Virus record (IMG/VR): IMGVR_UViG_3300042691_055975
DNA length: 64,000 bases
Strand: one strand, 5' to 3'
Source: an uncultured virus (IMG/VR IMGVR_UViG_3300042691_055975)
Taxonomy: Duplodnaviria > Heunggongvirae > Uroviricota > Caudoviricetes
Positions 1 to 64,000 of the stretch are shown here, piece by piece; position 1 is the stretch's first letter; each line of letters starts with the position of its first letter. A program made the position numbers and the translations under genes. The notes below the pieces were generated by a model. It saw only the letters and a list, made by a program, of their open reading frames with translations. It did not search any database and was not told the origin of the DNA.

Positions 1-1005
1 CTAATCGCCGCTCTTCTGCCACTTGAGCATGGCCGCCTTGCCGAGCTTCTTCTGCGATCGGGACTTGGCATAATATTCGACCATCTGGAGCGACTGGCCG
101 CTGATCGCCGCCGTCTCTCCGGTGCTGCAGCCGGCCTCGAGCAGCGAGTTCACCGCGTTCTTTCGCAGGCCGTGCGGCACGACCTTGACCGGCGCGCATG
201 CCGCTTGGATCGCCAGCCGGATCTTGTTGTTCTTCCCCTCGTTGGGCTTGCCCGGGATGATCGTCGCGAGGCTGCGCTCGTGGCGCGCCAGCTCCTTCGC
301 GAGCTCCTCGTGGATCGGGATAAAGAGCTGCTTGCCCGTCTTCTTCTGCGTTACCGATATCGTGTCGCCCTCGATGTCGCGCCAGGTCAGCGCCGCGACG
401 TCGCCGATGCGCTGGGCGGTATAATAGAGAAGGTGGACCGAGAGGCGGACGAAATCGTCCTTGCTCGCCAGCGCCTTCGCCAGCACGTCCTCGGGCCACG
501 GCTGGTGCTCACCGGTCGCCATCTCCTCGATGTCCGCAAAGGGATCGTTGGTGACGTGTCCGCGTCGGCGGGCCCATGTGTAGGCGGCGCTGCCGGCGCG
601 CAGCACCATGTTCGCCGCGCCCGGCCGGTCCGCCATGCGATCGAGGAGGAGCACGATGTCCTTGCGCTCGACCAGCTGCGCCGGTGCGGTGCCCAGCTTG
701 TCGACCAGCTCGCGCTGATAGAGCTCGTAGAGATCGCGCGTGGACTTCGCCAGCTTGGCGAACTTGTCGCTCGCCTGGTACAGATCGACGAGGCCGCGCA
801 GGTTCAGCTGCGCCACGATGTTCGCACGGCGGGTGCGGTGCCCCATCATCGCGGCATAGACGGCGCCGAAGGTCCGGTCCGTGGGCGGCGGCAGCTTCTT
901 CCAGATGCGCTTGCCCTTCTCGTCCAGCTGGCCGGTGTCGAAATAATAGTAGGTGTGGCCCTTGGCCTTGGTGCGCTTGACGTGCGGGATGGACTTAGCC
1001 GGCAT
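1..1005 (-). CDS. int: Tyrosine integrase
   Basis: YTAQRIGD (Arg I), HGLRK (His-x-x-Arg), SGQS..MVEYY (catalytic Tyr). Confidence 0.92.
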   Translation of the reverse strand: MPAKSIPHVKRTKAKGHTYYYFDTGQLDEKGKRIWKKLPPPTDRTFGAVYAAMMGHRTRRANIVAQLNLRGLVDLYQASDKFAKLAKSTRDLYELYQRELVDKLGTAPAQLVERKDIVLLLDRMADRPGAANMVLRAGSAAYTWARRRGHVTNDPFADIEEMATGEHQPWPEDVLAKALASKDDFVRLSVHLLYYTAQRIGDVAALTWRDIEGDTISVTQKKTGKQLFIPIHEELAKELARHERSLATIIPGKPNEGKNNKIRLAIQAACAPVKVVPHGLRKNAVNSLLEAGCSTGETAAISGQSLQMVEYYAKSRSQKKLGKAAMLKWQKSGD

Positions 1006-1237
1006 AGAGCTTGGTCTCCTTTCGCCAGTCGGGCACCTGCTCGGCCTCCCCTGTGAGCCGCTCCATATAGGTGTCGATCTCCGCCCGGCTCCAGTGCAAC
1101 CCGTTGCCCAGTTTGACCGGATGCGGCAACCGCCCTTCGGCGATCTCCCGCTCCAGCTCGGCGGCGGTGAGGTCGAGATAGGCGCAGGCGGTCGCGCGCT
1201 TCATCATGCGCGGCCAGAAAGGGGCGTGGAAGCTCAT
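995..1237 (-). CDS. Excisionase/AlpA-like recombination directionality factor
   Basis: 80 aa winged-helix pattern (ACAYLDL..EGRLPHPVKLG..WSRAEID) overlapping the int start. Confidence 0.75.
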   Translation of the reverse strand: MSFHAPFWPRMMKRATACAYLDLTAAELEREIAEGRLPHPVKLGNGLHWSRAEIDTYMERLTGEAEQVPDWRKETKLYAG

Positions 1238-1632
1238 GCCGCCTCCTTCTCGGTAACGAGGTCGATCAGCTCGCCGATCGTGCGTGCCGCCAGCACGGCG
1301 TCATCGCTGATCGGCAAGCCGCAAAGCACCTCGAGATTGTAGGCGATGCGGATGCGCGTGAAGTCGGTCGCGCGGATCTGCGCATCGTCGTCGGCCAGCT
1401 TGACCGGGATGTAGAGATGAGCTGCGATGATGATGCGCGCAGCGTCGCGCGGGTCGAGGTCCGCCGTCCAGGCCTTGGCGATGAACTCCATCGGCTGGCG
1501 CTCGCCGTCGCGGTTGCACTCGCGGCAGAAGCCCGGCTTTGCGCACGCGCCAGCCATCCAGCGGCCATCGGCCTGCAGATACTCGTGGCGCACGTCGATC
1601 CAGTCGCGGCGGATGCGGACGTGGTCAGACAT
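1234..1632 (-). CDS. Hypothetical protein with C-terminal acyl-carrier-protein-like domain
   Basis: Overlaps both neighbours; the C-terminus aligns by eye to ACP helices (LEVLCGLPISDD..TIGELIDLV). Confidence 0.6.
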   Translation of the reverse strand: MSDHVRIRRDWIDVRHEYLQADGRWMAGACAKPGFCRECNRDGERQPMEFIAKAWTADLDPRDAARIIIAAHLYIPVKLADDDAQIRATDFTRIRIAYNLEVLCGLPISDDAVLAARTIGELIDLVTEKEAA

Positions 1633-1864
1633 CGGCCGGCTCCTCGATCGGGAGGGCCATCTGCGCCGCCTCGGTGAAGTGCCCCGCCATAGCTTCGAGG
1701 ATGCGGACCGCCTTCTTCATGGACGCGGCGCGGCGGTGCTTGTCCTGCTTGCGCATGCGGGCGGAATCGCGAAGCACCTTGCGACCGACCAGGTGCATCG
1801 TGTTGCGCTCGCCCCAGGCAGGCGCGTCGATGATGGCGGCGATGGTTTGGGCGATGTCAGGCAT
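1625..1864 (-). CDS. Phage hypothetical protein
   Basis: ATG at 1864 overlaps the end of the upstream gene; part of a coupled early-left gene chain. Confidence 0.55.
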   Translation of the reverse strand: MPDIAQTIAAIIDAPAWGERNTMHLVGRKVLRDSARMRKQDKHRRAASMKKAVRILEAMAGHFTEAAQMALPIEEPADV

Positions 1865-2084
1865 TTGATGCCTCCCCCACCCTGCCGGGGGCAGCGCCGG
1901 CGTAGACCGGGAACGCTTCAACCTTGCGCCAGCTGTTGGTCTGACGCTCGGCGGCAGCGGACGCAGTCGCCTCCGACATGAAAACCTGTCCACACAGCAC
2001 GCGATACTCGCCATATTGACGGGCCGATCGCGTATGCGCCGCTCGCGCAGCACGAAGCATCCATGCGATAGGCTGGTCGGTCAC
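1857..2084 (-). CDS. Phage hypothetical protein
   Basis: GTGA overlap with the MarR-like gene. Confidence 0.55.
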   Translation of the reverse strand: MTDQPIAWMLRAARAAHTRSARQYGEYRVLCGQVFMSEATASAAAERQTNSWRKVEAFPVYAGAAPGRVGEASNA

Positions 2085-2374
2085 GCCGCACCGCCGATCG
2101 CAGACCGGAACGCCCTACCCGCTTCGGTCACATGGATGAAGCAGTCGCGCCGATCCGAGCCCTTGCGCCGCTCTAGCAGCCCCTCGCGCTCCATGCGATC
2201 GAGCGCGCGCGAGACGACGGCCTTTTCCACGCGGACGGCTTTGGCCATATCCTTTACGCGCAGCGGCTGCTCGGCCTTCATCGCGACGCCCATGATAGCG
2301 AGCTGGCGCGCGGTGAGGTCGATGTAGGCCGGCGAGGTGACGAAGGTCACCGCCTGGTCGATGAGATCACGCAT
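2081..2374 (-). CDS. MarR-family winged-helix regulator
   Basis: LTARQLAIM..VKDMAK..VSRALDRMEREGLLER..DRR..VTEAG. Confidence 0.85.
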   Translation of the reverse strand: MRDLIDQAVTFVTSPAYIDLTARQLAIMGVAMKAEQPLRVKDMAKAVRVEKAVVSRALDRMEREGLLERRKGSDRRDCFIHVTEAGRAFRSAIGGAA

Positions 2375-2813
2375 GGGCGCTACCCTCCTCGTGCATCTGC
2401 TTGAGCATGTTGGTACCCCACATGTTGAGGAAGCCACGGCACAGGCGCATTTTCTTCTTGTCCTGGCCGTCGGCCGGATAGGCGAACCCGTTCTCGTTCT
2501 TCACGTCGATCGGCACGCCCTTGTGGCAGTAGAACTGCCCGCCGGCCTTGAGCGAGGCGACCGTCTTCTTCCACTCATCCGTGTCCGCCTGCTCGGGCGA
2601 TCCCGGGCGGAACGCGCAGTTGTTGCAGGGTTCGATGAACGAGGCGTAGCGCTCGGTCGGGTCGATGGTGTCGGCCGGATCGAAGGGCTCCCAGATCGTC
2701 TGGCAGTTAAAGCAGCCACGCACCACGCGGGCATAGAAGCCGTTCGGGCTCGGCGCATCGATGTCCGACACCCGGCGCGAGGCGCAGCGGGGGCATTGGT
2801 CGGCACCCTTCAC
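2367..2813 (-). CDS. Cys-rich (putative Zn-binding) phage protein
   Basis: CPRC, CFNC, CNNCAF, FYCHK and LCRG motifs; GTG start overlaps the upstream stop. Confidence 0.6.
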   Translation of the reverse strand: MKGADQCPRCASRRVSDIDAPSPNGFYARVVRGCFNCQTIWEPFDPADTIDPTERYASFIEPCNNCAFRPGSPEQADTDEWKKTVASLKAGGQFYCHKGVPIDVKNENGFAYPADGQDKKKMRLCRGFLNMWGTNMLKQMHEEGSAHA

Positions 2814-2995
2814 GACTTGGCGTCCAGCACGGCATGTGCCGACATCATCACCTCGGCGGTCTGCAGGAAGTGCTTGCGCATTTCTTCCTGCCCGCGCCCG
2901 ATGAGGCTGGCGGCAAGCTGCATGTTGAGCGCGGCGGACGCGCGCAGCTGGATCTGGACGATCTCGCGCGACAGTTGCTTGGTGGCGGCGCTCAC
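2810..2995 (-). CDS. Phage hypothetical protein
   Basis: GTGA overlaps at both ends. Confidence 0.5.
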   Translation of the reverse strand: MSAATKQLSREIVQIQLRASAALNMQLAASLIGRGQEEMRKHFLQTAEVMMSAHAVLDAKS

Positions 2996-3315
2996 GACGG
3001 GTTGACCTTGCCGCCGAAGACATCGACGCCCCGTTCGATGAGCGCCGCTGTCCAGAGATCTTTCATCTCCTGGGTGCAATGCTCCATCGCATCGAGCCAG
3101 TTCGGCGCTCGCCCGTGCTCCGCGTTGAAACGCACGGCATAGAACAGGCTCTGGGCATTGTGCGGCAGCTCTGGCTCGTGCTCCGAACCGCACATCTCGC
3201 ACTTGCCTGGCGCGGCCGGCATCATGAACATCGTCGTGGTACCCGGCGTCTCTTCGCCGGTGGTCAAGTCGACCGTCGACATTTTCGTCTCGATCGGGAT
3301 CATGGGACGGGTCAT
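2992..3315 (-). CDS. Phage hypothetical protein (CxxC..H)
   Basis: GGAG Shine-Dalgarno upstream; KCEMCGSEH motif. Confidence 0.6.
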   Translation of the reverse strand: MTRPMIPIETKMSTVDLTTGEETPGTTTMFMMPAAPGKCEMCGSEHEPELPHNAQSLFYAVRFNAEHGRAPNWLDAMEHCTQEMKDLWTAALIERGVDVFGGKVNPS

Positions 3316-3454
3316 CGTGCGGATCTCCAGAAGCGCCACCAGGGGCGCCGGGGTTGTTCCATGGGGAGGATCGGCCCACGCGAGCGCTCGGCCTGCCATT
3401 GCGTCTGCGGGGCGGTGAGGAGCGGATCGCGGCCGCGCTTGCTGATCCGGCCGT

Positions 3455-3697
3455 TCATGATCGCGCGCCGCTGCGGCTGGCCTGATAGGCGGCCAGCGCC
3501 TCGAGCGCCTGCTCCCTCGCCCCGGCCGCACCAACCGAGAGGCCGATGCCGTCCGCGAGATCCGTGTCGACGGTTGCGGTCAGCAGCCGATTGAGGGCGC
3601 GGGCCAGCATGGTCGGCACATCACCAACGATCGGGCCTGGCGAGACGGGCTGGGCGGTGCCGAGCACGCGCTGCACGGGGAAGGCGATCACATCCAT
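3455..3697 (-). CDS. Phage hypothetical protein
   Basis: Overlaps the upstream gene; AGGAG Shine-Dalgarno. Confidence 0.5.
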   Translation of the reverse strand: MDVIAFPVQRVLGTAQPVSPGPIVGDVPTMLARALNRLLTATVDTDLADGIGLSVGAAGAREQALEALAAYQASRSGARS

Positions 3698-4125
3698 GCC
3701 TGCAGCTCCTGCGCTGCGGCATAGAACATCAGCGACAGCAGTCCCGCCGCGGCGAGGATCATGACGGCTTCATGCCAGAGCTGGGCCTGCCAGAGCATCG
3801 CGATATGGCGGCGCCGATATTCAGGCGTGCCGATAATCAGCGCGGGTATGACCTCGACAGTGCGGCCGTGGCGGCGGAGATAATCCTCGGCCCAGTCGGC
3901 CGCGCTCTCCTCGCTGTTCTCCGGCATGCCGAGCGACACCGCCAGCCGCTCGAGGCGTGTCCATGCGGTTTCGAAGCGGCGCATCGACGCGCCGTCGTGC
4001 GGAATGCCGGCGGCACGGGCATCGTTCAACAGCGATGCGAGCCAGTCGAGCTCGGCAGCGGAGACAGCGTCCTCGATGTCGTTCGCGGAACACGGCTGGC
4101 GGGCGACAAGGGCGATGGCGGACAT
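3688..4125 (-). CDS. First early-left gene, with C-terminal hydrophobic segment
   Basis: GGAGGT Shine-Dalgarno; lies directly downstream of the PL-like promoter. Confidence 0.6.
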   Translation of the reverse strand: MSAIALVARQPCSANDIEDAVSAAELDWLASLLNDARAAGIPHDGASMRRFETAWTRLERLAVSLGMPENSEESAADWAEDYLRRHGRTVEVIPALIIGTPEYRRRHIAMLWQAQLWHEAVMILAAAGLLSLMFYAAAQELQAWM

Positions 4126-4151
4126 GTGACCTCCCGGTGATTACGGGAGCG

Positions 4152-4215
4152 AGATTAGTTGGATATGTCCTACTTGTCAACGCGCAGTTGGATTTAACCT
4201 ACCAATTTATCCTAC
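4152..4215 (-). promoter_or_regulatory. PL-like sigma70 promoter with repressor operators
   Basis: TTGACA (4180-4175)-N17-TAATCT (4157-4152); imperfect palindromes GTTGGATATGTCCTAC (4158-4173, inside the spacer) and GTTGGATTTAACCTAC (4187-4202). Confidence 0.8.
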
Positions 4216-4235
4216 TGCATTGTTATTAGGCATGA

Positions 4236-4637
4236 TTATCCTGCAACGCGCACCTGCTCTTCAATATTGCTTCGCTCGTGTATGGCATCTTCTGTAGATA
4301 GGAAGCCTGTGCCTTGAAGAAGCTCGATTGCGTGCAGCGAGAACGCCTTGAACTGAGCGCCGACGATGCCAAGTGTGGCTCGGTAAACATGGTTTTCTCC
4401 AGACCCCAATTGCGCCAAAGCCAGCCTGTAGCTTCCGAAGACGATGGAATTGAACGCATCATCGTCGGTCTGGCTGATCTTCCTCTGCCGAGAGGGGCGG
4501 TGATAGACGCCAGCCACGAGCTCTTTGCGAATAAGAGGCCAAACAGCATGATGCCCGAAAGCGGCGTCGGCACCCGCAAGCGCGCGCAGGAGTTGCCTCT
4601 GGTGTGCGCTGGGAAATAGTCGGGAGAAAAGTGACAT
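4236..4637 (-). CDS. Hypothetical protein downstream of cI (rex-like position)
   Basis: ATG 7 nt after the cI stop; lower GC than its flanks. Confidence 0.6.
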   Translation of the reverse strand: MSLFSRLFPSAHQRQLLRALAGADAAFGHHAVWPLIRKELVAGVYHRPSRQRKISQTDDDAFNSIVFGSYRLALAQLGSGENHVYRATLGIVGAQFKAFSLHAIELLQGTGFLSTEDAIHERSNIEEQVRVAG

Positions 4638-4644
4638 TGTCGCC

Positions 4645-5367
4645 TTAAGCGTAGTCGTCTGCGGTGAGCACGCGATCAATGCGGAGCACGTCGACCATAG
4701 GAATACGGAAGACCTTTGCCGGGGTGAACTGCTCGAGCTCAACATACTGAGCCGTGCGTTTAACGAGCCGCTTTACAAGAACGCACCGAGCGGTCGTACC
4801 ATCATCCGAAGCATCGAGCGGCCGAAGGTAGACGACAACGTCATCTCCGACGCGGAGCGGCGCATCGTGCTGGGCAAAGAGGAACGCGCCGTCGCGGTGC
4901 GCCGGATACATTGAAGATCCCTGGACATACAGGCCGTAAACGCGCTCGACTCCGTTGGTGATTGCAGGCCGCTTCCGATATTCAATCACCTCGCCCGTAT
5001 TCAGCATCGTTTGCTCGACCGCCTCTCCATCGATCACGCGTTCTGCGCCAAGCGCAGTTCCAAATACCGGGCAGTCTCCCCTCGCCCGTTCCATCGACTG
5101 TCCTTCAAACGCCACAGGCTCGGCATTGCTGGGAGGATGGACCTCGACACTGATCAGATCGGCGGCGGACTTTCCGATATAGCTCAATATCTTATCAAGA
5201 TTGTCGCTGCGAATGCTCGCGCTTTTCCTGTCGCTTTTGAGGTTGCTGAAGAACCCCCGATTTACACCCGCCTCCTCAGCCCAGCGCGTCGCCGGCAGAT
5301 CCGAAGGCTTTAGCGCCATCAGCCTGTCGTAGAGGGCTCTGCCCCTAGGGAATTCACCGTTTGCCAT
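4645..5367 (-). CDS. cI: CI-like repressor with S24 autopeptidase domain
   Basis: N-terminal HTH; ALG cleavage-like site, VQGSSMYP (Ser) and LVKRL (Lys). Start may instead be 5406. Confidence 0.9.
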   Translation of the reverse strand: MANGEFPRGRALYDRLMALKPSDLPATRWAEEAGVNRGFFSNLKSDRKSASIRSDNLDKILSYIGKSAADLISVEVHPPSNAEPVAFEGQSMERARGDCPVFGTALGAERVIDGEAVEQTMLNTGEVIEYRKRPAITNGVERVYGLYVQGSSMYPAHRDGAFLFAQHDAPLRVGDDVVVYLRPLDASDDGTTARCVLVKRLVKRTAQYVELEQFTPAKVFRIPMVDVLRIDRVLTADDYA

Positions 5368-5460
5368 GTTGGATTTTTCCCACAAACGGGGATGTATTTC
5401 GAGCATGATGTTTCCAACTTGTGAGGTAGGATTTATCCAGTTATGTAGGATTTATGGAAC
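5368..5460. promoter_or_regulatory. OR-like operator cluster between cI and cro
   Basis: GTWGGA-N4-TCCWAC variants at 5368-5383, 5403-5418, 5426-5441 and 5445-5460, matching the OL copies. Confidence 0.75.
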
Positions 5461-5690
5461 AGGCACTTTTGACCGACGCTGAGATGCTCAAGCGCATTGA
5501 GGAATTCTGCGCTGAGCACTCTCTGCCCCCATCGACATTCGGCCGGCTGGCCGTCGGCGACAGCAATCTCGTGACGGGTTTGAAGAAAGCCCGTTCGATC
5601 ACACTGCGCACAGGACAGCGGATCATGGACTTTATGCAGACCTATGATCCGACCGCCGAGCCTCCGCCTAGCGAAACGGCAACAGCATAG
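5454..5690 (+). CDS. cro: Cro-like regulator
   Basis: Divergent from cI; STFGRLAVGDSNLV..ITLRT pattern of alphaproteobacterial phage Cro proteins. Confidence 0.8.
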   Translation: MEQALLTDAEMLKRIEEFCAEHSLPPSTFGRLAVGDSNLVTGLKKARSITLRTGQRIMDFMQTYDPTAEPPPSETATA

Positions 5691-5711
5691 CCATCGCGTT
5701 AACCATCATTT

Positions 5712-5737
5712 GTTCACTGAACGTTCCATTTTCGTAC
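5712..5737. promoter_or_regulatory. Alphaproteobacterial LexA (SOS) box
   Basis: GTTC-ACTGAAC-GTTC (5712-5726), then N7-GTAC; intergenic. Confidence 0.65.
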
Positions 5738-5775
5738 AAGCGGGGACCCTATGCCAGAAGGCCACATCGGAGCGC

Positions 5776-6018
5776 TCAAACCTCTCCCGTCCTGCCCTCG
5801 ATACAGTCGGCTGCAAGGCATAGCGCCTCACCAAGTCGTCGAGCTTCGTCGGGCGGCAGGCCGATCTGGAGATGCAGGACGACTGGCTGTCCCTCTTTCA
5901 GATGTGCGGTTGATAGCCGAAGGCCCGCAACGAGGCCCATGCTCGCGATGCGCCAGTCGGTCACCGGCGCAAGCTTCACCATGCCCTCTGGCGTCAGCTC
6001 CCAATCTTCCGTCGCCAT
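5776..6018 (-). CDS. Small counter-oriented hypothetical protein
   Basis: AAGGAG Shine-Dalgarno; protein-like composition ([12 protein letters not shown]...). Confidence 0.5.
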
Positions 6019-6063
6019 TCGCCGAATCTCCTTCACGTTCCACCTATCACAGCGAGGCGCGTC

Positions 6064-6711
6064 ATGTCTGAAGGCAACGTAGCGGCGGATCAGCTTCGGC
6101 TTCTCATCGAGCGGCTGGAGGAGGAGAAGAAGGGCATCAACGACGATATCAAGGATGTCTATCTCGAGGCGAAGGCCAACGGGTACGACGCCAAGATCAT
6201 GCGTCAGATCGTCCGCCTGCGGAAGATGCAGCCGCACGATCGTCAGGAGATGCAGGCAGTCCTCGAGACGTATCTCGCCGCGCTTGGCATGGATGAGGGC
6301 GGCGGCCGGTCGCAGCCTCGGCTGTTCGACGATCATGACGGCCGGCCCGACCCGACGACGCCCGCCCCTGCCCCCAGTGCCGATGAGAGCGAGCTGTTCA
6401 TGACCGCGCTGAACCTCGTCGTCGACAACCAGAAGTCGTCCACGAGCTGGCTGCAGCGGCAGATGCGCATCGGCTATAACAGCGCGGCGCGGCTGATCGA
6501 GCAGCTCGAGGCACGCGGCGTGGTCGGCCCGCCCAATCATATCGGCGCGCGCGAGGTGCTGATCCCGCCCAAGGGCGAGGCGCATCCGGCGCTGGCGAAG
6601 CTGCATGCGCTCTGCGCGGAGAATGGCACGTCCATCTCTATGAGCATCGACGGCGGGCCCATGATCCCCCTGGTCACAGCGCCAGGCGCTGATGCGGCGG
6701 CCACACCATGA
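6064..6711 (+). CDS. GapR/DUF2312 domain fused to an FtsK gamma winged-helix domain
   Basis: [45 protein letters not shown], then [35 protein letters not shown]. Confidence 0.88.
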
Positions 6712-6827
6712 TCGTCTGGCTCATAGGCGGCGGCCTGTATCTGGCGGCGTCGGTCGTTGTCGGCCTGATCGTGGGCAAGACAATCCGACATGGCACGGAT
6801 TCCGAGCGCGAGGTGAGCGGCGAATGA
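6708..6827 (+). CDS. Small single-TM membrane protein (39 aa)
   Basis: ATGA overlaps at both ends; hydrophobic N-terminus. Confidence 0.55.
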
Positions 6828-7522
6828 TCGAGCTCGCAACGCCTACCGTCGTCACCATGGACCGCGCCACGCTGTATCTCGGCGACGCCAACGAGCTGCT
6901 GCACCGGCTGGGCCGCGTGACGCTCGTGGCCGATCCGCCATACCTCTTCGACAATTCGGGCGGCGGGGCTTTCCGTGCCGCGCGTGGCGCGTCGGATCAG
7001 ATCGTGGCGGAGGGGCTCGACCAGGGCTTCGATCACACGATCATCAATCCGCTGCTGCATCCCGGAGTCGTCCTGTTCTGCCACAACGACCAGCTGCCCG
7101 AGTTGCTCGCCTATCTCACGGGCAACTATCGCCGGGTGTGCGTCCTGGTCTGGATCAAGCCGAACCCGAGCCCGCACAGGAACCGCCATTATTTGGCGGA
7201 CACGGAATTCATCATCCACGCCTGGCAGGAAGGGCATCACCCGGTCGGCGAGCACCACGACATGCACCGCCATGTGACCGCGACGAGCCAGCCGGCGAAG
7301 CTGTACGGCCACCCGACGGTGAAGCCCGATGCGGTGATGGACAAGATCATCGCCAACCTGTCGGGCGACATCATCTGCGATCCCTTCATGGGCACGGGCT
7401 CGACTGGCGTCGCGGCGGTGAAGGCCGGCCGGACGTTCATCGGGATTGAGCACAACCCCACGCATTTCGCGACAGCCGTCGAGCGGCTGCGCAAGGCGCA
7501 CGAGGATCACGTGCCGCCGTAA
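6824..7522 (+). CDS. N4/N6 DNA methyltransferase (beta-type motif order)
   Basis: DPPY near the N-terminus, HPTVKP, DPFMGTGSTG. Confidence 0.9.
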   Translation: MIELATPTVVTMDRATLYLGDANELLHRLGRVTLVADPPYLFDNSGGGAFRAARGASDQIVAEGLDQGFDHTIINPLLHPGVVLFCHNDQLPELLAYLTGNYRRVCVLVWIKPNPSPHRNRHYLADTEFIIHAWQEGHHPVGEHHDMHRHVTATSQPAKLYGHPTVKPDAVMDKIIANLSGDIICDPFMGTGSTGVAAVKAGRTFIGIEHNPTHFATAVERLRKAHEDHVPP

Positions 7523-7702
7523 CGAGCTACCTCCGATCGAGTAACCGCCCGGACGCCACCCCGGCCCGGGTCTGAACAAGGTTGCGATGTCCCCCCGCGC
7601 GGTCCCGGTTTTCAGCCGCGCGACGGGGGCCAAGCGGTTCGATCGGGGGCGTGGACATATTGCCGTAAATCGCGACCACCGGGGCATTTCAAGGAGATCA
7701 TC

Positions 7703-7939
7703 ATGACTGACATTCATCCCGCGCCGACGGAGTTCTCGGCCGAGCAGCTCGGTGCGGATCCGATCCTGCGCTACTTCCACTATTCGCACCTGCCGGCCGT
7801 CCTACAGGGCGCGTCGCGGCCTTTCTGCGAGCTCGCCCGCCACATCGTCGAGACCCTGCCCCGCAATCCCGAGCGCACTGTCGCCCTGCGCAAGCTGCTC
7901 GAGGCGAAAGACGCGGCGGTCCGCGCGAACGTCAACTGA
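7703..7939 (+). CDS. Small helical-hairpin protein, possibly Acb2/Tad1-like
   Basis: YFHYSHLP..LARHIVETLPRNPERTVALRKLLEAKDAAVRA; strong AGGAG Shine-Dalgarno. Confidence 0.6.
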   Translation: MTDIHPAPTEFSAEQLGADPILRYFHYSHLPAVLQGASRPFCELARHIVETLPRNPERTVALRKLLEAKDAAVRANVN

Positions 7940-7949
7940 GGAGATCATC

Positions 7950-8228
7950 ATGACGACGACTATCACTGTTGAGACACACAGCTGGCCAGTGGCCGTTACG
8001 ACGTCGAGCGAGTACAATCACAGCGACGAGCGCAACCAGTCGCATGGCTACAGGACAGCGACCGTCTTCGTCCCGAAGGGCGAGAAGCAGCAGTTCCACA
8101 TCAGTCAGGACACGCAGATCAGCGTGCGCGACCTGCCGGCCGACGCGGAAGGGCTGTACTCGAAAGAGGCGTCCGAACTCGTGGTCATGGCCTCTTCGGC
8201 GGCCATGCCTCCGTCGCCCGAATTCTGA
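7950..8228 (+). CDS. Hypothetical beta-rich protein
   Basis: Same 16-bp RBS/start context as the preceding gene. Confidence 0.65.
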   Translation: MTTTITVETHSWPVAVTTSSEYNHSDERNQSHGYRTATVFVPKGEKQQFHISQDTQISVRDLPADAEGLYSKEASELVVMASSAAMPPSPEF

Positions 8229-8320
8229 TTTCACCGGACCCCGGCCGCGCGCCGGGGCGAGGCTGAGATCAGCGGGTGTGCAATGACTATCGACTTTCCC
8301 TCTCGGCCGGAGTGCGCGTC

Positions 8321-8764
8321 ATGGCGCGCATGACGCCTCGCGCCCGGCTGGAGCAGCAGCTCATCGCGGACGGTAAGCTGCCGCCGCGCGACAGCAATCC
8401 TGCCCCGCTCAAGGGAAAGGATCGGCTGTTCGCGCTCGGCCGCCTCAAGACAGGTGAGAGGAACAAGACGGAACAGCGGTACGAGGACGAGGTGCTGCGG
8501 CCGGGCATGCTGGTCGGCGAGATCCTCTGGTTCCGTTTCGAGGGCGTGAAGCTGCGCCTTGCGGACAACACCTTCCTCACCGTCGACTATGCCGTGCTGC
8601 CGGCCGACGGCGTGCTGACGATGGTCGACGTGAAGGGCGGGCAGGCCGTCATTCAGGACGACGCGCGCGTAAAGATGAAGATCGCCGCCGAAGCCTACCC
8701 GTTTCGCTTCCAGTATGCCTATCCCGGCAAAGGCGGCTGGACGATCGAGGAAATCGGCGGATGA
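8321..8764 (+). CDS. DUF1064-like PD-(D/E)xK endonuclease
   Basis: NKTEQRY..LRLADNTFLTVDY..VDVKG..DARVKMK. Confidence 0.75.
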   Translation: MARMTPRARLEQQLIADGKLPPRDSNPAPLKGKDRLFALGRLKTGERNKTEQRYEDEVLRPGMLVGEILWFRFEGVKLRLADNTFLTVDYAVLPADGVLTMVDVKGGQAVIQDDARVKMKIAAEAYPFRFQYAYPGKGGWTIEEIGG

Positions 8765-9408
8765 GCGACCTGCTTGCCCGTCTGATAGCGGCTGGAACGC
8801 CGGCCGACCTCGTCGCAGAGGTGGCCATGGAGATCGCGCGCGGCCAGGACGCGAACGAGGCGATCGAGAAGCGCCGGGCCAATGATCGGGATCGGTCCAA
8901 CCGCCGCCGTCACGTGACATCACGTGACATCACGAGAGATCACGTGTCGACACGTGACGTCACGTGCGAGGCCCCCTTGCCCGCCCCCTCCCCCCTTCTT
9001 CCCCCAGACCCCCAACAACCCCCCGCCCCCACCCATACCCCCGGGTGTGATTCTCCGCGCCCGCGTAAGGCCGATCCATTTCCGATGCCGGACGGCTGCG
9101 CGCCGGAGCACTGGCGGGACTTCCTCGCCAATCGGAAGCGCAAGAACCTTCCGAACACGCCGACGGCGCACAAGCGGCTGATGGCCGACATTGCGCGACT
9201 GACCGACGAGGAATGGCCGCCGGGCCGCCTGATCGAACATGCCGCTGCCCGAGGATGGGCGGCGATCTACGATCCCCGACAGGAAAACCGGAATGAACGC
9301 GCAAACCGCCATCACGACGCAGGCAGAGGGTCAGTTAACCCGCTGGTGCGAGCCGGCCTTGCCTTCGAAGCTCAGCACGCTGCTCGATCGCAGGATGACT
9401 TTCACTGA
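8761..9408 (+). CDS. Putative replication initiator (O-like position)
   Basis: Internal iteron-like repeats, Pro-rich linker, WRDFLANRKRK..GWAAIY domain. Confidence 0.65.
   Translation: MSDLLARLIAAGTPADLVAEVAMEIARGQDANEAIEKRRANDRDRSNRRRHVTSRDITRDHVSTRDVTCEAPLPAPSPLLPPDPQQPPAPTHTPGCDSPRPRKADPFPMPDGCAPEHWRDFLANRKRKNLPNTPTAHKRLMADIARLTDEEWPPGRLIEHAAARGWAAIYDPRQENRNERANRHHDAGRGSVNPLVRAGLAFEAQHAARSQDDFH
8911..8970. repeat. Six tandem 10-bp repeats with CACGTG core (iteron-like)
   Basis: cacgtgacat cacgtgacat cacgagagat cacgtgtcga cacgtgacgt cacgtgcgag. Confidence 0.9.
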
Positions 9409-9862
9409 CCTGCCCGTCATCGGCCCGGTCAGCGCGCAGGCGCTGCGCGATTATGTCGCTGCCTGCCAGCCGCCGCTGGCGACGCCGGTGCAGATCAACC
9501 GGATGATCACGCGCGTCGCCAACATGATGCCCAGCCCGCGCGGCCTGACGGACGACGAGGGCGACGAGCGCATGGCCACGATCCGCCAGGCGCTCAGCCG
9601 TCATGCGCTGCCGGACCTGCACGCCGTGTTCGACGCGATCCTGCGCACCTGTCGCTTCTTCCCGACGATCGCGGAGATCGAGGCGCTGATCGCGCCGATC
9701 CGCGCGAAGCGCATGGCGCGCGTCAATCGCGCCCAGTCGCTGATCATGAAACATGAGCGCGAATGGGTCGCGCCGGTGACCGACATCGTGCCCGTCGCCG
9801 AGCTGGCGGACCTGCGGGCACAGGTCGCGGACTCTTTGAGGGAGGGGGCAGCGGGGGAATGA
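9293..9862 (+). CDS. Putative replication accessory protein (P-like position)
   Basis: CRFFPTIAEI motif; clear paralogue at 54703-55287. Confidence 0.65.
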   Translation: MNAQTAITTQAEGQLTRWCEPALPSKLSTLLDRRMTFTDLPVIGPVSAQALRDYVAACQPPLATPVQINRMITRVANMMPSPRGLTDDEGDERMATIRQALSRHALPDLHAVFDAILRTCRFFPTIAEIEALIAPIRAKRMARVNRAQSLIMKHEREWVAPVTDIVPVAELADLRAQVADSLREGAAGE

Positions 9863-10308
9863 TACGAGAGCCGAAGGCGGGGCGGACGCTGAATGAACGC
9901 GAGGTGATCCTGATGCGGATCATCCGCGAAGTGACGGATGCGGGCCTGCCCGTGCCCACGATCGACGTGATCGCCGAGAAACTGGATGTGGGCCTGGGCG
10001 GCACGGTACCGGAGATGTTCCGGCGTCTGCACGACATGGGGCTGATCATCAACGAGCCGTTCCAGCGCGGCCGTCGCGTGTGCCTGATCGAGACGGGCAA
10101 ATGGTCGGCCCTGCCGCTCAACACCGCCCCGCACTGGCGCAACCGGCCGAAGAACGTTCCGGCGCCCGCGCCAACGGCCATCCGCGCGCGCCGCGCCGAT
10201 ATCGCCGCGGAGATCTTCACCGAGGCTGCGCGCCTCGGCAAGCCCGCGGTCGAGTATCTCGCCGACCTTGTGTTCGTGGGATGGGAGGTCGAGAAAGCCC
10301 GTGGCTAA
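9859..10308 (+). CDS. Winged-helix DNA-binding protein, candidate late activator
   Basis: PTIDVIAEKL..FRRLHDMGLI; last gene before the terminase. Confidence 0.55.
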   Translation: MIREPKAGRTLNEREVILMRIIREVTDAGLPVPTIDVIAEKLDVGLGGTVPEMFRRLHDMGLIINEPFQRGRRVCLIETGKWSALPLNTAPHWRNRPKNVPAPAPTAIRARRADIAAEIFTEAARLGKPAVEYLADLVFVGWEVEKARG

Positions 10309-11005
10309 GCTGACCGCGAAGCAAAAGCGCTTCGTAGAGGAATATCTGATTGATCTGAACGCGTCGGCCGCCGCTCGACGCGCTGGCTATAGCGTCAAGT
10401 CGGCGGCGGTCATTGGCGACGAAAACCTTAGAAAACCAGAGATCAAGGCCGCGATCGAGGATGCGCAGCGCGCGCTCAGCGAGCGGACGCAGATCACTCA
10501 AGAGATGGTTCTGCGCCGTTGGTGGGACATCGCAACCGCCGATCCCAACGAACTCATCCAGTATCGGCGCACAAACTGCCGCCACTGCCATGGCATAGAG
10601 TTCGAGTACCAATGGCTGGACAGAGCTGAGTTCCAGAAGGCGCTTGCGCTTGCCGCCGCCGTCGAAGGCGCGACCTACGAGTCCATGCCGACCGACGATG
10701 GCGGGTATGGGTTCAACAAAAAGGCCAACCCGCACCCCGACTGCCCCAAATGCGCGGGGGAAGGCAGGGAAGACGTATTCGCGAGTGACACCCGCCATCT
10801 CCTCGGCGCCGCGCGGCTTCTCTACGCTGGCGTGAAGATCACCAAGGATGGGCTCGAGATCAAACTGAAGGATCAGGACAAGGCGCTGGAGAATGTCGCG
10901 CGCCACCTCGGCATGTTCAAGGACAAGGTCGAGCACGACATCACGGATGATCTCGCGGCCGCGATCATAGCCGGCAACGCCAGGCTCAATAATGGCGGCC
11001 AGTGA
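10301..11005 (+). CDS. terS: Terminase small subunit
   Basis: LTAKQKRFVEEYLIDLNASAAARRAGYS; internal CRHC/CPKC; KALENVARHLGMF. Confidence 0.9.
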   Translation: MAKLTAKQKRFVEEYLIDLNASAAARRAGYSVKSAAVIGDENLRKPEIKAAIEDAQRALSERTQITQEMVLRRWWDIATADPNELIQYRRTNCRHCHGIEFEYQWLDRAEFQKALALAAAVEGATYESMPTDDGGYGFNKKANPHPDCPKCAGEGREDVFASDTRHLLGAARLLYAGVKITKDGLEIKLKDQDKALENVARHLGMFKDKVEHDITDDLAAAIIAGNARLNNGGQ

Positions 11006-12488
11006 TCGCGTCGCGCTGGCAGAGCGCATCGGCGAGTTTCGCTATTCCCCTTTCGATCATGCGCGCTTTGCCTATCCCTGGGAGAGTGAGGCGCTCCCCG
11101 CCGTCGGCCCACGCTCGTGGCAGCAGGATACGTTCCTCCAGATAGAGGAGCATCTGTCGAACCCTGCCACCCGGCACACGCCGTGCCGTATCGCCGTCGC
11201 CTCTGGTCACGGCATCGGCAAGTCGGCGGGAATTTCGATGATCAACAAGTGGGCGCTCGACACCTGCGTCGACACTCGCATCGTCATCACCGCAAACACC
11301 GAGGGCCAGCTGCTCACAAAGACCGGGCCGGAGCTCGCCAAGTGGGCGCACCTCGCCATCACTCGCGACTGGTTCAAGGTGAATGCAACCAGCATCGTGT
11401 CCACGATGGGCGCTCGTTCGAAATCATGGCGCACCGACCTTGTCACCTGGTCGGCGAACAACACCGAGGCATTCGCAGGCCTGCATAACCAGGGCAAGCG
11501 CATCGTCCTGATTTTCGACGAAGCATCGGGCATCATAAACAAGGTGTGGGAGGTCGCGCTTGGCGCGCTCACGGACGAGGACACCGAGATCCTGTGGCTC
11601 GCCTTCGGTAACCCGACGCTCAACACCGGGGCTTTCCGCGACTGTTATGGCAAGAGCCGCAACCTCTGGAAGACGCGGCAGATCGATAGCCGCAACGTCG
11701 AGGGCACGAACAAGGCGTATCTCGACGAGCTCGTCGCTACCTATGGCGCGGACAGCGATATCGTGAAGGTCCGCGTGCGCGGCATGTTCCCGTCCTCATC
11801 CTCGATGCAGTTCATCGGCATGGATCTGGTCGAGCAGGCCCAGCAGCGTCAGATCGAATCGCTGCGCTCAGACCCGCTGATCTACGGCGTCGACTGCGCC
11901 CGCTTTGGCGACGATCACAGCACGCTCGCCAAGCGGTGCGGGCGCGATGCACGATCGCGGCCGTGGCTCCGTTGGTATGGCGCCGATACGATGAAGGTCG
12001 CCGGCGATATTGCGACGGAGGCGATGCGAGAGCATCCGGACGCGATCTTCGTCGACGTCGGTAATATGGGCGCTGGCGTGGTCGACCGCCTGCGCCAGCT
12101 GCTGCCTGACATGCTCATAATTGAAGTGAACTTCGGCGGCAAAGGTCGAGATGCCGTGTGGGCGAATGGGGTGCGCGTCAAGACGGCAAACAAGCGAACC
12201 GAGATCTGGACGTCTATGCGCTCTTGGCTCGAGCATGGCGCGATCCCTGACGATCAGGGTCTCGCCGACGATCTCACCGGGCCCGAGTACGGTTATGATG
12301 AGGAGCAACGGCTGGCGCTCGAAAAGAAGAAGCACATGAAGGCCCGCGGCCTCCCTTCGCCTGATGATGGCGATGCGCTCGCCACTACCTTTGCCGAGCC
12401 GGTCGCGCCTCGGTCGGTGCCAGGATACATGAACCCGGAAAATTATGGTCGCGGCCCGCGCAGCGATCGGTATGCGGAGCTGGATTGA
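10992..12488 (+). CDS. terL: Terminase large subunit
   Basis: SGHGIGKS Walker A, IFDEAS Walker B, GNPT, GVDCARFGDD, SPDDGDAL. Confidence 0.93.
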   Translation: MAASDRVALAERIGEFRYSPFDHARFAYPWESEALPAVGPRSWQQDTFLQIEEHLSNPATRHTPCRIAVASGHGIGKSAGISMINKWALDTCVDTRIVITANTEGQLLTKTGPELAKWAHLAITRDWFKVNATSIVSTMGARSKSWRTDLVTWSANNTEAFAGLHNQGKRIVLIFDEASGIINKVWEVALGALTDEDTEILWLAFGNPTLNTGAFRDCYGKSRNLWKTRQIDSRNVEGTNKAYLDELVATYGADSDIVKVRVRGMFPSSSSMQFIGMDLVEQAQQRQIESLRSDPLIYGVDCARFGDDHSTLAKRCGRDARSRPWLRWYGADTMKVAGDIATEAMREHPDAIFVDVGNMGAGVVDRLRQLLPDMLIIEVNFGGKGRDAVWANGVRVKTANKRTEIWTSMRSWLEHGAIPDDQGLADDLTGPEYGYDEEQRLALEKKKHMKARGLPSPDDGDALATTFAEPVAPRSVPGYMNPENYGRGPRSDRYAELD

Positions 12489-12724
12489 TGGCGATGAAGA
12501 CGCTTGTCACGATGACGATCAGCGTGTCCGTCGATGGCAATGATTATCATGTCAGCGACAGTACTCAAACGCACGGGAATGAGTGGGGCGAAGTGTACCG
12601 CGGCATGGCGATGATCCGCGACGAGGTGACGCGGCAGATAGCAAGCGCAAAGCTATGCCCGTTCAATCCTAAGAACGTGCGCCGGGATGGGTTGCCCTCG
12701 TTTGATGTCGATTCAACCCCATAG
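12488..12724 (+). CDS. Hypothetical protein
   Basis: TGATG coupling to terL. Confidence 0.45.
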   Translation: MAMKTLVTMTISVSVDGNDYHVSDSTQTHGNEWGEVYRGMAMIRDEVTRQIASAKLCPFNPKNVRRDGLPSFDVDSTP

Positions 12725-12740
12725 CGCTCGGCCATATCCC
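12707..12740 (+). promoter_or_regulatory. Late promoter-like motif GTCGATTCAA-N18-TA (further copies at 21038, 24493, 25565, 34464)
   Basis: Identical decamer with fixed spacing to TA upstream of five structural gene blocks. Confidence 0.7.
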
Positions 12741-12769
12741 TGCTCCCGCAATCACGCGGGAGACAGGCC

Positions 12770-12967
12770 ATTTGCACCCCATCCGTTCCTGACACGCCGA
12801 CCGTCCCGGAACGGCAGGCCGTCCAGCTTCCCGACAAGGGCGCCGACCCGCTAGCGGACCGCGATGCCCGTCGTCGGCGTCGCGCTGTGATCTCCGGCAT
12901 GATGACCAGCCCGTCGGGTGCACTGGGCACGGCCAACACCTCCGCCACCTCCAGCACGCTCGGCTGA
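12770..12967 (+). CDS. Small pre-portal virion protein with apparent ATT start
   Basis: GGGAGA-N6-ATT TGC ACC; 65 sense codons ending in ..STLG-TGATG, coupled to the portal gene. Confidence 0.6.
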   Translation: MCTPSVPDTPTVPERQAVQLPDKGADPLADRDARRRRRAVISGMMTSPSGALGTANTSATSSTLG

Positions 12968-14616
12968 TGGGCTCGATCCGTCAGGACTGCGAGACGCGCC
13001 TCACTGGCATGAAGGCGATCCGACTCGACTATGAGGGCGAGTGGAAGGAGATTGCCCGCTTCTGCCAGCCGGCCCGCTCGCGCTTTCTGAACGGCGACAC
13101 CAACAAGACGGCCCGCCGCGCGCGCAACGCCAAGCTCTATGACGAATATGCGATCGCCAGCTATCGCACGCTTGCCAATGGCATGACGTCGGGCCTGTCG
13201 TCGCCCTCGCGCCCTTGGTTCAAGCTCACGACCTATGACGAGGCGCTGATGGACGATCCGGAGGTCCGGATCTGGCTATCGGAGGTCGAGCGCCGCATGG
13301 GCGCGTTCTTCGCCCGCACCAACTTCTACGGCGCGGCGAAGACGGGCTATCACGAGATGGGCCTGTTCGGGACGGAGGCCTGCGTGCTGGTCGAGCATCC
13401 GGCCAAGGGCATGGTGTGCCATGCGCTCACCGCCGGCGAGTACTGGATCGCCATGTCCGACGAGATGGTCGCGGACACGCTCTATCGCCGCTGCCCCATG
13501 ACGGTCCGCCAGGCCGTCCAGTCCTTCGGTGACAAGGTGAGCAACACCGTTCGCACGGCCTATGACCGTTCCGATTACGAAGTGTCGGTCGACGTCTTCC
13601 ACGCGATCGAACCTAATCCGCAATGGCGGCCGGGCGATCCGTTCTCGCGCCGCTTTCGCTCCATCTACTGGGACGACAACGACCAGAAAGACCGGGTGCT
13701 GCGCATCTCGGGTTATCACGAGCAGTCCTTCTGGGCACCGCGCTGGGACACGACGGGCTCGGACACCTATGGCTACAGCCCGGCGATGGAAGGCCTCGCC
13801 TCGATCCGCGAGCTGCAGATGCAGAACAAGCGCGAGAATGAGGCGATCGACCAGATCGTGAAGCCGGAGAAGGTCGTGAAGTCAGGCCTGCGCCTCACCG
13901 GCCAACCCGGCAACATCGTCTCGGCCGCCGACGTCGACAAGGATGCGGTGCTCGTCCCCTACTCGCTGCCGTACCAGGCGATCGAGCAGATCGGGAACAA
14001 GATTGCGCGTCTCTACCAAAAGATCGACGCCACCTCTTTCGCCGACCTGTTCATGGCGATCACCAACATGCAGGGCATCCAGCCCCGCAACATCGAGGAG
14101 ATCGCGGCCAGGAACGAGGAGAAGCTGACCCAGCTGGGCCCCACGATCGAGCGCGTAAATACCGAGAAGCTCGAGGTCGGCATCGACCGCGCGTTCGGCA
14201 TCATGATGCGCGGCGGCATGCTTCCGCCCGTACCGGAGGCGTTGCGCGAATCTGAGGTTCGGACCGAGTTCGTATCTATCCTGACGCAAATGCAGCGCAT
14301 GGTCGGCCTGGGCCAGATCGAGCGGACGGCCTCGTTCGTCGGCAACCTCGCCGGCGCCTTCCCGGAAGCGGCGGACAAGCTCAACACCGACGAGATGATC
14401 GACGAATATGCCGATCGCGCCGGGACGCCGCCCAAGCTGATCCGCACCGCCGAAGAGGTCGGCGAGATCCGCAAGAACCGGGCGCAGCAGCAGAACATGG
14501 CGCGAATGGCCGAGATGGCGCCCGCGGCTCAGCAGACGGCCGACGCGGCGCGTCTGCTCTCCGAGACCGACGTCAACGGCGCGCCCATGCTCGATACGCT
14601 GCTGGGGGCAGGATGA
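12967..14616 (+). CDS. Portal/head-tail connector (T7 gp8/Bbp21-like)
   Basis: TLANGMTSGLSSPSRPWFKL, PRW..YGYSPAM, EEKLTQLGPTIER. Confidence 0.92.
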   Translation: MGSIRQDCETRLTGMKAIRLDYEGEWKEIARFCQPARSRFLNGDTNKTARRARNAKLYDEYAIASYRTLANGMTSGLSSPSRPWFKLTTYDEALMDDPEVRIWLSEVERRMGAFFARTNFYGAAKTGYHEMGLFGTEACVLVEHPAKGMVCHALTAGEYWIAMSDEMVADTLYRRCPMTVRQAVQSFGDKVSNTVRTAYDRSDYEVSVDVFHAIEPNPQWRPGDPFSRRFRSIYWDDNDQKDRVLRISGYHEQSFWAPRWDTTGSDTYGYSPAMEGLASIRELQMQNKRENEAIDQIVKPEKVVKSGLRLTGQPGNIVSAADVDKDAVLVPYSLPYQAIEQIGNKIARLYQKIDATSFADLFMAITNMQGIQPRNIEEIAARNEEKLTQLGPTIERVNTEKLEVGIDRAFGIMMRGGMLPPVPEALRESEVRTEFVSILTQMQRMVGLGQIERTASFVGNLAGAFPEAADKLNTDEMIDEYADRAGTPPKLIRTAEEVGEIRKNRAQQQNMARMAEMAPAAQQTADAARLLSETDVNGAPMLDTLLGAG

Positions 14617-14807
14617 GCCGCTATTTCGTCCAGCGCCGAGCGCCCGCCCCTCGTGGCGAGGACGACTGGGTGCCGGTCGGCAACAGCTGGCACGTGCCGT
14701 CTGTGCCCGATCACGAAGCGACCGACACGGGCCTCCTGGATGTCCATGGCGACCGCATCATGCGCGCGCCCAATCCCATGGGCTTCGGCCGGGATGGTGA
14801 ATGGTGA
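14613..14807 (+). CDS. Hypothetical protein
   Basis: Overlap-coupled; TGLLDVHGDRI motif. Confidence 0.55.
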   Translation: MSRYFVQRRAPAPRGEDDWVPVGNSWHVPSVPDHEATDTGLLDVHGDRIMRAPNPMGFGRDGEW

Positions 14808-15121
14808 GCACTGCCCAAGAACAGGACATGGCCGAGCTGCTGTCCCTTCCCGCCTTCCGTCGCTTTTTGTGGCGGTCGATTCAAACGGCCGGAATTTTCA
14901 GCCAGTCCACGAGCGGGGCTGATGGCCGTGATCTCTCATTCGCAGAGGGGCGGCGTGCCCAGATGTTCGCGATCCTTGCCGATGTCGATGTCGGCCAGCC
15001 CGTCAATGCGCGCCATCCCCACAACATCATGACGCTGCTGGCGGTGCTTCGTGAGGAAGCGAGCCCAGTCCCGAAGGAGAAGAAGAGTGCGAACGGTCGG
15101 TATGACGAACTTCCGGAATAG
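14801..15121 (+). CDS. Bbp19-like protein
   Basis: FRRFLWR..AGIF..FAEGRR; lies between portal and scaffold. Confidence 0.7.
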   Translation: MVSTAQEQDMAELLSLPAFRRFLWRSIQTAGIFSQSTSGADGRDLSFAEGRRAQMFAILADVDVGQPVNARHPHNIMTLLAVLREEASPVPKEKKSANGRYDELPE

Positions 15122-15911
15122 CCTGTTGGCTGGCGTCGCCATGACGGCGACCGAGCGGCGCGTCGGCCGGTTTCTGCGCGCGCCAGATCACCCGCCCGCC
15201 GATCCTGCCCCCGCCGCCGACCCCACGCCAGCTGCTCCGCCTGCAGATCCCGCGCCGGCGGCCCCTGCCGCGCCTCCGTCCGATCCAGCTGCGCCGCCTG
15301 CTGATCCGGCACCGGCCGCACCGGCTGACCCGGTCGACGACGCTACTGCGCTCGGGGGAACCAAGAAGCCGGATGATCCCGCTGATCCCGCCGATCCGGC
15401 AAATCCTGCCGAGCCGCCTGCTCCCGTCGTCCCCGAAGCCTATGAGCTCACCGCGCCCGAGGGCATGACGATCGACGCAGGCCTGCTCGAGGAAGCGACG
15501 CCGATCTTCAAGGAAGCGGGCCTGTCGAACGACCAGGCGCAGGCGATCCTGCCGGCCGCGAAGTCGCTTATGGAGAAAACCCAGCAGTCGACGCTGCAGG
15601 GCGTGATCGACGCCGGCAACCAGCAGCGCAAGGCGTGGCTCGACGCGGCCAAGGCCGACGAGACGATTGGCGGCGCGAACTGGGACAAGAGCCTGCACGA
15701 TGCCGCCAAGGCGCTCGACGCGCTTGGCCATCCCGAAGACTCGCCCTTCCGCCAGGCCCTCAACGAGACGGGCTTTGGCAACCACCCCGAATTCATCCGC
15801 ATCTTTGCCGGGCTCGGCGCCCGCATTGGTGAGGATGGTGACTTCGTTCGCCCGGATGCAGGCGCGCCGGTGAACGAGCCTGCCTGGAAGCGCCTCTATC
15901 CCAACGACTAA
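15102..15911 (+). CDS. Capsid scaffolding protein
   Basis: PADPA repeats, PEAYEL..PEG, GFGNHPEFIR; precedes the capsid gene. Confidence 0.8.
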   Translation: MTNFRNSLLAGVAMTATERRVGRFLRAPDHPPADPAPAADPTPAAPPADPAPAAPAAPPSDPAAPPADPAPAAPADPVDDATALGGTKKPDDPADPADPANPAEPPAPVVPEAYELTAPEGMTIDAGLLEEATPIFKEAGLSNDQAQAILPAAKSLMEKTQQSTLQGVIDAGNQQRKAWLDAAKADETIGGANWDKSLHDAAKALDALGHPEDSPFRQALNETGFGNHPEFIRIFAGLGARIGEDGDFVRPDAGAPVNEPAWKRLYPND

Positions 15912-15922
15912 GGAGAAGTCGA

Positions 15923-16939
15923 ATGGCCATTCTTGGCACGACCTACTGGAACCTGATCGACGTCATGAAAGCGGGCGGCGATAATATCGGCGACGTCGTC
16001 GAGGCGCTCGTCCAGCTCACCCCGTTCATGCAGGACGCGAACGTCATCACCTGCAACGACGGCACGAAGCATCGCAGCTCGATCCGCACCGGCCTACCGA
16101 ACGTCAGCTGGGGCGCGCTCTATCAGGGCATCCAGCAGAGCAAGGGCAACTATACCCAGGTCGAGGACACGACCGGCTTCGTCGAAGGCCTGTCGAGCGT
16201 CGACGAGCGCCTGCTCGAGCTCAAGCCCAAGGAAGCGGGCAAGCTGCGCATGATGGAAGGCCAGGGTTTCCTGGAGGCGATCGCGCAGACCGTCGACCGG
16301 GCGATCTGGTATTCGAACGTCAACATCAACGGCAAGCAGTTCCACGGCCTCGCGCCGCGGTACAACTCGCTGACCAATCCGAACGTCGTCAGCGGCGGCG
16401 GCGTGGGTGCCGACAACGCGTCGATCTGGATCGTCACCCATGGCGACATGCAGACGTCCGTCATCACGCCCGAGAATATCTCGGCCGGCGTGAAGCGGGA
16501 GGATATGGGACGCCAGCGCGTGCTCGATGGCAACGGCAATCCTTACTATGTGAAGGAGGAGAAGTTCAGCCAGCATGTGGGCATCACGGTCAAGGACTGG
16601 CGCTTCAACGGCCGGCTCTGCAACATCGACGTCTCCGACGTGATCGCCGGCACCGTCGCGCTCAACCCGCTGCTGCGCAAGGTCTATTACCGCCTGCACG
16701 GCCGCCGTTCCTACAAGATGGAGCGCGAAGGCCAGGTCAGCCCCGGTCGCACTGCCATCTACATGAACAAGACCATGATGGAGGCGCTGGACGCGGAAGG
16801 CACCAATGCGCGGCCGGGCACCGACAATTTCGTGCGCCTCAAGCCCATGGAGCTGCAGGGAGAGGAAGTCCAGTCGTGGCGCGGCATGCCGATCCGCGAG
16901 ACGGACGCTCTCCTCAACACCGAATCGCTGGTCTCGTAA
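15923..16939 (+). CDS. Major capsid protein (Bbp17/epsilon15 gp7-like)
   Basis: RTGLP, FHGLAPRY, VKDWRF.GRLCNID, GMPIRETDALLNTE. Confidence 0.9.
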   Translation: MAILGTTYWNLIDVMKAGGDNIGDVVEALVQLTPFMQDANVITCNDGTKHRSSIRTGLPNVSWGALYQGIQQSKGNYTQVEDTTGFVEGLSSVDERLLELKPKEAGKLRMMEGQGFLEAIAQTVDRAIWYSNVNINGKQFHGLAPRYNSLTNPNVVSGGGVGADNASIWIVTHGDMQTSVITPENISAGVKREDMGRQRVLDGNGNPYYVKEEKFSQHVGITVKDWRFNGRLCNIDVSDVIAGTVALNPLLRKVYYRLHGRRSYKMEREGQVSPGRTAIYMNKTMMEALDAEGTNARPGTDNFVRLKPMELQGEEVQSWRGMPIRETDALLNTESLVS

Positions 16940-16963
16940 CCGGCCCCGCAAAGGAGAAAGCAC

Positions 16964-17413
16964 ATGATCTTCGATAACACGCTGCTCTTCAGCGATGGCC
17001 AGGCGATCACGGGCGATGCCCGTTCGACCAATACCGTCGACCTGGGAGCTAACGGCACGCCCTATGGCGACACGCGCAAGCTGATCCGCGATATCGGCAA
17101 GGGCTCGCCCAAGGTGCCGCTGTCCATCTCGGTCACGGAGACGTTCAACAACCTGACGTCGCTCGAGATCCTGCTGCAGGTGGACGACAACAGCGGCTCG
17201 GCCTCGCCCAAGACGGTCGCCCGCTCCGGCATCCTGGCGCTCGCCGACCTCGTCGCTGGCAAGCAGATCGACTTCCCCGACTACATCCCCCAGGGCGCCA
17301 ACGAACAGTATCTCAGCCTGTTCTACGACGTCACGGGCGCGAACCCGACCACCGGCAAGATCACCGCCGGCGTCGTGGCCGATCGTCAGACCAACTTCAT
17401 CGGAGGCCAGTAA
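16964..17413 (+). CDS. Capsid cement protein (Bbp16-like)
   Basis: MIFDNTLLFSDGQAIT..STNTVDL..TTGKITAG. Confidence 0.85.
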   Translation: MIFDNTLLFSDGQAITGDARSTNTVDLGANGTPYGDTRKLIRDIGKGSPKVPLSISVTETFNNLTSLEILLQVDDNSGSASPKTVARSGILALADLVAGKQIDFPDYIPQGANEQYLSLFYDVTGANPTTGKITAGVVADRQTNFIGGQ

Positions 17414-17868
17414 TGGGCGAAATCAAAACCTATCGCGCGCGCGAAGCGGGCTATGTCGACGATCGCTTCGTCGAGGAAGGCGAGACCTTCACTACCGCTT
17501 CCCCCAAGGGCAAGTGGATGGCGCTGCTCGACAAGGACGGGAACGAACTGCCCGATCCGGAGCCGGAGAAGAAGCCGGATACCAGCGCCGAGGCGATCGA
17601 GGCCGTCCGCCGCGAGGTGACGGAGAAGGCGCAGGTCGTGTTCGACCAGATGCGGTCCGATTTCGAGGACAAGCTCAAGGCCGAGACCAGCCGCGCGGAC
17701 AATGCTGAGAAGCTGCTGGGCGAGGCGCGCGCTGACTTCGAGAAGCAGCTCGCCGAAGCGGACACCGCCACCGACAAGGCCGCGGCTCGAGCCGATGCGG
17801 CCGAGAAGGAGCGCGACGCGCTGAAGGCCGAGCTTGAGAAGCACAAGGCCTCGCCCGCGAAGAAGTAA
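17413..17868 (+). CDS. Hypothetical coiled-coil phage protein
   Basis: TAATG-coupled; charged heptads. Confidence 0.7.
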   Translation: MGEIKTYRAREAGYVDDRFVEEGETFTTASPKGKWMALLDKDGNELPDPEPEKKPDTSAEAIEAVRREVTEKAQVVFDQMRSDFEDKLKAETSRADNAEKLLGEARADFEKQLAEADTATDKAAARADAAEKERDALKAELEKHKASPAKK

Positions 17869-17873
17869 CGGGG

Positions 17874-17906
17874 GTGGCGGGGGGCCTAGTGCTCCCCGCC
17901 ATATTA
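17874..17906 (+). terminator. Hairpin/terminator after the head genes
   Basis: GTGGCGGGGGGC-CTAGT-GCTCCCCGCCAT, with a weak U tail. Confidence 0.55.
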
Positions 17907-17929
17907 CCTGCCCTGCATAGGAGCTTCCG

Positions 17930-18391
17930 ATGAAGAAGATCGCCGCGCTCGTCGCGCTATTTTTTTGGCCTGCGCTTGCTCTCGCGCAGACCTACAGCAT
18001 GGGTGCGCCGGTTTCCGAGCAGAATCCACAGCCGAGCAAGTCGATGTGCTGGAACGGGTCCGCCTACGCTCCGTGCGGATCGTCGACACCCCTCGTCACG
18101 GCTGGAAAGCAGGAAAGCGTCAGCCTTGCCGCAGCCAACACGGCCGCTTCTCCGGCAACCGTCTATGGCGGCAGTTACGTTTTCAGCCAGGCCTGCACCG
18201 GCTACAACAGCGGATCGCTTGTCCTGCAATATCTGGGACCGGACGGTGCGAGCTGGATCACGATGTCGTCCAAGACCGCAAGCGACAGTTCCGGCGGTAC
18301 GTTGATTTCGCTTGGATCGAGCGCGGTTGTGAGGGTGACGCTTCCCAGCGGATCGACCGCCTGCAATGCCACTCTGGCGCGGGTGCCATGA
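17930..18391 (+). CDS. Exported hypothetical protein (signal peptide, four Cys)
   Basis: MKKIAALVALFFWPALALA-QT. Confidence 0.75.
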   Translation: MKKIAALVALFFWPALALAQTYSMGAPVSEQNPQPSKSMCWNGSAYAPCGSSTPLVTAGKQESVSLAAANTAASPATVYGGSYVFSQACTGYNSGSLVLQYLGPDGASWITMSSKTASDSSGGTLISLGSSAVVRVTLPSGSTACNATLARVP

Positions 18392-19917
18392 CCATGATCC
18401 GCCTGATTGCATATCTGGCGCTTGCCAGCCTGCTCCCCATTCCCGCTGTTGCGCAGGTTATCGGTGTATCGCCCTCTATCTATGCCGGTGCGCCCGCGCT
18501 GCCAACGCTGCCGCTGACGTCGACGCCAATTCCGTCGCTGCCTTTGGCGAATGGGGCGAAGATCATAGCATTCGGTGACAGCCATGCGGGGTTCAACGGC
18601 TCCTATACCGATGGAGCGACGCCGCAGATTCGGTCGACCGAAAAGGGGCTTATCGAAGGCGCGTGGCAGATCGACCCGCGCTTCACCTTCGACCAGTTCT
18701 ACGACCCCGGCCTGGCGTGGGGCAGCGTGTCGGACGTTGGGCCTTGGGGCGGCGCCAATCAGGGTTTCCCCGGCGACCATATGAAGGTGGACGGCGTGCG
18801 CCCCGGCATAGTGCAGAGGCTTGCCTACACGCTGTCCCGCCAGCCCGCCATTCTCTGGGTGTCTGCCGGAACCAACTCGATCGCCACCGGCGATGACGGC
18901 AGCGGGCGAGGATCGTCAGCCGAGTATATCCAGCAGCAGCTGGATTATATCGTGACCCAGGCGACCGCCCGAGGTGTTTGGGTGATCCTGCCCACCTATT
19001 ATCCGCGAGACGACAGTTTTTTCAGCGCTTCCAAGTCCTTGGTCGCGCAAAGCGTGAATGAGTGGATCAGAGCGCAGACCGGGCGGCCCGGCGTCATGGT
19101 CTATGATCCCTATGATGCGCTGCTAGCGCCCGGCTCCACCTATCAGCCCAATCCCGCCTATTTTCTCGACAAGGTGCATTTGAACGCCGCCGGAGTGTCG
19201 ATGCTGGCGCGAAACTATCTGGTGCCGTTGCTCCAGACCATGATCGCCAGCGGATCGACGTTCGACCAGAACGCGGCAACGTCCAATATCTACGCTTCCT
19301 CCATCTACGGCATGACCGGAACGACCGGAACGAAAGTGGGGGCGCAAACCACGGGATCGGTAGCGACGGGCTATAGCCTGCGAATGCTGCGCATCGGCGC
19401 GGGCGCGACGCAGGTCGCCAGCAAGGATACTTCCAACGGAACATTCAACAAGCAGGTCATCACGATCACGAACCCGGCCACGCCGGGCGCGAATTGGGAT
19501 CAGAGCCAGCTCACGTTCAGCGATCAGGCAATTTCAACCGCGACCGTTCCCGCTGGCAGCTGGGTTCGTGCCTATATCCTGGTTGAAACGGACGCCGATC
19601 AACCAACCCCTTCGATCAGCTGGCAGCTCACGATCAAGAATTCGGGTGGCAGTCAGCGGCTCAACGTTTTTGCGGGCTGGATCGACAGCAATCAGTATAA
19701 CAGCGCGGTCGCGCAACCTGTCGGCCGTGGTGCCTACTGGCTTCGGACGCCGGTTTTCCAGATGCCGGCGGACGGCGACTATTCGGCAATAGGGGCCGTG
19801 CTTTCGCTCAGCTGGCGCGAAAACTTCGTGCCGGCGAGCCAGGTCATGACGGTCAAGGTTTCAAAGCCGATCATCCGTCTGTCGTCCGATCCTCGCCCCG
19901 CGCTCAATCTTCCATGA
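18388..19917 (+). CDS. SGNH/GDSL esterase with signal peptide and C-terminal beta-sandwich
   Basis: FGDSH, NQGFPG, AGTNS and DKVH blocks; MIRLIAYLALASLLPIPAVA-QV. Confidence 0.85.
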   Translation: MTMIRLIAYLALASLLPIPAVAQVIGVSPSIYAGAPALPTLPLTSTPIPSLPLANGAKIIAFGDSHAGFNGSYTDGATPQIRSTEKGLIEGAWQIDPRFTFDQFYDPGLAWGSVSDVGPWGGANQGFPGDHMKVDGVRPGIVQRLAYTLSRQPAILWVSAGTNSIATGDDGSGRGSSAEYIQQQLDYIVTQATARGVWVILPTYYPRDDSFFSASKSLVAQSVNEWIRAQTGRPGVMVYDPYDALLAPGSTYQPNPAYFLDKVHLNAAGVSMLARNYLVPLLQTMIASGSTFDQNAATSNIYASSIYGMTGTTGTKVGAQTTGSVATGYSLRMLRIGAGATQVASKDTSNGTFNKQVITITNPATPGANWDQSQLTFSDQAISTATVPAGSWVRAYILVETDADQPTPSISWQLTIKNSGGSQRLNVFAGWIDSNQYNSAVAQPVGRGAYWLRTPVFQMPADGDYSAIGAVLSLSWRENFVPASQVMTVKVSKPIIRLSSDPRPALNLP

Positions 19918-19947
19918 CTATCGCGACAATGCAGCAGGAGCCGCCCA

Positions 19948-20676
19948 ATGCCCTGGCCCATATATAGGTTGAAGGACTGGAAGCCCCAACGGGGCTATCC
20001 GCGCGTGGTCACGTCCACCGGCGAGCATCTGGTCCACAACGCCCAATGCGCGCCCGATCCGCAACCGGGTAAGCCGCAGATGTGGAACGCGAGGAACGAT
20101 TGGGCGCTGTCGGAGGGGCCGGGAGGATCGACCCGTTTCGAGGTCCGCGCAGGCGACCGGCAATGGTTCGACCGCAAGCAGGCCAAGGAGCGGTCCGAGC
20201 TACAGTTGCTCAAGGACTTCCCCTACCGCAAGACCATGCGGGCGACAGGCTTTCTCACCATCGAACCCGGCCCGGCATCCACGGCAAAGTGGCTGAACCT
20301 GTTTCAGACCCACGACAAGGAGCCGGGCGCACCAACCGACCCTGCGCAGTTTCCTCCCATCGCACTGGAGATCGAGCGCGGATGCTTCCGCGGCGTCGTC
20401 CGCTGGCAGAAGGACGGCAAGCTGGTCGAGGACAAGACCAGCTCAGCCCTGATCCCGGTCGAGCATGGCAAGCGCTACAAGGTCGAGATCAGCTGCCACG
20501 CATGCAATGACGAGCGCGGGCGAGTGCTGATGACGATCGATGGCAAGACCCTACTCGACTATCGCGGGCCATGCGGGTTTCGGACGTCCGGCCTGCTCTA
20601 TGCCCAATATGGCATCTACCGAGACGCCGCGCCGGAAACGTTCGCCGCCCAGTGGCAGAACCTGTCGGTGCGATAA
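19948..20676 (+). CDS. Jelly-roll polysaccharide lyase-like protein
   Basis: RFEVR, ERSEL, FQTH and YAQYGIYR motifs. Confidence 0.7.
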   Translation: MPWPIYRLKDWKPQRGYPRVVTSTGEHLVHNAQCAPDPQPGKPQMWNARNDWALSEGPGGSTRFEVRAGDRQWFDRKQAKERSELQLLKDFPYRKTMRATGFLTIEPGPASTAKWLNLFQTHDKEPGAPTDPAQFPPIALEIERGCFRGVVRWQKDGKLVEDKTSSALIPVEHGKRYKVEISCHACNDERGRVLMTIDGKTLLDYRGPCGFRTSGLLYAQYGIYRDAAPETFAAQWQNLSVR

Positions 20677-20751
20677 GTGGCCTGGTCCGCCAATCGGGGA
20701 AGGTAATTTCCCAGAGCCAGAGGGCGGTCCCGCTGCAGCGCGATTGGGTGG

Positions 20752-20982
20752 TCAATCCGGATTGCGCCGACCGTCGGGAGGGCAATCCAGCAGAACCCGC
20801 CCTTTTTCATCCTCGATGGCGATACGCTCCTTGCTGAAATCCTCTTTGCTCCAGTAGACCTTGCCTCCCCGTGTGGCGATTAGCGCAAAGCGGACGCCGG
20901 CACAGAACGCTTCTGGGTTCTCTGGAGGGTGCCACGTAAGCAGCGGAACAGTGATCACGGCTAGAAATTTTCCAGTCAACAT
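20752..20982 (-). CDS. Counter-oriented hypothetical protein (moron-like)
   Basis: GGAG Shine-Dalgarno; lower GC. Confidence 0.4.
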   Translation of the reverse strand: MLTGKFLAVITVPLLTWHPPENPEAFCAGVRFALIATRGGKVYWSKEDFSKERIAIEDEKGRVLLDCPPDGRRNPD

Positions 20983-21077
20983 TATTCCACTCCATCATTT
21001 CGGCAACTGCGAAACGCCTTCATGCTTCCCTGCTCCTGTCGATTCAATCGCGCCCGCCACAGCCCTAGACCCTCACC

Positions 21078-21728
21078 ATGGCGAACAAGGTAGGCATCTG
21101 CAACGAGGCGCTTTCGGAGATTGCCGCCGACCCCATCAACTCGATCGAGGAGCAGTCGTCCAGCGCCTTCTACTGCCGCATGCACTATGACAGCGTGATG
21201 GAGGAGGTGCTCGGCTGGACCGACTGGGACTGGGTGATCCGGCGCGTCACGCTCGCGGCCCAGCCCAACGATCGCAAGGGCGAGTGGCTGTACCGTTACG
21301 CGCGCCCGACCGCCATGGCAGAGGCGCTGCGCGTGCTGCCGCCGGTCGACCAGCAGGTGACGGACCTGCCCGTCGTCGGTCCCTACCCCTTCCCCGCCTG
21401 GGACGCGCTCGGCCGTTTGCCCTTCGTCACCGCCGACGGCTCGATCTACACCAATGTCGCCGCCGCCATACTCGAATATCAGGTGAATGCGGTCGACCCG
21501 GCGGTGATCGATCGCTTTGCCGCGCGCGCCGCCGCGCTCGAACTCGCCGCCCGCCTCGCCATGCCAATCAAGAAAAGCCGCGATCTCAAGGGCGACCTGA
21601 TCAAACAGGCGGAGGTCGCAAAGCAGCGCGCAATCGCCGAAAGCGAGAACCGCTCGCCGCGGCGGCAGACGGACTATGTGAGCGAGGTCGAATATGCGCG
21701 CATGGGGCTGATGTCCGATGGGCTATAG
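21078..21728 (+). CDS. Tail tubular/adaptor protein A (T7 gp11-like)
   Basis: ICNEAL..I..I.SIEE, W.W..RRVTL, Y.RP. Confidence 0.8.
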   Translation: MANKVGICNEALSEIAADPINSIEEQSSSAFYCRMHYDSVMEEVLGWTDWDWVIRRVTLAAQPNDRKGEWLYRYARPTAMAEALRVLPPVDQQVTDLPVVGPYPFPAWDALGRLPFVTADGSIYTNVAAAILEYQVNAVDPAVIDRFAARAAALELAARLAMPIKKSRDLKGDLIKQAEVAKQRAIAESENRSPRRQTDYVSEVEYARMGLMSDGL

Positions 21729-22368
21729 GCTCGCGCAGGCATCGTTCAGCAAGGGCGAGATCGCACCAGATCTCTATGGCCGGTTCGATGTCGACGCCTA
21801 TCAGTCGAGCCTGCGCACCGCGCGCAACGTCGTCGTGCTCAAATATGGCGGCGTCACCAAGCGCCCCGGCACGCGGCTGGTCGCCGAAGTCTATGATGCT
21901 TCCGAGCCGGTGCGGCTCATCCCTTTCAAATTCTCGATAGAGCAGGCCTATGCGCTCGAGCTCGGCCAGGGATATATTCGCGTCGCGGCCGCAGGCGGAC
22001 TCGTGCTCAATGAGGAGTTGGCGATCACCGGTATCACCAACGAGGCTCAAGCGCGCATCACTGCCGCCAACCACGGCTATTCTGTCGGGCAGGACGTCTT
22101 TCTCTCCGGCATAGAAGGCGATCTCGGCGAGGAACTGAACTTCCGATTCTTCCCTGTCGTGGCCATCGTCGACGACGACAATTTCCGCATTGGGGTCGAC
22201 ACATCTGCCATGCCTGCGTTTACGGGCGCGACAGGTGGTATCACGCGCACCGATCCTCCCGCCCCCGATCCCGTCGATCCACCCGTGCCCGAACCTGTCG
22301 AGCCACCCCCGCCGCCTCCAACAGGGGGCGGCGGCCGTCCGCTCGGCCCCCACGAGCAGATACCATAA
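21718..22368 (+). CDS. Tail nozzle (gp12-like) N-terminal part with E1-FCCH-like domain
   Basis: QASFSKGEIAP.LYGR.D, GGVTKRPGT, RLIPF.FS, ITGITN..NHG. Confidence 0.8.
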   Translation: MGYRLAQASFSKGEIAPDLYGRFDVDAYQSSLRTARNVVVLKYGGVTKRPGTRLVAEVYDASEPVRLIPFKFSIEQAYALELGQGYIRVAAAGGLVLNEELAITGITNEAQARITAANHGYSVGQDVFLSGIEGDLGEELNFRFFPVVAIVDDDNFRIGVDTSAMPAFTGATGGITRTDPPAPDPVDPPVPEPVEPPPPPPTGGGGRPLGPHEQIP

Positions 22369-24191
22369 TGGGCGTCTCGCGCGTCTTCCGGGTCGGTTCG
22401 CCCTATAACGGCGTCGAGCTCGAGGAGCTCGATTACGAGCAGCAAACCGACACCATGTATCTTGCCCACATCGATCATCCGCTGGGCAAGCTCACCCGCG
22501 CCGCGCATGACGCATGGAGCTTCGCCGATGTGTCGCTCGGGCCGAAGCTTTCACCGCCGGCGTCGGTGACTGTCACGCCGCACACGCCCAATACCGACAG
22601 CGAGAATGGTGGCGCGGCCTATTTCCCGCAAAACGCGCGCTATGCGGTGACATCTGTCGACGCGGACGGCTTCGAGAGCCGGTGGAACGGCGGCAACATC
22701 ACCGCCTACAATGATCTCTCGCTCAAGCGTAACTACAATGCGGTGACTTGGTCAGCCGTCCCAGGTGCGGCGAGCTACAAGGTCTACAAGGCCGACAATA
22801 GCGCCTTCTATGGCTATGTAGGCAGCACCAACTTCCTCGAATTCATCGACGACAATATCGGCCATGACCTCAGCACCGCTCCTCCTGAAGCCTATAATCC
22901 GTTCGAAGGCCCGGGCAATTATCCTTCGACGGTGACGTTCTTCGAGCAGCGCCTCTTCGCCGCCCGGACACGCAACAGCCCGAACGGAATGTGGGGCAGT
23001 CGCTCCGCGGAATTCGAGAATTACGACCAGTCGATTCCGCTGCGCGCCGATGACAGCATCGCGCTCGCCGCCAATGCGGGCGAGGTGAACGCGATCAACC
23101 AGCTTGTCTCCACGACCAGCCTGCTCGCTCTCACTTCGGACAGCCTGTTCCGGATCGATAGCGGCGCTGACGGCGGATATCTGACAGCCTCACCGTCAGC
23201 GACTGTGCGGCGCCAGATCGGCCGCGGCTCCTCGCGCCTCAAGCCGCTCGTGATCGACAATGTCGTCTTCTACGCCCCGTCGGTCGGCTCGGGCGTGCGC
23301 TCGCTGAATTACAAATTCGAGGCCGACGGGCTCACCTCCGATGATGTGACGATCTTCTCGCCGCACTTCTTTCAGAATATGCACATCGTGTCCTGGGCCT
23401 ATGCGCAGGAGCCGCGCTCCGTCGTGTGGGCGGTGCGTTCGGACGGCAAGCTGCTCGCCTTCACCTGGGAGCAGGCGCAGCAGGTGTGGGGCTGGACCCT
23501 GTGCGAGACAGACGGATTCGTCCTCTCCTGCTGCTCTGTTCCGGAGGATGGCGAGGATCGCGTTTATCTGGTCGTGCGGCGCATCATCGACGGCGTCGAG
23601 CGCACCTTCGTCGAGCGCATGGCAGCGGCGCGATGGGAGGCGGTCGAAGACTGCTGCTTCCTCGATTGCGCCGTCTCCTATGCCTATGAGGAGCCGCGCA
23701 GCACCTTCCGCAACCTCTGGCATCTGGAGGGCCGGACCGTCTGGGGCCTGGTCGACGGCTTCGTCGTCAAGGATCTTCTCGTGGAGAATGGGCGCGTCAC
23801 CCTGCCGCCTTCGGCCGGCGCCGCGCGCAAGGCGACGTTCGGCCTGCCTTATGACGTCGACATTCAGACCATGCCCGTCGTGTTCAATGGCGGATTCGGC
23901 TCGAACGCCGCGCGCAAGCAGCAACCGGGCGAGATCGTGCTCCACCTGCGGGAAAGCCGCAACGTTCTTGCGGGCGCAGGGCGCGAGGATGGCGGAAGGC
24001 CCGCCCAGCTGTTCGAGATCAAGTCCCGCGGCGACGAGCCCTGGGGGACGGTCGACACGCTCAAGGACGGAAAATATCTGATCGACGCACCCAATGTGGT
24101 GAGCAGCCAGACGTCCGCCTACATCCGGCAAACCGATCCTCTCCCCTTCACCCTTTTGGGCGTCTATCTGGACCCGGTCATTGGCTCGTAG
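22368..24191 (+). CDS. Tail nozzle (gp12-like) C-terminal part
   Basis: YPSTVTFFEQRLF, EQAQQVWGW, FLDC, QTDPLPFTL. Confidence 0.85.
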   Translation: MGVSRVFRVGSPYNGVELEELDYEQQTDTMYLAHIDHPLGKLTRAAHDAWSFADVSLGPKLSPPASVTVTPHTPNTDSENGGAAYFPQNARYAVTSVDADGFESRWNGGNITAYNDLSLKRNYNAVTWSAVPGAASYKVYKADNSAFYGYVGSTNFLEFIDDNIGHDLSTAPPEAYNPFEGPGNYPSTVTFFEQRLFAARTRNSPNGMWGSRSAEFENYDQSIPLRADDSIALAANAGEVNAINQLVSTTSLLALTSDSLFRIDSGADGGYLTASPSATVRRQIGRGSSRLKPLVIDNVVFYAPSVGSGVRSLNYKFEADGLTSDDVTIFSPHFFQNMHIVSWAYAQEPRSVVWAVRSDGKLLAFTWEQAQQVWGWTLCETDGFVLSCCSVPEDGEDRVYLVVRRIIDGVERTFVERMAAARWEAVEDCCFLDCAVSYAYEEPRSTFRNLWHLEGRTVWGLVDGFVVKDLLVENGRVTLPPSAGAARKATFGLPYDVDIQTMPVVFNGGFGSNAARKQQPGEIVLHLRESRNVLAGAGREDGGRPAQLFEIKSRGDEPWGTVDTLKDGKYLIDAPNVVSSQTSAYIRQTDPLPFTLLGVYLDPVIGS

Positions 24192-24639
24192 CGTCGAGGT
24201 CGTACCGGCGCGCGTCACCCATATTGGTCCGATCGCCAGCCGCATGCGCGAGATAGACCGGATCGAATGCGAGGCGATGGGGCATGGGCCGAAACAGGCG
24301 ATCCGCCAGGGCTTCATGCTCTCCGATCGTTGCTGGACGGCGCTGGTCAACGGCCGGCCCGAAGCGATGTTCGGCTCGGTCACACAGTCGGCGATCGACC
24401 GGCGTGCGATCGTCTGGTTTCTCGGTACCGACGAGGTTTATCGCCACGGCCGCATCCTGCGCTCATGGGGGCCGGGGCTGCTGCGGCGTGCCGTCGATTC
24501 AAGCTGGTGGTGCGGTAACTTAGTGTCCAGCGCCAACGGCAAGGCCATTCGATTGCTCATGGCATGGGGCTTCACCGTCGAGCGTGAGGAGCAAATGGTG
24601 GGCGGCGTTGCGTTTCGACAGTTCTGGATGATCCGCTGA
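24181..24639 (+). CDS. T7 gp13-like/GNAT-fold virion assembly protein
   Basis: MREIDRIE, VWFLGT, N.KAIRLL..WGF. Confidence 0.7.
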   Translation: MARSVEVVPARVTHIGPIASRMREIDRIECEAMGHGPKQAIRQGFMLSDRCWTALVNGRPEAMFGSVTQSAIDRRAIVWFLGTDEVYRHGRILRSWGPGLLRRAVDSSWWCGNLVSSANGKAIRLLMAWGFTVEREEQMVGGVAFRQFWMIR

Positions 24640-25142
24640 TGTGCGATCCTGTGTCGCTCACAATCGCCGGTACCGCCGTGGCTACGATCGGTGCGGGTTA
24701 CAGCGCGCTCCAAGCCAATGCGCAGTCAAGGTATCAGGCGCGCGTCGCTGATCAAAACGCCAAGCTTTCCGCGGAATCGGCGCGGCAAGAGCAGGACAAT
24801 ACGCGCGAGGCAGCGCTCCAACATTACCGCAAGGTCGCGCAGCTGCAGGGACAGCAACGCGCCGCGATGGCGGCCGGCGGCCTGGACGTGAACTTCGGCA
24901 ACGCCGCCGATCTTACCGCGGACACAGAGCTGCTCGCGCGCGAGGACGCCAGCCGAATCTACCGCCAAGGCGCGGAGAATGTTCGCGGCTATGATATCGA
25001 GGGATCGAACTATCGCGGCCAGGCGCGCGCCTCGCGTCAGGCGGCGAGCGGCGCGATCGTCGGCGGCATTTTCGAGATGGGCAAGACGGCCCTTGGTGGG
25101 GCGCAGCAGTACAGCGTACTCAAGCGGCAGGGATTTGCTTAA
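24639..25142 (+). CDS. Internal virion/ejection protein (gp14-like)
   Basis: MCDPVS start; GQQRAAMAAGGLD. Confidence 0.8.
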   Translation: MCDPVSLTIAGTAVATIGAGYSALQANAQSRYQARVADQNAKLSAESARQEQDNTREAALQHYRKVAQLQGQQRAAMAAGGLDVNFGNAADLTADTELLAREDASRIYRQGAENVRGYDIEGSNYRGQARASRQAASGAIVGGIFEMGKTALGGAQQYSVLKRQGFA

Positions 25143-25555
25143 CGTTCTCGCTGCGAGCTGACGGTGTCGAGCTGGCCATCCCCCGGTATGGACTTGCGCC
25201 ACTTCCCGGCGATCAAGCACATCGCGAAAAATGCCGGAATCATCGCGAGCATTGTTTCGGGCGCTATCGCCTTGGCCCAGAGCATAGTCAGCAACGCAAC
25301 GACGAACGCTGCGCCGCGCTTGCTATAGAGGTTTGGAACCCACGTTTTGGAAGGTGCCTTCCGCAAGCGGTTAGCGACTGCCGCGATCAGAAAGCCGAGC
25401 AAAAAGCTTGGGATAGCTATGATGCTGCTGGCAAGCAGCGCATCGACCGGAGTGTCAATGCCTGTCATATCTCTGATCGGCATCGAATATGCGAGTATGT
25501 AAAGCATCGTCGGCCACGTCACGTAGCGCACCTTGCTGTCAGGCCTAAAGCTCAC
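25139..25555 (-). CDS. Counter-oriented multi-TM membrane protein (moron)
   Basis: About four hydrophobic segments; lower GC. Confidence 0.6.
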   Translation of the reverse strand: MSFRPDSKVRYVTWPTMLYILAYSMPIRDMTGIDTPVDALLASSIIAIPSFLLGFLIAAVANRLRKAPSKTWVPNLYSKRGAAFVVALLTMLWAKAIAPETMLAMIPAFFAMCLIAGKWRKSIPGDGQLDTVSSQRER

Positions 25556-25624
25556 GGTACCCTCGTCGATTCAACCGCGTGAATGCGCCCCATAGGTATC
25601 GGGCATCCACACCGGGGGCAATAG

Positions 25625-27655
25625 ATGCCGCGCATTCCACAATATGGCAGTCCCACAGTGGGACCGGTCCAGACTACCAGCGCTCGCTTCCGCGCAGCTG
25701 ACAATGGAGGAGGCGTCGCGGGCGCCATTGGGCGCGGCCTGCAGGAGCTGGGCCAAGCGGGCGCAGACTACGTCCACACCCAGGTGAGGCTCGAGGACGA
25801 TCTCGCGCGCACTAACTCCGACAATCTCAATATTCATGCCAGCACGACTGTCTCGGGGGTTGTAAGCGATTTCAAGTCGCGCCTGGGCAAAGCTGCGCTG
25901 GATAACCGACCGGCCGCCGGCAAGGCGATTACGGACGCCATCAACTCCACGCTCGCACAGGCCGACCGACGCACGCGTCGTTATCTCGAGCCCCAGCTGG
26001 CGCGGCTTCGCATGTCGGCGGAGAGTGAGATCGCCTCTTACGCCGTCCAGCAGAACCGCGTCTACCAGCAGGAAACGGGCAAGGCGAAGGTCGAGAACTC
26101 GTTCCAAATGGCGGTTGCCGCGGATGATCCTGCCCAGCGTGCCGGCTTCATTCAGGAAGTGCGAGAGCAGACCCGCCGCAATCTTGAGCTCGCTGGCATG
26201 TCAGATCCTGAGATCGTGCAAGCCGAAGAGCGAAAAGCGGTTTCGGGAACCCACCTAGCCGTCGCCCATCGCTATATGGCGACGAAAGATTTTGAGATGG
26301 CCGACGCCTACTACAAGGCCAATCGGGGCGACATGACGGTCGGCGATCAAGCATCGATCGCGGCGGATCTCGCCGGACCGATGCTCAAGCGGTGGGCCGA
26401 AGGCAAGTTTGCCGCGCTCACCGCCCTGCCATCGATCGGCCTTGCGCCCGGCAAGGGCGGGAGCGGCAATCCGGTCGCAGACGGCGGCGCGGCGATCAAG
26501 GCCCTGTTTCCTGGCGTCAACATTACTTCCACCTACCGTCCTGCCGATCACCCTCTGTCTAAGGCAAACCCTAAATCGTGGCACACCAAGAGCCATGCGG
26601 CCGTGGATGTGAAGCCGATCGCCGGCATGACCTTCGACCAGTACGTGAAGCAGGTAGAGGGCGCTGGTTACACTGTACTCGAGGCTATCAATGAGGTCGG
26701 CCCCGGCCGGTCGAAACACGCCACCGGCGACCATTGGCATATCGTCCTCGGGCAGGGCGGCGGCGGTGCTCCACCCTCTGCCAGGCGTTGGGATCTCGAA
26801 TCCGTCACCAGCAACATCTATGCGGCGGCAGAAAAAGAGGGCTGGTCTTTTGAGGAGCGCGAGGCGGTGCTTGGATATGCCAAGGACCGGGTGTCGTTCG
26901 ACGAGCAGCTCAAGCGACGTGATGAGGAATCTGCCGACCGGTCGGCGAGCGAGTGGGTGCTCAAGCAGGGCGAGCGCTTCACTGACATTTCGCAGATGCC
27001 GGCCGGCATCCGCAACGGCCTGTCGCCCGATGCGGCGCGCAGCTATATCGGCGTCGCCAAGTCCAACGCCAAGCCCAAGGAGACGCCGGCGAACGGATCG
27101 GTAGCCACCTCGCTCGAGCTGCTGCGCATCCTGGAGCCTGAGAAGTTCGCGGCAACTCCGCTCGGCAAATATGCGGGCGACGTCACCCGCGCCGAGATGC
27201 AGGGTCTCCTCGTCGAGCAGGCCAAGATCATCAAGGGCGACCCCGACAAGTCGATCCGGAGCAAGGTGGCGTCGACCATATCCACCTTCGGCGTCGAGGA
27301 CGGCCTCACGGGCAACAAGGAAGACGTGCGTCGCAAGCGCGTCGCGGTGCAGAAGATCATGGAGAGCGAGGTGCAGGCCCTCACGGGCGGCAAGCGCAAT
27401 CCGACCGACGACGAGTTGTACAAGGCGTATCAGTCCGCGACCCGGGACATCACCTTCACCGTCAACACGACATTCGCCGGCATCCCGACCGGCCAGGCGC
27501 AGCGTTCCAAGCCGCGCTATGAGCTCGGCACCGGTGACATTCCTGAGAATGTTCGCCAGCGCATCGTGTCGGCCTGGACCAAAACCTATGGCTCCGCGCC
27601 GACCGATGATCAGCTCGCGGACTCCTACCGCCAGGGCAAGGGGCGTTACTGGTAA
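25625..27655 (+). CDS. Internal virion protein (gp15 position) with M15-like metallopeptidase domain
   Basis: MPRIPQY start; ITSTYR..SWH..AVD..HWHI. Confidence 0.75.
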   Translation: MPRIPQYGSPTVGPVQTTSARFRAADNGGGVAGAIGRGLQELGQAGADYVHTQVRLEDDLARTNSDNLNIHASTTVSGVVSDFKSRLGKAALDNRPAAGKAITDAINSTLAQADRRTRRYLEPQLARLRMSAESEIASYAVQQNRVYQQETGKAKVENSFQMAVAADDPAQRAGFIQEVREQTRRNLELAGMSDPEIVQAEERKAVSGTHLAVAHRYMATKDFEMADAYYKANRGDMTVGDQASIAADLAGPMLKRWAEGKFAALTALPSIGLAPGKGGSGNPVADGGAAIKALFPGVNITSTYRPADHPLSKANPKSWHTKSHAAVDVKPIAGMTFDQYVKQVEGAGYTVLEAINEVGPGRSKHATGDHWHIVLGQGGGGAPPSARRWDLESVTSNIYAAAEKEGWSFEEREAVLGYAKDRVSFDEQLKRRDEESADRSASEWVLKQGERFTDISQMPAGIRNGLSPDAARSYIGVAKSNAKPKETPANGSVATSLELLRILEPEKFAATPLGKYAGDVTRAEMQGLLVEQAKIIKGDPDKSIRSKVASTISTFGVEDGLTGNKEDVRRKRVAVQKIMESEVQALTGGKRNPTDDELYKAYQSATRDITFTVNTTFAGIPTGQAQRSKPRYELGTGDIPENVRQRIVSAWTKTYGSAPTDDQLADSYRQGKGRYW

Positions 27656-30600
27656 TGGCAACCGACCCGTACAAGTATCTCGACGCGATGCGGTCGCGCT
27701 CGAGCCAGTCAGCCGCGCCCGCCGATCCGTTCGAAGCCTCCCTCGCCGCGCAGCGCGACGATGAGCTCGCCTACAAGATCAAGGTCGCCCGTCCCGACGA
27801 GGCGGCGCGTGCCCGAGCTATAGCGGAGGCGCGCGGCGTGCCGGCCGCCGCCGTGGAGAGCAACCTCCCCGCCTTCGAGAAGGAGGCACAGGCCTCGCGA
27901 GCGCGGTCGGTGATTGGCCGTCACCCTGTGATCGGACGCTGGTCCGCCAACGCCAACAATGCCGCTATCGCCGCGGACGATTACACTGCGCTCGACCGGC
28001 TGGGCGAGGCATTCATGACCCGCGCCGCGCTCGACCGGCAGGATCTGGTACAGAACGGCGGTTTCCTTGATCGCATGGGCGACCTGTTCAAGTCCGGTCT
28101 CTACAGCCTCAGCCAAGGCGCCGCTTCCTTCCGCGGCGCGCTGCAGGAATGGTCGGCGAACAACCCCCTGCCGTGGACAAGCAAGCAATCGATCGAGCGC
28201 GATCGCGCCGGCGCTGCCATGTCGCGGGCGATGGCACGGACCTATGGCTATGTCGCCTCCGGTCCCGTCGCCGGCGAAACCGACTGGGAGACGGTGAAAC
28301 GCCGGCCGACCGTCGGCAACGTCCTCTCCTTCGGGCTGGATCAGGGGGTGAAGAGCATCCCGGGCATGGCGCAGGCGGCTCTCGCCACCCCGCTCTATGT
28401 GCTCGGCCAGGCCGGGAGCATCGGCCAGACACGCGCGCAGGTGCAAGGCCGCGAGGATGCAACCGCGCAGGATGTTGCCGACGCGACGCCTGCTGCCATT
28501 CTAAGCGCGGCGCTCGAGCGCGTGGGCATCCACGGGATATTTGCCGCCGGCGGGCGCACCGCCATCGGCCGCGTCGCCAGTGCGTCCGCGACGGAGGCGA
28601 CGACGGAGTTTGCACAGAGCATCGTCGAATATATCGGCGGCCATTCCCAGACCGGCACGAAGTTCGACGTCGACGAGATGTTCGACCAGGCGCTCGCCGG
28701 GGCGGTGGCGGGCGGTCTGATGGGCGGGGGGCTGCGCGGGTCCGGCGAGGTGGCTGGGCCTGCAGCGCGGCCGATCCGCTCGCTGGTGTCGCGCATCGCC
28801 AGCGCTAACCGCGCCATGCACAATGGTCGGTTCATGGACGACATGGCCGCGGCGATCTCGGAATCGAAGACGGCGCAGCGCTCGCCCGATGCCGTCGCCG
28901 ACCTCGTCCAGCAGCTGGGGCAAGCCAGCGGCGTCGAGGATGTGTTCATCCCCGGCGAGGTCGTTCAGTCCTACATGCAATCAGAGCATTATGCCGGCGA
29001 CTTCGATCGCTGGCAGACGCAGGTCGACGAGGCGGTCGCGACCGGCGGCGATCTCGTCCTTCCGGTAGGCGAGCTCAGCCGGTTGGCGAATACGCCCGTC
29101 TGGGACAGCCTGAAAGACGATATCCGCCTGTCTGCCGGCGGCATGTCGATGCGCGAGGCCCAGACGTTCGATGAGGCGATGGCCGACGTGATGGCCGAGC
29201 TATCCGAGCAGGCGGCGCAGGAAGCGGAGCAGGCCCGGGCGGAAGCCGCGCCGCGCGACCGGCTGTTCCAGTCCGTTACCGACAAGCTGATGAACGCGGG
29301 CTTCACACCGACCATGGCCCGCCACAATGCCGAGCTGCTCACCCAGCGCGCCGCGACGCGCGCCGCGCGCATGGGTCGGGGACTCGTCGGCGACGAGTAT
29401 GACGGGCTGCAGGTGCGTCAGGTGCTGCCCGAGCGCATCGCCGCGGCGCAGAAGGCCGACCAGCTCGACGTCACGATCGGCGTCATGAAGGGGCAAAAGG
29501 ACGCCACCCAGAAGCGTGGCGCGTCGCTGATGGACTTCATCGCCAAGGGTGGCGGCATGGTCGATACCGGCGGCGACTTGAAGGCCATGGGTGCGGATAC
29601 CTGGCACCGCGGGAAGCCCGGCACGCGCCGTTTCATCCGCGACCAGGGCGAGCTGCTCGAGGATGGCGGGTTCGGCGAGAATGAATATGGTGCCGACGCC
29701 TGGGCAATGCGCGCCTGGGAGGCGGGCTATTTCCCCGAGTTCAGTGAGCGGCCAACGGCGAACGATCTGCTCGATGCGATCGCGGAGGGCGTGTCCGGCC
29801 GCGATCGATTCCTCGTAGCTCGCGAGACCTCGCTCCGCGATGCCGCGAACGACTTGCGCGCCCTGCTGGAAAATCGCGGGATCGATCCCGACACCGCGTC
29901 ACGCCAGGAGATCCGCAAGGCGGTCGAGGCCTATGCCGCCGACATGGCGGACATACCGGAGGGCCGCACCCTCCATCAGGACGGTAAGGCCGACCAGCCG
30001 CGCGGCCGCATCAGCTTCCCAGGCGGCAAGAGCGCCAATGCCATCATCGACCTGTTTCAGGGGCAGGATCAGTCGACCTTCCTGCACGAGACCGGGCATC
30101 TTTGGCTGGAGGAACTTCGGGAAGATGCGGAAAGTAGCGACTATATCCGGCTGTACCGCGGCGAAGGCAGCCTGGAGGCCCCGCGGCAAGGTTATAGCAA
30201 AGATGGGATGCTCAACTTCACGACGGATGCCAGCTTGGCTGGGCAGTATGCCGGGCGCAACGTGGGCGGAGAAGTACTCTACATAGACCTGCCCCGCGTC
30301 GAGGCGGAGAAGTATCTCGAAGGCCATCTGGCATCTCTGCCGGAATCGGTCGGGCGCGCTGCAAAGCAGTTCACAAATCTTCAAGCGCTTCGCCAGGAAC
30401 GAATGGCAGAGGGCTACGCGCTCACGCCTACCGACATCACCAAACACATCGATGAGATGGTCCAGTCTCTGCCGAGTCAATCGCCGCAGCAATTGCGTGA
30501 CGACTGGCAGATCGTGCAGGACTGGTTCGCAGCGAACGGCCATCCCATTGTTGACGGGAAAATCCCCGTCGATGCCCACGAGCTTTGGGCCCGCGGCGTC

Positions 30601-33600
30601 GAGCGCTACCTGATGGAGGGCAAGGCCCCTTCCCTCGGCCTGCGCCGGCTGTTCCAGACCTTCAAGGCGTGGCTCATCGGCCTCTACAACAGCGTCTCCG
30701 CCTTGCGCTCTCCGATCAGCGAGGACGTGCGCGGAGTACTCGATCGCCTGGTCGCTTCGGACGAGGAGCTCGCGGACGCGGTCGCCGCCCAGCATCTCGA
30801 GGCCATGTTCCCGGACAAGCCGGAGAATATGACGGTGGACGAATATACCGCCTACCGTCGGCTCGCTTCCGACGCCCGCGGCCAGGCGCAGGACCGGATG
30901 CTCGCGGCGGCGATGCGTGCGATCCGCGCTCGGGTCTCGCGGGAGGCGCGTGAACGCGAGGCGATCGTGCGGGCGGAAGTAACGGAGGATATCGACGCCC
31001 GGCCGGAGTTCCGCGCCCTGCGTCAGCTGCGCGAGACGCCGCTCGACAGCGACTGGGTGCGCGAGCATTTCGGCGAGGACGCGCCGGCGCAGCTACCCAA
31101 GCAGGTGCCCCCGATCCACAAGCCGGGCGGCGGCAATGTCGACGAGATCGCGGAGATGTCAGGCTTCGCCTCCGGCGAGGAGATGGTGCGGGCGCTCATC
31201 GGGCTCGAGATCCGGCGCCTGGAGCTGCGCGACCGCGGCGACAAACGTTCGGTCCGCAAGGCGCTGATCGATCAGGACGTCCGCCAGATCATGATGGATC
31301 GCTATGGCGACCCGTTCAACGATGGCTCGATCGAAGAGGAGGCGATGGCCGCCGTCCATAGCGACGCTCAAGGCGAAGTGCTGGCGGCGGAGCTGCGCGT
31401 GCTCGGCCGGTCGAGCGGCGACAGCCCGACGCCCTATAGCCTTGCGAAGAACTGGGCCTATCGCCAGGTCTATGACAGCCGCGTCTCCGACTCTGTGTCG
31501 CGTTCCGCCATCCGCCGCTATGAGCGCGCCGCGGCCAAGGCAGGCAAGGCGGCGCTCGACGCTGTCGTCGCCGGCGACAATGCCGAGGCGTTCCGCCAGA
31601 AGCGGTCGCAGCTGCTCAACAACGCGCTCGTCGCCGAAGCCCGCAAGGCCGCTAACCAGATCGACGAGGCCGTCGCCCGGCTCGAGAAATGGGCGAAGCG
31701 CAGGACGGTGAAGAGCGTCGACCAGGATTATCTCGAGCGCGCGCAGCTGCTGCTCGAGCAGGTCGAGATGAAGGAACGGTCGCAGCGCTCGATCAAGCGG
31801 CAGGAGAGTTTCGAGGCCTGGGCGGCGCAGCGCCAGGCAGAGGGCTATGACGTCGTCGTGCCGCCTTCCTTCGCCGAATCCATCGGCCGGACGCACTGGA
31901 CGCGCCTGACGGTCGGGCAGCTGCTGGCGCTCAACGATGCCGTCGCGCAGATCATCCATCTCGGCCGGCACAAGCAGTCGCTGCTCGACGGTCAGGAGGA
32001 ACGCGAATTCGAGGCGGTCGTGCATGAGGCACTCGCCGGCACGGATGGCATGAAGCGCCGGCCGCCATCGGACCTGATGGAGCCTTCGCGCTGGGACGCG
32101 ATCAAGGGCAAGGTCGAGGCGTTCGACGCCAGCCTGCTCAAAATGGAGACCGTGTTCGACTGGCTCGACGGCGGGCGCAGCGATGGCGTCTTCAACCGCA
32201 TCGTGTTTCGTCCGCTCGCCGATGCGCAGGCGCGCGAGGCCGACATGCTGCAGGACTATTATGCGCGGATTCGGGCGGAGTTCGGCAAGATCGATCCTAA
32301 ACAGCTGCGCCGATGGTCGGAGCGCTTCGTAGCGGACGAGCTCATCAACCGCGAGACCGGTAGGCCCTACCAGATGAAGCGCGAACAGCTGATCGCGATC
32401 GCGCTCAACATGGGCAACGAGGGCAATGTCCAGCGCCTGACCGACGGCTATGGCTGGCGCGAGACCTCGGTGCGCGCTGTGCTGGACCGCGAGATGACGG
32501 CGGCCGACTGGCAGTTCGTCCAGAATATCTGGGACATCATCGACACGCTCTGGCCTGAGATTGCGGCGATGGAGCGGCGCGTCAATGGCGTCGAACCGGA
32601 CAAGGTCGAGGCCCGGCCGGTCGAGACGCCGCACGGCACTTACCGCGGCGGCTATTATCCCGCGATCTATGACAGCTCGAAGAGCTACGCGGCCGAACAG
32701 CATGCGGGGCAGAGTACCGATCTTCTCGACGCCATCTACACGCGCGCGAGCACGCGCGCCTCGTCCACGCGAGAGCGCAGCGAAAAGGTGAAGCGGCCGA
32801 TCCTGCTGCAGCTCGGCGTCATCAACCGTCACCTGGGCGAAGTGATCCACGATCTGACGCACCGCGAGGCGGTCATGCAGGCGGACAAGTTCCTGCAGAC
32901 CGAGCGGATCATGCGCGCGGTCGACGAGACCATGGGGCCGGAGATCCGCAAGCAGTTCCGACCCTGGCTCAAATATATCGCGAACAGCTGGGCGATGGAG
33001 CGCGCCGGCAATGAAGGCGTGGGCGCGTTCATGCAGAAGCTGCGCTCGAACACCACCGTCGTCGGCATGGGCTTCCGCTTCACGACGATGCTGACCCAGC
33101 TCGCGGGCTATTCCAACAGCTTCGAATATGTCGGCGCGAAGTGGGTGTCGGGCGGGATCGCGCAGGCGGCGGCGCACCCGATCGACACGTTCAACTTCGT
33201 CATGGAAAAGTCCGACGAGATCCGCAACCGCATGGACACGCTGGACCGCGATATCCGCCTGACGCTCACCGAGATGCAGGGGCGCAAGCAGCTGCTCACC
33301 GCGGCCAAGCGGTTCGCCTTCCACGGCATCGGCTATATGGATCGCATGGTGGTCGTGCCGAATTGGATCGGAGCTTACAACAAGGCGCAGGCGGCCGGCA
33401 TGGACGAGCAGGCAGCGATCTATGCCGCCGACAAGGCCGTGCGCCTGTCGCAGGGGGCGGGCGCACCCAAGGATCTGGCGGCGATCGCACGCGGCACGGG
33501 CAAATGGGGCGAGGCGCTCAAGCTGATGACGATGTTCTACAGCTATATGAGCGCCTTCTATCAGCGTGAGCGGACGCTCGGCCGGGACATCATGGCCGCG

Positions 33601-34086
33601 CGCAAGGTGGGCGACCTGCCGGCGCTGCTGGCGCGAGCGTGGTGGCTGATCGTCGTCCCGCCTCTCCTCTCCCAGATCCTCGCCGGCCGCGGCCCGGAGG
33701 AGGACGAGGATTGGGGGGCATGGAGCTTCAAGCAGATGCTGTTCCAGATGCTGGGCCCAATCCCCGGCCTGCGGGATCTGGCGCCGCCGGTGTGGCAGGC
33801 GCTCGCGGGGGAGCGGCCGTTCGACTATCAGTTCACGCCCATGCAGCGCGCCTTTCAGGCCGTGGTCGACACGGCTGAGGACGCCCGCAAGATCATTGAT
33901 GGCGAGGATGCGAGGCGGCCGGTGCGCAATGCGCTGGAAGCGGCGGGTTACTGGACCGGACTCGTGCCCGGCCAAGTCGCCACCTCCGCGCAGTTCCTCG
34001 TCGACGTCGGCAATGGCGAGCAGGATCCGGAGACGTTCAGCCAATGGTATGAAGGGCTAACGAAGGGCAAGATCGAGGATGAGTAA
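27655..34086 (+). CDS. Large internal virion/polyvalent protein (gp16 position)
   Basis: 2143 aa; STFLHETGH, HELWARGVERYLMEGKAPS, GGYYP. Confidence 0.85.
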   Translation: MATDPYKYLDAMRSRSSQSAAPADPFEASLAAQRDDELAYKIKVARPDEAARARAIAEARGVPAAAVESNLPAFEKEAQASRARSVIGRHPVIGRWSANANNAAIAADDYTALDRLGEAFMTRAALDRQDLVQNGGFLDRMGDLFKSGLYSLSQGAASFRGALQEWSANNPLPWTSKQSIERDRAGAAMSRAMARTYGYVASGPVAGETDWETVKRRPTVGNVLSFGLDQGVKSIPGMAQAALATPLYVLGQAGSIGQTRAQVQGREDATAQDVADATPAAILSAALERVGIHGIFAAGGRTAIGRVASASATEATTEFAQSIVEYIGGHSQTGTKFDVDEMFDQALAGAVAGGLMGGGLRGSGEVAGPAARPIRSLVSRIASANRAMHNGRFMDDMAAAISESKTAQRSPDAVADLVQQLGQASGVEDVFIPGEVVQSYMQSEHYAGDFDRWQTQVDEAVATGGDLVLPVGELSRLANTPVWDSLKDDIRLSAGGMSMREAQTFDEAMADVMAELSEQAAQEAEQARAEAAPRDRLFQSVTDKLMNAGFTPTMARHNAELLTQRAATRAARMGRGLVGDEYDGLQVRQVLPERIAAAQKADQLDVTIGVMKGQKDATQKRGASLMDFIAKGGGMVDTGGDLKAMGADTWHRGKPGTRRFIRDQGELLEDGGFGENEYGADAWAMRAWEAGYFPEFSERPTANDLLDAIAEGVSGRDRFLVARETSLRDAANDLRALLENRGIDPDTASRQEIRKAVEAYAADMADIPEGRTLHQDGKADQPRGRISFPGGKSANAIIDLFQGQDQSTFLHETGHLWLEELREDAESSDYIRLYRGEGSLEAPRQGYSKDGMLNFTTDASLAGQYAGRNVGGEVLYIDLPRVEAEKYLEGHLASLPESVGRAAKQFTNLQALRQERMAEGYALTPTDITKHIDEMVQSLPSQSPQQLRDDWQIVQDWFAANGHPIVDGKIPVDAHELWARGVERYLMEGKAPSLGLRRLFQTFKAWLIGLYNSVSALRSPISEDVRGVLDRLVASDEELADAVAAQHLEAMFPDKPENMTVDEYTAYRRLASDARGQAQDRMLAAAMRAIRARVSREAREREAIVRAEVTEDIDARPEFRALRQLRETPLDSDWVREHFGEDAPAQLPKQVPPIHKPGGGNVDEIAEMSGFASGEEMVRALIGLEIRRLELRDRGDKRSVRKALIDQDVRQIMMDRYGDPFNDGSIEEEAMAAVHSDAQGEVLAAELRVLGRSSGDSPTPYSLAKNWAYRQVYDSRVSDSVSRSAIRRYERAAAKAGKAALDAVVAGDNAEAFRQKRSQLLNNALVAEARKAANQIDEAVARLEKWAKRRTVKSVDQDYLERAQLLLEQVEMKERSQRSIKRQESFEAWAAQRQAEGYDVVVPPSFAESIGRTHWTRLTVGQLLALNDAVAQIIHLGRHKQSLLDGQEEREFEAVVHEALAGTDGMKRRPPSDLMEPSRWDAIKGKVEAFDASLLKMETVFDWLDGGRSDGVFNRIVFRPLADAQAREADMLQDYYARIRAEFGKIDPKQLRRWSERFVADELINRETGRPYQMKREQLIAIALNMGNEGNVQRLTDGYGWRETSVRAVLDREMTAADWQFVQNIWDIIDTLWPEIAAMERRVNGVEPDKVEARPVETPHGTYRGGYYPAIYDSSKSYAAEQHAGQSTDLLDAIYTRASTRASSTRERSEKVKRPILLQLGVINRHLGEVIHDLTHREAVMQADKFLQTERIMRAVDETMGPEIRKQFRPWLKYIANSWAMERAGNEGVGAFMQKLRSNTTVVGMGFRFTTMLTQLAGYSNSFEYVGAKWVSGGIAQAAAHPIDTFNFVMEKSDEIRNRMDTLDRDIRLTLTEMQGRKQLLTAAKRFAFHGIGYMDRMVVVPNWIGAYNKAQAAGMDEQAAIYAADKAVRLSQGAGAPKDLAAIARGTGKWGEALKLMTMFYSYMSAFYQRERTLGRDIMAARKVGDLPALLARAWWLIVVPPLLSQILAGRGPEEDEDWGAWSFKQMLFQMLGPIPGLRDLAPPVWQALAGERPFDYQFTPMQRAFQAVVDTAEDARKIIDGEDARRPVRNALEAAGYWTGLVPGQVATSAQFLVDVGNGEQDPETFSQWYEGLTKGKIEDE

Positions 34087-34089
34087 TCT

Positions 34090-34413
34090 TCAGTCCGGAA
34101 GGGTCAGTCCGAGAGCGCGCTCAATCTCCGGCCGGGAGTGTGTGCCAGACCGCTCAATACCTTTGGCGACGATCAGAAGCAGCACGGCATCAGGCGCGTA
34201 TCTCAGCGCAGCGACGTTGCTCCTGGCACCATCGCTGAATGGCACATAAAATGCTGTGATACGATCGTGTAAAGGTACGTCCTCTCTGAACCTCAGGCTC
34301 TCACAGAAGTAAATCCATTTTTCAGCTGCGACTTTGATTGCTTTGGGCATAGCTTCAATAGCCGCATCGGCCTTTGACTTACGTCTGAAAAAGGACACTT
34401 TGCCTCCAGCCAA
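34090..34413 (-). CDS. Counter-oriented hypothetical protein (moron)
   Basis: Low GC; converges on the gp16-like gene. Confidence 0.55.
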   Translation of the reverse strand: MAGGKVSFFRRKSKADAAIEAMPKAIKVAAEKWIYFCESLRFREDVPLHDRITAFYVPFSDGARSNVAALRYAPDAVLLLIVAKGIERSGTHSRPEIERALGLTLPD

Positions 34414-34524
34414 AATGGGCGAGCCACGCGATATACGCTCTTATGCTTGATAGTTCGTTCCCCGTCGATTCAAGATAGCGCCGAGCGCCTCTAACCCTCT
34501 GCCATCCGCTCCGGAGGCAGGCGC

Positions 34525-35436
34525 ATGGCAGTTTCCACGACCGATACCTATTCCGGGCCCTACGAGGCCAACGGGGCGACGGTCGAATTTCCCTTCACGT
34601 TCAAGGCGGTGTCGGCCGACGACGTCGCGGTGATCATCCGCACGGCGGACGGCGAGGAATCCTTCGCGCCGACCAGCGATTATTCCGTCTCGCTGGATGT
34701 CGTCGGCGGAAGCGCCATATTCTCGACGCCGCCCGACGATGTGCAGATCTATGTCGTGTCGGAGCCCTCGTTTCTTCAGCAAATCGAGTTCGCCAGCGGA
34801 CAGCCATTCTCGCCTTCGGTCGTGAATGACGTCAACGATCTCGATGTCGTCCGCGCCCTTTACCTCAAGCGCGAAATGGCAAGGACGCCGCGCCTGCCGC
34901 TGGGCGGCGGCGTCACCGGCAAATATCCCTACGTCAAAGAGGATGGCACCTTCGGGTGGACGGATGGGCCCGGCCTGGGTGATCCGCTCGGCGATTTCGT
35001 CACCCCCGAGATCCCCAACGGTTCCAGCGCCAAGGAAGCCCTGGAGGCGCTGGGCGCTGCTCTTGGCAGCAAGCCGACGTCGCGCGCGGTGGTCGTGGCG
35101 AGCGAGGGAATCGGCGCCGGGGACTTCGTCAATATCTACGGCGCTGCCGGGGAATCCCGCGTGCGTAAAGCGTGGGCAGGTGATCCCGCCAGGTTCGCAA
35201 ACGGCTTTGCGCCCTCGGCGATTGCTAACGGTCAGGCTGGCGCGATCTTCTTTGCAGGGTTGAACTCGAGCGTCGCGGTGCCCGATGACGCATCGGAGGC
35301 GTGGCTTTCAGACGTGTCTCCGGGTTCGTTCATGACCATTCCGCCGGCGTCTGGGGGTTCGATCGTCCAATCGCTTGGACCAGCGATAGCTGGCTTGGGC
35401 ATTTTCTTCACATTCCGCGAAAGGGTGCTCCTGTGA
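34525..35436 (+). CDS. Tail fibre anchor/adaptor protein
   Basis: T7 gp17-type N-terminus (GPY.ANGATVEFPFTF); C-terminal AGDFVNIY..VRKA..ANGF module. Confidence 0.75.
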   Translation: MAVSTTDTYSGPYEANGATVEFPFTFKAVSADDVAVIIRTADGEESFAPTSDYSVSLDVVGGSAIFSTPPDDVQIYVVSEPSFLQQIEFASGQPFSPSVVNDVNDLDVVRALYLKREMARTPRLPLGGGVTGKYPYVKEDGTFGWTDGPGLGDPLGDFVTPEIPNGSSAKEALEALGAALGSKPTSRAVVVASEGIGAGDFVNIYGAAGESRVRKAWAGDPARFANGFAPSAIANGQAGAIFFAGLNSSVAVPDDASEAWLSDVSPGSFMTIPPASGGSIVQSLGPAIAGLGIFFTFRERVLL

Positions 35437-37769
35437 TCCGCCGCCTCTTTTTGACCCTCGCCGCTCTTTCGCTGGCGGCTTCTCCTATCGTCGCCCAGCA
35501 AAAACCGCTGGTGACGATGGGCGGGCAGACGCGCCAGCTGCCCAGCGGAACGACGCTGGGCACGCAGCCGTCCACAAGCGCGGCGGCCAGCATCAACATC
35601 CCGGTAGGGGTCGAGCCTGCCGCTCCCGCCAATGGCGATATCTGGGTGACGAATTCGGGACTGCGCACCCGGATCGGGAACGTCACGCAAGGCATCGCCA
35701 CCCTTGGGGCAGGTAACACATGGCAGGGAACAGGGCTTTTCTTCTCGCAGAACAACTCCCGCATCCAGCGCATGGGGGACCGGCTGTTCATAGCGGACGC
35801 GGTGGCCAATGATGGGGCCTTCCCCAACGTCTCCAAGGACTGGCTCTCCACGCTTCAGACCCAATGGGGCCAGACGATTGGGTACACCGTGGGCGGAACC
35901 CTCAATGTGCTCAATACAGGGGTGGACGGCTCGGCATATGCCATCGTCGGCGGCGCGCAGTCGAAGAACTTCACGGCGCACAGCGCGGCTATCGGGACGC
36001 AGGGATTTGGCATCGCCAACAACGCAAACGGTTCGGATGCCTGGGGCCTGTATGCGGAAGGGCACCGCGTCCTGGCGGGAGCGGGGAGCGCCTATGCGAT
36101 GGAACTGGACGCGGTGGCGCACGTGCCGTCCCAAGCGGCCACTCCCAACCAGCAGGGCAATGTCATTGGCGCGCAGATTGCCTGCGGTGGCGACTATCAG
36201 GCAATTACGCAGAACGCCTGTTCTACAGCTATCCAGGTCGCGCAGAATGGATCAACCTTCGGCTCAGCGCTCAATGTCCTGCGCGGGTCCATCACCGGCA
36301 CCAACCCGGCCATCCAGCTGCCCACGGGCAATGGCATATCGTTTGCAGACGCTGCGGGCCACCAAAGCGGTAACATCACCGCAGACTTCACCACGAGTTC
36401 GTCGCAGATCAACTTCACCGACATAGGCCTGCAAATCGCGGGGTCGGATGCGTCCCCCACCGCCTACTTCAGCAAGACCCCCGGCTCCACGAACTGGCTG
36501 ACCTTCACGGGGACCAGCACGGGAAGCGCTAACATCGCGGCGGACGGGGCGGGCTCCAACACCAGCCTCCAGCTCTCGGCCAAGGGGAGCGGCACCATCA
36601 ATGGCCTCAACGGGGTTGCCCTGTTCACGCCGCCCTCTGTGGACCTCACCTATGGGGCGACCTCTCCGGGGGACACCATTCGCCTGGGCACGGGGAACAA
36701 GGTCTCCTACTGTCCCGAACTGTCCTGCGTCCCGATGACGACGGGCAATGTGGTGCACCACGTGACGAGCGGCCTCCTTTCGGCGGTCACGGCCTTTGAC
36801 GGGCAGGCGCAGGAAGACACGCTGGCCGTCCACACGAAAATCGACAAGGGCTACAACCGCCCCCTGGCGCGCTCCACCGCTTACACGGCGGGCGAGAATG
36901 CCAGGATCGGCAACGCGGTCTATCGCGCTACCACAAGCGGCACTACCGCATCCGGTTCGCCACCGCCCTCCACGCGGCCTGTCTCCTTCCCCTACAGCTA
37001 TGTCGATGGCGGGGTGACATGGCTCTGGATCAACGATTTCTTCGCCACGGCGAAAGTCGGGATCTACAATGAGGCGGTGGTCAGTCCCGGCGCGGGAGCA
37101 TCCTGGGCGCAGGCCAATAACTATCAGATGATGGCGGGCGTCACCCCGACCGATCACATCAATACCGAACTCGACTTTACGAACAACTCGGGCACCGATT
37201 GCGCGGTCGGAACGACCAACTGCAACGGCCTCCTGATCGTCATGGGGGGCACGAACAGCAGCACGTCCGCCATCAACGTGAATGGCGGCAATGGCGTGCT
37301 GCCCGGATCGGGCACGGCCAACTGGGGCTTGCGGCTCAACGGCACATGGCTTCAGGACAGCCTGGCGATCGACAGCAGCGCCCAGCGCGGGATCGTCTTC
37401 GGCGGCCTTCTGGCGGCCAACTTCTCCGTCGCGACCATTGATGACCACGCGACGGCGCCGGCCTCCTACATCGCAGGGGGCGCCAATAGCGTGGCTGCCA
37501 TGCTGCTGAATGGAACCGGCCCGGCGGCGATCTCGATGAGCGGCTCCTATACCGATCAGATCGTGGGGAACGGCTTCTCCGTGTCCGGGAACGGCAACAC
37601 GGTGGTGAACAGCCTTAGCGTCAATGGCAATCTGATCGTGCCGAACCCGATCGTTCCGGCCTCCTCCTCGTCCGCCTGCGCCAAGGGGCAGATCAGCTAC
37701 GACACCAACTATTTCTACGTCTGCGTCGCAACGAACAGCTGGAAGCGCACCGCGCTCTCCAGCTGGTGA
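35433..37769 (+). CDS. Tail fibre/receptor-binding protein with N-terminal signal peptide
   Basis: GTGA-coupled; MIRRLFLTLAALSLAASPIVA-QQ; Gly/Ser/Thr/Asn-rich; ends in the fibre-type motif GQISYDTNYFYVCVATNSWKRTALSSW. Confidence 0.8.
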   Translation: MIRRLFLTLAALSLAASPIVAQQKPLVTMGGQTRQLPSGTTLGTQPSTSAAASINIPVGVEPAAPANGDIWVTNSGLRTRIGNVTQGIATLGAGNTWQGTGLFFSQNNSRIQRMGDRLFIADAVANDGAFPNVSKDWLSTLQTQWGQTIGYTVGGTLNVLNTGVDGSAYAIVGGAQSKNFTAHSAAIGTQGFGIANNANGSDAWGLYAEGHRVLAGAGSAYAMELDAVAHVPSQAATPNQQGNVIGAQIACGGDYQAITQNACSTAIQVAQNGSTFGSALNVLRGSITGTNPAIQLPTGNGISFADAAGHQSGNITADFTTSSSQINFTDIGLQIAGSDASPTAYFSKTPGSTNWLTFTGTSTGSANIAADGAGSNTSLQLSAKGSGTINGLNGVALFTPPSVDLTYGATSPGDTIRLGTGNKVSYCPELSCVPMTTGNVVHHVTSGLLSAVTAFDGQAQEDTLAVHTKIDKGYNRPLARSTAYTAGENARIGNAVYRATTSGTTASGSPPPSTRPVSFPYSYVDGGVTWLWINDFFATAKVGIYNEAVVSPGAGASWAQANNYQMMAGVTPTDHINTELDFTNNSGTDCAVGTTNCNGLLIVMGGTNSSTSAINVNGGNGVLPGSGTANWGLRLNGTWLQDSLAIDSSAQRGIVFGGLLAANFSVATIDDHATAPASYIAGGANSVAAMLLNGTGPAAISMSGSYTDQIVGNGFSVSGNGNTVVNSLSVNGNLIVPNPIVPASSSSACAKGQISYDTNYFYVCVATNSWKRTALSSW

Positions 37770-37784
37770 TGAGCGAGGCATCTC

Positions 37785-38117
37785 ATGGGGGCAGCGACGC
37801 AAGTGAATGAACTGGACTGGATGGGGGCCGAAGGCGGGCGGCTGGCGGCGGCGTTCGCCACCGGCTGCGTTGCGTGCTGGACGTTCCTGCAGGGCTTTTT
37901 CTGGCGCGGCATCCGCAAGTCCTACGAGGCGCGGATCAAGCTGCTCGAGGAGCATAACGACCAGTGCAACCAGCGCCAGCTGCAGCTCGAGACGATGCTG
38001 TGGATGCATGGGCCGCAACAGCTGCGCCAGCAGATGCAGAGCGTCGTTAGCGAAGCGCATATCGAAATGCGGGCCGCGCTTGCGGCCGGACAGGTGGTAA
38101 CGGGAGAAGAGCGATGA
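37785..38117 (+). CDS. Lysis-region membrane protein
   Basis: One TM segment plus coiled coil, upstream of the holin. Confidence 0.6.
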   Translation: MGAATQVNELDWMGAEGGRLAAAFATGCVACWTFLQGFFWRGIRKSYEARIKLLEEHNDQCNQRQLQLETMLWMHGPQQLRQQMQSVVSEAHIEMRAALAAGQVVTGEER

Positions 38118-38308
38118 ATGATGTGACGAAGGTGCAGGCTGTGGCGGCGGTGCGCCAGGTGGCGCTTCTGGTCGGCGGATGGGCGGTGGGCCGCGGCTAT
38201 CTGGACGACGACACGCTGACGATGCTGGTGACGATCGCCGTCATCGTCGTGCCGCTGATCTGGGGCCAGAGCTCCACCCGCAAGCTGGCGAAGTCCAATG
38301 GCGAGTAA
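38114..38308 (+). CDS. Putative holin (2 TM)
   Basis: 64 aa, two hydrophobic segments, basic C-terminus; precedes the endolysin. Confidence 0.7.
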   Translation: MNDVTKVQAVAAVRQVALLVGGWAVGRGYLDDDTLTMLVTIAVIVVPLIWGQSSTRKLAKSNGE

Positions 38309-38930
38309 GAGCAAGGTCGCGCTGGGCGGCGGCGCTGCCCTGGCGGCGTCGATCGCCGTCATCCTCGGTGGCATCTACGAGGATGAAGGCGGCTATGTGA
38401 ATCATAAGGCCGACCGTGGCGGCGAAACGATGCGCGGCGTGACGGCGGGCGTCGCGCGCGAGGCGGGTTATCTCGGGCCGATGCGCGACCTGCCGAAGGA
38501 ATGTTCGGGACAGGCACCGGTCTGCTCGGACAAAATCTACACCGATCGCTACATGCGCGATCCGGGGTTCCTGCCGCTCATAGAAGCCGATCCGGCGGTC
38601 GGCGAGGAGCTGGTCAACACGGCCGTCAACACTGGCCCTGCGCGGCCGTCGCGCTGGCTCCAGCAGTCGCTGAACGGACTATGCGGCTCCGGCCTGTCGG
38701 TAGATGGCAAGGTCGGCGGTGCCACGCACCGTGCCTTTCGATCGTGTCAAGCGAAGGTCGGGGCCGTCAGCTTCTGCCTGACCATGCTCGACCGGCTCGA
38801 TGGCATGCAGTCCGCCTTCTACGACGGCCTCGTCCGCGCCAACCCATCGCAGCGCGTGTTTCTGAAAGGCTGGAAGGCGCATCGCATCGGCAATGTCGAT
38901 CGCAAGAAATGTGGAGCACAAGGCGCATGA
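38298..38930 (+). CDS. GH108 endolysin with SAR-like N-terminus
   Basis: EGGYVNH.ADRGGET..GVT, VDGKVG..T, F.KGW..RI. Confidence 0.9.
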   Translation: MASKSKVALGGGAALAASIAVILGGIYEDEGGYVNHKADRGGETMRGVTAGVAREAGYLGPMRDLPKECSGQAPVCSDKIYTDRYMRDPGFLPLIEADPAVGEELVNTAVNTGPARPSRWLQQSLNGLCGSGLSVDGKVGGATHRAFRSCQAKVGAVSFCLTMLDRLDGMQSAFYDGLVRANPSQRVFLKGWKAHRIGNVDRKKCGAQGA

Positions 38931-39009
38931 AACGGATCTGCATCGCGCTGCCGCTCACGGCGGTTTTGTGGTTCGGCGTGTTGGTCTCGAGCGCATGGAT
39001 CATGGCGTC

Positions 39010-39351
39010 ATGATCGCTCTGCCCGCTTTCCTCCAGAAGAACGGCGTCATCTTCGGTGCCGGCATCCTGCTCGGGGCTCTCGCCGCGTGGGGGCCTGCGT
39101 CCTGCTCGGGGAAGAGCCAGGCTAACCAGGTCACTGCGCTCAAGAACATCGCCGTTGCCGCGCAGAATAGGGCCACGGCCGAGAAGATGGAGAAGGCCGC
39201 CGCCCTTACCGAAATGGCGCTGGCTGCTCGTACCCGCGCCGAAGTGCAGGATCTGAGGGAGATCGTCCGTGACAAAGCTACCGGTGACGCTGTTGGCAGT
39301 GGCATGCAGCATGTTCTTGAGCGCATGCGGCAAAGAGCCGCCGCCCGCTAG
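39010..39351 (+). CDS. Inner-membrane spanin (Rz-like)
   Basis: N-terminal TM segment plus Ala-rich helix after the endolysin. Confidence 0.65.
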   Translation: MIALPAFLQKNGVIFGAGILLGALAAWGPASCSGKSQANQVTALKNIAVAAQNRATAEKMEKAAALTEMALAARTRAEVQDLREIVRDKATGDAVGSGMQHVLERMRQRAAAR

Positions 39352-39532
39352 GATTCGGGTCCCTCCCAAGTATCTGACCTGCGCGGCGGAGCCTGTGCCG
39401 CCGTCGCCTGCGGGTGAGGGAGGCAAGTTCACCGACGCGCAGGCGTCTAGTTATCTGATCGACGTGATCGAGGCGGGGGCAGACTGCCGCAACAAGGTCG
39501 CTGCGGTTCGGGCGTGGAACGCTCAGGACTGA
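39269..39532 (+). CDS. Outer-membrane spanin lipoprotein (Rz1-like)
   Basis: Lipobox LSAC, Pro-rich, overlaps Rz. Confidence 0.75.
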   Translation: MTKLPVTLLAVACSMFLSACGKEPPPARIRVPPKYLTCAAEPVPPSPAGEGGKFTDAQASSYLIDVIEAGADCRNKVAAVRAWNAQD

Positions 39533-39564
39533 CGGACGTTCTTGCGGCTTGCCCCCCTTCCGCT

Positions 39565-39837
39565 TCACAGATGCACCCGCCCCTCGCGCAGCATTTCGGC
39601 GACGCGCTTCAGATACGCCCAGTGCGCCCCGACGGAATGACCGCTGCGATCCACCATTCGCTCGATCATGCGCGCCGCGATGAGATTGGCACGGCCGGAG
39701 AAGCACGCCCCTTCCTTCTGACAACGACCATATTCCGAGCACCAGGGCGCGAAGCCTTCGCAGCGGGCCATCGCGTCGCCAAAGCGAACGCTATCGGCCT
39801 CGTGTCGAAGATCACGTTCTGTGATGCGCCGGCTCAT
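39565..39837 (-). CDS. Hypothetical Cys-containing protein
   Basis: ATGA-coupled last gene of the leftward operon. Confidence 0.55.
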   Translation of the reverse strand: MSRRITERDLRHEADSVRFGDAMARCEGFAPWCSEYGRCQKEGACFSGRANLIAARMIERMVDRSGHSVGAHWAYLKRVAEMLREGRVHL

Positions 39838-40511
39838 TGCGCCGACCTCCACAGGATCGGCTTCTGATCGCGCGGGATGCGGTGCTTGCCCCGCGCCATG
39901 GGATGCGTCGGCGCGCCGCTCTTCGTCTTCCCCCAGCACCAGAGATCAGGCCACGGCTCCTCGCCGCCATGTATTTCTTCGATCACATGCTCGATCCACA
40001 TGCCGTCCCAAGCGATGTTGCCCCAGCAGACGAATACCTGCGCGCTCTCCTTCGCCACCTTCACGACATGCGGCAGGTTCGTCATCAGCATCTGGTCGCG
40101 CGCATACCAGTCGTCTGTCTTGTGCCAGTCGGCCTTGCGCCGGCACTCGGCCGGGCTGGATGTGCAGAAGGGGTAGAGATTGACGGCCCGATAGCCGCCG
40201 AAGCCAAACAGCTGGAACCAGGCGTTCCACCATAGCGAGGTGGGATCATCGCCGTAGGCATTAGCCGTGGAGGGATTGCAGCCGATCACGCATGCAATCG
40301 GCCCTGGTCCCCAGCGCCGGCCGAGTTCGATGCGCTCCTCGCCCGCGAAGATGGCGGCCCGCTCCATCGTGTCGTGGCCAAACAAGTCTTTGTCGAAGGG
40401 CGCGTTCATGTCAGCGGCCCCAGCATGATCTTGAGCTGCGCCACGCGCCTCCGCTATGCCAATGACAGATGCGGCGGCTTGTTGCGCCATCTCACTCACC
40501 ATGGCGTTCAT
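39834..40511 (-). CDS. DUF1643 family protein
   Basis: GCNPSTA..DDPT, VNLYP..TSSP, CWG..K.G.P.HP; true start may be 40409. Confidence 0.85.
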   Translation of the reverse strand: MNAMVSEMAQQAAASVIGIAEARGAAQDHAGAADMNAPFDKDLFGHDTMERAAIFAGEERIELGRRWGPGPIACVIGCNPSTANAYGDDPTSLWWNAWFQLFGFGGYRAVNLYPFCTSSPAECRRKADWHKTDDWYARDQMLMTNLPHVVKVAKESAQVFVCWGNIAWDGMWIEHVIEEIHGGEEPWPDLWCWGKTKSGAPTHPMARGKHRIPRDQKPILWRSAQ

Positions 40512-40720
40512 GACCTTTCACCGGGCGCGGGCGCTAGAGTCAGGCGTGTCTTCCTGCGTCGCCGTTGCGCGCAGTTCCATGATCGCATTGCATCAAGAGC
40601 CGCCTCCGCCGCTGCACAGGACTCCTCGACGCCGAACCGGGCCTGACCGCTGGGGTAGCGACATTTCGCGCGAATATGTCCGGCGACGAAGTGGACCATA
40701 TCCGGGTTCTCACTCACCAT
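40508..40720 (-). CDS. Phage hypothetical protein
   Basis: Overlap-coupled in the leftward chain. Confidence 0.45.
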   Translation of the reverse strand: MVSENPDMVHFVAGHIRAKCRYPSGQARFGVEESCAAAEAALDAMRSWNCAQRRRRKTRLTLAPAPGERS

Positions 40721-40961
40721 GGCGCTTCTCCGATTGCTTGAGGGTGGCGCGCATTTCGATCATGCGCGCGCCTTCCGGGCACCAATCTGGCGTGTCCCAA
40801 CGAGTGTCGGCCACAAGGCGGTTCGGCTGGCTGGGATGATCGCAATAGACATCCCGACCACTATCGCCCTGCACTTGATAGCGCTCCGAACGCTCGTATT
40901 TGCAGCCCGAACAGGTTGCCGCGAGGTGCAGATGAGGGCCTATGCGTTCGTTCGCCATCAC
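40710..40961 (-). CDS. Small Cys-motif protein
   Basis: CSGCKY..YCDHP..TPDWCP. Confidence 0.6.
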   Translation of the reverse strand: MMANERIGPHLHLAATCSGCKYERSERYQVQGDSGRDVYCDHPSQPNRLVADTRWDTPDWCPEGARMIEMRATLKQSEKRHGE

Positions 40962-41305
40962 CCCTCTCCCCTATCGGCCTCGACGCTCTGCACTTGGGGA
41001 GCGGGCTTGGATGGCATGAAAGACCAATCCGCAAAGCACTCGCCAAAGCCTATGCTTAGTGTGTAGGCAACGCGCCCGTGGTTCTTGATGGTCGGCTCGC
41101 CAATCTCATCGACCGCGAACTGCGACAGCACATCGTCCAGAACTTCTCGTGGTGTCGAAACGTCCTCGCGCCACGGGATCGCGATCACATCGAAGTCGCG
41201 GGCCATGGACCCATGAACAGCCAGCGCGTAACCGTGCTTACGGGCGATCTCTGCGAACTGTGGATAGAGCGCCGCATACCACGGCGCAAAGTTGGCGGGC
41301 TTCAC
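40958..41305 (-). CDS. Conserved phage protein with nucleotidyltransferase-like motif
   Basis: GYALAVHGSMARDFDVIAIPW. Confidence 0.65.
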   Translation of the reverse strand: MKPANFAPWYAALYPQFAEIARKHGYALAVHGSMARDFDVIAIPWREDVSTPREVLDDVLSQFAVDEIGEPTIKNHGRVAYTLSIGFGECFADWSFMPSKPAPQVQSVEADRGEG

Positions 41306-42255
41306 TTCGCACCTCCATCGGCATCGGGGGATTTGGTGGATGAGAGGGCGCCCACGATTTGCTCAAACTTCGCAGTAGGGATCAGCACATAGCCGGGATG
41401 GTGCGCCTCGCTGGTCATGTAATCATCATCGATGCCTTCGACCGCCTTGCGTAGCTCGTCTTGGGCTGCTCCTATGGCGACAAGCGTAGAAATTACCGCG
41501 TCGGCGGAGTGCAAGGCGTCCGTCCAATTGCCTGTTTTAAAATCCTTGGCGTGCTCCGCTGCCCGAATACCCGCTGACCCCTGAATGATATTGTAGGCGA
41601 TCAACTCTCGATACTCCCGCACCGCATCATCGGGTTGACGCGGCTGGGTGGAGAGGGCTGCGGCAAGTGCAGCGTCCGCCATGCGATAGATGCGCTCGCG
41701 ATGCTCATCAACGTCATGATCTTCGGTCAATGCACCGGGGCATGTGCTGCTATTGCAAGCCTCGCCAACATCGCCGCTGCATTGCTCGTAAATGTCGATA
41801 CCAAGTATTTTGGCGATGGCCTGTGCAGCAGCTTCGCGTCCCGTCCCGTCCGCATCGGCGGCGGGTTGGGAGAGGGCCTGACGGAAATCAGCGACATGCG
41901 CTTCCATCAGTGGATTGTTGCCAGCATCCGCACGGTCGCCATCGTCATAGTCCGCTAGGAAGCGCTGAACAGCCTTGGCCAGCCCCTCACCAGCAACAGC
42001 AGGGTGGGCGTAGAGGGGCGTCTCTTCAACGCCTTCGGGCAACTGTTGCACTCGCCCTTTGTGAAATTCAACGTGGCCGGGCATGGTATACATCCAAGCC
42101 ACAGCCTCACCGGCATCGGGTCGCGAGGATAGGGCGCGCCACTCGTCATCAGCCTTGTGAAGGGCGTCCATGGACGGGAATTTGAACACCATCTCGTATC
42201 GGCCTTCGCCAGAGACAGTCGTGCGAAACGCAGCGCGCAGATTTGGCATACTCAT
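41302..42255 (-). CDS. Mosaic early phage protein
   Basis: EAVAW..ETPLYAHP module typical of modular early genes. Confidence 0.65.
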   Translation of the reverse strand: MSMPNLRAAFRTTVSGEGRYEMVFKFPSMDALHKADDEWRALSSRPDAGEAVAWMYTMPGHVEFHKGRVQQLPEGVEETPLYAHPAVAGEGLAKAVQRFLADYDDGDRADAGNNPLMEAHVADFRQALSQPAADADGTGREAAAQAIAKILGIDIYEQCSGDVGEACNSSTCPGALTEDHDVDEHRERIYRMADAALAAALSTQPRQPDDAVREYRELIAYNIIQGSAGIRAAEHAKDFKTGNWTDALHSADAVISTLVAIGAAQDELRKAVEGIDDDYMTSEAHHPGYVLIPTAKFEQIVGALSSTKSPDADGGAK

Positions 42256-42392
42256 AGCTTGCGGACCTCATAATATTCACCCGCGAACCGGCGCTCGAAC
42301 CACTCCAGCCACAGGATTTCATCGCCGATCTTGACCGGCAGAAAGGCAAAGCGCTTGCGCCAGCCATCGTCTTGCTTAGCGGGCCACTTCAC
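42252..42392 (-). CDS. Small hypothetical protein (46 aa)
   Basis: WRKRFAFLPVKIG..LWLEW; overlap-coupled; not in the ORF track. Confidence 0.55.
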   Translation of the reverse strand: MKWPAKQDDGWRKRFAFLPVKIGDEILWLEWFERRFAGEYYEVRKL

Positions 42393-42427
42393 GGCTCCAG
42401 CGCTTCCACCAGCTTATCGGTCATGGT

Positions 42428-43714
42428 CTACGATCCCTTCTCATCGCGCTCACCGAGCGCCTGGATGTGCTGGCGCCGGACGAGGGCGATGCGCCGCCCC
42501 TTCTCCGCCGTCGCCTTGTTGTAGGTCTGCGTCTGGGCCAGCGTCTTGTGGCCGGAGATGGGCCGGACGTCCGTTTCGCCGGCGTCGCCGATCTCTGTGA
42601 TCCCGCCATGCCGGAAGCCGGTGAAGGTCATCTGCTTGGGCAGGCCCGCCTTGTCGCAGATCCGGCGATGCACGGTTGACATCCACCGCGGGTCGAACGG
42701 CTTGCCGTTCCGCCCGTCCAGGATCATAGCGCCCGTCGGCTGGCCGAACTCATCGCGCGCCGCATACAGGCGCAGCGCCATCAGCTCCGCCTCCAGATCG
42801 GGATAGAGCGCCACCGTCTCGCCTTCGACCTCGATCGTGAGATCGAGCCATACGGGGTTGCCAGTCTTCCGCTGGATCAGCGCCAGGGCGATGCCGGGCT
42901 TGTAGACGGACCATTGCAGGCCCGGCGGCGGCTCGCGCCCCTCCGCCACCGCCTCATCGTCCGGCCAGAAGCCGAAGACGTGGCTGACACGCTGGCAGGC
43001 CTCGAAGCATAGCGCGGCGGCGGCGGCCATGTTCTGATAGCCCATCGCGCGCGCCGTCTCGCGGTAGAGGTCATATTCCGCGCGGCTGGTCGGCCGGTTC
43101 TCGCCCGCGGCGGTGCTGATCAGGCCCATGCCGGCGAAGGGGTTATCCTTGACACCCGTCGTGCGCTTGTGGCGGACAGCCCACTTCCACACCAGGCGGC
43201 AGACCTGCATGGCATAAGTGCCCTCACGGTCGCCCTTCTCGGCCCGCAGCTTGGCATAGAGGGCGTCGGCCGATTCCCCGTCCATGTTGGACGCGAGGCG
43301 ATGGCCCAGCTTGCCGCCGCTCTTCGTGGGATAGGCGACGAGCATGTCCATCAGCCGCCTGTAGTCGCGCTGCGTCTTCGGCCTGTTCTTCGTGAAGCGC
43401 TCCTGGCCGCGATACCAGTCGAACAGCCAGGCGATCGATCCGGGCCGCAGGGTGCGCCGCTCAACGCCGAGCCGCCATTCCTTCAGCGCCTCGTTGAGCG
43501 CCTCCGCCTTCTCGACAGCGCCGTCATGGCTCGTGCCGAGTGCGGTTGACTGGAGCGGGCATAGCGCGCCGTGGCGGACGGCCGGGACCGTCTTGCCGGT
43601 CTTCGCGTCCTTCGCCGTCGCCCAGCTGGGCAGCTTCCAATAATAGGCATAGGCGCCCGAGGCCAGCTTAACGCGGCTGGTATAGGCGGGCAGCCTGACG
43701 ATCGCGTTCGCCAT
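42428..43714 (-). CDS. int: Tyrosine integrase
   Basis: EACQRVSH, IQRKTG, GFRHGGITE, SGHKT..TY. Confidence 0.85.
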   Translation of the reverse strand: MANAIVRLPAYTSRVKLASGAYAYYWKLPSWATAKDAKTGKTVPAVRHGALCPLQSTALGTSHDGAVEKAEALNEALKEWRLGVERRTLRPGSIAWLFDWYRGQERFTKNRPKTQRDYRRLMDMLVAYPTKSGGKLGHRLASNMDGESADALYAKLRAEKGDREGTYAMQVCRLVWKWAVRHKRTTGVKDNPFAGMGLISTAAGENRPTSRAEYDLYRETARAMGYQNMAAAAALCFEACQRVSHVFGFWPDDEAVAEGREPPPGLQWSVYKPGIALALIQRKTGNPVWLDLTIEVEGETVALYPDLEAELMALRLYAARDEFGQPTGAMILDGRNGKPFDPRWMSTVHRRICDKAGLPKQMTFTGFRHGGITEIGDAGETDVRPISGHKTLAQTQTYNKATAEKGRRIALVRRQHIQALGERDEKGS

Positions 43715-43944
43715 CAGAAGTCGATCCCGCCCTTCCCTTCGCGGCCGAACAGGTCGGCAAGCGCAGCGTCGAGTTCGCTCCGCAGCGCGATGGCGGCACC
43801 GCGCGGGCCGCGCGAACGGAACCGCACCTTGCCGACGCGCTCCCACTCCTTCATCTGGTCGGCGCTGACGCCCGTATAGGCGAGCGCCAGGTCGCGGTTC
43901 ATCCCCGCCGGCCAGTCGGGCAGCTTTTCAAGGGCGAGGCCCAT
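43714..43944 (-). CDS. Excisionase-like protein
   Basis: PDWPAGMNRDLALAYTGVS..RSELD; TGATG-coupled to int. Confidence 0.7.
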   Translation of the reverse strand: MGLALEKLPDWPAGMNRDLALAYTGVSADQMKEWERVGKVRFRSRGPRGAAIALRSELDAALADLFGREGKGGIDF

Positions 43945-44212
43945 AGAGCGCCTCCTTGTCCTCAGTCTCGCGGATCGGATCGACGTAGATGGCGAGCTTG
44001 TGGATGACGTCTGTCGGAGCGTTTGGCGCATAGCCAGGCACACACCAATGGGCGACTTCCTTGACCAAAAAGGCAGTGACGCCATGCCGAGCACGCACGT
44101 CCTCGCTTGAGCTAGTGGTTGCCCACAGATACTCACCGACTCGCGGCGGGTGGATGAAGTAAGCCTCAAAGACGTTGGTATCGTCATCGAGCATGATGAT
44201 GCCCTTGATCAT
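43928..44212 (-). CDS. Hypothetical protein
   Basis: Overlap-coupled on both sides. Confidence 0.55.
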   Translation of the reverse strand: MIKGIIMLDDDTNVFEAYFIHPPRVGEYLWATTSSSEDVRARHGVTAFLVKEVAHWCVPGYAPNAPTDVIHKLAIYVDPIRETEDKEALYGPRP

Positions 44213-45324
44213 GCCGCCTCTCCGAACAGCATGCCCTGCCCGCCCACCTCAGGCGCCGAGACGAGCGCTGAGAGATAGGAAGGCATCAGCAGCCACCACC
44301 GGGTCCACGCCATTTCCTGTCGCTCGAAGCCGCTCAACCCGGTGGGCCATCGCATCAATGCCTCGACGAAGATGGGATTGAGCTTCCTCCGAACTGAGGG
44401 CTGGTTGGAGTTCGGGGAATCGGTCGAGGACATCGATCCACCGGCTATCGATCGGTCCGGGGATGACGGCGGGCGGAAGCAATGCTTCACGAAATTGGGA
44501 AGCTGGTCGAGGTGTGCTGATCCGGAACTCACTTCCAGATGTTCCGCCGAGTTCGTGCCCTTGTGATCCCTCGCAGCCGGCGCGGGCCATGTGTTCGCCC
44601 AGCGCTTCGTCGCGTCCATCGCCTGCCCGGTCAGCAACAGTTCGTCCGCTCGGTCCCCGCCCCGCGTCAGCCGGGAGCCGTCCGTCACCGCAACCGATGG
44701 TCCTTCCCATTGGGTTGCCTGCATCGAGAGCGCCGTTCCGCCCTGCCCATACTTCTTCGTCCGTGTCCCCGTATCGTCCGCAACCGGGGCCATCCACTCG
44801 CCGCGCCATGATGAACAGTCGTTCCCGCCGCATGGTATTGCCCGCTCGGGCCGAGCTGAATATTCCCGCCGCAACGCGGTAGCCCAGTCCTTCCAGTGGA
44901 GGCGCGATGGCCTCAAGCTGCTCTTCAGCGTTCCCCGGCACGTTTTCTCGGAAGACAAGATCAGGCCGGCACTCCTCGGCAAGGCGCGTGACTTCGGCGG
45001 CAAGGAACCGCTCGCCGTCTGCCCCTGCCCGCTTTCCGGCGACGCTGTTGTCTTGGCAGGGATCGCCCGAAGCGAGGATATGAACTGCTCCGCGCCATGG
45101 TCGAGCGTCGAAGGTGAGCATGTCAGACCAGACAGGCGCCGGATGAAGCCACCCCGCTTCCATTGACGCGACCAAGCTTGCGGCTGCAGCGGCTTCCCTC
45201 TCCACGTAGCAGACGCCTCGGCCAGCCTCTCCCCGATGGTGGAGAGCGAGCAGGATGCCGAGTTCAAGTCCTCCGACGCCTGCGCAGAGTGAGAGGATAT
45301 TCCGGGGATGTAGAGCCATGTCAC
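44209..45324 (-). CDS. Alternative-frame partner (beta-like subunit) of the C5 methyltransferase
   Basis: WPAPAARDHKG and motif IX-like RKLNPIFVEALMRWPTG; 4-bp overlaps with both flanking genes. Confidence 0.7.
   Translation of the reverse strand: MTWLYIPGISSHSAQASEDLNSASCSLSTIGERLAEASATWRGKPLQPQAWSRQWKRGGFIRRLSGLTCSPSTLDHGAEQFISSLRAIPAKTTASPESGQGQTASGSLPPKSRALPRSAGLILSSEKTCRGTLKSSLRPSRLHWKDWATALRREYSARPERAIPCGGNDCSSWRGEWMAPVADDTGTRTKKYGQGGTALSMQATQWEGPSVAVTDGSRLTRGGDRADELLLTGQAMDATKRWANTWPAPAARDHKGTNSAEHLEVSSGSAHLDQLPNFVKHCFRPPSSPDRSIAGGSMSSTDSPNSNQPSVRRKLNPIFVEALMRWPTGLSGFERQEMAWTRWWLLMPSYLSALVSAPEVGGQGMLFGEAA
44249..45319 (-). CDS. C5 cytosine DNA methyltransferase (alpha-like subunit)
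   Basis: SLCAGVGG (I), GDPCQ (IV), ENV (VI), RRERLF (VIII), RLRATGNGV (X). Confidence 0.9.
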   Translation of the reverse strand: MALHPRNILSLCAGVGGLELGILLALHHRGEAGRGVCYVEREAAAAASLVASMEAGWLHPAPVWSDMLTFDARPWRGAVHILASGDPCQDNSVAGKRAGADGERFLAAEVTRLAEECRPDLVFRENVPGNAEEQLEAIAPPLEGLGYRVAAGIFSSARAGNTMRRERLFIMARRVDGPGCGRYGDTDEEVWAGRNGALDAGNPMGRTIGCGDGRLPADAGRGPSGRTVADRAGDGRDEALGEHMARAGCEGSQGHELGGTSGSEFRISTPRPASQFREALLPPAVIPGPIDSRWIDVLDRFPELQPALSSEEAQSHLRRGIDAMAHRVERLRATGNGVDPVVAADAFLSLSARLGA

Positions 45325-46202
45325 GCAGCCTCTCCAACGGACTGAAAGAGAGGGCCGGCATGCATCGCCGCAACCGCCGGCGGGTTGATCCAAAGGCACT
45401 CTGTTCGTGGGCTGTTCCGGTGGGCGCGCGCGGCAATTTCTTTGCGGGCCCAGCCTGGCAGATTCCTATCGTAAGAAGGGTCAGGATAGCCAGACAGGAC
45501 GATCATGGCAGAGCTATCGCGGCAAACATCCAGCAGCTCTCGATGGTCTTCGTCACACATCTCGAAAGCGTAGGTGTGATAACGCTCCCCCGACTTCCTG
45601 CTCTTCGTAGACCTAGTCGCCGGCAGGTAAGGGGGATCGAGATAAATCAGGGTGTCTTCTGACGATAATTTCTTGATCAGCTCGATAGCGGGGCGCTGCT
45701 CGATGCTGACGCCACGCATTCGTTCAACCACTGCATGCAGCGCATCGGGAAGATCAGCCCACTCGCCCGCGACGTTTGTGGTAGCGGTGACGCCATCAGT
45801 ACGAAATCCGGTCGGCCGGTCCATCCGAGCTCCGCCGGTTCCATGCGCCATATGCGATCTGACAACAGTGCGGCGCGCGCGCTCAATTGGCTCGTCGGTA
45901 AGCACGAATGCTGCCCAATATTCTTCCCGGCTATAAGGCGTCAGCGTTAACTGCCTTAGAAGTTCCGGCGCCTCGGAGCTCCGCAGGACGCGGAACAGAT
46001 TGACGAGTTCGCCATCGAGGTCGTTATACACCTCGTTATAGGCACGTGGCTTGTGCAGGAGCACTGACGCAGCACCGCCAAACGGTTCGATATAGATCCG
46101 ATGCGCGGGAAAATGACTGACAATCCACGGAGCTAGACGAAACTTGCCGCCGAGCCAGCGTAGCAATGGGCGAGATGGAGGCAGTACGCTGTCAGGCATC
46201 AA
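45321..46202 (-). CDS. Dam-like (D12 class) adenine methyltransferase
   Basis: WLGGK, EPFGGAASV, YNDLD, YLDPPY. Confidence 0.92.
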   Translation of the reverse strand: MMPDSVLPPSRPLLRWLGGKFRLAPWIVSHFPAHRIYIEPFGGAASVLLHKPRAYNEVYNDLDGELVNLFRVLRSSEAPELLRQLTLTPYSREEYWAAFVLTDEPIERARRTVVRSHMAHGTGGARMDRPTGFRTDGVTATTNVAGEWADLPDALHAVVERMRGVSIEQRPAIELIKKLSSEDTLIYLDPPYLPATRSTKSRKSGERYHTYAFEMCDEDHRELLDVCRDSSAMIVLSGYPDPSYDRNLPGWARKEIAARAHRNSPRTECLWINPPAVAAMHAGPLFQSVGEAA

Positions 46203-46621
46203 TCCGGCCTCCCGATCATTTCATTGTGAACATGGACGAGCGCGCTGATCGCGGCCGAGGCCTCGTCATTTTCGCCGAAGCTGACGAGCACGGTGCGGTC
46301 GGCCGGATCCTCATCGCTCAGGGCGACGATGTGCAGGCCGCGCCCCTGCCAGACCTCGTCGTCGGCCAGTTCGCCCGGGTGCCGATGGCTCTCCGCCCAT
46401 CGCTTGCCGTAGTTGGCGCGCAGCGCGTCGCAGGCGACGTCGAACGGGTCGGGCGGATATTGCGGAACGCCCTCTTCAGCGCAGAGCTTGCACAGCGCCG
46501 CACGGCGCGGGCACACCACATAGCGCCCGTCATATTGCTTGGTGGCATGCGCTGGGCCGTATTTCGACATGACGATGATCACGGCGGCCCGGTCGGTGAC
46601 GTCGGCGCCGAACTTAGCCAT
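46199..46621 (-). CDS. Hypothetical protein
   Basis: Overlap-coupled; GGAG Shine-Dalgarno. Confidence 0.55.
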   Translation of the reverse strand: MAKFGADVTDRAAVIIVMSKYGPAHATKQYDGRYVVCPRRAALCKLCAEEGVPQYPPDPFDVACDALRANYGKRWAESHRHPGELADDEVWQGRGLHIVALSDEDPADRTVLVSFGENDEASAAISALVHVHNEMIGRPD

Positions 46622-46913
46622 GCTCGCCCTCTCCCGGCGCAGCGACACGCAAATCGATGTCCATGCCAATCGCCGTCTTCACAGCCTGGGCGACCGCTGC
46701 GGTGTCGATCGTCACCGGCGAAGCAGGCTCGGCAACATCGATGCGCGCGATAATGCTGGGCGCTTCGAACAGCGCCAGCGGCAGCGTCATCTTGACGTTG
46801 ATGGCCCGCTCGCCGCGGCTCAGCGCAGGCTCGATGCTGGTGACAGCCTTCGCATCGTCGCCCTTTTCAAGGATCAGGTCGCCGGCGATTGCGCCCTTGT
46901 AGGTCTTTGCCAT
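46614..46913 (-). CDS. Hypothetical protein
   Basis: GAGG Shine-Dalgarno; overlaps the next gene. Confidence 0.6.
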   Translation of the reverse strand: MAKTYKGAIAGDLILEKGDDAKAVTSIEPALSRGERAINVKMTLPLALFEAPSIIARIDVAEPASPVTIDTAAVAQAVKTAIGMDIDLRVAAPGEGEHG

Positions 46914-47327
46914 GGTCAGATTTCCTCGTTCAAAGCGCACGGCACGATGCCGGCAAGGTCGCTGGAGCAAACGACGCAGTCGCACTCGTCACCCGGATCG
47001 GATTGTTTGGCGGACCGACCGGCCTCGACGGCCGATCCACCAGGGCGGGGAGACGATCCCGGGAGGGGGGGCAGGATCGCCCGATGCTTCTACCCGGAGC
47101 GCGGACAGGGGGTTGGCGCGCTGGTCGGGCAGATTGGGAATGGTGGCGGCTCGGGCGCGCAGGAAGCGGCGGAAGGCGATGTGGGCGACGTCGATCACAG
47201 CCCCGCCCCCATCGTCGCGCGCAGCAGGGTTGCGGCCAGCTTGAACATGCCGCACCACAGCGCCGCGCCGCAGAGGGCCATGATCGCGAGCGCAACCGGA
47301 TGGATCGCCATCGCCGGCATTTCAGGT

Positions 47328-47474
47328 TCATCGTCCATGGCGCGCGCTCCCCGGAATCGGCTCGAAATTGAGCGCCGCGACGATCTTGTCGACGCTGTCG
47401 CAAAGCTCGCGCAGGATGAGCGCGCAGGCGAGGATGCCGGCGGCACAGATGGGCGGGGCGAAGACGGCGGCCAT
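47328..47474 (-). CDS. Small hydrophobic protein (48 aa)
   Basis: TGATG-coupled; followed by a second small TM ORF ending at 47195. Confidence 0.45.
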   Translation of the reverse strand: MAAVFAPPICAAGILACALILRELCDSVDKIVAALNFEPIPGSARHGR

Positions 47475-47761
47475 CACCCGACAGCCCGGATCGGCGTGAC
47501 GTTGGCGCGCGGCGCGCCCTGCGCCTCAAGCTGCTCAGCGGCTCGGATCAGGCGGCTGGCACCGTTGATAAGGAACTCGCGAGCAGTGGCGGCGTCGGTC
47601 AGCAGCAGCTCGTGCGCCTCGCCCACCGCGTAGCCCGCGATGTTGATCAGATAGACCGTGCGGAGACCGTTGTCGCAGTGCTGCAGGTTGCGCAGGCGTT
47701 CAAGGGTAAGAGCCGCCGCAGGGCTCGCAGCATAATGCGGCACGTATGTCGGGACGCGCAT
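47474..47761 (-). CDS. First early-left gene of phage 2
   Basis: GGGGAG Shine-Dalgarno; downstream of the operators. Confidence 0.6.
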   Translation of the reverse strand: MRVPTYVPHYAASPAAALTLERLRNLQHCDNGLRTVYLINIAGYAVGEAHELLLTDAATAREFLINGASRLIRAAEQLEAQGAPRANVTPIRAVG

Positions 47762-47822
47762 GGTGATCTCCCCGCCGTCTCGCGACCCGGCACGATGCGC
47801 GGGTGGTCAGGCGATGGAGATT

Positions 47823-47876
47823 AGTTCCCATAAAAGGAACTTGCCTGTCAACCGAAAAGTTCCCTTTGAAGGAACT
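47823..47876 (-). promoter_or_regulatory. OL-like operators of phage 2
   Basis: 19-bp palindromes AGTTCC-N7-GGAACT at 47823-47841 and 47858-47876, flanking a minus-strand TTGACA. Confidence 0.8.
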
Positions 47877-48112
47877 GCCTTTCAATGCTACCTTTGCGGC
47901 CTGATTTAAATTGCCACAGGCGATGTAGAAAAGTGAGCATGTCGTATCGATCGCCCAATTTGACAGGCACTGACCGCCCTCGATGCAATTGGATACAGAC
48001 CGTCATGAAGGCGGGCGCGGGCTACAACAGAATATGCGTAGCGGGATGCGCCACACCCTGCCGTCAAATCAGATTTTCCGAAATATGGGTGGACCTAGAG
48101 CGATTTCAGAAC

Positions 48113-48385
48113 TTATTCGGCACCAAGAACCCGCCGGATGTGGCGTTCCTGGGCCGCATCAATCCGCTGCTCAAGATCCGCAAAGCTGACGATCCGCTCG
48201 CGGCACTTCTCGCACTCGACCCAACTATCTTTGGCTGGATCGACGGGACGGATGAACATGAGATGCCCACATTGGAAGCACTTACGCTCGTCGGGGAGTA
48301 TGCAAGCAGCTTCACTGTGCCACTGGAACACTATCCAGTCAGGGTCGTCGTCAAACCATCCGAAATAGCGGAATAGATTATCCAT
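48113..48385 (-). CDS. Zn-ribbon protein coupled to the repressor gene
   Basis: CFQC..CEKC; 8-nt overlap with the repressor 3' end. Confidence 0.5.
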   Translation of the reverse strand: MDNLFRYFGWFDDDPDWIVFQWHSEAACILPDERKCFQCGHLMFIRPVDPAKDSWVECEKCRERIVSFADLEQRIDAAQERHIRRVLGAE

Positions 48386-48689
48386 CGGTGCCCGTTCGGT
48401 CCGATACCAGTTTCAGGCGTTCGCCGAGTTCTGCGACCGGGCCCGCATCAGCCATCAACTTTCGGATTGCCATGGCATCATCGGGGTGCATTAGCAATTC
48501 ATAGGGTCGCAGCCTTAGGACCTGGGTGGCCAGTGCGAGATGATCGCGGTTCCAGCGCGTTTTGCGATTGACCAGCTGATTGGCAATGCGATGAGTCCAC
48601 CCGGTTTCGCTCTCCAATTTGGCAATGGAGACGTTGAGCGACCCTAGCCACTCTTTAAGATACCAATCGTGCGTGGGCCGTGATGCCAT
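48378..48689 (-). CDS. XRE-type CI-like repressor, no S24 domain
   Basis: WYLKEW..AKLESETGW..QLVN..PYELLMHP; divergent from cro. Confidence 0.75.
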   Translation of the reverse strand: MASRPTHDWYLKEWLGSLNVSIAKLESETGWTHRIANQLVNRKTRWNRDHLALATQVLRLRPYELLMHPDDAMAIRKLMADAGPVAELGERLKLVSDRTGTDG

Positions 48690-48722
48690 GCGCACAGGAT
48701 ACTCGACCTGCACAAGCCTGTC

Positions 48723-48776
48723 GTTTCCCAGAAAGGGAACTTTAGCTGTTGACATATAGTTCCCTTTTGAGGAACT
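48723..48776 (+). promoter_or_regulatory. OR-like operators and PR of phage 2
   Basis: Same palindrome at 48723-48741 (one variant half) and 48758-48776; TTGACA at 48749-48754. Confidence 0.8.
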
Positions 48777-48784
48777 ATGCAGGC

Positions 48785-49039
48785 ATGAGCGAAGCATCAC
48801 GTCCTCCCCACTTCGAACGCATAGCCGCGCTGCGCCGAGAAAGGGGTGAAACCCTTGAGGCCTTCGGCTTGGCGATAGGGGTCGCAAGCAAAGGGCGGAT
48901 TAGCGAACTGGAGCGCGGCCTGCGCACAGCTACCCCCGAGCAAGCGCTGGCTATTGAGCGGATATCCGGTGGCCAGATTGATGCAGCCGATTTGAATGAG
49001 GTTGTTGCAGCCGCTCGCCAGTCGAAGGAGGCCGCATGA
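48785..49039 (+). CDS. cro: Cro-like HTH protein
   Basis: LRRERGETLEAFG..ISELERG..ALAIERISGGQI. Confidence 0.8.
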   Translation: MSEASRPPHFERIAALRRERGETLEAFGLAIGVASKGRISELERGLRTATPEQALAIERISGGQIDAADLNEVVAAARQSKEAA

Positions 49040-49111
49040 CCGCCTTCACCCCCGAGCAGGAAGCGCGCATCCGCGAGATCGTGGCTGGTCACATCCGCCA
49101 CGATGTTGAGG

Positions 49112-49432
49112 CTAAGCGTGTCCGGACGGCAGATCGTCGGCGAGGTCGTCAATGAGGTCCGTGAAATATCCCGCATTGGCGACCGCCATGACCTCGACTG
49201 CGTCGGCCCTTCGGTGCGGGTCGTCGCTTGCCGCCAGCCTTTGGGCATGGTCGACGACTTCCCGCTGCACGTCCAATACGAAGCCGAGGCCGAACTTGTC
49301 GCCGAGCACATGCAACAGCGCACGGGCGATCTCGAATCCGTCGTCGGCAACACCTTCGTATTCCCGATCTGCGTCGGCCATCGCCTTCGCGCGCATCTCA
49401 TCGATGAGGCGATCAAGTTCTTCCTTTTCCAT
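49112..49432 (-). CDS. Counter-oriented acidic hypothetical protein
   Basis: GGAG upstream; helical acidic sequence MEKEELDRLIDE... Confidence 0.5.
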   Translation of the reverse strand: MEKEELDRLIDEMRAKAMADADREYEGVADDGFEIARALLHVLGDKFGLGFVLDVQREVVDHAQRLAASDDPHRRADAVEVMAVANAGYFTDLIDDLADDLPSGHA

Positions 49433-49650
49433 CTCGCCGCTCCGTTGTTCGGAAGGAAATGCGGCATGAATAGCGCCATCAATCCTTCGGTCGTGTCTGC
49501 ACAACCGACTGTAGCGGACGGCCGGGAGGTCGCAAGCCACCCGGCCGAAAGCACCGCCCTCTGCACGACCCGCGACCACCGGCTCGACGACGTCGCCATC
49601 AGGGCTTGCGTCGAGCGTGATTGCCCCCATGCACAGAAGGAAGCGGCGTG

Positions 49651-50172
49651 ATGTCGGGCGGCTGTGATCATGTCCCTGCTCTACGCGCAGGCGCGCCCAA
49701 TGTGCTGGGCAATATGCCCCGGCTCACCCAAAGTTCTTACCGGCAGGCCGTCAGCGAGACGGTCACCAACATTTCGGCCGCCAACGGGGCGCTGAGCGAT
49801 GGCGAGATGGCCGAACTGATCGGCACGTCGAAGTCGACGGTTGGCAACGCCCGCAATCGCGAGGGAGACCTGTCGGCGCGGGGTCTGCTCGGCATCGGCA
49901 AGGCGTTCGGGCCGGATGCGCTCAACACGGTGATGGCCCTGATCGGCGCGAAGGTCGTGCCGGTCGAGAGCGTCTGCTGCGCCAACGTATCCCACATCCC
50001 CATCGAGATCGCGCAGGCCCTGCCGATGCTGATCACGCTGCTGGGCGATAATGACTGCTGCGACAAGGATGTGCGGAAGCTGGACAAGGCCGGCGTGATC
50101 GACGTGCTGAACAAGACGGCGAACTTTCTGGTCCGGCGGCGGGACGAGGTGCGGCTGCGCGACGGGGCGTAG
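49651..50172 (+). CDS. CII-like regulator
   Basis: HTH (EMAELIGTSKSTVGNA); CII position. Confidence 0.55.
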   Translation: MSGGCDHVPALRAGAPNVLGNMPRLTQSSYRQAVSETVTNISAANGALSDGEMAELIGTSKSTVGNARNREGDLSARGLLGIGKAFGPDALNTVMALIGAKVVPVESVCCANVSHIPIEIAQALPMLITLLGDNDCCDKDVRKLDKAGVIDVLNKTANFLVRRRDEVRLRDGA

Positions 50173-50209
50173 CGGATGATTGAGCGGGGCTGACCCCCAG
50201 GAGTGAACC

Positions 50210-51091
50210 ATGATTTGCGCGACCGGCGCGGCGCTGTCGAAGGGCAGTTCCGCGAACGATCTTTCTTTGCCCGCAACCCCAACCGTCGCCGTCATCGGCG
50301 GCGCGACGCTGTATCTGGGCAATTGCCTCGATTTCATGCGCCGGCTCGCTGCGGTCGATCACATCATCAGCGACCCGCCTTACGAAGCATCGCTGCATCA
50401 GGCCAAGGCGCATACGTCCAAGCTACGGAAGGACGGCGGCCCTGAACTGCAGGAAATTGACTTCGACTGCATAGATCCAATCCGCGATGAATACGTCGAA
50501 TTGGCATCATCGCTCTGCAGTGGCTGGTTCGTCGCCTTCTGCACCCTCGAAGGTGTGCGCCCGTGGGCCGAAGCCATCAATGCATCGCCCCTCAAATACA
50601 AGCGTTCCTGCATTTGGGTGAAGCCGGATTCGACGCCGCAACTGAACGGCCAAGGTCCAGCCGCCGGCGCTGAGGCCTTCGTGGTCGCCTGGGGTGGCTC
50701 GGGGCATGCCCGATGGAACGCTGGTGGCAAGCGTGGGGTCTACACGCATCTCGTTAATAACGCCGAGCGTACGGGCCGCCATCCCACCGAGAAGCCGCGT
50801 AAGCTTATGGCCGAGATTATCGCCGACTTCACCGCGCCGGGGCAAATCATCCTAGACCCGTTCATGGGCAGCGGCACGACCGGAGTGGCCGCAGTGCGCA
50901 TGGGCCGTCAGTTCATCGGCATTGAGCGCGATCCCAAATATTTCGAACTGGCTTGTGAACGCATCGCTGATGCCCAGCGCCAAGCTGACCTTTTCGGCGG
51001 CGCCGCGCATCCGGCCGCCTCCCCTTCACGGCAGGATCAGCAGGGCCTGCCCCTTTCCCATCTCACCCCTGCCGAAGGAGAAATGAAGTGA
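50210..51091 (+). CDS. N4/N6 DNA methyltransferase
   Basis: SDPPY, HPTEKP, DPFMGSGTTG. Confidence 0.9.
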   Translation: MICATGAALSKGSSANDLSLPATPTVAVIGGATLYLGNCLDFMRRLAAVDHIISDPPYEASLHQAKAHTSKLRKDGGPELQEIDFDCIDPIRDEYVELASSLCSGWFVAFCTLEGVRPWAEAINASPLKYKRSCIWVKPDSTPQLNGQGPAAGAEAFVVAWGGSGHARWNAGGKRGVYTHLVNNAERTGRHPTEKPRKLMAEIIADFTAPGQIILDPFMGSGTTGVAAVRMGRQFIGIERDPKYFELACERIADAQRQADLFGGAAHPAASPSRQDQQGLPLSHLTPAEGEMK

Positions 51092-51504
51092 CAGATGCGA
51101 TGATGGCGGGCGACCCGAACGGTCCGCGCCGCGCTGCTGATGGCGGGCATGTGCCCGGCGCCTGCAATACCATGGGCGAGTTCATCCGCTCGCTCGAAGA
51201 CGGGCAGTTCGACGCCGATTGCTACGAACAGGTCAAGGATTTGTCCGCCGCGCTCGCTGAGCATGCTTGGCGCAACGGCGGCAAGGCGAAGGGCAAAGCC
51301 GTCGTCACGCTCGACTTCAATCAGGATGGCGGAATCACCGAGATCAAGGCGAGCTTCAAGGTGACGAAGCCGGAAGACCGCCGGCCGAAGTCGGTCATGT
51401 GGCGGACCGAGGACAACCGGTTCACCCGCACCCAGCCCAACCAGCAGCAGCTTTTCGGCATCCGCGATGTCAGCGGCCCGGCCGAACGGCCCCGCGATTA
51501 CTGA
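51088..51504 (+). CDS. Conserved phage protein adjacent to the DUF2303 gene
   Basis: LEDGQF..KGKAVVTLDF..PNQQQL; common upstream neighbour of YfdQ-like genes. Confidence 0.65.
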   Translation: MTDAMMAGDPNGPRRAADGGHVPGACNTMGEFIRSLEDGQFDADCYEQVKDLSAALAEHAWRNGGKAKGKAVVTLDFNQDGGITEIKASFKVTKPEDRRPKSVMWRTEDNRFTRTQPNQQQLFGIRDVSGPAERPRDY

Positions 51505-51528
51505 GCCACCACGAAGGAGTAGAAGACC

Positions 51529-52452
51529 ATGACCATCGAAGACTTGAAAGGCCCGATCGCCGAGGCGCGCGATCTGGTGGAAGACTACATCAAGCCCGAG
51601 ACCATCACGCTTGAAGAACCGGGCACCGGCGTTGAGGCTCTGTTTACGCTGACGGCCACCGGAGCCACTCCTATCCCTGCCAGCGCTTTCGACACCTATC
51701 GCAGCAATCCTCTCCGCCGCGCGGGCACCGCCGAACTGACGTCGCTCGACAGCCTTATTGCGCTGGCGCAGCGGTTTTCCGACGATGACAGCGCCATCTT
51801 TGCCAACGACGATCGCAAGGCTCCCGCCTTGACCGTCGTGCTCGACTATCACCGCATCGGAGCGGACAGCGACCCGCGTTTCGGCAAGCATCGCGCGCAT
51901 TTCGCGTTCCCGCTCTCGGACGAGTGGAAGGCATGGACCGGCAACAACGCCAATCCCTTCAAGATGGTCGAATTTGCCGAGTTCCTGGAAGACCGGGTGA
52001 TCGATGTGCTCTACATCATCCCCGAAGAAGACGAGCTGTCTGATGACCTCAAGAAGTTCATCAACGCAGGCGGCGGGGATGCGCTGATCGCGACGCCGCA
52101 GAAGCTGGTCGAACTTTCCCGTGGACTGCAGGTGCATGAAAGCTCCGCTGTGCGTGAGGTTCGTCACCTGTCGAGCGGCGAGGCGCAAATCAGCTTCACC
52201 TCCGAGCACACCGATGCGAACGGCGAGCCGCTTCGCATCCCGAGCCTCTTCCTGATCGGCATCCCCGTGTTCCGCAACGGCCCGATTTACCGGATCGCGG
52301 CGCGCCTGCGCTATCGCAAGACGCCGGCTGGCGTCGTGTTCTGGTATGACCTCTGGCGCACTGATCGCGTGTTCGACCATGCGTTCAAGGAAGCCTGCGA
52401 GCGCGCCGAGGCCGAAACGGAGCTTCCGCTGTTCTTCGGGAAGCCGGAGTAA
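51529..52452 (+). CDS. DUF2303/YfdQ family protein
   Basis: VLDYH, HRA.F..S.EWKAW, FAEFLED, IPVF..ARLRYR. Confidence 0.85.
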   Translation: MTIEDLKGPIAEARDLVEDYIKPETITLEEPGTGVEALFTLTATGATPIPASAFDTYRSNPLRRAGTAELTSLDSLIALAQRFSDDDSAIFANDDRKAPALTVVLDYHRIGADSDPRFGKHRAHFAFPLSDEWKAWTGNNANPFKMVEFAEFLEDRVIDVLYIIPEEDELSDDLKKFINAGGGDALIATPQKLVELSRGLQVHESSAVREVRHLSSGEAQISFTSEHTDANGEPLRIPSLFLIGIPVFRNGPIYRIAARLRYRKTPAGVVFWYDLWRTDRVFDHAFKEACERAEAETELPLFFGKPE

Positions 52453-52456
52453 GCCG

Positions 52457-53035
52457 ATGAAGGCCCGGGGGCATTATTATCGCGCCGGCATGCTCGGCCG
52501 CTCCATCGTTACGTTGGCCGGACAGGGAGGCACGTCATTCGTGGCGCGCCTTCAGTGCTCCGCCTGCCCGACGGTCGGCGAGCGGAACATGCGCGCGATC
52601 ATGCCCCCGGACCAAATCGACCGGAAGTTCCAGCAGATCGGCTGGACCGTCGATCCGCACATCTGCCCCACATGCCTGTCACTCACCCATAAAGAGAGGT
52701 TGAAAATGTCGGCAAAGCCGTCGCCGGACGCCATGCGCGCCCAGGCACAAATGATCACCCTGCTGCAGACGCATTTCGACGTCGAGCGGGGCGCGTTTGC
52801 CAAGGAATGGGATGACGCGCGTGTCGCTTCAACCACCGGCATCGCAAAGCCGCTGGTCGTCGAGTATCGGGAGGCCTGCTTCGGCCCGCTGAAGGAGCCC
52901 GCCGAGATCGTGAGCCTGCGGGCTGACATCGCGTCTCTGGAGCGCCTTCATCAGGAATCGGTCGGCACCTTCACGGTCGAGGTCGCGAGCCTGCGCTCCC
53001 GGCTGGGCGAGCTGTCGAAGAAGTGGACGGCTTGA
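52457..53035 (+). CDS. Hypothetical Zn-finger protein
   Basis: CSAC..GW..CPTC, WDDARVA..R..FGP. Confidence 0.6.
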   Translation: MKARGHYYRAGMLGRSIVTLAGQGGTSFVARLQCSACPTVGERNMRAIMPPDQIDRKFQQIGWTVDPHICPTCLSLTHKERLKMSAKPSPDAMRAQAQMITLLQTHFDVERGAFAKEWDDARVASTTGIAKPLVVEYREACFGPLKEPAEIVSLRADIASLERLHQESVGTFTVEVASLRSRLGELSKKWTA

Positions 53036-53037
53036 TC

Positions 53038-53229
53038 ATGGGCCGTTTCTATATCCGGGCGCGGCTGGTCAACGCCTGGCGCCGCCTGTTCCCTCATCCC
53101 GCCGTCGTCGCCATGCGCGAGCGCCGCCGCGTTGCTCGCAACGCCGCGAACCGCTCGTCAGGCGATCGGCGCGCCGCGGTGCGCGCCATGGCCGAGCGTC
53201 TGCGCGAGGAACGCCCCGTCAATGGCTGA
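53038..53229 (+). CDS. Small basic hypothetical protein
   Basis: Fits the operon spacing. Confidence 0.45.
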   Translation: MGRFYIRARLVNAWRRLFPHPAVVAMRERRRVARNAANRSSGDRRAAVRAMAERLREERPVNG

Positions 53230-53824
53230 GACGTTCAATTGCGAAGGCGGCTGCGGCCGAGAACTGACGATGTATCCACGGCGCAAGACGAGGCTCTGCC
53301 GCCGATGCTGCGCCGTCCAGATAGGGCGCGACCCGGGAAAGAACGAGAAGGTCAGCGCGACCATGAAGAAGCTGTTCGCTGATCCCGCCTTTCGGAAGCA
53401 CCACACCGAGCGTTGCACCGAAGGCCTGCGCGCCTTCATCGCGAACAATCCGGAGGAAATGGAGCGCCGCCGTGCGTCGGGCAAGGCGCTCGCGATGACA
53501 GGGCTCGGGCATGCCGCCCAGAAGCCCGGATCAGCGCCGCGCGTCTCGGCCGGGCGGAAGACTACCGAAAGGCGCATCGGCTGGTGCCCTCCCCATCTGC
53601 GCGACGAGTATCGAAGGCTGAAGCGCAAGGGCAAGAGCGCAGCGGAGGCGCGCGCCATCATCGAGGCGAAGATGCAGCGCGCGCGCGAGCAGCGCGGCCA
53701 GCGCCTGTCCTTCGCAGAGCAGTTGGAGCGGGCGAAAGCCGGCGGCACTCTGGTCAAGACCTTCAAGCCCACCGCTGCAGCGCCGGACTTCACGCTTGGC
53801 GGTGTCGCCTCGGGAATGATCTGA
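53222..53824 (+). CDS. Basic hypothetical protein
   Basis: CEGGC/CRRC; coupled to the next gene. Confidence 0.6.
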   Translation: MAETFNCEGGCGRELTMYPRRKTRLCRRCCAVQIGRDPGKNEKVSATMKKLFADPAFRKHHTERCTEGLRAFIANNPEEMERRRASGKALAMTGLGHAAQKPGSAPRVSAGRKTTERRIGWCPPHLRDEYRRLKRKGKSAAEARAIIEAKMQRAREQRGQRLSFAEQLERAKAGGTLVKTFKPTAAAPDFTLGGVASGMI

Positions 53825-54165
53825 TGCGCATCGAATTGCCGTTCCAGCCTTCTTCGCTGTCAGGCCATGCAAAAGGGCACTGGCGCAAGAAGGCCGGCAT
53901 TACGAAGAAGCACCGCATCTGGGCGCGCCATGCGACCTTGGCCGCGCGTCCGATCGTGCCGTCGGAGGGCGACATCATCATCCATGTCCGCTTCGAGCCG
54001 CCCAAACGCCGCGGGGACCGCGCAAATTTCTCTAATCGCATGAAGCCCTATTTCGACGGGATCGCCGACGCGCTGGGCGTCAATGACAGCCGGTTCCTGC
54101 CGCGCTTCGAATATGGCGAGCCTGTCGAAGGCGGCCGGGTCATTGTGGAGATCGGCAAGCCATGA
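53824..54165 (+). CDS. RusA-like Holliday junction resolvase
   Basis: PPKRRGDRAN..KPYFDGIADALGVNDSRF. Confidence 0.75.
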   Translation: MRIELPFQPSSLSGHAKGHWRKKAGITKKHRIWARHATLAARPIVPSEGDIIIHVRFEPPKRRGDRANFSNRMKPYFDGIADALGVNDSRFLPRFEYGEPVEGGRVIVEIGKP

Positions 54166-54806
54166 GCGTCATCGCGTCAGCCCTAAAACACATGCTCGCG
54201 TCAGGCATGCCCCACGACGCCATCATTGCGGCTGTCGCAGAGATGGAAGCCAGCATCGGGAAAGACCCCGTTGCCGAGAAGCGGCGGGAATATGATCGTA
54301 ATCGGCGTCGGACCGAGCGCGCGGCAGCTCGCGATGCTCTGTCCACCGGACATCAGCGGACATCGGCGGAGTCCGAGGACGCGGCGGACACGTCCCCTCT
54401 TCCTCCCCCTCCCCCTCTTTCCCCCCAAACCCCCCAAACACCCCCGCCCCCACCTACACCCCCGGGAAACACACCCCGCGCGCGTAAGGGCGGCGAGTTC
54501 ACCATCCCGGCTGACTGGAAGCCGGGGCAGTTCGGCAAGGGCACGAAGAGCCGGGAAGTGGTGGATGGCTGGCCGCCGGGCGAACTCGAACGACAGGCCG
54601 AGCACTTTGCCGCGCACCACCGCAGCAAGGGTTCGAAATTCCGAGACTGGCAGGACGCTTGGTCGACCTGGGTGCTCAACAGCAGACGATTTGAGGGACA
54701 GAATGAACGGAACGACCGCCATCGCCAATCGCACCGAGGCCCCGCCAACCCGATGGTCCGAGCCGGCCTTGCCTTCGAAAGTGAGTGCGCTGCTCGACCA
54801 GAATAG
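54162..54806 (+). CDS. Putative replication initiator
   Basis: Same layout as 8761-9408; IPADWKP..F..HH..DWQDAWSTW domain. Confidence 0.65.
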   Translation: MSVIASALKHMLASGMPHDAIIAAVAEMEASIGKDPVAEKRREYDRNRRRTERAAARDALSTGHQRTSAESEDAADTSPLPPPPPLSPQTPQTPPPPPTPPGNTPRARKGGEFTIPADWKPGQFGKGTKSREVVDGWPPGELERQAEHFAAHHRSKGSKFRDWQDAWSTWVLNSRRFEGQNERNDRHRQSHRGPANPMVRAGLAFESECAARPE

Positions 54807-55287
54807 CCGCTTCGCTGACATGCCCATCATCGGCCCGGTGACGGCTGGTCAGCTTCGTGCCTATGTCGAGAGCTGCCGGCCGCCCATGCCGACCGCCGAG
54901 CAGGTCAATTCGATGGTCACTCGGCTCGCGAACATGATGCCCAGCCCGCGCCTGTCCGACGATGCGGACGAGGCCGACCGCATGGCCGTCGAACGGATGG
55001 CAACATACCGCCGCGCGCTGGCCAGCCATGCACTGCCGGACCTCCATGCGGCTTTCGACCAAATCCTGCGCAAATGCCGCTTTTTTCCCACGATCGCCGA
55101 AATGGAGGCGATCATCGCGCCCATCCGCGCCAAGCGCACGGCTCGCGCCAGTCGGGCGCAGTCCCTCATCATGAAGCACGAGCGGGAATGGTCACCGCCG
55201 GCCGCTAACGTGGTGTCGATCGAAGAGGTGGCGCAGCTACGTCAGGAAAGTCGGGATGCGCTGGCTGCTGCCGCTCGGGCAGATTAG
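54703..55287 (+). CDS. Replication accessory protein, paralogue of 9293-9862
   Basis: Shared EPALPSK, ANMMPSPR, HALPDLHA and CRFFPTIAE. Confidence 0.7.
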   Translation: MNGTTAIANRTEAPPTRWSEPALPSKVSALLDQNSRFADMPIIGPVTAGQLRAYVESCRPPMPTAEQVNSMVTRLANMMPSPRLSDDADEADRMAVERMATYRRALASHALPDLHAAFDQILRKCRFFPTIAEMEAIIAPIRAKRTARASRAQSLIMKHEREWSPPAANVVSIEEVAQLRQESRDALAAAARAD

Positions 55288-55314
55288 AACAGGTTGAGAA
55301 CGGAGAAATTCGCC

Positions 55315-55893
55315 ATGCGTGGCATCGAGAGCGAAGATTGGGGTATTTTGCGCACCGCTGGCGGCGGGACGCTGGCGCTGGCCAATTCCCTCTCAGAGGA
55401 GGGCTTTCGCGTGTGGACGCCGCAGGAAGTCCGCCGCCGCCGTGTAGGACGCGAGCGGATCGTGAAGGAGACGACGCACCCCATCACGCCCGGCATCGTC
55501 TTCGCTGCCCACGAGCACCTGCCCGACCTGTCGATCCTGTCACGCAAGCCTGCGCTCAGCTATCAGCGTTGGAACGCCGAGACGAAGCGGATGGAGCGCA
55601 AGGGTTGCCCGACATTCTCGGTCTTCCGGCACGGCGGCCGGTATCCCCGCATTGCCGATCGCAGCCTTGACCCTCTGCGCCAGGCAGAGCAGCGCGCCCA
55701 GCCGCGCGATCTGGCCATCGCCTTCAGCCGGGGCGATGATGTCCGCATTCCTTCCGCTGCCTTCGGAGGGCTTTCGTGCAAGGTGACGGACGTGCATGGC
55801 CGCCGCGCGGTCGTGTGCATCAAGGGCGTGATGGGCGAACTGAAGATAGCGGTCGATATGTGCGACCTTCTCCCTGCGAAAACCGCCGCTTGA
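55315..55893 (+). CDS. NusG-family late antiterminator (Q position)
   Basis: NGN-like W.ILRT..GF.VWTP..PITPGIVF and KOW-like GDDVRI..FGGL. Confidence 0.75.
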   Translation: MRGIESEDWGILRTAGGGTLALANSLSEEGFRVWTPQEVRRRRVGRERIVKETTHPITPGIVFAAHEHLPDLSILSRKPALSYQRWNAETKRMERKGCPTFSVFRHGGRYPRIADRSLDPLRQAEQRAQPRDLAIAFSRGDDVRIPSAAFGGLSCKVTDVHGRRAVVCIKGVMGELKIAVDMCDLLPAKTAA

Positions 55894-55918
55894 CGCCAAG
55901 TCGCAGCGATTATAGGGT
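55890..55918 (+). promoter_or_regulatory. PR'-like late promoter
   Basis: TTGACG-N17-TAGGGT directly after the antiterminator gene. Confidence 0.65.
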
Positions 55919-56181
55919 CGACCTGCTCATCGAGGTTTCTGGTATCAGCAGCAGCTCCGGTTCGGGTCGGCCAAGCGTGTAACACCCTGGTTCGCACCGT
56001 CTCCGTTGAACCACCCTCTCTATCAGAGCACGGTCCCGCTTATGCCGGACTGCGAAGCTCTGCCTTATCATCATGTCCGTCTGTCGAGCCATCTGCGATG
56101 CCCACCGGGGCCGTGGCGCAGGACGGGAGCCGCCAAGCACTGACCCCTGACAGCGTTTGGCGGCGAAACTCAGGAGACGTC

Positions 56182-56490
56182 ATGGTCGATCCGACCCCTC
56201 GTCTTCGCGGCCGCGCCGGCATGGCGCAACGGCGCCGTCGCTTACAAGCCGAGCCATTATGCCGGGACTGCAAGGAGCGCGGCATCATCACGGCGTCGAC
56301 CGTGCCCGACCATATCACCCCCCTCGCCCAGGGCGGCGCCGACGATGACGACAACATCCGCTGCCTCTGCGATCCCTGCCACAAGCGGCGGACCGCCGAG
56401 CAGTTCAAGCAGAAGCGCGCCGCCCTCGGAGCTTGCGGCCTCGACGGCCTCCCCACAGATCCTGACCACCCTTGGAACCGGAGCGCGTAA
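56182..56490 (+). CDS. HNH endonuclease (terminase-associated)
   Basis: PLCRDC..PDHITPL..N..LCDPCH. Confidence 0.9.
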   Translation: MVDPTPRLRGRAGMAQRRRRLQAEPLCRDCKERGIITASTVPDHITPLAQGGADDDDNIRCLCDPCHKRRTAEQFKQKRAALGACGLDGLPTDPDHPWNRSA

Positions 56491-56687
56491 TGGCGAAGAC
56501 GCATCTATCCCTGCACGTTCGCAAGCGCTGGTTCTTCTGGCCTGCAATGTTGATCTTGGTTGCTGCTGGGAAGCTCGGCTTGATCCGTGACAAGGCATCG
56601 GACGCGCATGCTGACGGGGTGGAGACCGGACCGGAACGCGCCGCTCGTTGGCTGGTCGACCACGCCGTGGTCATAGAGGTTCGCTGA
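56490..56687 (+). CDS. Hypothetical protein
   Basis: TAATG-coupled to the HNH gene. Confidence 0.5.
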   Translation: MAKTHLSLHVRKRWFFWPAMLILVAAGKLGLIRDKASDAHADGVETGPERAARWLVDHAVVIEVR

Positions 56688-56689
56688 GG

Positions 56690-56800
56690 TCTGCCGCCCT
56701 GGGGGGGGGCGGGTCAAAAGTCAGGGCCGATCCGAGGGGACACCGACACAGCCCCTCAATTTCAACGCTAATACAGTTTTTGCTCTGGACCGGGAGGCCC
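56690..56800 (+). other. Probable cos/packaging region
   Basis: Non-coding gap with a G-run and GGGTCAAAAGT between HNH and terS, as in HK97-type phages. Confidence 0.45.
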
Positions 56801-56804
56801 GCCG

Positions 56805-57275
56805 ATGAGCCGACGCCAGCGCATCGACAGCGCCGAGGCCGCCGTGACCGTAATGGCCGCTGCAACCAAGGATTTATCGCCACCGAAGCATCTGAAATTG
56901 CGGCGCGGAGATGCTCCGTTTTGGGCTTCGGTCATTGCTGAAAAACCCCGATCCGAATGGACAGATGCTGACCTAGCCGTCGCCGCCAATCTGGCGCGCG
57001 CCATGGCCGACGCGGAGAAGCTGGCTGCGTTCTCCGTCGACCGCGGCGGGAACGTCAAAGTAACGGTGCTGATCCAGACGATCGATCTAAGCGACAAGCT
57101 GGCGCGGCGCATCGTTACCTTGCGCCGAGCCCTGGGCCTCGACAATCGTGCCAAGCATGGTGAGCAGCGCGACGTGAACAAGCGGCGGGAGCATGCGCGG
57201 GGAATCGAAGACGGCCATAACCCGCTCGCTGAGGACGATGACGATCTGCTGGCGAGGCCGGGCACCCTCCAGTGA
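56805..57275 (+). CDS. terS: Terminase small subunit
   Basis: Position; PPKHL..FW..W..DL..A..LA..R.LGL. Confidence 0.75.
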   Translation: MSRRQRIDSAEAAVTVMAAATKDLSPPKHLKLRRGDAPFWASVIAEKPRSEWTDADLAVAANLARAMADAEKLAAFSVDRGGNVKVTVLIQTIDLSDKLARRIVTLRRALGLDNRAKHGEQRDVNKRREHARGIEDGHNPLAEDDDDLLARPGTLQ

Positions 57276-58837
57276 GCGTTCCCAGCGGCGGCTTCCCGCC
57301 GCCGACGTTCAGCGGGGACCATAAACCGAAGACGCGCGGGGACCGGGCCATCGCGTTCATCGAAAAATATTGTCTCGTGCCCGAAGGCAAGCTGGTTGGG
57401 CAGCCAATCCGTCTCGACCCGTTCCAGAAAGAGTTCATCTGGTCGGTCTATGACAATCCTGCAGGAACGACTGAGGGCATCCTCAGCATGGCCCGCAAGA
57501 ACGGCAAGACTGCCCTGATCGCATGCCTGTTGCTTGTCCATCTGGTCGGTCCGGAGGCCCGGCTCAACAGTCAGATCGTCTCAGGCGCGCGGTCGCGCAA
57601 GCAGGCGGCGCTGGTGTTCAATCTGGCCTGGAAGATGGTCAAGCTGAACCCGAAGCTGAAGGTGCTGGTTCGGGTCATCCCGTCAGCCAAAACCCTGATC
57701 GGACTGGCCAGAGACGTCACCTATGAGGCGCTGTCGGCGGAGGCTGGCACAGCGCACGGCTTGTCCCCGGTGCTGGCCATCCTTGACGAGCTGGGCCAGG
57801 TACGCGGCCCGCTTGATGATTTCGTCGAGGCGATCGAAACGGCATCGGGCGCATATGACGACGCGCTTCGCCTGATCATCTCGACGCAGGCGCCGACCGA
57901 CGCGGACATGCTGTCAATCAAGATCGATGACGCGCTGCGATCGAAGGATCCGAAGATCGTGGTTCGGCTATACGCTGCCGATCCCAAAGCGGAACTGCTT
58001 GACCCGGCAGCCCACAAGGCCGCGAACCCTGCGTTGGGCACGTTCCGATCTAAGGTCGAACTGCTGGCGGCGGCCGAGAAGGCGGCGCGCATGCCTTCGG
58101 CGGAAAACGGCTTCCGCAATCTATATCTGAATCAGCGGGTAAACCGCTTTTCGCCATTCATTTCCCCGAGCGTCTGGGGCGCATGCAACGGCGATACAGA
58201 TGACGAGGCGTTCAAGAAGGGCGAGGTTTACGGGGGCCTCGACCTTGCAGAAACGACTGACCTTTGCGCCTTTGTCCTGGCCGCGCTCTGGAACGGTGTC
58301 TGGCATCTGCGGGCGTGGTTCTGGAAGCCGGACGCAACGCTGACTGAACACGCGAAGCGGGACCGAGCGCCATATGACATCTGGGCTGAGAAGGGCTTCA
58401 TCAACACCACGCCGGGCGTCGCGGTCGACTATGAATATGTCGCTCACGACCTCGCGCGAATCTGCGAAGGCATCCCGGTCATCAAGATCGGCTATGACCG
58501 GCATCGCTTCAAGACGCTCGAAACGCAGATGAGCAAGGCCGGTGTCGAACTGCCGTTCGAGCCGTTTGGGCAGGGCTTCATCAGCATGGCTCCGGCCATG
58601 GACCTGATCGAGATCGACTTTCTCAATGAGAAGATCCGGCACGGAGCTAACCCCGTGCTGACCATGTGCGCCGCGAATGCGGTCGTGAAGAAAGACCCGG
58701 CCGGGAATCGCAAGCTCGACAAGGCCAAGTCGACAGGAAGGATCGATGGCATGGTCGCAGCGGTAATGGCGCGGGGGGTTGCAGCATTGTCGCCCGATCA
58801 GGCTTCGGTCGATGAGTGGATCGAGAGCCTCGGCTGA
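57272..58837 (+). CDS. terL: Terminase large subunit (HK97-like)
   Basis: ARKNGKT, LDELG, IISTQ, GGLDLA, RIDGMVA. Confidence 0.93.
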   Translation: MSVPSGGFPPPTFSGDHKPKTRGDRAIAFIEKYCLVPEGKLVGQPIRLDPFQKEFIWSVYDNPAGTTEGILSMARKNGKTALIACLLLVHLVGPEARLNSQIVSGARSRKQAALVFNLAWKMVKLNPKLKVLVRVIPSAKTLIGLARDVTYEALSAEAGTAHGLSPVLAILDELGQVRGPLDDFVEAIETASGAYDDALRLIISTQAPTDADMLSIKIDDALRSKDPKIVVRLYAADPKAELLDPAAHKAANPALGTFRSKVELLAAAEKAARMPSAENGFRNLYLNQRVNRFSPFISPSVWGACNGDTDDEAFKKGEVYGGLDLAETTDLCAFVLAALWNGVWHLRAWFWKPDATLTEHAKRDRAPYDIWAEKGFINTTPGVAVDYEYVAHDLARICEGIPVIKIGYDRHRFKTLETQMSKAGVELPFEPFGQGFISMAPAMDLIEIDFLNEKIRHGANPVLTMCAANAVVKKDPAGNRKLDKAKSTGRIDGMVAAVMARGVAALSPDQASVDEWIESLG

Positions 58838-60090
58838 TGAACCTGCTGCAAAAAGCGGTCTTTCGGATCGCGCGCGCTATTGGCTTGACGGACCCGCGGC
58901 TTTATCGCGCTCTGGGCGTCACCGATGCTTATACCGGCGAGACGGTCACAGCTACTTCAGCGCTGGCACTCTCCGCCACATGGGCCTGCGTCAACTTGGT
59001 GGCAGGCACTATCGGTTCGTTGCCTGTGATGGTTTATCGGACCGTCAACGGCAACCGAGAGCCGGCGACCGACCACCTGCTCTATCGGCTGCTGCACGAC
59101 ACTCCGAACGCAGATCAGACGGCCCTTGAGTACTGGGAGTTCATCGCCGCCAGCCTGGAACTGGAGGGCAACGCCTATTCGGAAATAATGCTCGCCGGCG
59201 GTGGCCGAATAACGTCACTGGCGCCGCCGATCCCGCCATCGCTGATGACGGTGAGGAAAGCAGACAGCGGCAGGCTGGTATATAGCTGGGTCGAAGATGG
59301 CGAGCAGCGCGAGGTCGATGAGCGTCGCATGCTCCATATCCGCGGGTTCGGCGGCTCTGTCCTAGGGGGCCTATCCACCCTTGCAATGGCCCGTCAGACG
59401 ATGGGTCTGGCCCAGGCGATCGAGCGCACGGCCGGTTCGACATTTGCCAACGGCATCCGGTCCTCTGGGGTGCTGCATGTCAAGAACCAGTTGAAGATCG
59501 AGCAGCGTCAGGAAGTCGAGCGCCGGCTACTCGAAAAATATACCGGAGCGGTGAAGGCCGGCGTCCCGATGGTGCTCGACAACGACATGCGTTGGGAGAC
59601 GCTGAGCATCAATCCCAATGATGCGCAGATGCTGGAAAGCCGCGGCTTCTCGGTCGAGGAAATTTGCCGGTTCTTTGGCGTCCCGCCGGTCATGATTGGC
59701 CACACTTCAAAAATGACCAGCTGGCCAACGGGCGTCGAGCAGCAGGGGCTCATTCTTCAGAAATTCACGTTCCGCCGCAGGGTGAAACGGATTGAACAGG
59801 CGGTCATGAAGAAGCTGCTCACCCCCGCCGACAGGGCGAAGGGTGTGACGGTCGAGTTCAACATGGAAGGCATCCTGCGAGGCGACAGTGCGGCGCGCTC
59901 GGCTTTCTACACCGCTGGCCTGCAGAATGGCTGGCTCACCATCAATGAAGTGCGCCGGCTTGAAAACCTGCCGCCTGTCCCCGGTGGCGATGTGCCTCGC
60001 ATGCAGATGCAGAATGTGCCGATCACCGACACGCCAGCCATGGGCCACAACGGCGGCCCGAAGCTGGATGATGAGGAAGACGAAGAATGA
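58837..60090 (+). CDS. HK97-family portal
   Basis: WACVNLVAGTIGSLP, DAQMLESR..EEICRFFGVPP. Confidence 0.93.
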   Translation: MNLLQKAVFRIARAIGLTDPRLYRALGVTDAYTGETVTATSALALSATWACVNLVAGTIGSLPVMVYRTVNGNREPATDHLLYRLLHDTPNADQTALEYWEFIAASLELEGNAYSEIMLAGGGRITSLAPPIPPSLMTVRKADSGRLVYSWVEDGEQREVDERRMLHIRGFGGSVLGGLSTLAMARQTMGLAQAIERTAGSTFANGIRSSGVLHVKNQLKIEQRQEVERRLLEKYTGAVKAGVPMVLDNDMRWETLSINPNDAQMLESRGFSVEEICRFFGVPPVMIGHTSKMTSWPTGVEQQGLILQKFTFRRRVKRIEQAVMKKLLTPADRAKGVTVEFNMEGILRGDSAARSAFYTAGLQNGWLTINEVRRLENLPPVPGGDVPRMQMQNVPITDTPAMGHNGGPKLDDEEDEE

Positions 60091-60743
60091 TCTTGTTCAA
60101 GAACAGCGCCTTCGCGCTCGACGAAAAGGCGGTGAGCGATACCGGGGTCATTGAGGGCTATGCCTCAGTCTTCGGCGTAGTCGACAGCTACGGCGAGGTG
60201 GTCGAGCCCGGCGCGTTCGTCGACAGCCTGGTCAAGAGCCAGCGAACCGGACGTCGGATCAAAATGCTTTACCAGCATGATCCGCACCAGGTGCTCGGCG
60301 TCTGGGACGATCTCGCCGAGGACAGCAAGGGCCTGTACGTCAAAGGCCGGCTACTGATCGACAAGTCGCCCAAAGCGGCAGAGGTTCACGGCCTGCTCCA
60401 GGAGCGCGCGCTGGACGGCCTGTCCATCGGCTATCGCACCATCGAGGCGAAGCCCAAGGAGGGCAAGCCTGGCGTCCTTTCGCTGCTCAAGCTCGACCTG
60501 TTTGAGAACAGCATCGTCACCTTCGCCGCCAATGAGCGCGCGCGTGTCGAAACCGTAAAATCTATTCTGGAGGCCGGCAAGTTGCCGACCGTCCGCGAGT
60601 TCGAGGGGGCCCTGCGGGAGCTTGGCCTCTCGAAAGCCAAGGCGGCAGCGATTGCCACCGCGGCGACGCCGCATCTTCGGGGGGAGCCCGAGGGCCAGGC
60701 GATCGATGACATGCGCAGGTTCCTGACGACCCTGCGCGCCTGA
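60087..60743 (+). CDS. HK97-family prohead protease
   Basis: EGYASVF..DSY, LYQHD, GLSIGY, ENSIVTFAAN. Confidence 0.92.
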   Translation: MILFKNSAFALDEKAVSDTGVIEGYASVFGVVDSYGEVVEPGAFVDSLVKSQRTGRRIKMLYQHDPHQVLGVWDDLAEDSKGLYVKGRLLIDKSPKAAEVHGLLQERALDGLSIGYRTIEAKPKEGKPGVLSLLKLDLFENSIVTFAANERARVETVKSILEAGKLPTVREFEGALRELGLSKAKAAAIATAATPHLRGEPEGQAIDDMRRFLTTLRA

Positions 60744-60762
60744 CCACACACGGAGATATTCC

Positions 60763-62055
60763 ATGAAGAAGATGTTTTTCGTGGGAGGCGCTCGCGCCTT
60801 CCTCGGCATCATGACGCGCAACGAACGCCGTCTGGGCCGCTATATCCGCGATGGCGAAGGCCACCCGCAGTCCGTCGAACAGCTTGCCGTTGAACTGAAG
60901 AAGGACTTCGACAAGCGGTTCGACAAGGTGAAGGAGATCGCCGAGGAAGCGGTTGGCAAGGCCAAGACCGGCGAGGATCTGACGAAGGCCGCGAAGGAGC
61001 TGGCCGACGAGGCCCTGACCGGTATGAACGAGGTCAAGCACCGCCTCGACGACATCGAGCAAAAGCTCGACCGCAAGCCCGGCGATGACAAGATCGACGT
61101 GAAAACGCTGGGCGACCAGTTCGTCGCGGACGAACGGGTCAAGGCGTTCCTGGAAAGCGAAAGCAAGCGCGGTAAGATCGACTTCTCCGCCAAGGCGTCG
61201 CTGACCTCCGCCACCACTGGGACCGGTGGTTTGGGCGATGCTGTCAACCAAACCCGCCTGCCCGGCATCATCGCGCCGCCCGAGCGTCGTCTGACCGTGC
61301 GCGATCTGATCACGCCTGGCCGGATGGACGGCAACACGCTCGAATATGTGAAGGAGACGGGGTTCTCCAACAATGCGGCCACCGTGGCGGAAGGCGCTGC
61401 CAAGCCGCAGTCGGACATCACCTTTGATCTGGTTTCGACCACTGCGAAGGTGATCGCCCACTATGCGAAGGCCTCGCGCCAGATCATGGACGACGTCTCT
61501 CAGCTGGCGTCCTACATCAATGGTCGCCTCAATTATGGGCTCGCATATAAGGAGGAGCAGCAGATCCTGAGCGGTGACGGCACCGGCCAGAACCTGCTCG
61601 GCATCATCCCGCAGGCGACCGCCTACAACGCTCCGGTCGCGATCTCCGGGGCTACCAGCATCGACCAGGTTCGTCTTGCCATGCTACAGGCAGCCCTCGC
61701 CGAGTTCCCGGCGACCGGCACGGTCATGAACCCGATCGACTGGACCGTGATCGAACTGACGAAGGACGCTGCGGGCGGCTATATCTTCGCCAATCCCGCG
61801 CAGCTCACCGGTCCGGTTCTGTGGGGCAACCCTGTCGTGCCGACCCAGGCAATTGCGCAGGACAAGTTCCTGACGGGTGCCTTCAAGCTCGGCGCGCAGC
61901 TGTTTGATCGCTGGCTGGCGCGCATCGAAATCGCGACCGAAAACGAAGACGACTTCATCAAGAACATGATCACGATCTTGAATGAAGAGCGCCTCGCGCT
62001 TGCCGTGTATCGGCCCGAAGCCTTCATTTACGGCGACTTCGGCCGCATCGCCTGA
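60763..62055 (+). CDS. HK97-family major capsid protein
   Basis: VAEGAAKPQSD, SRQIMDD, ILSGDGTG, EERLALAVYRPEAF. Confidence 0.93.
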   Translation: MKKMFFVGGARAFLGIMTRNERRLGRYIRDGEGHPQSVEQLAVELKKDFDKRFDKVKEIAEEAVGKAKTGEDLTKAAKELADEALTGMNEVKHRLDDIEQKLDRKPGDDKIDVKTLGDQFVADERVKAFLESESKRGKIDFSAKASLTSATTGTGGLGDAVNQTRLPGIIAPPERRLTVRDLITPGRMDGNTLEYVKETGFSNNAATVAEGAAKPQSDITFDLVSTTAKVIAHYAKASRQIMDDVSQLASYINGRLNYGLAYKEEQQILSGDGTGQNLLGIIPQATAYNAPVAISGATSIDQVRLAMLQAALAEFPATGTVMNPIDWTVIELTKDAAGGYIFANPAQLTGPVLWGNPVVPTQAIAQDKFLTGAFKLGAQLFDRWLARIEIATENEDDFIKNMITILNEERLALAVYRPEAFIYGDFGRIA

Positions 62056-62062
62056 TGAGAAC

Positions 62063-62093
62063 GGGTCCCTTGGATTTCCGAGGGACCCCTTTT
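62063..62093 (+). terminator. Rho-independent terminator after the capsid gene
   Basis: GGGTCCCTTGGA/TCCGAGGGACCC stem followed by CTTTT. Confidence 0.7.
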
Positions 62094-62140
62094 CCGATCA
62101 TCGACGCGCACCTGCGCCGATGATCCGAAAGGAGCATCAC

Positions 62141-62446
62141 ATGAGCAAGAAGACCTACCGCGTCCTGCGTCAGTTGGACGGTGACAAGCAATACCTGCCC
62201 GGCGACACCCGCGAACTCTCTCCCGCCGATGCGAAGCATCTTGTCGATCTCGGCGCGCTGGTGGAAATCGACGGCGCCGCAGCCGATTACGACGAAGGAC
62301 AGGAAGATGAAGGCGCGGGCGAAAAGGCTCAGCCGCCGGTCGAGAACAAGGCCGAGGCCCCCGTCGAGAACAAGGCAGAAGTGCCCGCCGCTTCTCGGGC
62401 CAAGCCGGCCAAGGCATCGACCAAGCCGATCGAGAACAAGAACTGA
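62141..62446 (+). CDS. Hypothetical head-associated protein
   Basis: AAGGAG Shine-Dalgarno; PVENK repeats. Confidence 0.7.
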   Translation: MSKKTYRVLRQLDGDKQYLPGDTRELSPADAKHLVDLGALVEIDGAAADYDEGQEDEGAGEKAQPPVENKAEAPVENKAEVPAASRAKPAKASTKPIENKN

Positions 62447-63048
62447 TGCGCGCGCTCGTCGTCATCCCTCCCGAGCCGGTCGTAACCTGGCCGGAAGCCC
62501 AGGCGCATCTGCGCCTTGACGGTGACGGCGAGCAAGCCTTCGTGGAGGCGATGATCGCCGCCGCGACGGCCCATATCGACGGGCCTGCCGGCTGGCTGGG
62601 CAGGGCGCTTGGGTTGCAGACAATCGAGGTTCGATTGCCGTCCTTCGGCGTCACTTCGATCGCGCTGCCATACCCTCCTGCCGTCGACATCGTGTCGATC
62701 GAATATGTCGACGGCAACGGAGACGCCGCGATCCTTGACGATGAGGATTATGAACTGTCCGGTCCGCTGCTGCGTCCAGCCTGGCCGAACTCGTGGCCGG
62801 CAGCGCAGTGGCGAGGGTGCGACGGGGATGCCGTGCGCATCCAGTATCGCGCCGGCTATGCGGTCAATCCTGACGCCGAGACGATCGTCCCGAACATTCC
62901 CGCGCCCATCCGTGCTGCGATCCTGCTGATGGTGGGCGACCTTTACCGCTTCCGCACCTCGGCATCGGACATGAGCATAGCCCCGGCGTCCATACCCATG
63001 TCGACCACTGTCGAGAGCCTGCTGAACCCCTTCCGGGTGTATCGCTGA
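62446..63048 (+). CDS. Head-tail connector (gp6-like)
   Basis: EPVVT..A.AHLR, GWLGRAL, IRAAILL..LY. Confidence 0.85.
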   Translation: MRALVVIPPEPVVTWPEAQAHLRLDGDGEQAFVEAMIAAATAHIDGPAGWLGRALGLQTIEVRLPSFGVTSIALPYPPAVDIVSIEYVDGNGDAAILDDEDYELSGPLLRPAWPNSWPAAQWRGCDGDAVRIQYRAGYAVNPDAETIVPNIPAPIRAAILLMVGDLYRFRTSASDMSIAPASIPMSTTVESLLNPFRVYR

Positions 63049-63386
63049 TGACGCTCGACCCTGGCACTCTTGATCGCCGCGTAACGATCTTGGCCGCGCA
63101 GTCTGAGGATGACGGATTTTCTTCGTCTCCGGGCGCTCCGGTCGAAGTAGGCAAGCGGTGGATGTCTCGAAAGGACATAGGCGACGGCGAGCGCATCAGA
63201 GCCGAGAGCTTCGGCTCGAAGATCAGCAGCAGGTTCGTCTGTCATTACGACAGCCTGACGTCGACAATCCGACCTGATCGTCACTCGCTGCTCTGCGAAG
63301 GCACGGTTTACAACGTAGTGGGCGTCAAAGAGATCGGCCGTCGCGAGGGGCTGGAGATCACCACCGCCGCCGAGTTGCAGTCGTGA
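63048..63386 (+). CDS. Head closure/head-tail adaptor
   Basis: GTLDRRVTI..GRREGLEIT. Confidence 0.85.
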   Translation: MTLDPGTLDRRVTILAAQSEDDGFSSSPGAPVEVGKRWMSRKDIGDGERIRAESFGSKISSRFVCHYDSLTSTIRPDRHSLLCEGTVYNVVGVKEIGRREGLEITTAAELQS

Positions 63387-63796
63387 AAGCTGGGCTGAGC
63401 GTAGAGGGCTTCGATGAGGCCGATCGAACACTTGTGCGGCTGGGGGGCATGCGGGACGCGGAGGCGCTCAAGGAAATCGGTATCGACGCGTTGGAACCTG
63501 TCGCTGATGCGGCCCGCGCGCTGGTGCGCCGCCGCACCGGCACCCTCGCCAACTCGATCCACGCGGGCGATCGGCTCAGCCCGGCGCAATCCGCCCTGAA
63601 CCACCCGGAGACGGGGACCGTTGAAATCTATGCTGGGCCGGGACCGCTGCCACAGGCGATCACCGAAGAGTTCGGCACCGTTCACGAGAGTGGGCACCCG
63701 TTCATGCGCCCGGCATGGGACAGCCGCGTCTCCGACGTCCAATCCCGCCTGAAGGACGGCTTGGGCAAGCGCCTTGATCGGATCGTGAAAGGCTGA
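63383..63796 (+). CDS. HK97 gp10-family neck protein
   Basis: TGTLANSI, EFGT, PFMRPAWD. Confidence 0.88.
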   Translation: MKAGLSVEGFDEADRTLVRLGGMRDAEALKEIGIDALEPVADAARALVRRRTGTLANSIHAGDRLSPAQSALNHPETGTVEIYAGPGPLPQAITEEFGTVHESGHPFMRPAWDSRVSDVQSRLKDGLGKRLDRIVKG

Positions 63797-63798
63797 CG

Positions 63799-64000
63799 AT
63801 GGAAGAGCAATTCCGAGCAGCGCTGCTCGCGAACAGCGGGCTGGCGGCGATAGTCGGCACCCGGATCGACTGGGGGTTGCGCGGGCAGGTGCCCAGCATC
63901 CGTCTTCAGGTCGTGAGTGGCGTGCCCTTCTATACCCACAGCGGGCGTGACGAGATGACGCCCTATCTGGTTCAGGCCGACTGCTTCGGCGCACGATATG
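63799..64000 (+). CDS. Tail completion protein (DUF3168-like), partial
   Basis: MEEQFRAALL..VGTRIDWG..VQADC; runs off the window end. Confidence 0.75.
   Translation, partial: MEEQFRAALLANSGLAAIVGTRIDWGLRGQVPSIRLQVVSGVPFYTHSGRDEMTPYLVQADCFGARY

Follow-up and report, generated by a model that had tools for sequence, protein, structure and literature searches.

Two open reading frames on the same strand of a phage genome, one lying wholly within the other, raise the question of whether a single stretch of DNA can encode both chains of one enzyme. The pair lies in a 64,000-nucleotide stretch from an uncultured Caudoviricetes virus (IMG/VR IMGVR_UViG_3300042691_055975), hereafter the window. The inner frame, alpha, encodes a predicted cytosine-C5 methyltransferase chain; the outer frame, beta, encloses it at both ends, starting 5 nt earlier and ending 40 nt later (Table 1). 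An initial annotation, made from the sequence alone, had placed the methyltransferase wholly inside a 371-residue frame that overlaps the dam stop and the next start, and this layout holds: alpha (44249-45319) sits within beta (44209-45324), the TGA of the dam-like gene (45321-45323) overlaps the beta GTG and is separated by 1 nt from the alpha ATG, and the beta TGA overlaps the ATG of the next gene (44212). The three W-x-x-P repeats described there (WMAP at residue 177, WEGP at 206, WPAP at 246) and the motif IX-like RKLNPIFVEALMRWP (313-327) are likewise all present in beta. Our answer is that the locus probably encodes an orphan DNA cytosine-C5 methyltransferase of a temperate phage, built of two chains read from one stretch of DNA.

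Table 1. Features of the nested methyltransferase locus and its surroundings, in window positions
Feature	Position	Strand	Details or basis
dam-like (D12 class) N6-adenine methyltransferase	45321-46199	-	profile matches and sequence
Shared start region	45317-45335	-	GGAGAGG purine tract, beta GTG 45324, alpha ATG 45319
Alpha chain	44249-45319	-	ATG 45319, stop 44249; 356 aa; C5 methyltransferase catalytic chain with motifs I-VIII and X, without IX
Alpha motif I, LCAGVGG (11-17)	45269-45289	-	sequence
Alpha motif IV, GDPCQ (85-89), catalytic Cys88	45053-45067	-	aligns to M.HhaI GFPCQ
Alpha motif VI, ENV (125-127)	44939-44947	-	invariant, 96/96
Alpha motif VIII, NTMRRERLF (161-169)	44813-44839	-	R165 and R167 invariant, 96/96
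Alpha spacer (179-282)	44474-44785	-	G/R/A-rich read-through of the cassettes; predicted disordered
Alpha motif X, GNGVDP (335-340)	44300-44317	-	C-terminal helix comes next
Beta chain	44209-45324	-	GTG 45324, stop 44209; 371 aa; alpha's +1 frame
Beta N-terminal WLYIP, conserved	45304-45318	-	on predicted interface
Beta helix HWKDWATALRREY (143-155)	44860-44898	-	aligns to M.EcoHK31I-like beta 36-48; predicted interface
Beta cassette 1, WMAP... (177-205), type 7	44710-44796	-	cassette parsing
Beta cassette 2, WEGP... (206-245), type 2	44590-44709	-	cassette parsing
Beta cassette 3, WPAP... (246-281), type 12	44482-44589	-	cassette parsing
Beta motif IX-like RKLNPIFVEALMRWP (313-327)	44344-44388	-	conservation and predicted complex
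Beta QGMLF (363-367), sliding-clamp-type pentapeptide	44224-44238	-	beyond the alpha stop; consensus PMC9690074
Downstream operon	42428-44212	-	three ORFs
94-aa ORF without family	43928-44212	-	downstream operon
Small regulator, phrog_25900	43714-43944	-	downstream operon
Integrase	42428-43714	-	downstream operon

We take the host of this locus to be a temperate phage because its neighbours (17 ORFs scanned) include an integrase, a small regulator, two more methylases, a RusA-like resolvase and an endolysin; the nearest named relatives are in Novosphingobium, Sphingopyxis and Sphingobium. No restriction nuclease adjoining the methylase was recognised among the 17 ORFs, of which some small ones have no family, and no sigma-70-like promoter was found in 42000-48500. 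Sequence error as the cause of the overlap is ruled out by contigs from three runs, which show 0 differences over parts of the gene, cassette zone included; contigs aligned to the gene held no joint or cassette variant, and one locus (L059) is 100% identical to the window, though either the contigs or L059 may be the window's own source sample. No RNA run containing the locus was listed among the sequencing runs. The arrangement of purine tract, GTG and ATG suggests that ribosomes use the shared start region: those ending the dam-like gene would start at the beta GTG or at the alpha ATG 5 nt on. Judging from the sequence, both chains are very probably translated and the methylase active.

Alpha has the features of a C5 methyltransferase, namely PC, ENV and RxR signatures, SAM-binding motifs I and X (LCAGVGG is what we take to be motif I) and a class I fold. 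Pfam PF00145 covers its residues 7-176 only (E 1.5e-19). Its motifs are atypical, as had been pointed out (LCAG, GDPC, NTMRR), and the alterations, C in motif I, D in IV and NTM in VIII, could mark a different cofactor, a different base modification or a dead protein that merely binds DNA. The residues concerned, C12, D86 and N161, are under selection, since their conservation across 96 alphas is 90% or higher, and relatives with the same whole-length overlap carry the canonical LFAG, GFPC and GAPH. Against altered chemistry, E40, P87-C88-Q89, E125-N126-V127, R165 and R167 are invariant in all 96 alphas, G335-N336 is at least 90% conserved, the modelled fold matches M.HhaI and other C5 methylases, and no cofactor-making gene was recognised nearby among the 17 ORFs tested. 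We therefore consider such a departure from C5 methylation very unlikely. The odd motifs are conserved traits of the clade, neither decay nor forced by double coding.

Beta is less familiar. It matches phrog_1008, 'DNA methyltransferase' (E 1.7e-13), and no family in Pfam or NCBIfam. The best match among PDB sequences, MS2 coat protein (E 0.004), is weak and unrelated and was set aside. A search of the ESM Atlas with beta 170-345 returned unnamed viral clusters and one cluster auto-named as a C5 methylase, which we note as a lead only.

Could beta be a shadow frame that goes untranslated in a GC-rich gene, with alpha working alone or decaying? We assessed its openness with a codon null in which one frame's residues are fixed and codons are drawn from 11 window genes. 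With alpha residues fixed and codons random, the probability that the window's +1 frame stays open over all of alpha is 0.0075, but over motifs I-VIII alone it is 0.07, as a mere shadow might achieve; the longest open run in shifted frames of the 11 genes is 210 codons. Among loci picked on alpha peptides alone (n=34, motif I in view in 33), 31 of 33 keep beta open all the way from ahead of motif I to IX (29 of 31 distinct sequences), and the two exceptions, L037 and L038, are open over I-VIII with frames swapped among the cassettes. For 35 distinct loci the codon null predicts 93 stops in beta across I-VIII and 166 in alpha across the cassette zone, and both observed counts are 0; 13 of these 35 related loci had been found with beta, and the count leaves out L037, L038, truncated L020, L055 and duplicates. 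Irregular loci exist: L074 has a 58-nt deletion and a frame swap, the near-identical pair L077/L078 has one alpha stop in the spacer, and L091 has an alpha that terminates after VIII, with a separate ATG for the motif X piece, an arrangement that fits either a dispensable spacer or a broken gene. A beta ATG, GTG or TTG stands 1-3 codons ahead of a conserved W (W3 in the window) in 45 of the 45 distinct loci scored. In most loci this W is itself the shadow of the alpha start codon, a second point that a shadow frame would account for.

Selection tests, made zone by zone on 29 loci of the close clade, argue strongly against a shadow. In the I-VIII zone most variation falls at the alpha third position (0.315 vs 0.147 and 0.184), and between cassettes of the same type it falls at the beta third position (0.415 vs 0.198 and 0.151), with identity at 76% in beta and 48% in alpha. 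The IX-X zone is tight in both frames, and beta is 98% conserved over NPIFVEALMRWP. Divergence at four-fold sites in the cassette zone is 0.438 for beta and 0.032 for alpha. In this zone selection acts on beta, and alpha is an unstructured spacer: AlphaFold places alpha 179-284 below pLDDT 50, and the spacer's length, from 101 to 259 residues, tracks the number of cassettes.

Beta is also constrained where alpha dominates. Divergence at alpha four-fold sites of the I-VIII zone is 0.324 overall, only modestly under single-coded controls (in the same two pairs, an integrase gives 0.40-0.42 vs 0.28-0.32 here; another control gene gives 0.30-0.35). Of 85 alpha four-fold columns in this zone, 25 are frozen, 9 of them on A/T despite a GC3 of 0.77, and at the frozen A/T columns beta gains Leu, Trp and Glu residues. 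Alpha P60 is CCT in 29 of 29 loci, giving beta L, and G150 is GGA in 29 of 29, giving beta E; the third base of A81 and of V147 is T in 29 of 29, giving L in both cases. Because the frozen alpha columns yield beta residues in this way, we conclude that selection acts on the N-half of beta in blocks (about 3-7, 41-66, 72-90, 118-128 and 144-158) and leaves it free between them. Computation thus shows that both frames stay open and that both are selected. Given this, together with a motif IX conserved in beta and a conserved motif past the alpha stop, beta is not a mere shadow frame of alpha, and a gene in which it goes untranslated is scarcely credible.

If both chains are made, do they meet? 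The initial annotation had proposed predicting the complex, and the alpha-beta prediction, run with our own alignments (95 and 99 rows), reached a score of 0.90 compared with 0.02 for the best of three controls. Of 157 solved complexes 116 attain that mark, as do 2 of 215 mismatched pairs, counts that are approximate when alignments are supplied by the user. Contacts agreed by at least 68% between runs, with beta at pLDDT 58 or more; beta alone folds poorly (pTM 0.22). The predicted interface takes in beta 1-8, 34-43, 60-65, 78-88, 113-125 and 139-164, as well as 311-355 with the alpha motif X region. Part of the score may stem from likeness to solved single-chain C5 methylases, above all for beta 311-355 and alpha motif X; the interface segments in beta 1-164 have no solved relative by sequence and roughly coincide with the selected blocks. 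Frozen columns make up 10 of 19 at the interface vs 15 of 66 elsewhere, a weak enrichment (p 0.02; p 0.06 at a looser cut-off). That the two chains form a complex is thus a confident prediction of the modelling. In the architecture that we propose, alpha would supply the catalytic domain (I-VIII), followed by a floppy spacer running through the cassette zone to motif X. The N-half of beta would wrap alpha with several short helices, its array of WxxP cassettes would form the variable region, its motif IX would complete the fold, and the chain would end in a QxxLF tail.

A programmed +1 frameshift after motif VIII would instead yield one chain with I-VIII, the cassettes and IX, with motif X coming from a second product. 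The order of motifs in the DNA is that of a single-chain enzyme, in some loci I-VIII, cassettes and IX are naturally fused in frame (L038, L074, L118 and P0389), and the lengths of the G-runs of L108 and L118 differ. A frameshift leaves unexplained, however, why beta has its own start in 45 of 45 loci, why it is selected at residue level over I-VIII and why alpha is kept open through the cassettes; moreover, the fusions observed lose motif X from the chain. The beta chain of the two-chain enzyme M.EcoHK31I also starts on its own, according to excerpts of PMC2836561. Frameshifting is therefore very improbable, and we proceed with two separately started chains.

What the cassettes contribute is best approached through their variation. 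A regular-expression parser, which places some boundaries wrongly, resolved 155 of 158 betas into 660 cassettes, mostly of 28-41 aa, with the consensus W-x-x-P-x-A-x-D ... L-x-x-Q-A. Chains carry 1-7 cassettes, and 152 betas carry 3-6. The cassettes form 77 clusters and are combined into 148 distinct arrays in the 155 betas; among common types, 16 pairs are found in both orders. Not one of 78 pairs with alphas at least 85% identical over I-VIII shares an array, and the window and L067, which are 93% identical, have no cassette type in common. The window's three types, for their part, turn up again, 52-71% identical, in scaffolds whose likeness by local alignment is 36-48%. Since types recur across divergent scaffolds and arrays differ among close alphas, we regard the cassettes as exchanged units that are kept as protein.

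In C5 methylases the variable region lies between motifs VIII and IX. Because the cassettes stand in that position, alpha has no conserved sequence there and the multispecific Bacillus phage enzymes offer an analogy, we infer that the cassettes recognise DNA. We lean, by a little, towards a multispecific enzyme in which the cassettes are alternative target-recognition modules that would protect the phage from several host restriction enzymes. The earlier suggestion that the repeats may be modular recognition units thus stands as far as modularity and exchange are concerned; its recognition part found no match in sequence or fold to a known target-recognition domain (TRD). The cassette profile, which is short and weak, gave 0 matches to PDB sequences and none to the phi3T/SPbeta methylase in L050, and a fold search with the beta model, itself poor, gave nothing usable (best Z 2.9).

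That lack of a TRD match would be expected if, within the same two chains, the cassettes bound DNA loosely or bound host proteins, or if the last cassette alone recognised the target, giving one specificity or a relaxed one. The cassettes also lie outside the confident interface and are unplaced in the predicted complex, and last cassettes form classes of their own: types 1, 9, 12, 22 and 27 occur only at the end of arrays, type 12 in 15 of 15 cases. Relaxed specificity is described for other phage C5 methylases, of a different family, in the accessible portion of PMC5537653. Yet purifying selection in the beta frame is as strong on inner cassettes as on last ones, types persist across the divergent scaffolds described above, and the array occupies the VIII-IX position opposite an alpha without conserved sequence. 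We judge this reading somewhat unlikely, and retain alternative recognition modules as our working interpretation.

Beta has one further element outside the shared DNA. QGMLF begins 14 nt beyond alpha's last codon, and because it is conserved where nothing else constrains the sequence, beta appears to be read to its end. With a pattern chosen after the tails had been viewed, Qxx[LIM][FL] occurs in the last 16 residues of 193 of 244 complete beta tails (292 examined), vs a mean of 9 and a maximum of 19 in 300 shuffles, and in 1 of 120 alpha tails. At position 3 most of these tails have D or S, and at position 2 G or M. The bacterial sliding-clamp-binding pentapeptide is QL(S/D)LF, as given in an excerpt of PMC9690074; the consensus across the 193 beta tails is a comparable Q-x-[DS]-L-F, and the window's QGMLF fits the pentapeptide loosely. 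None of the 7 betaproteobacterial-type loci scored has the clamp-type tail. From this resemblance we think it fairly likely that the tail binds the sliding clamp of the host, which would let the enzyme methylate new phage DNA at the fork.

The nested form is widespread. Scanning viral contigs by the motif IX pattern alone gave 522 confirmed matches, of which the best 80 were analysed, in a ranking that favours relatives of the query. Catalytic motifs could be seen in 74 of these 80 loci, and 71 of the 74 split them between two frames, with IX encoded +1 relative to I-VIII and X. In 52 of these 71 the open frame of beta begins ahead of motif I, so that whole-length overlap is the commonest form among these best matches and not the rarity implied when the locus was called an extreme version. 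A clean single-chain form, with I-VIII, cassettes, IX and X in one frame, was seen in none of the 74 loci scored among the best 80 of 522. The beta profile matches 12,427 protein clusters (50% identity) at E <=0.001, weak matches taken as they came, and 1,756 at 1e-30. Annotation captures the pair unevenly: GenBank calls the nested gene in K1ind3 and Shelly and omits it in Alfacinha1, phi1026b and Yong-M2-251. Usually just one of the two frames is annotated, so that a recoded clone of the annotated gene would no longer encode the partner. Literature searches, whose coverage excluded most subscription journals and REBASE, found no paper on this phage family; the accessible text of PMC6070908 lists two methylase genes and does not discuss nesting.

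We can entertain, tentatively, a larger picture: a large and barely described class of phage methylases that combines whole-gene double coding, an overprinted chain wrapped around the catalytic domain, exchanged specificity cassettes and a clamp tether, and that performs multispecific anti-restriction methylation coupled to replication. If this were true, distant phages would be trading a natural library of programmable modules of about 30 residues. Should the cassettes set targets, they would be smaller than any other exchangeable recognition modules in C5 methylases and would explain how temperate phages track host restriction systems. Same-strand overlaps of a full kilobase that are selected in both frames are generally considered rare in DNA phages. 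The locus also provides a testable case of a protein segment moving between reading frames.

Several known systems share parts of this design. DNMT1-PCNA would be a functional parallel to the putative clamp tail. In M.AquI (CYCGRG), as described in an excerpt of PMC3404938, the enzyme is split into two polypeptides, with the second chain providing both the recognition region and motif IX, as we propose here. M.AquI differs in carrying motif X on the small chain, where our locus has it on alpha, and in having no nesting; genes 38/39 of Gordonia phage Camerico show an M.AquI-type split with one PTP cassette. The C5 methyltransferases of Bacillus phages SPR, phi3T and rho11 are reportedly multispecific, with module function said to have been proven (Trautner et al. 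1996). Like the enzyme of our locus, they are orphan enzymes of phages in which exchangeable modules stand in tandem between VIII and IX, but they are single chains in one frame, whereas the modules here are in beta. Closest in layout are two annotated phage genes. K1ind3 ORF29, a 'putative Mte8-like protein' (a label that we do not equate with M.EcoHK31I), is a nested +1 ORF with WPTP cassettes and an LNP..W.MG motif IX in a C5 methylase, and Paenibacillus phage Shelly gp56, the 'g55 internal gene', has the same nested +1 layout with WPTP cassettes and motif IX. Both are known from annotation, and in both, unlike in the window, beta starts inside alpha and the overlap is partial.

The comparison that the locus first invited was with M.EcoHK31I of E. 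coli HK31 (YGGCCR), which was reportedly described as an alpha/beta C5 methyltransferase by Lee, Kam and Shaw in 1995. In the accessible parts of PMC2836561 and PMC3404938, its alpha carries I-VIII, X and a predicted TRD and its beta carries IX only; those of PMC2836561 add that both chains are needed, protection or activity falling from beta deletion 37 on. Through a published primer we found a matching E. coli locus (L161), which adjoins a NotI-family nuclease and encodes an alpha of 309 aa and, +1 from alpha codon 104, a beta of 176 aa without WxxP cassettes. Residues 7-64 of this M.EcoHK31I-like beta align to window beta 115-171, with W37 on W144, in an alignable helix W..(W/S)..A(L/F)R.EY that in the window is frozen and on the predicted interface. 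In a one-sequence search the beta profile matched residues 2-67 at E 1e-4 and 1e-9, part of this likeness being forced by alpha motifs VI-VIII in the other frame.

Frame openness, selection, the predicted complex and the beta alignment together support the original proposal of an enzyme that, like M.EcoHK31I, has two chains and encodes motif IX in +1: in both systems the same DNA encodes I-VIII and X in alpha and IX in beta. There are also differences. M.EcoHK31I has its TRD assigned to alpha, a beta nested in alpha and an adjoining nuclease, whereas the window has its variable region in beta, a 371-aa beta that encloses alpha, and an orphan phage gene with a clamp-type tail. The initial annotation had noted neither the tail nor this contrast in where the variable region lies. 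Because neither a TRD in alpha with a nested beta nor an adjoining cognate nuclease is found here, we class the window locus as a variant of M.EcoHK31I, not a member of its type. Compared with M.EcoHK31I, what is new is a beta that spans all of alpha, a variable region moved to beta and a clamp-type tail.

The dam-like N6-adenine methyltransferase and beta, the cassette-bearing chain in alpha's +1 frame, share a C-terminal GEAA-stop end, and many related betas close with the same type of ending. The GGAGAGG encoding these ends likely doubles as the ribosome-binding site for the following start. Close to the C-terminus of a third methylase (phrog_67) lies QADLF, which by sequence would be the phage's second motif of the sliding-clamp-binding type. 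Two integrases are also present.

Coordinates of features in the window and in compared loci
Sequence	Feature	Position	Strand
Window	integrase	4-1200	-
Window	integrase	42428-43714	-
Window	GEAA-stop, beta	44209-44223	-
Window	GEAA-stop, dam-like protein	45321-45335	-
Window	phrog_67 methylase	50210-51091	+
L045 (Gordonia phage Camerico)	genes 38/39	1534-2380	
L047 (Streptococcus phage P0091)	+1-frame piece	1655-2074	
L048 (Mycobacterium phage HokkenD)	+1-frame piece	near 2900-3050	
L091	three-piece methylase	1100-2800	
L161 (E. coli)	M.EcoHK31I-like gene	2514-3443	

In locus L091 the methylase is in three pieces: alpha stops after motif VIII, beta carries seven cassettes, and motif X has its own separate ATG. 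Beta extends 500-820 nt beyond the alpha stop in L004, L026 and L041. A G-run in the cassette zone differs between the closely related phages L108 and L118, altering the frames, and could reflect either a switch or a sequencing error. One alpha homologue, P0232 (724 aa), contains PF13403, a Hint-type domain; this part is probably an intein.

For the M.EcoHK31I-like gene of E. coli, RefSeq annotates alpha only; the published primer that located it matched 80 of 5,426 E. coli genomes. Streptococcus phage P0091 and HokkenD each have a +1-frame piece whose SLSDILE..KYFLS end resembles residues 64-80 of the M.EcoHK31I-like beta. Their motif IX lies elsewhere, and their layout is a further way of dividing the enzyme between frames. 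The Camerico gene pair, whose second member is annotated as hypothetical and carries one PTP cassette, motif IX and motif X, is split in a manner resembling M.AquI.
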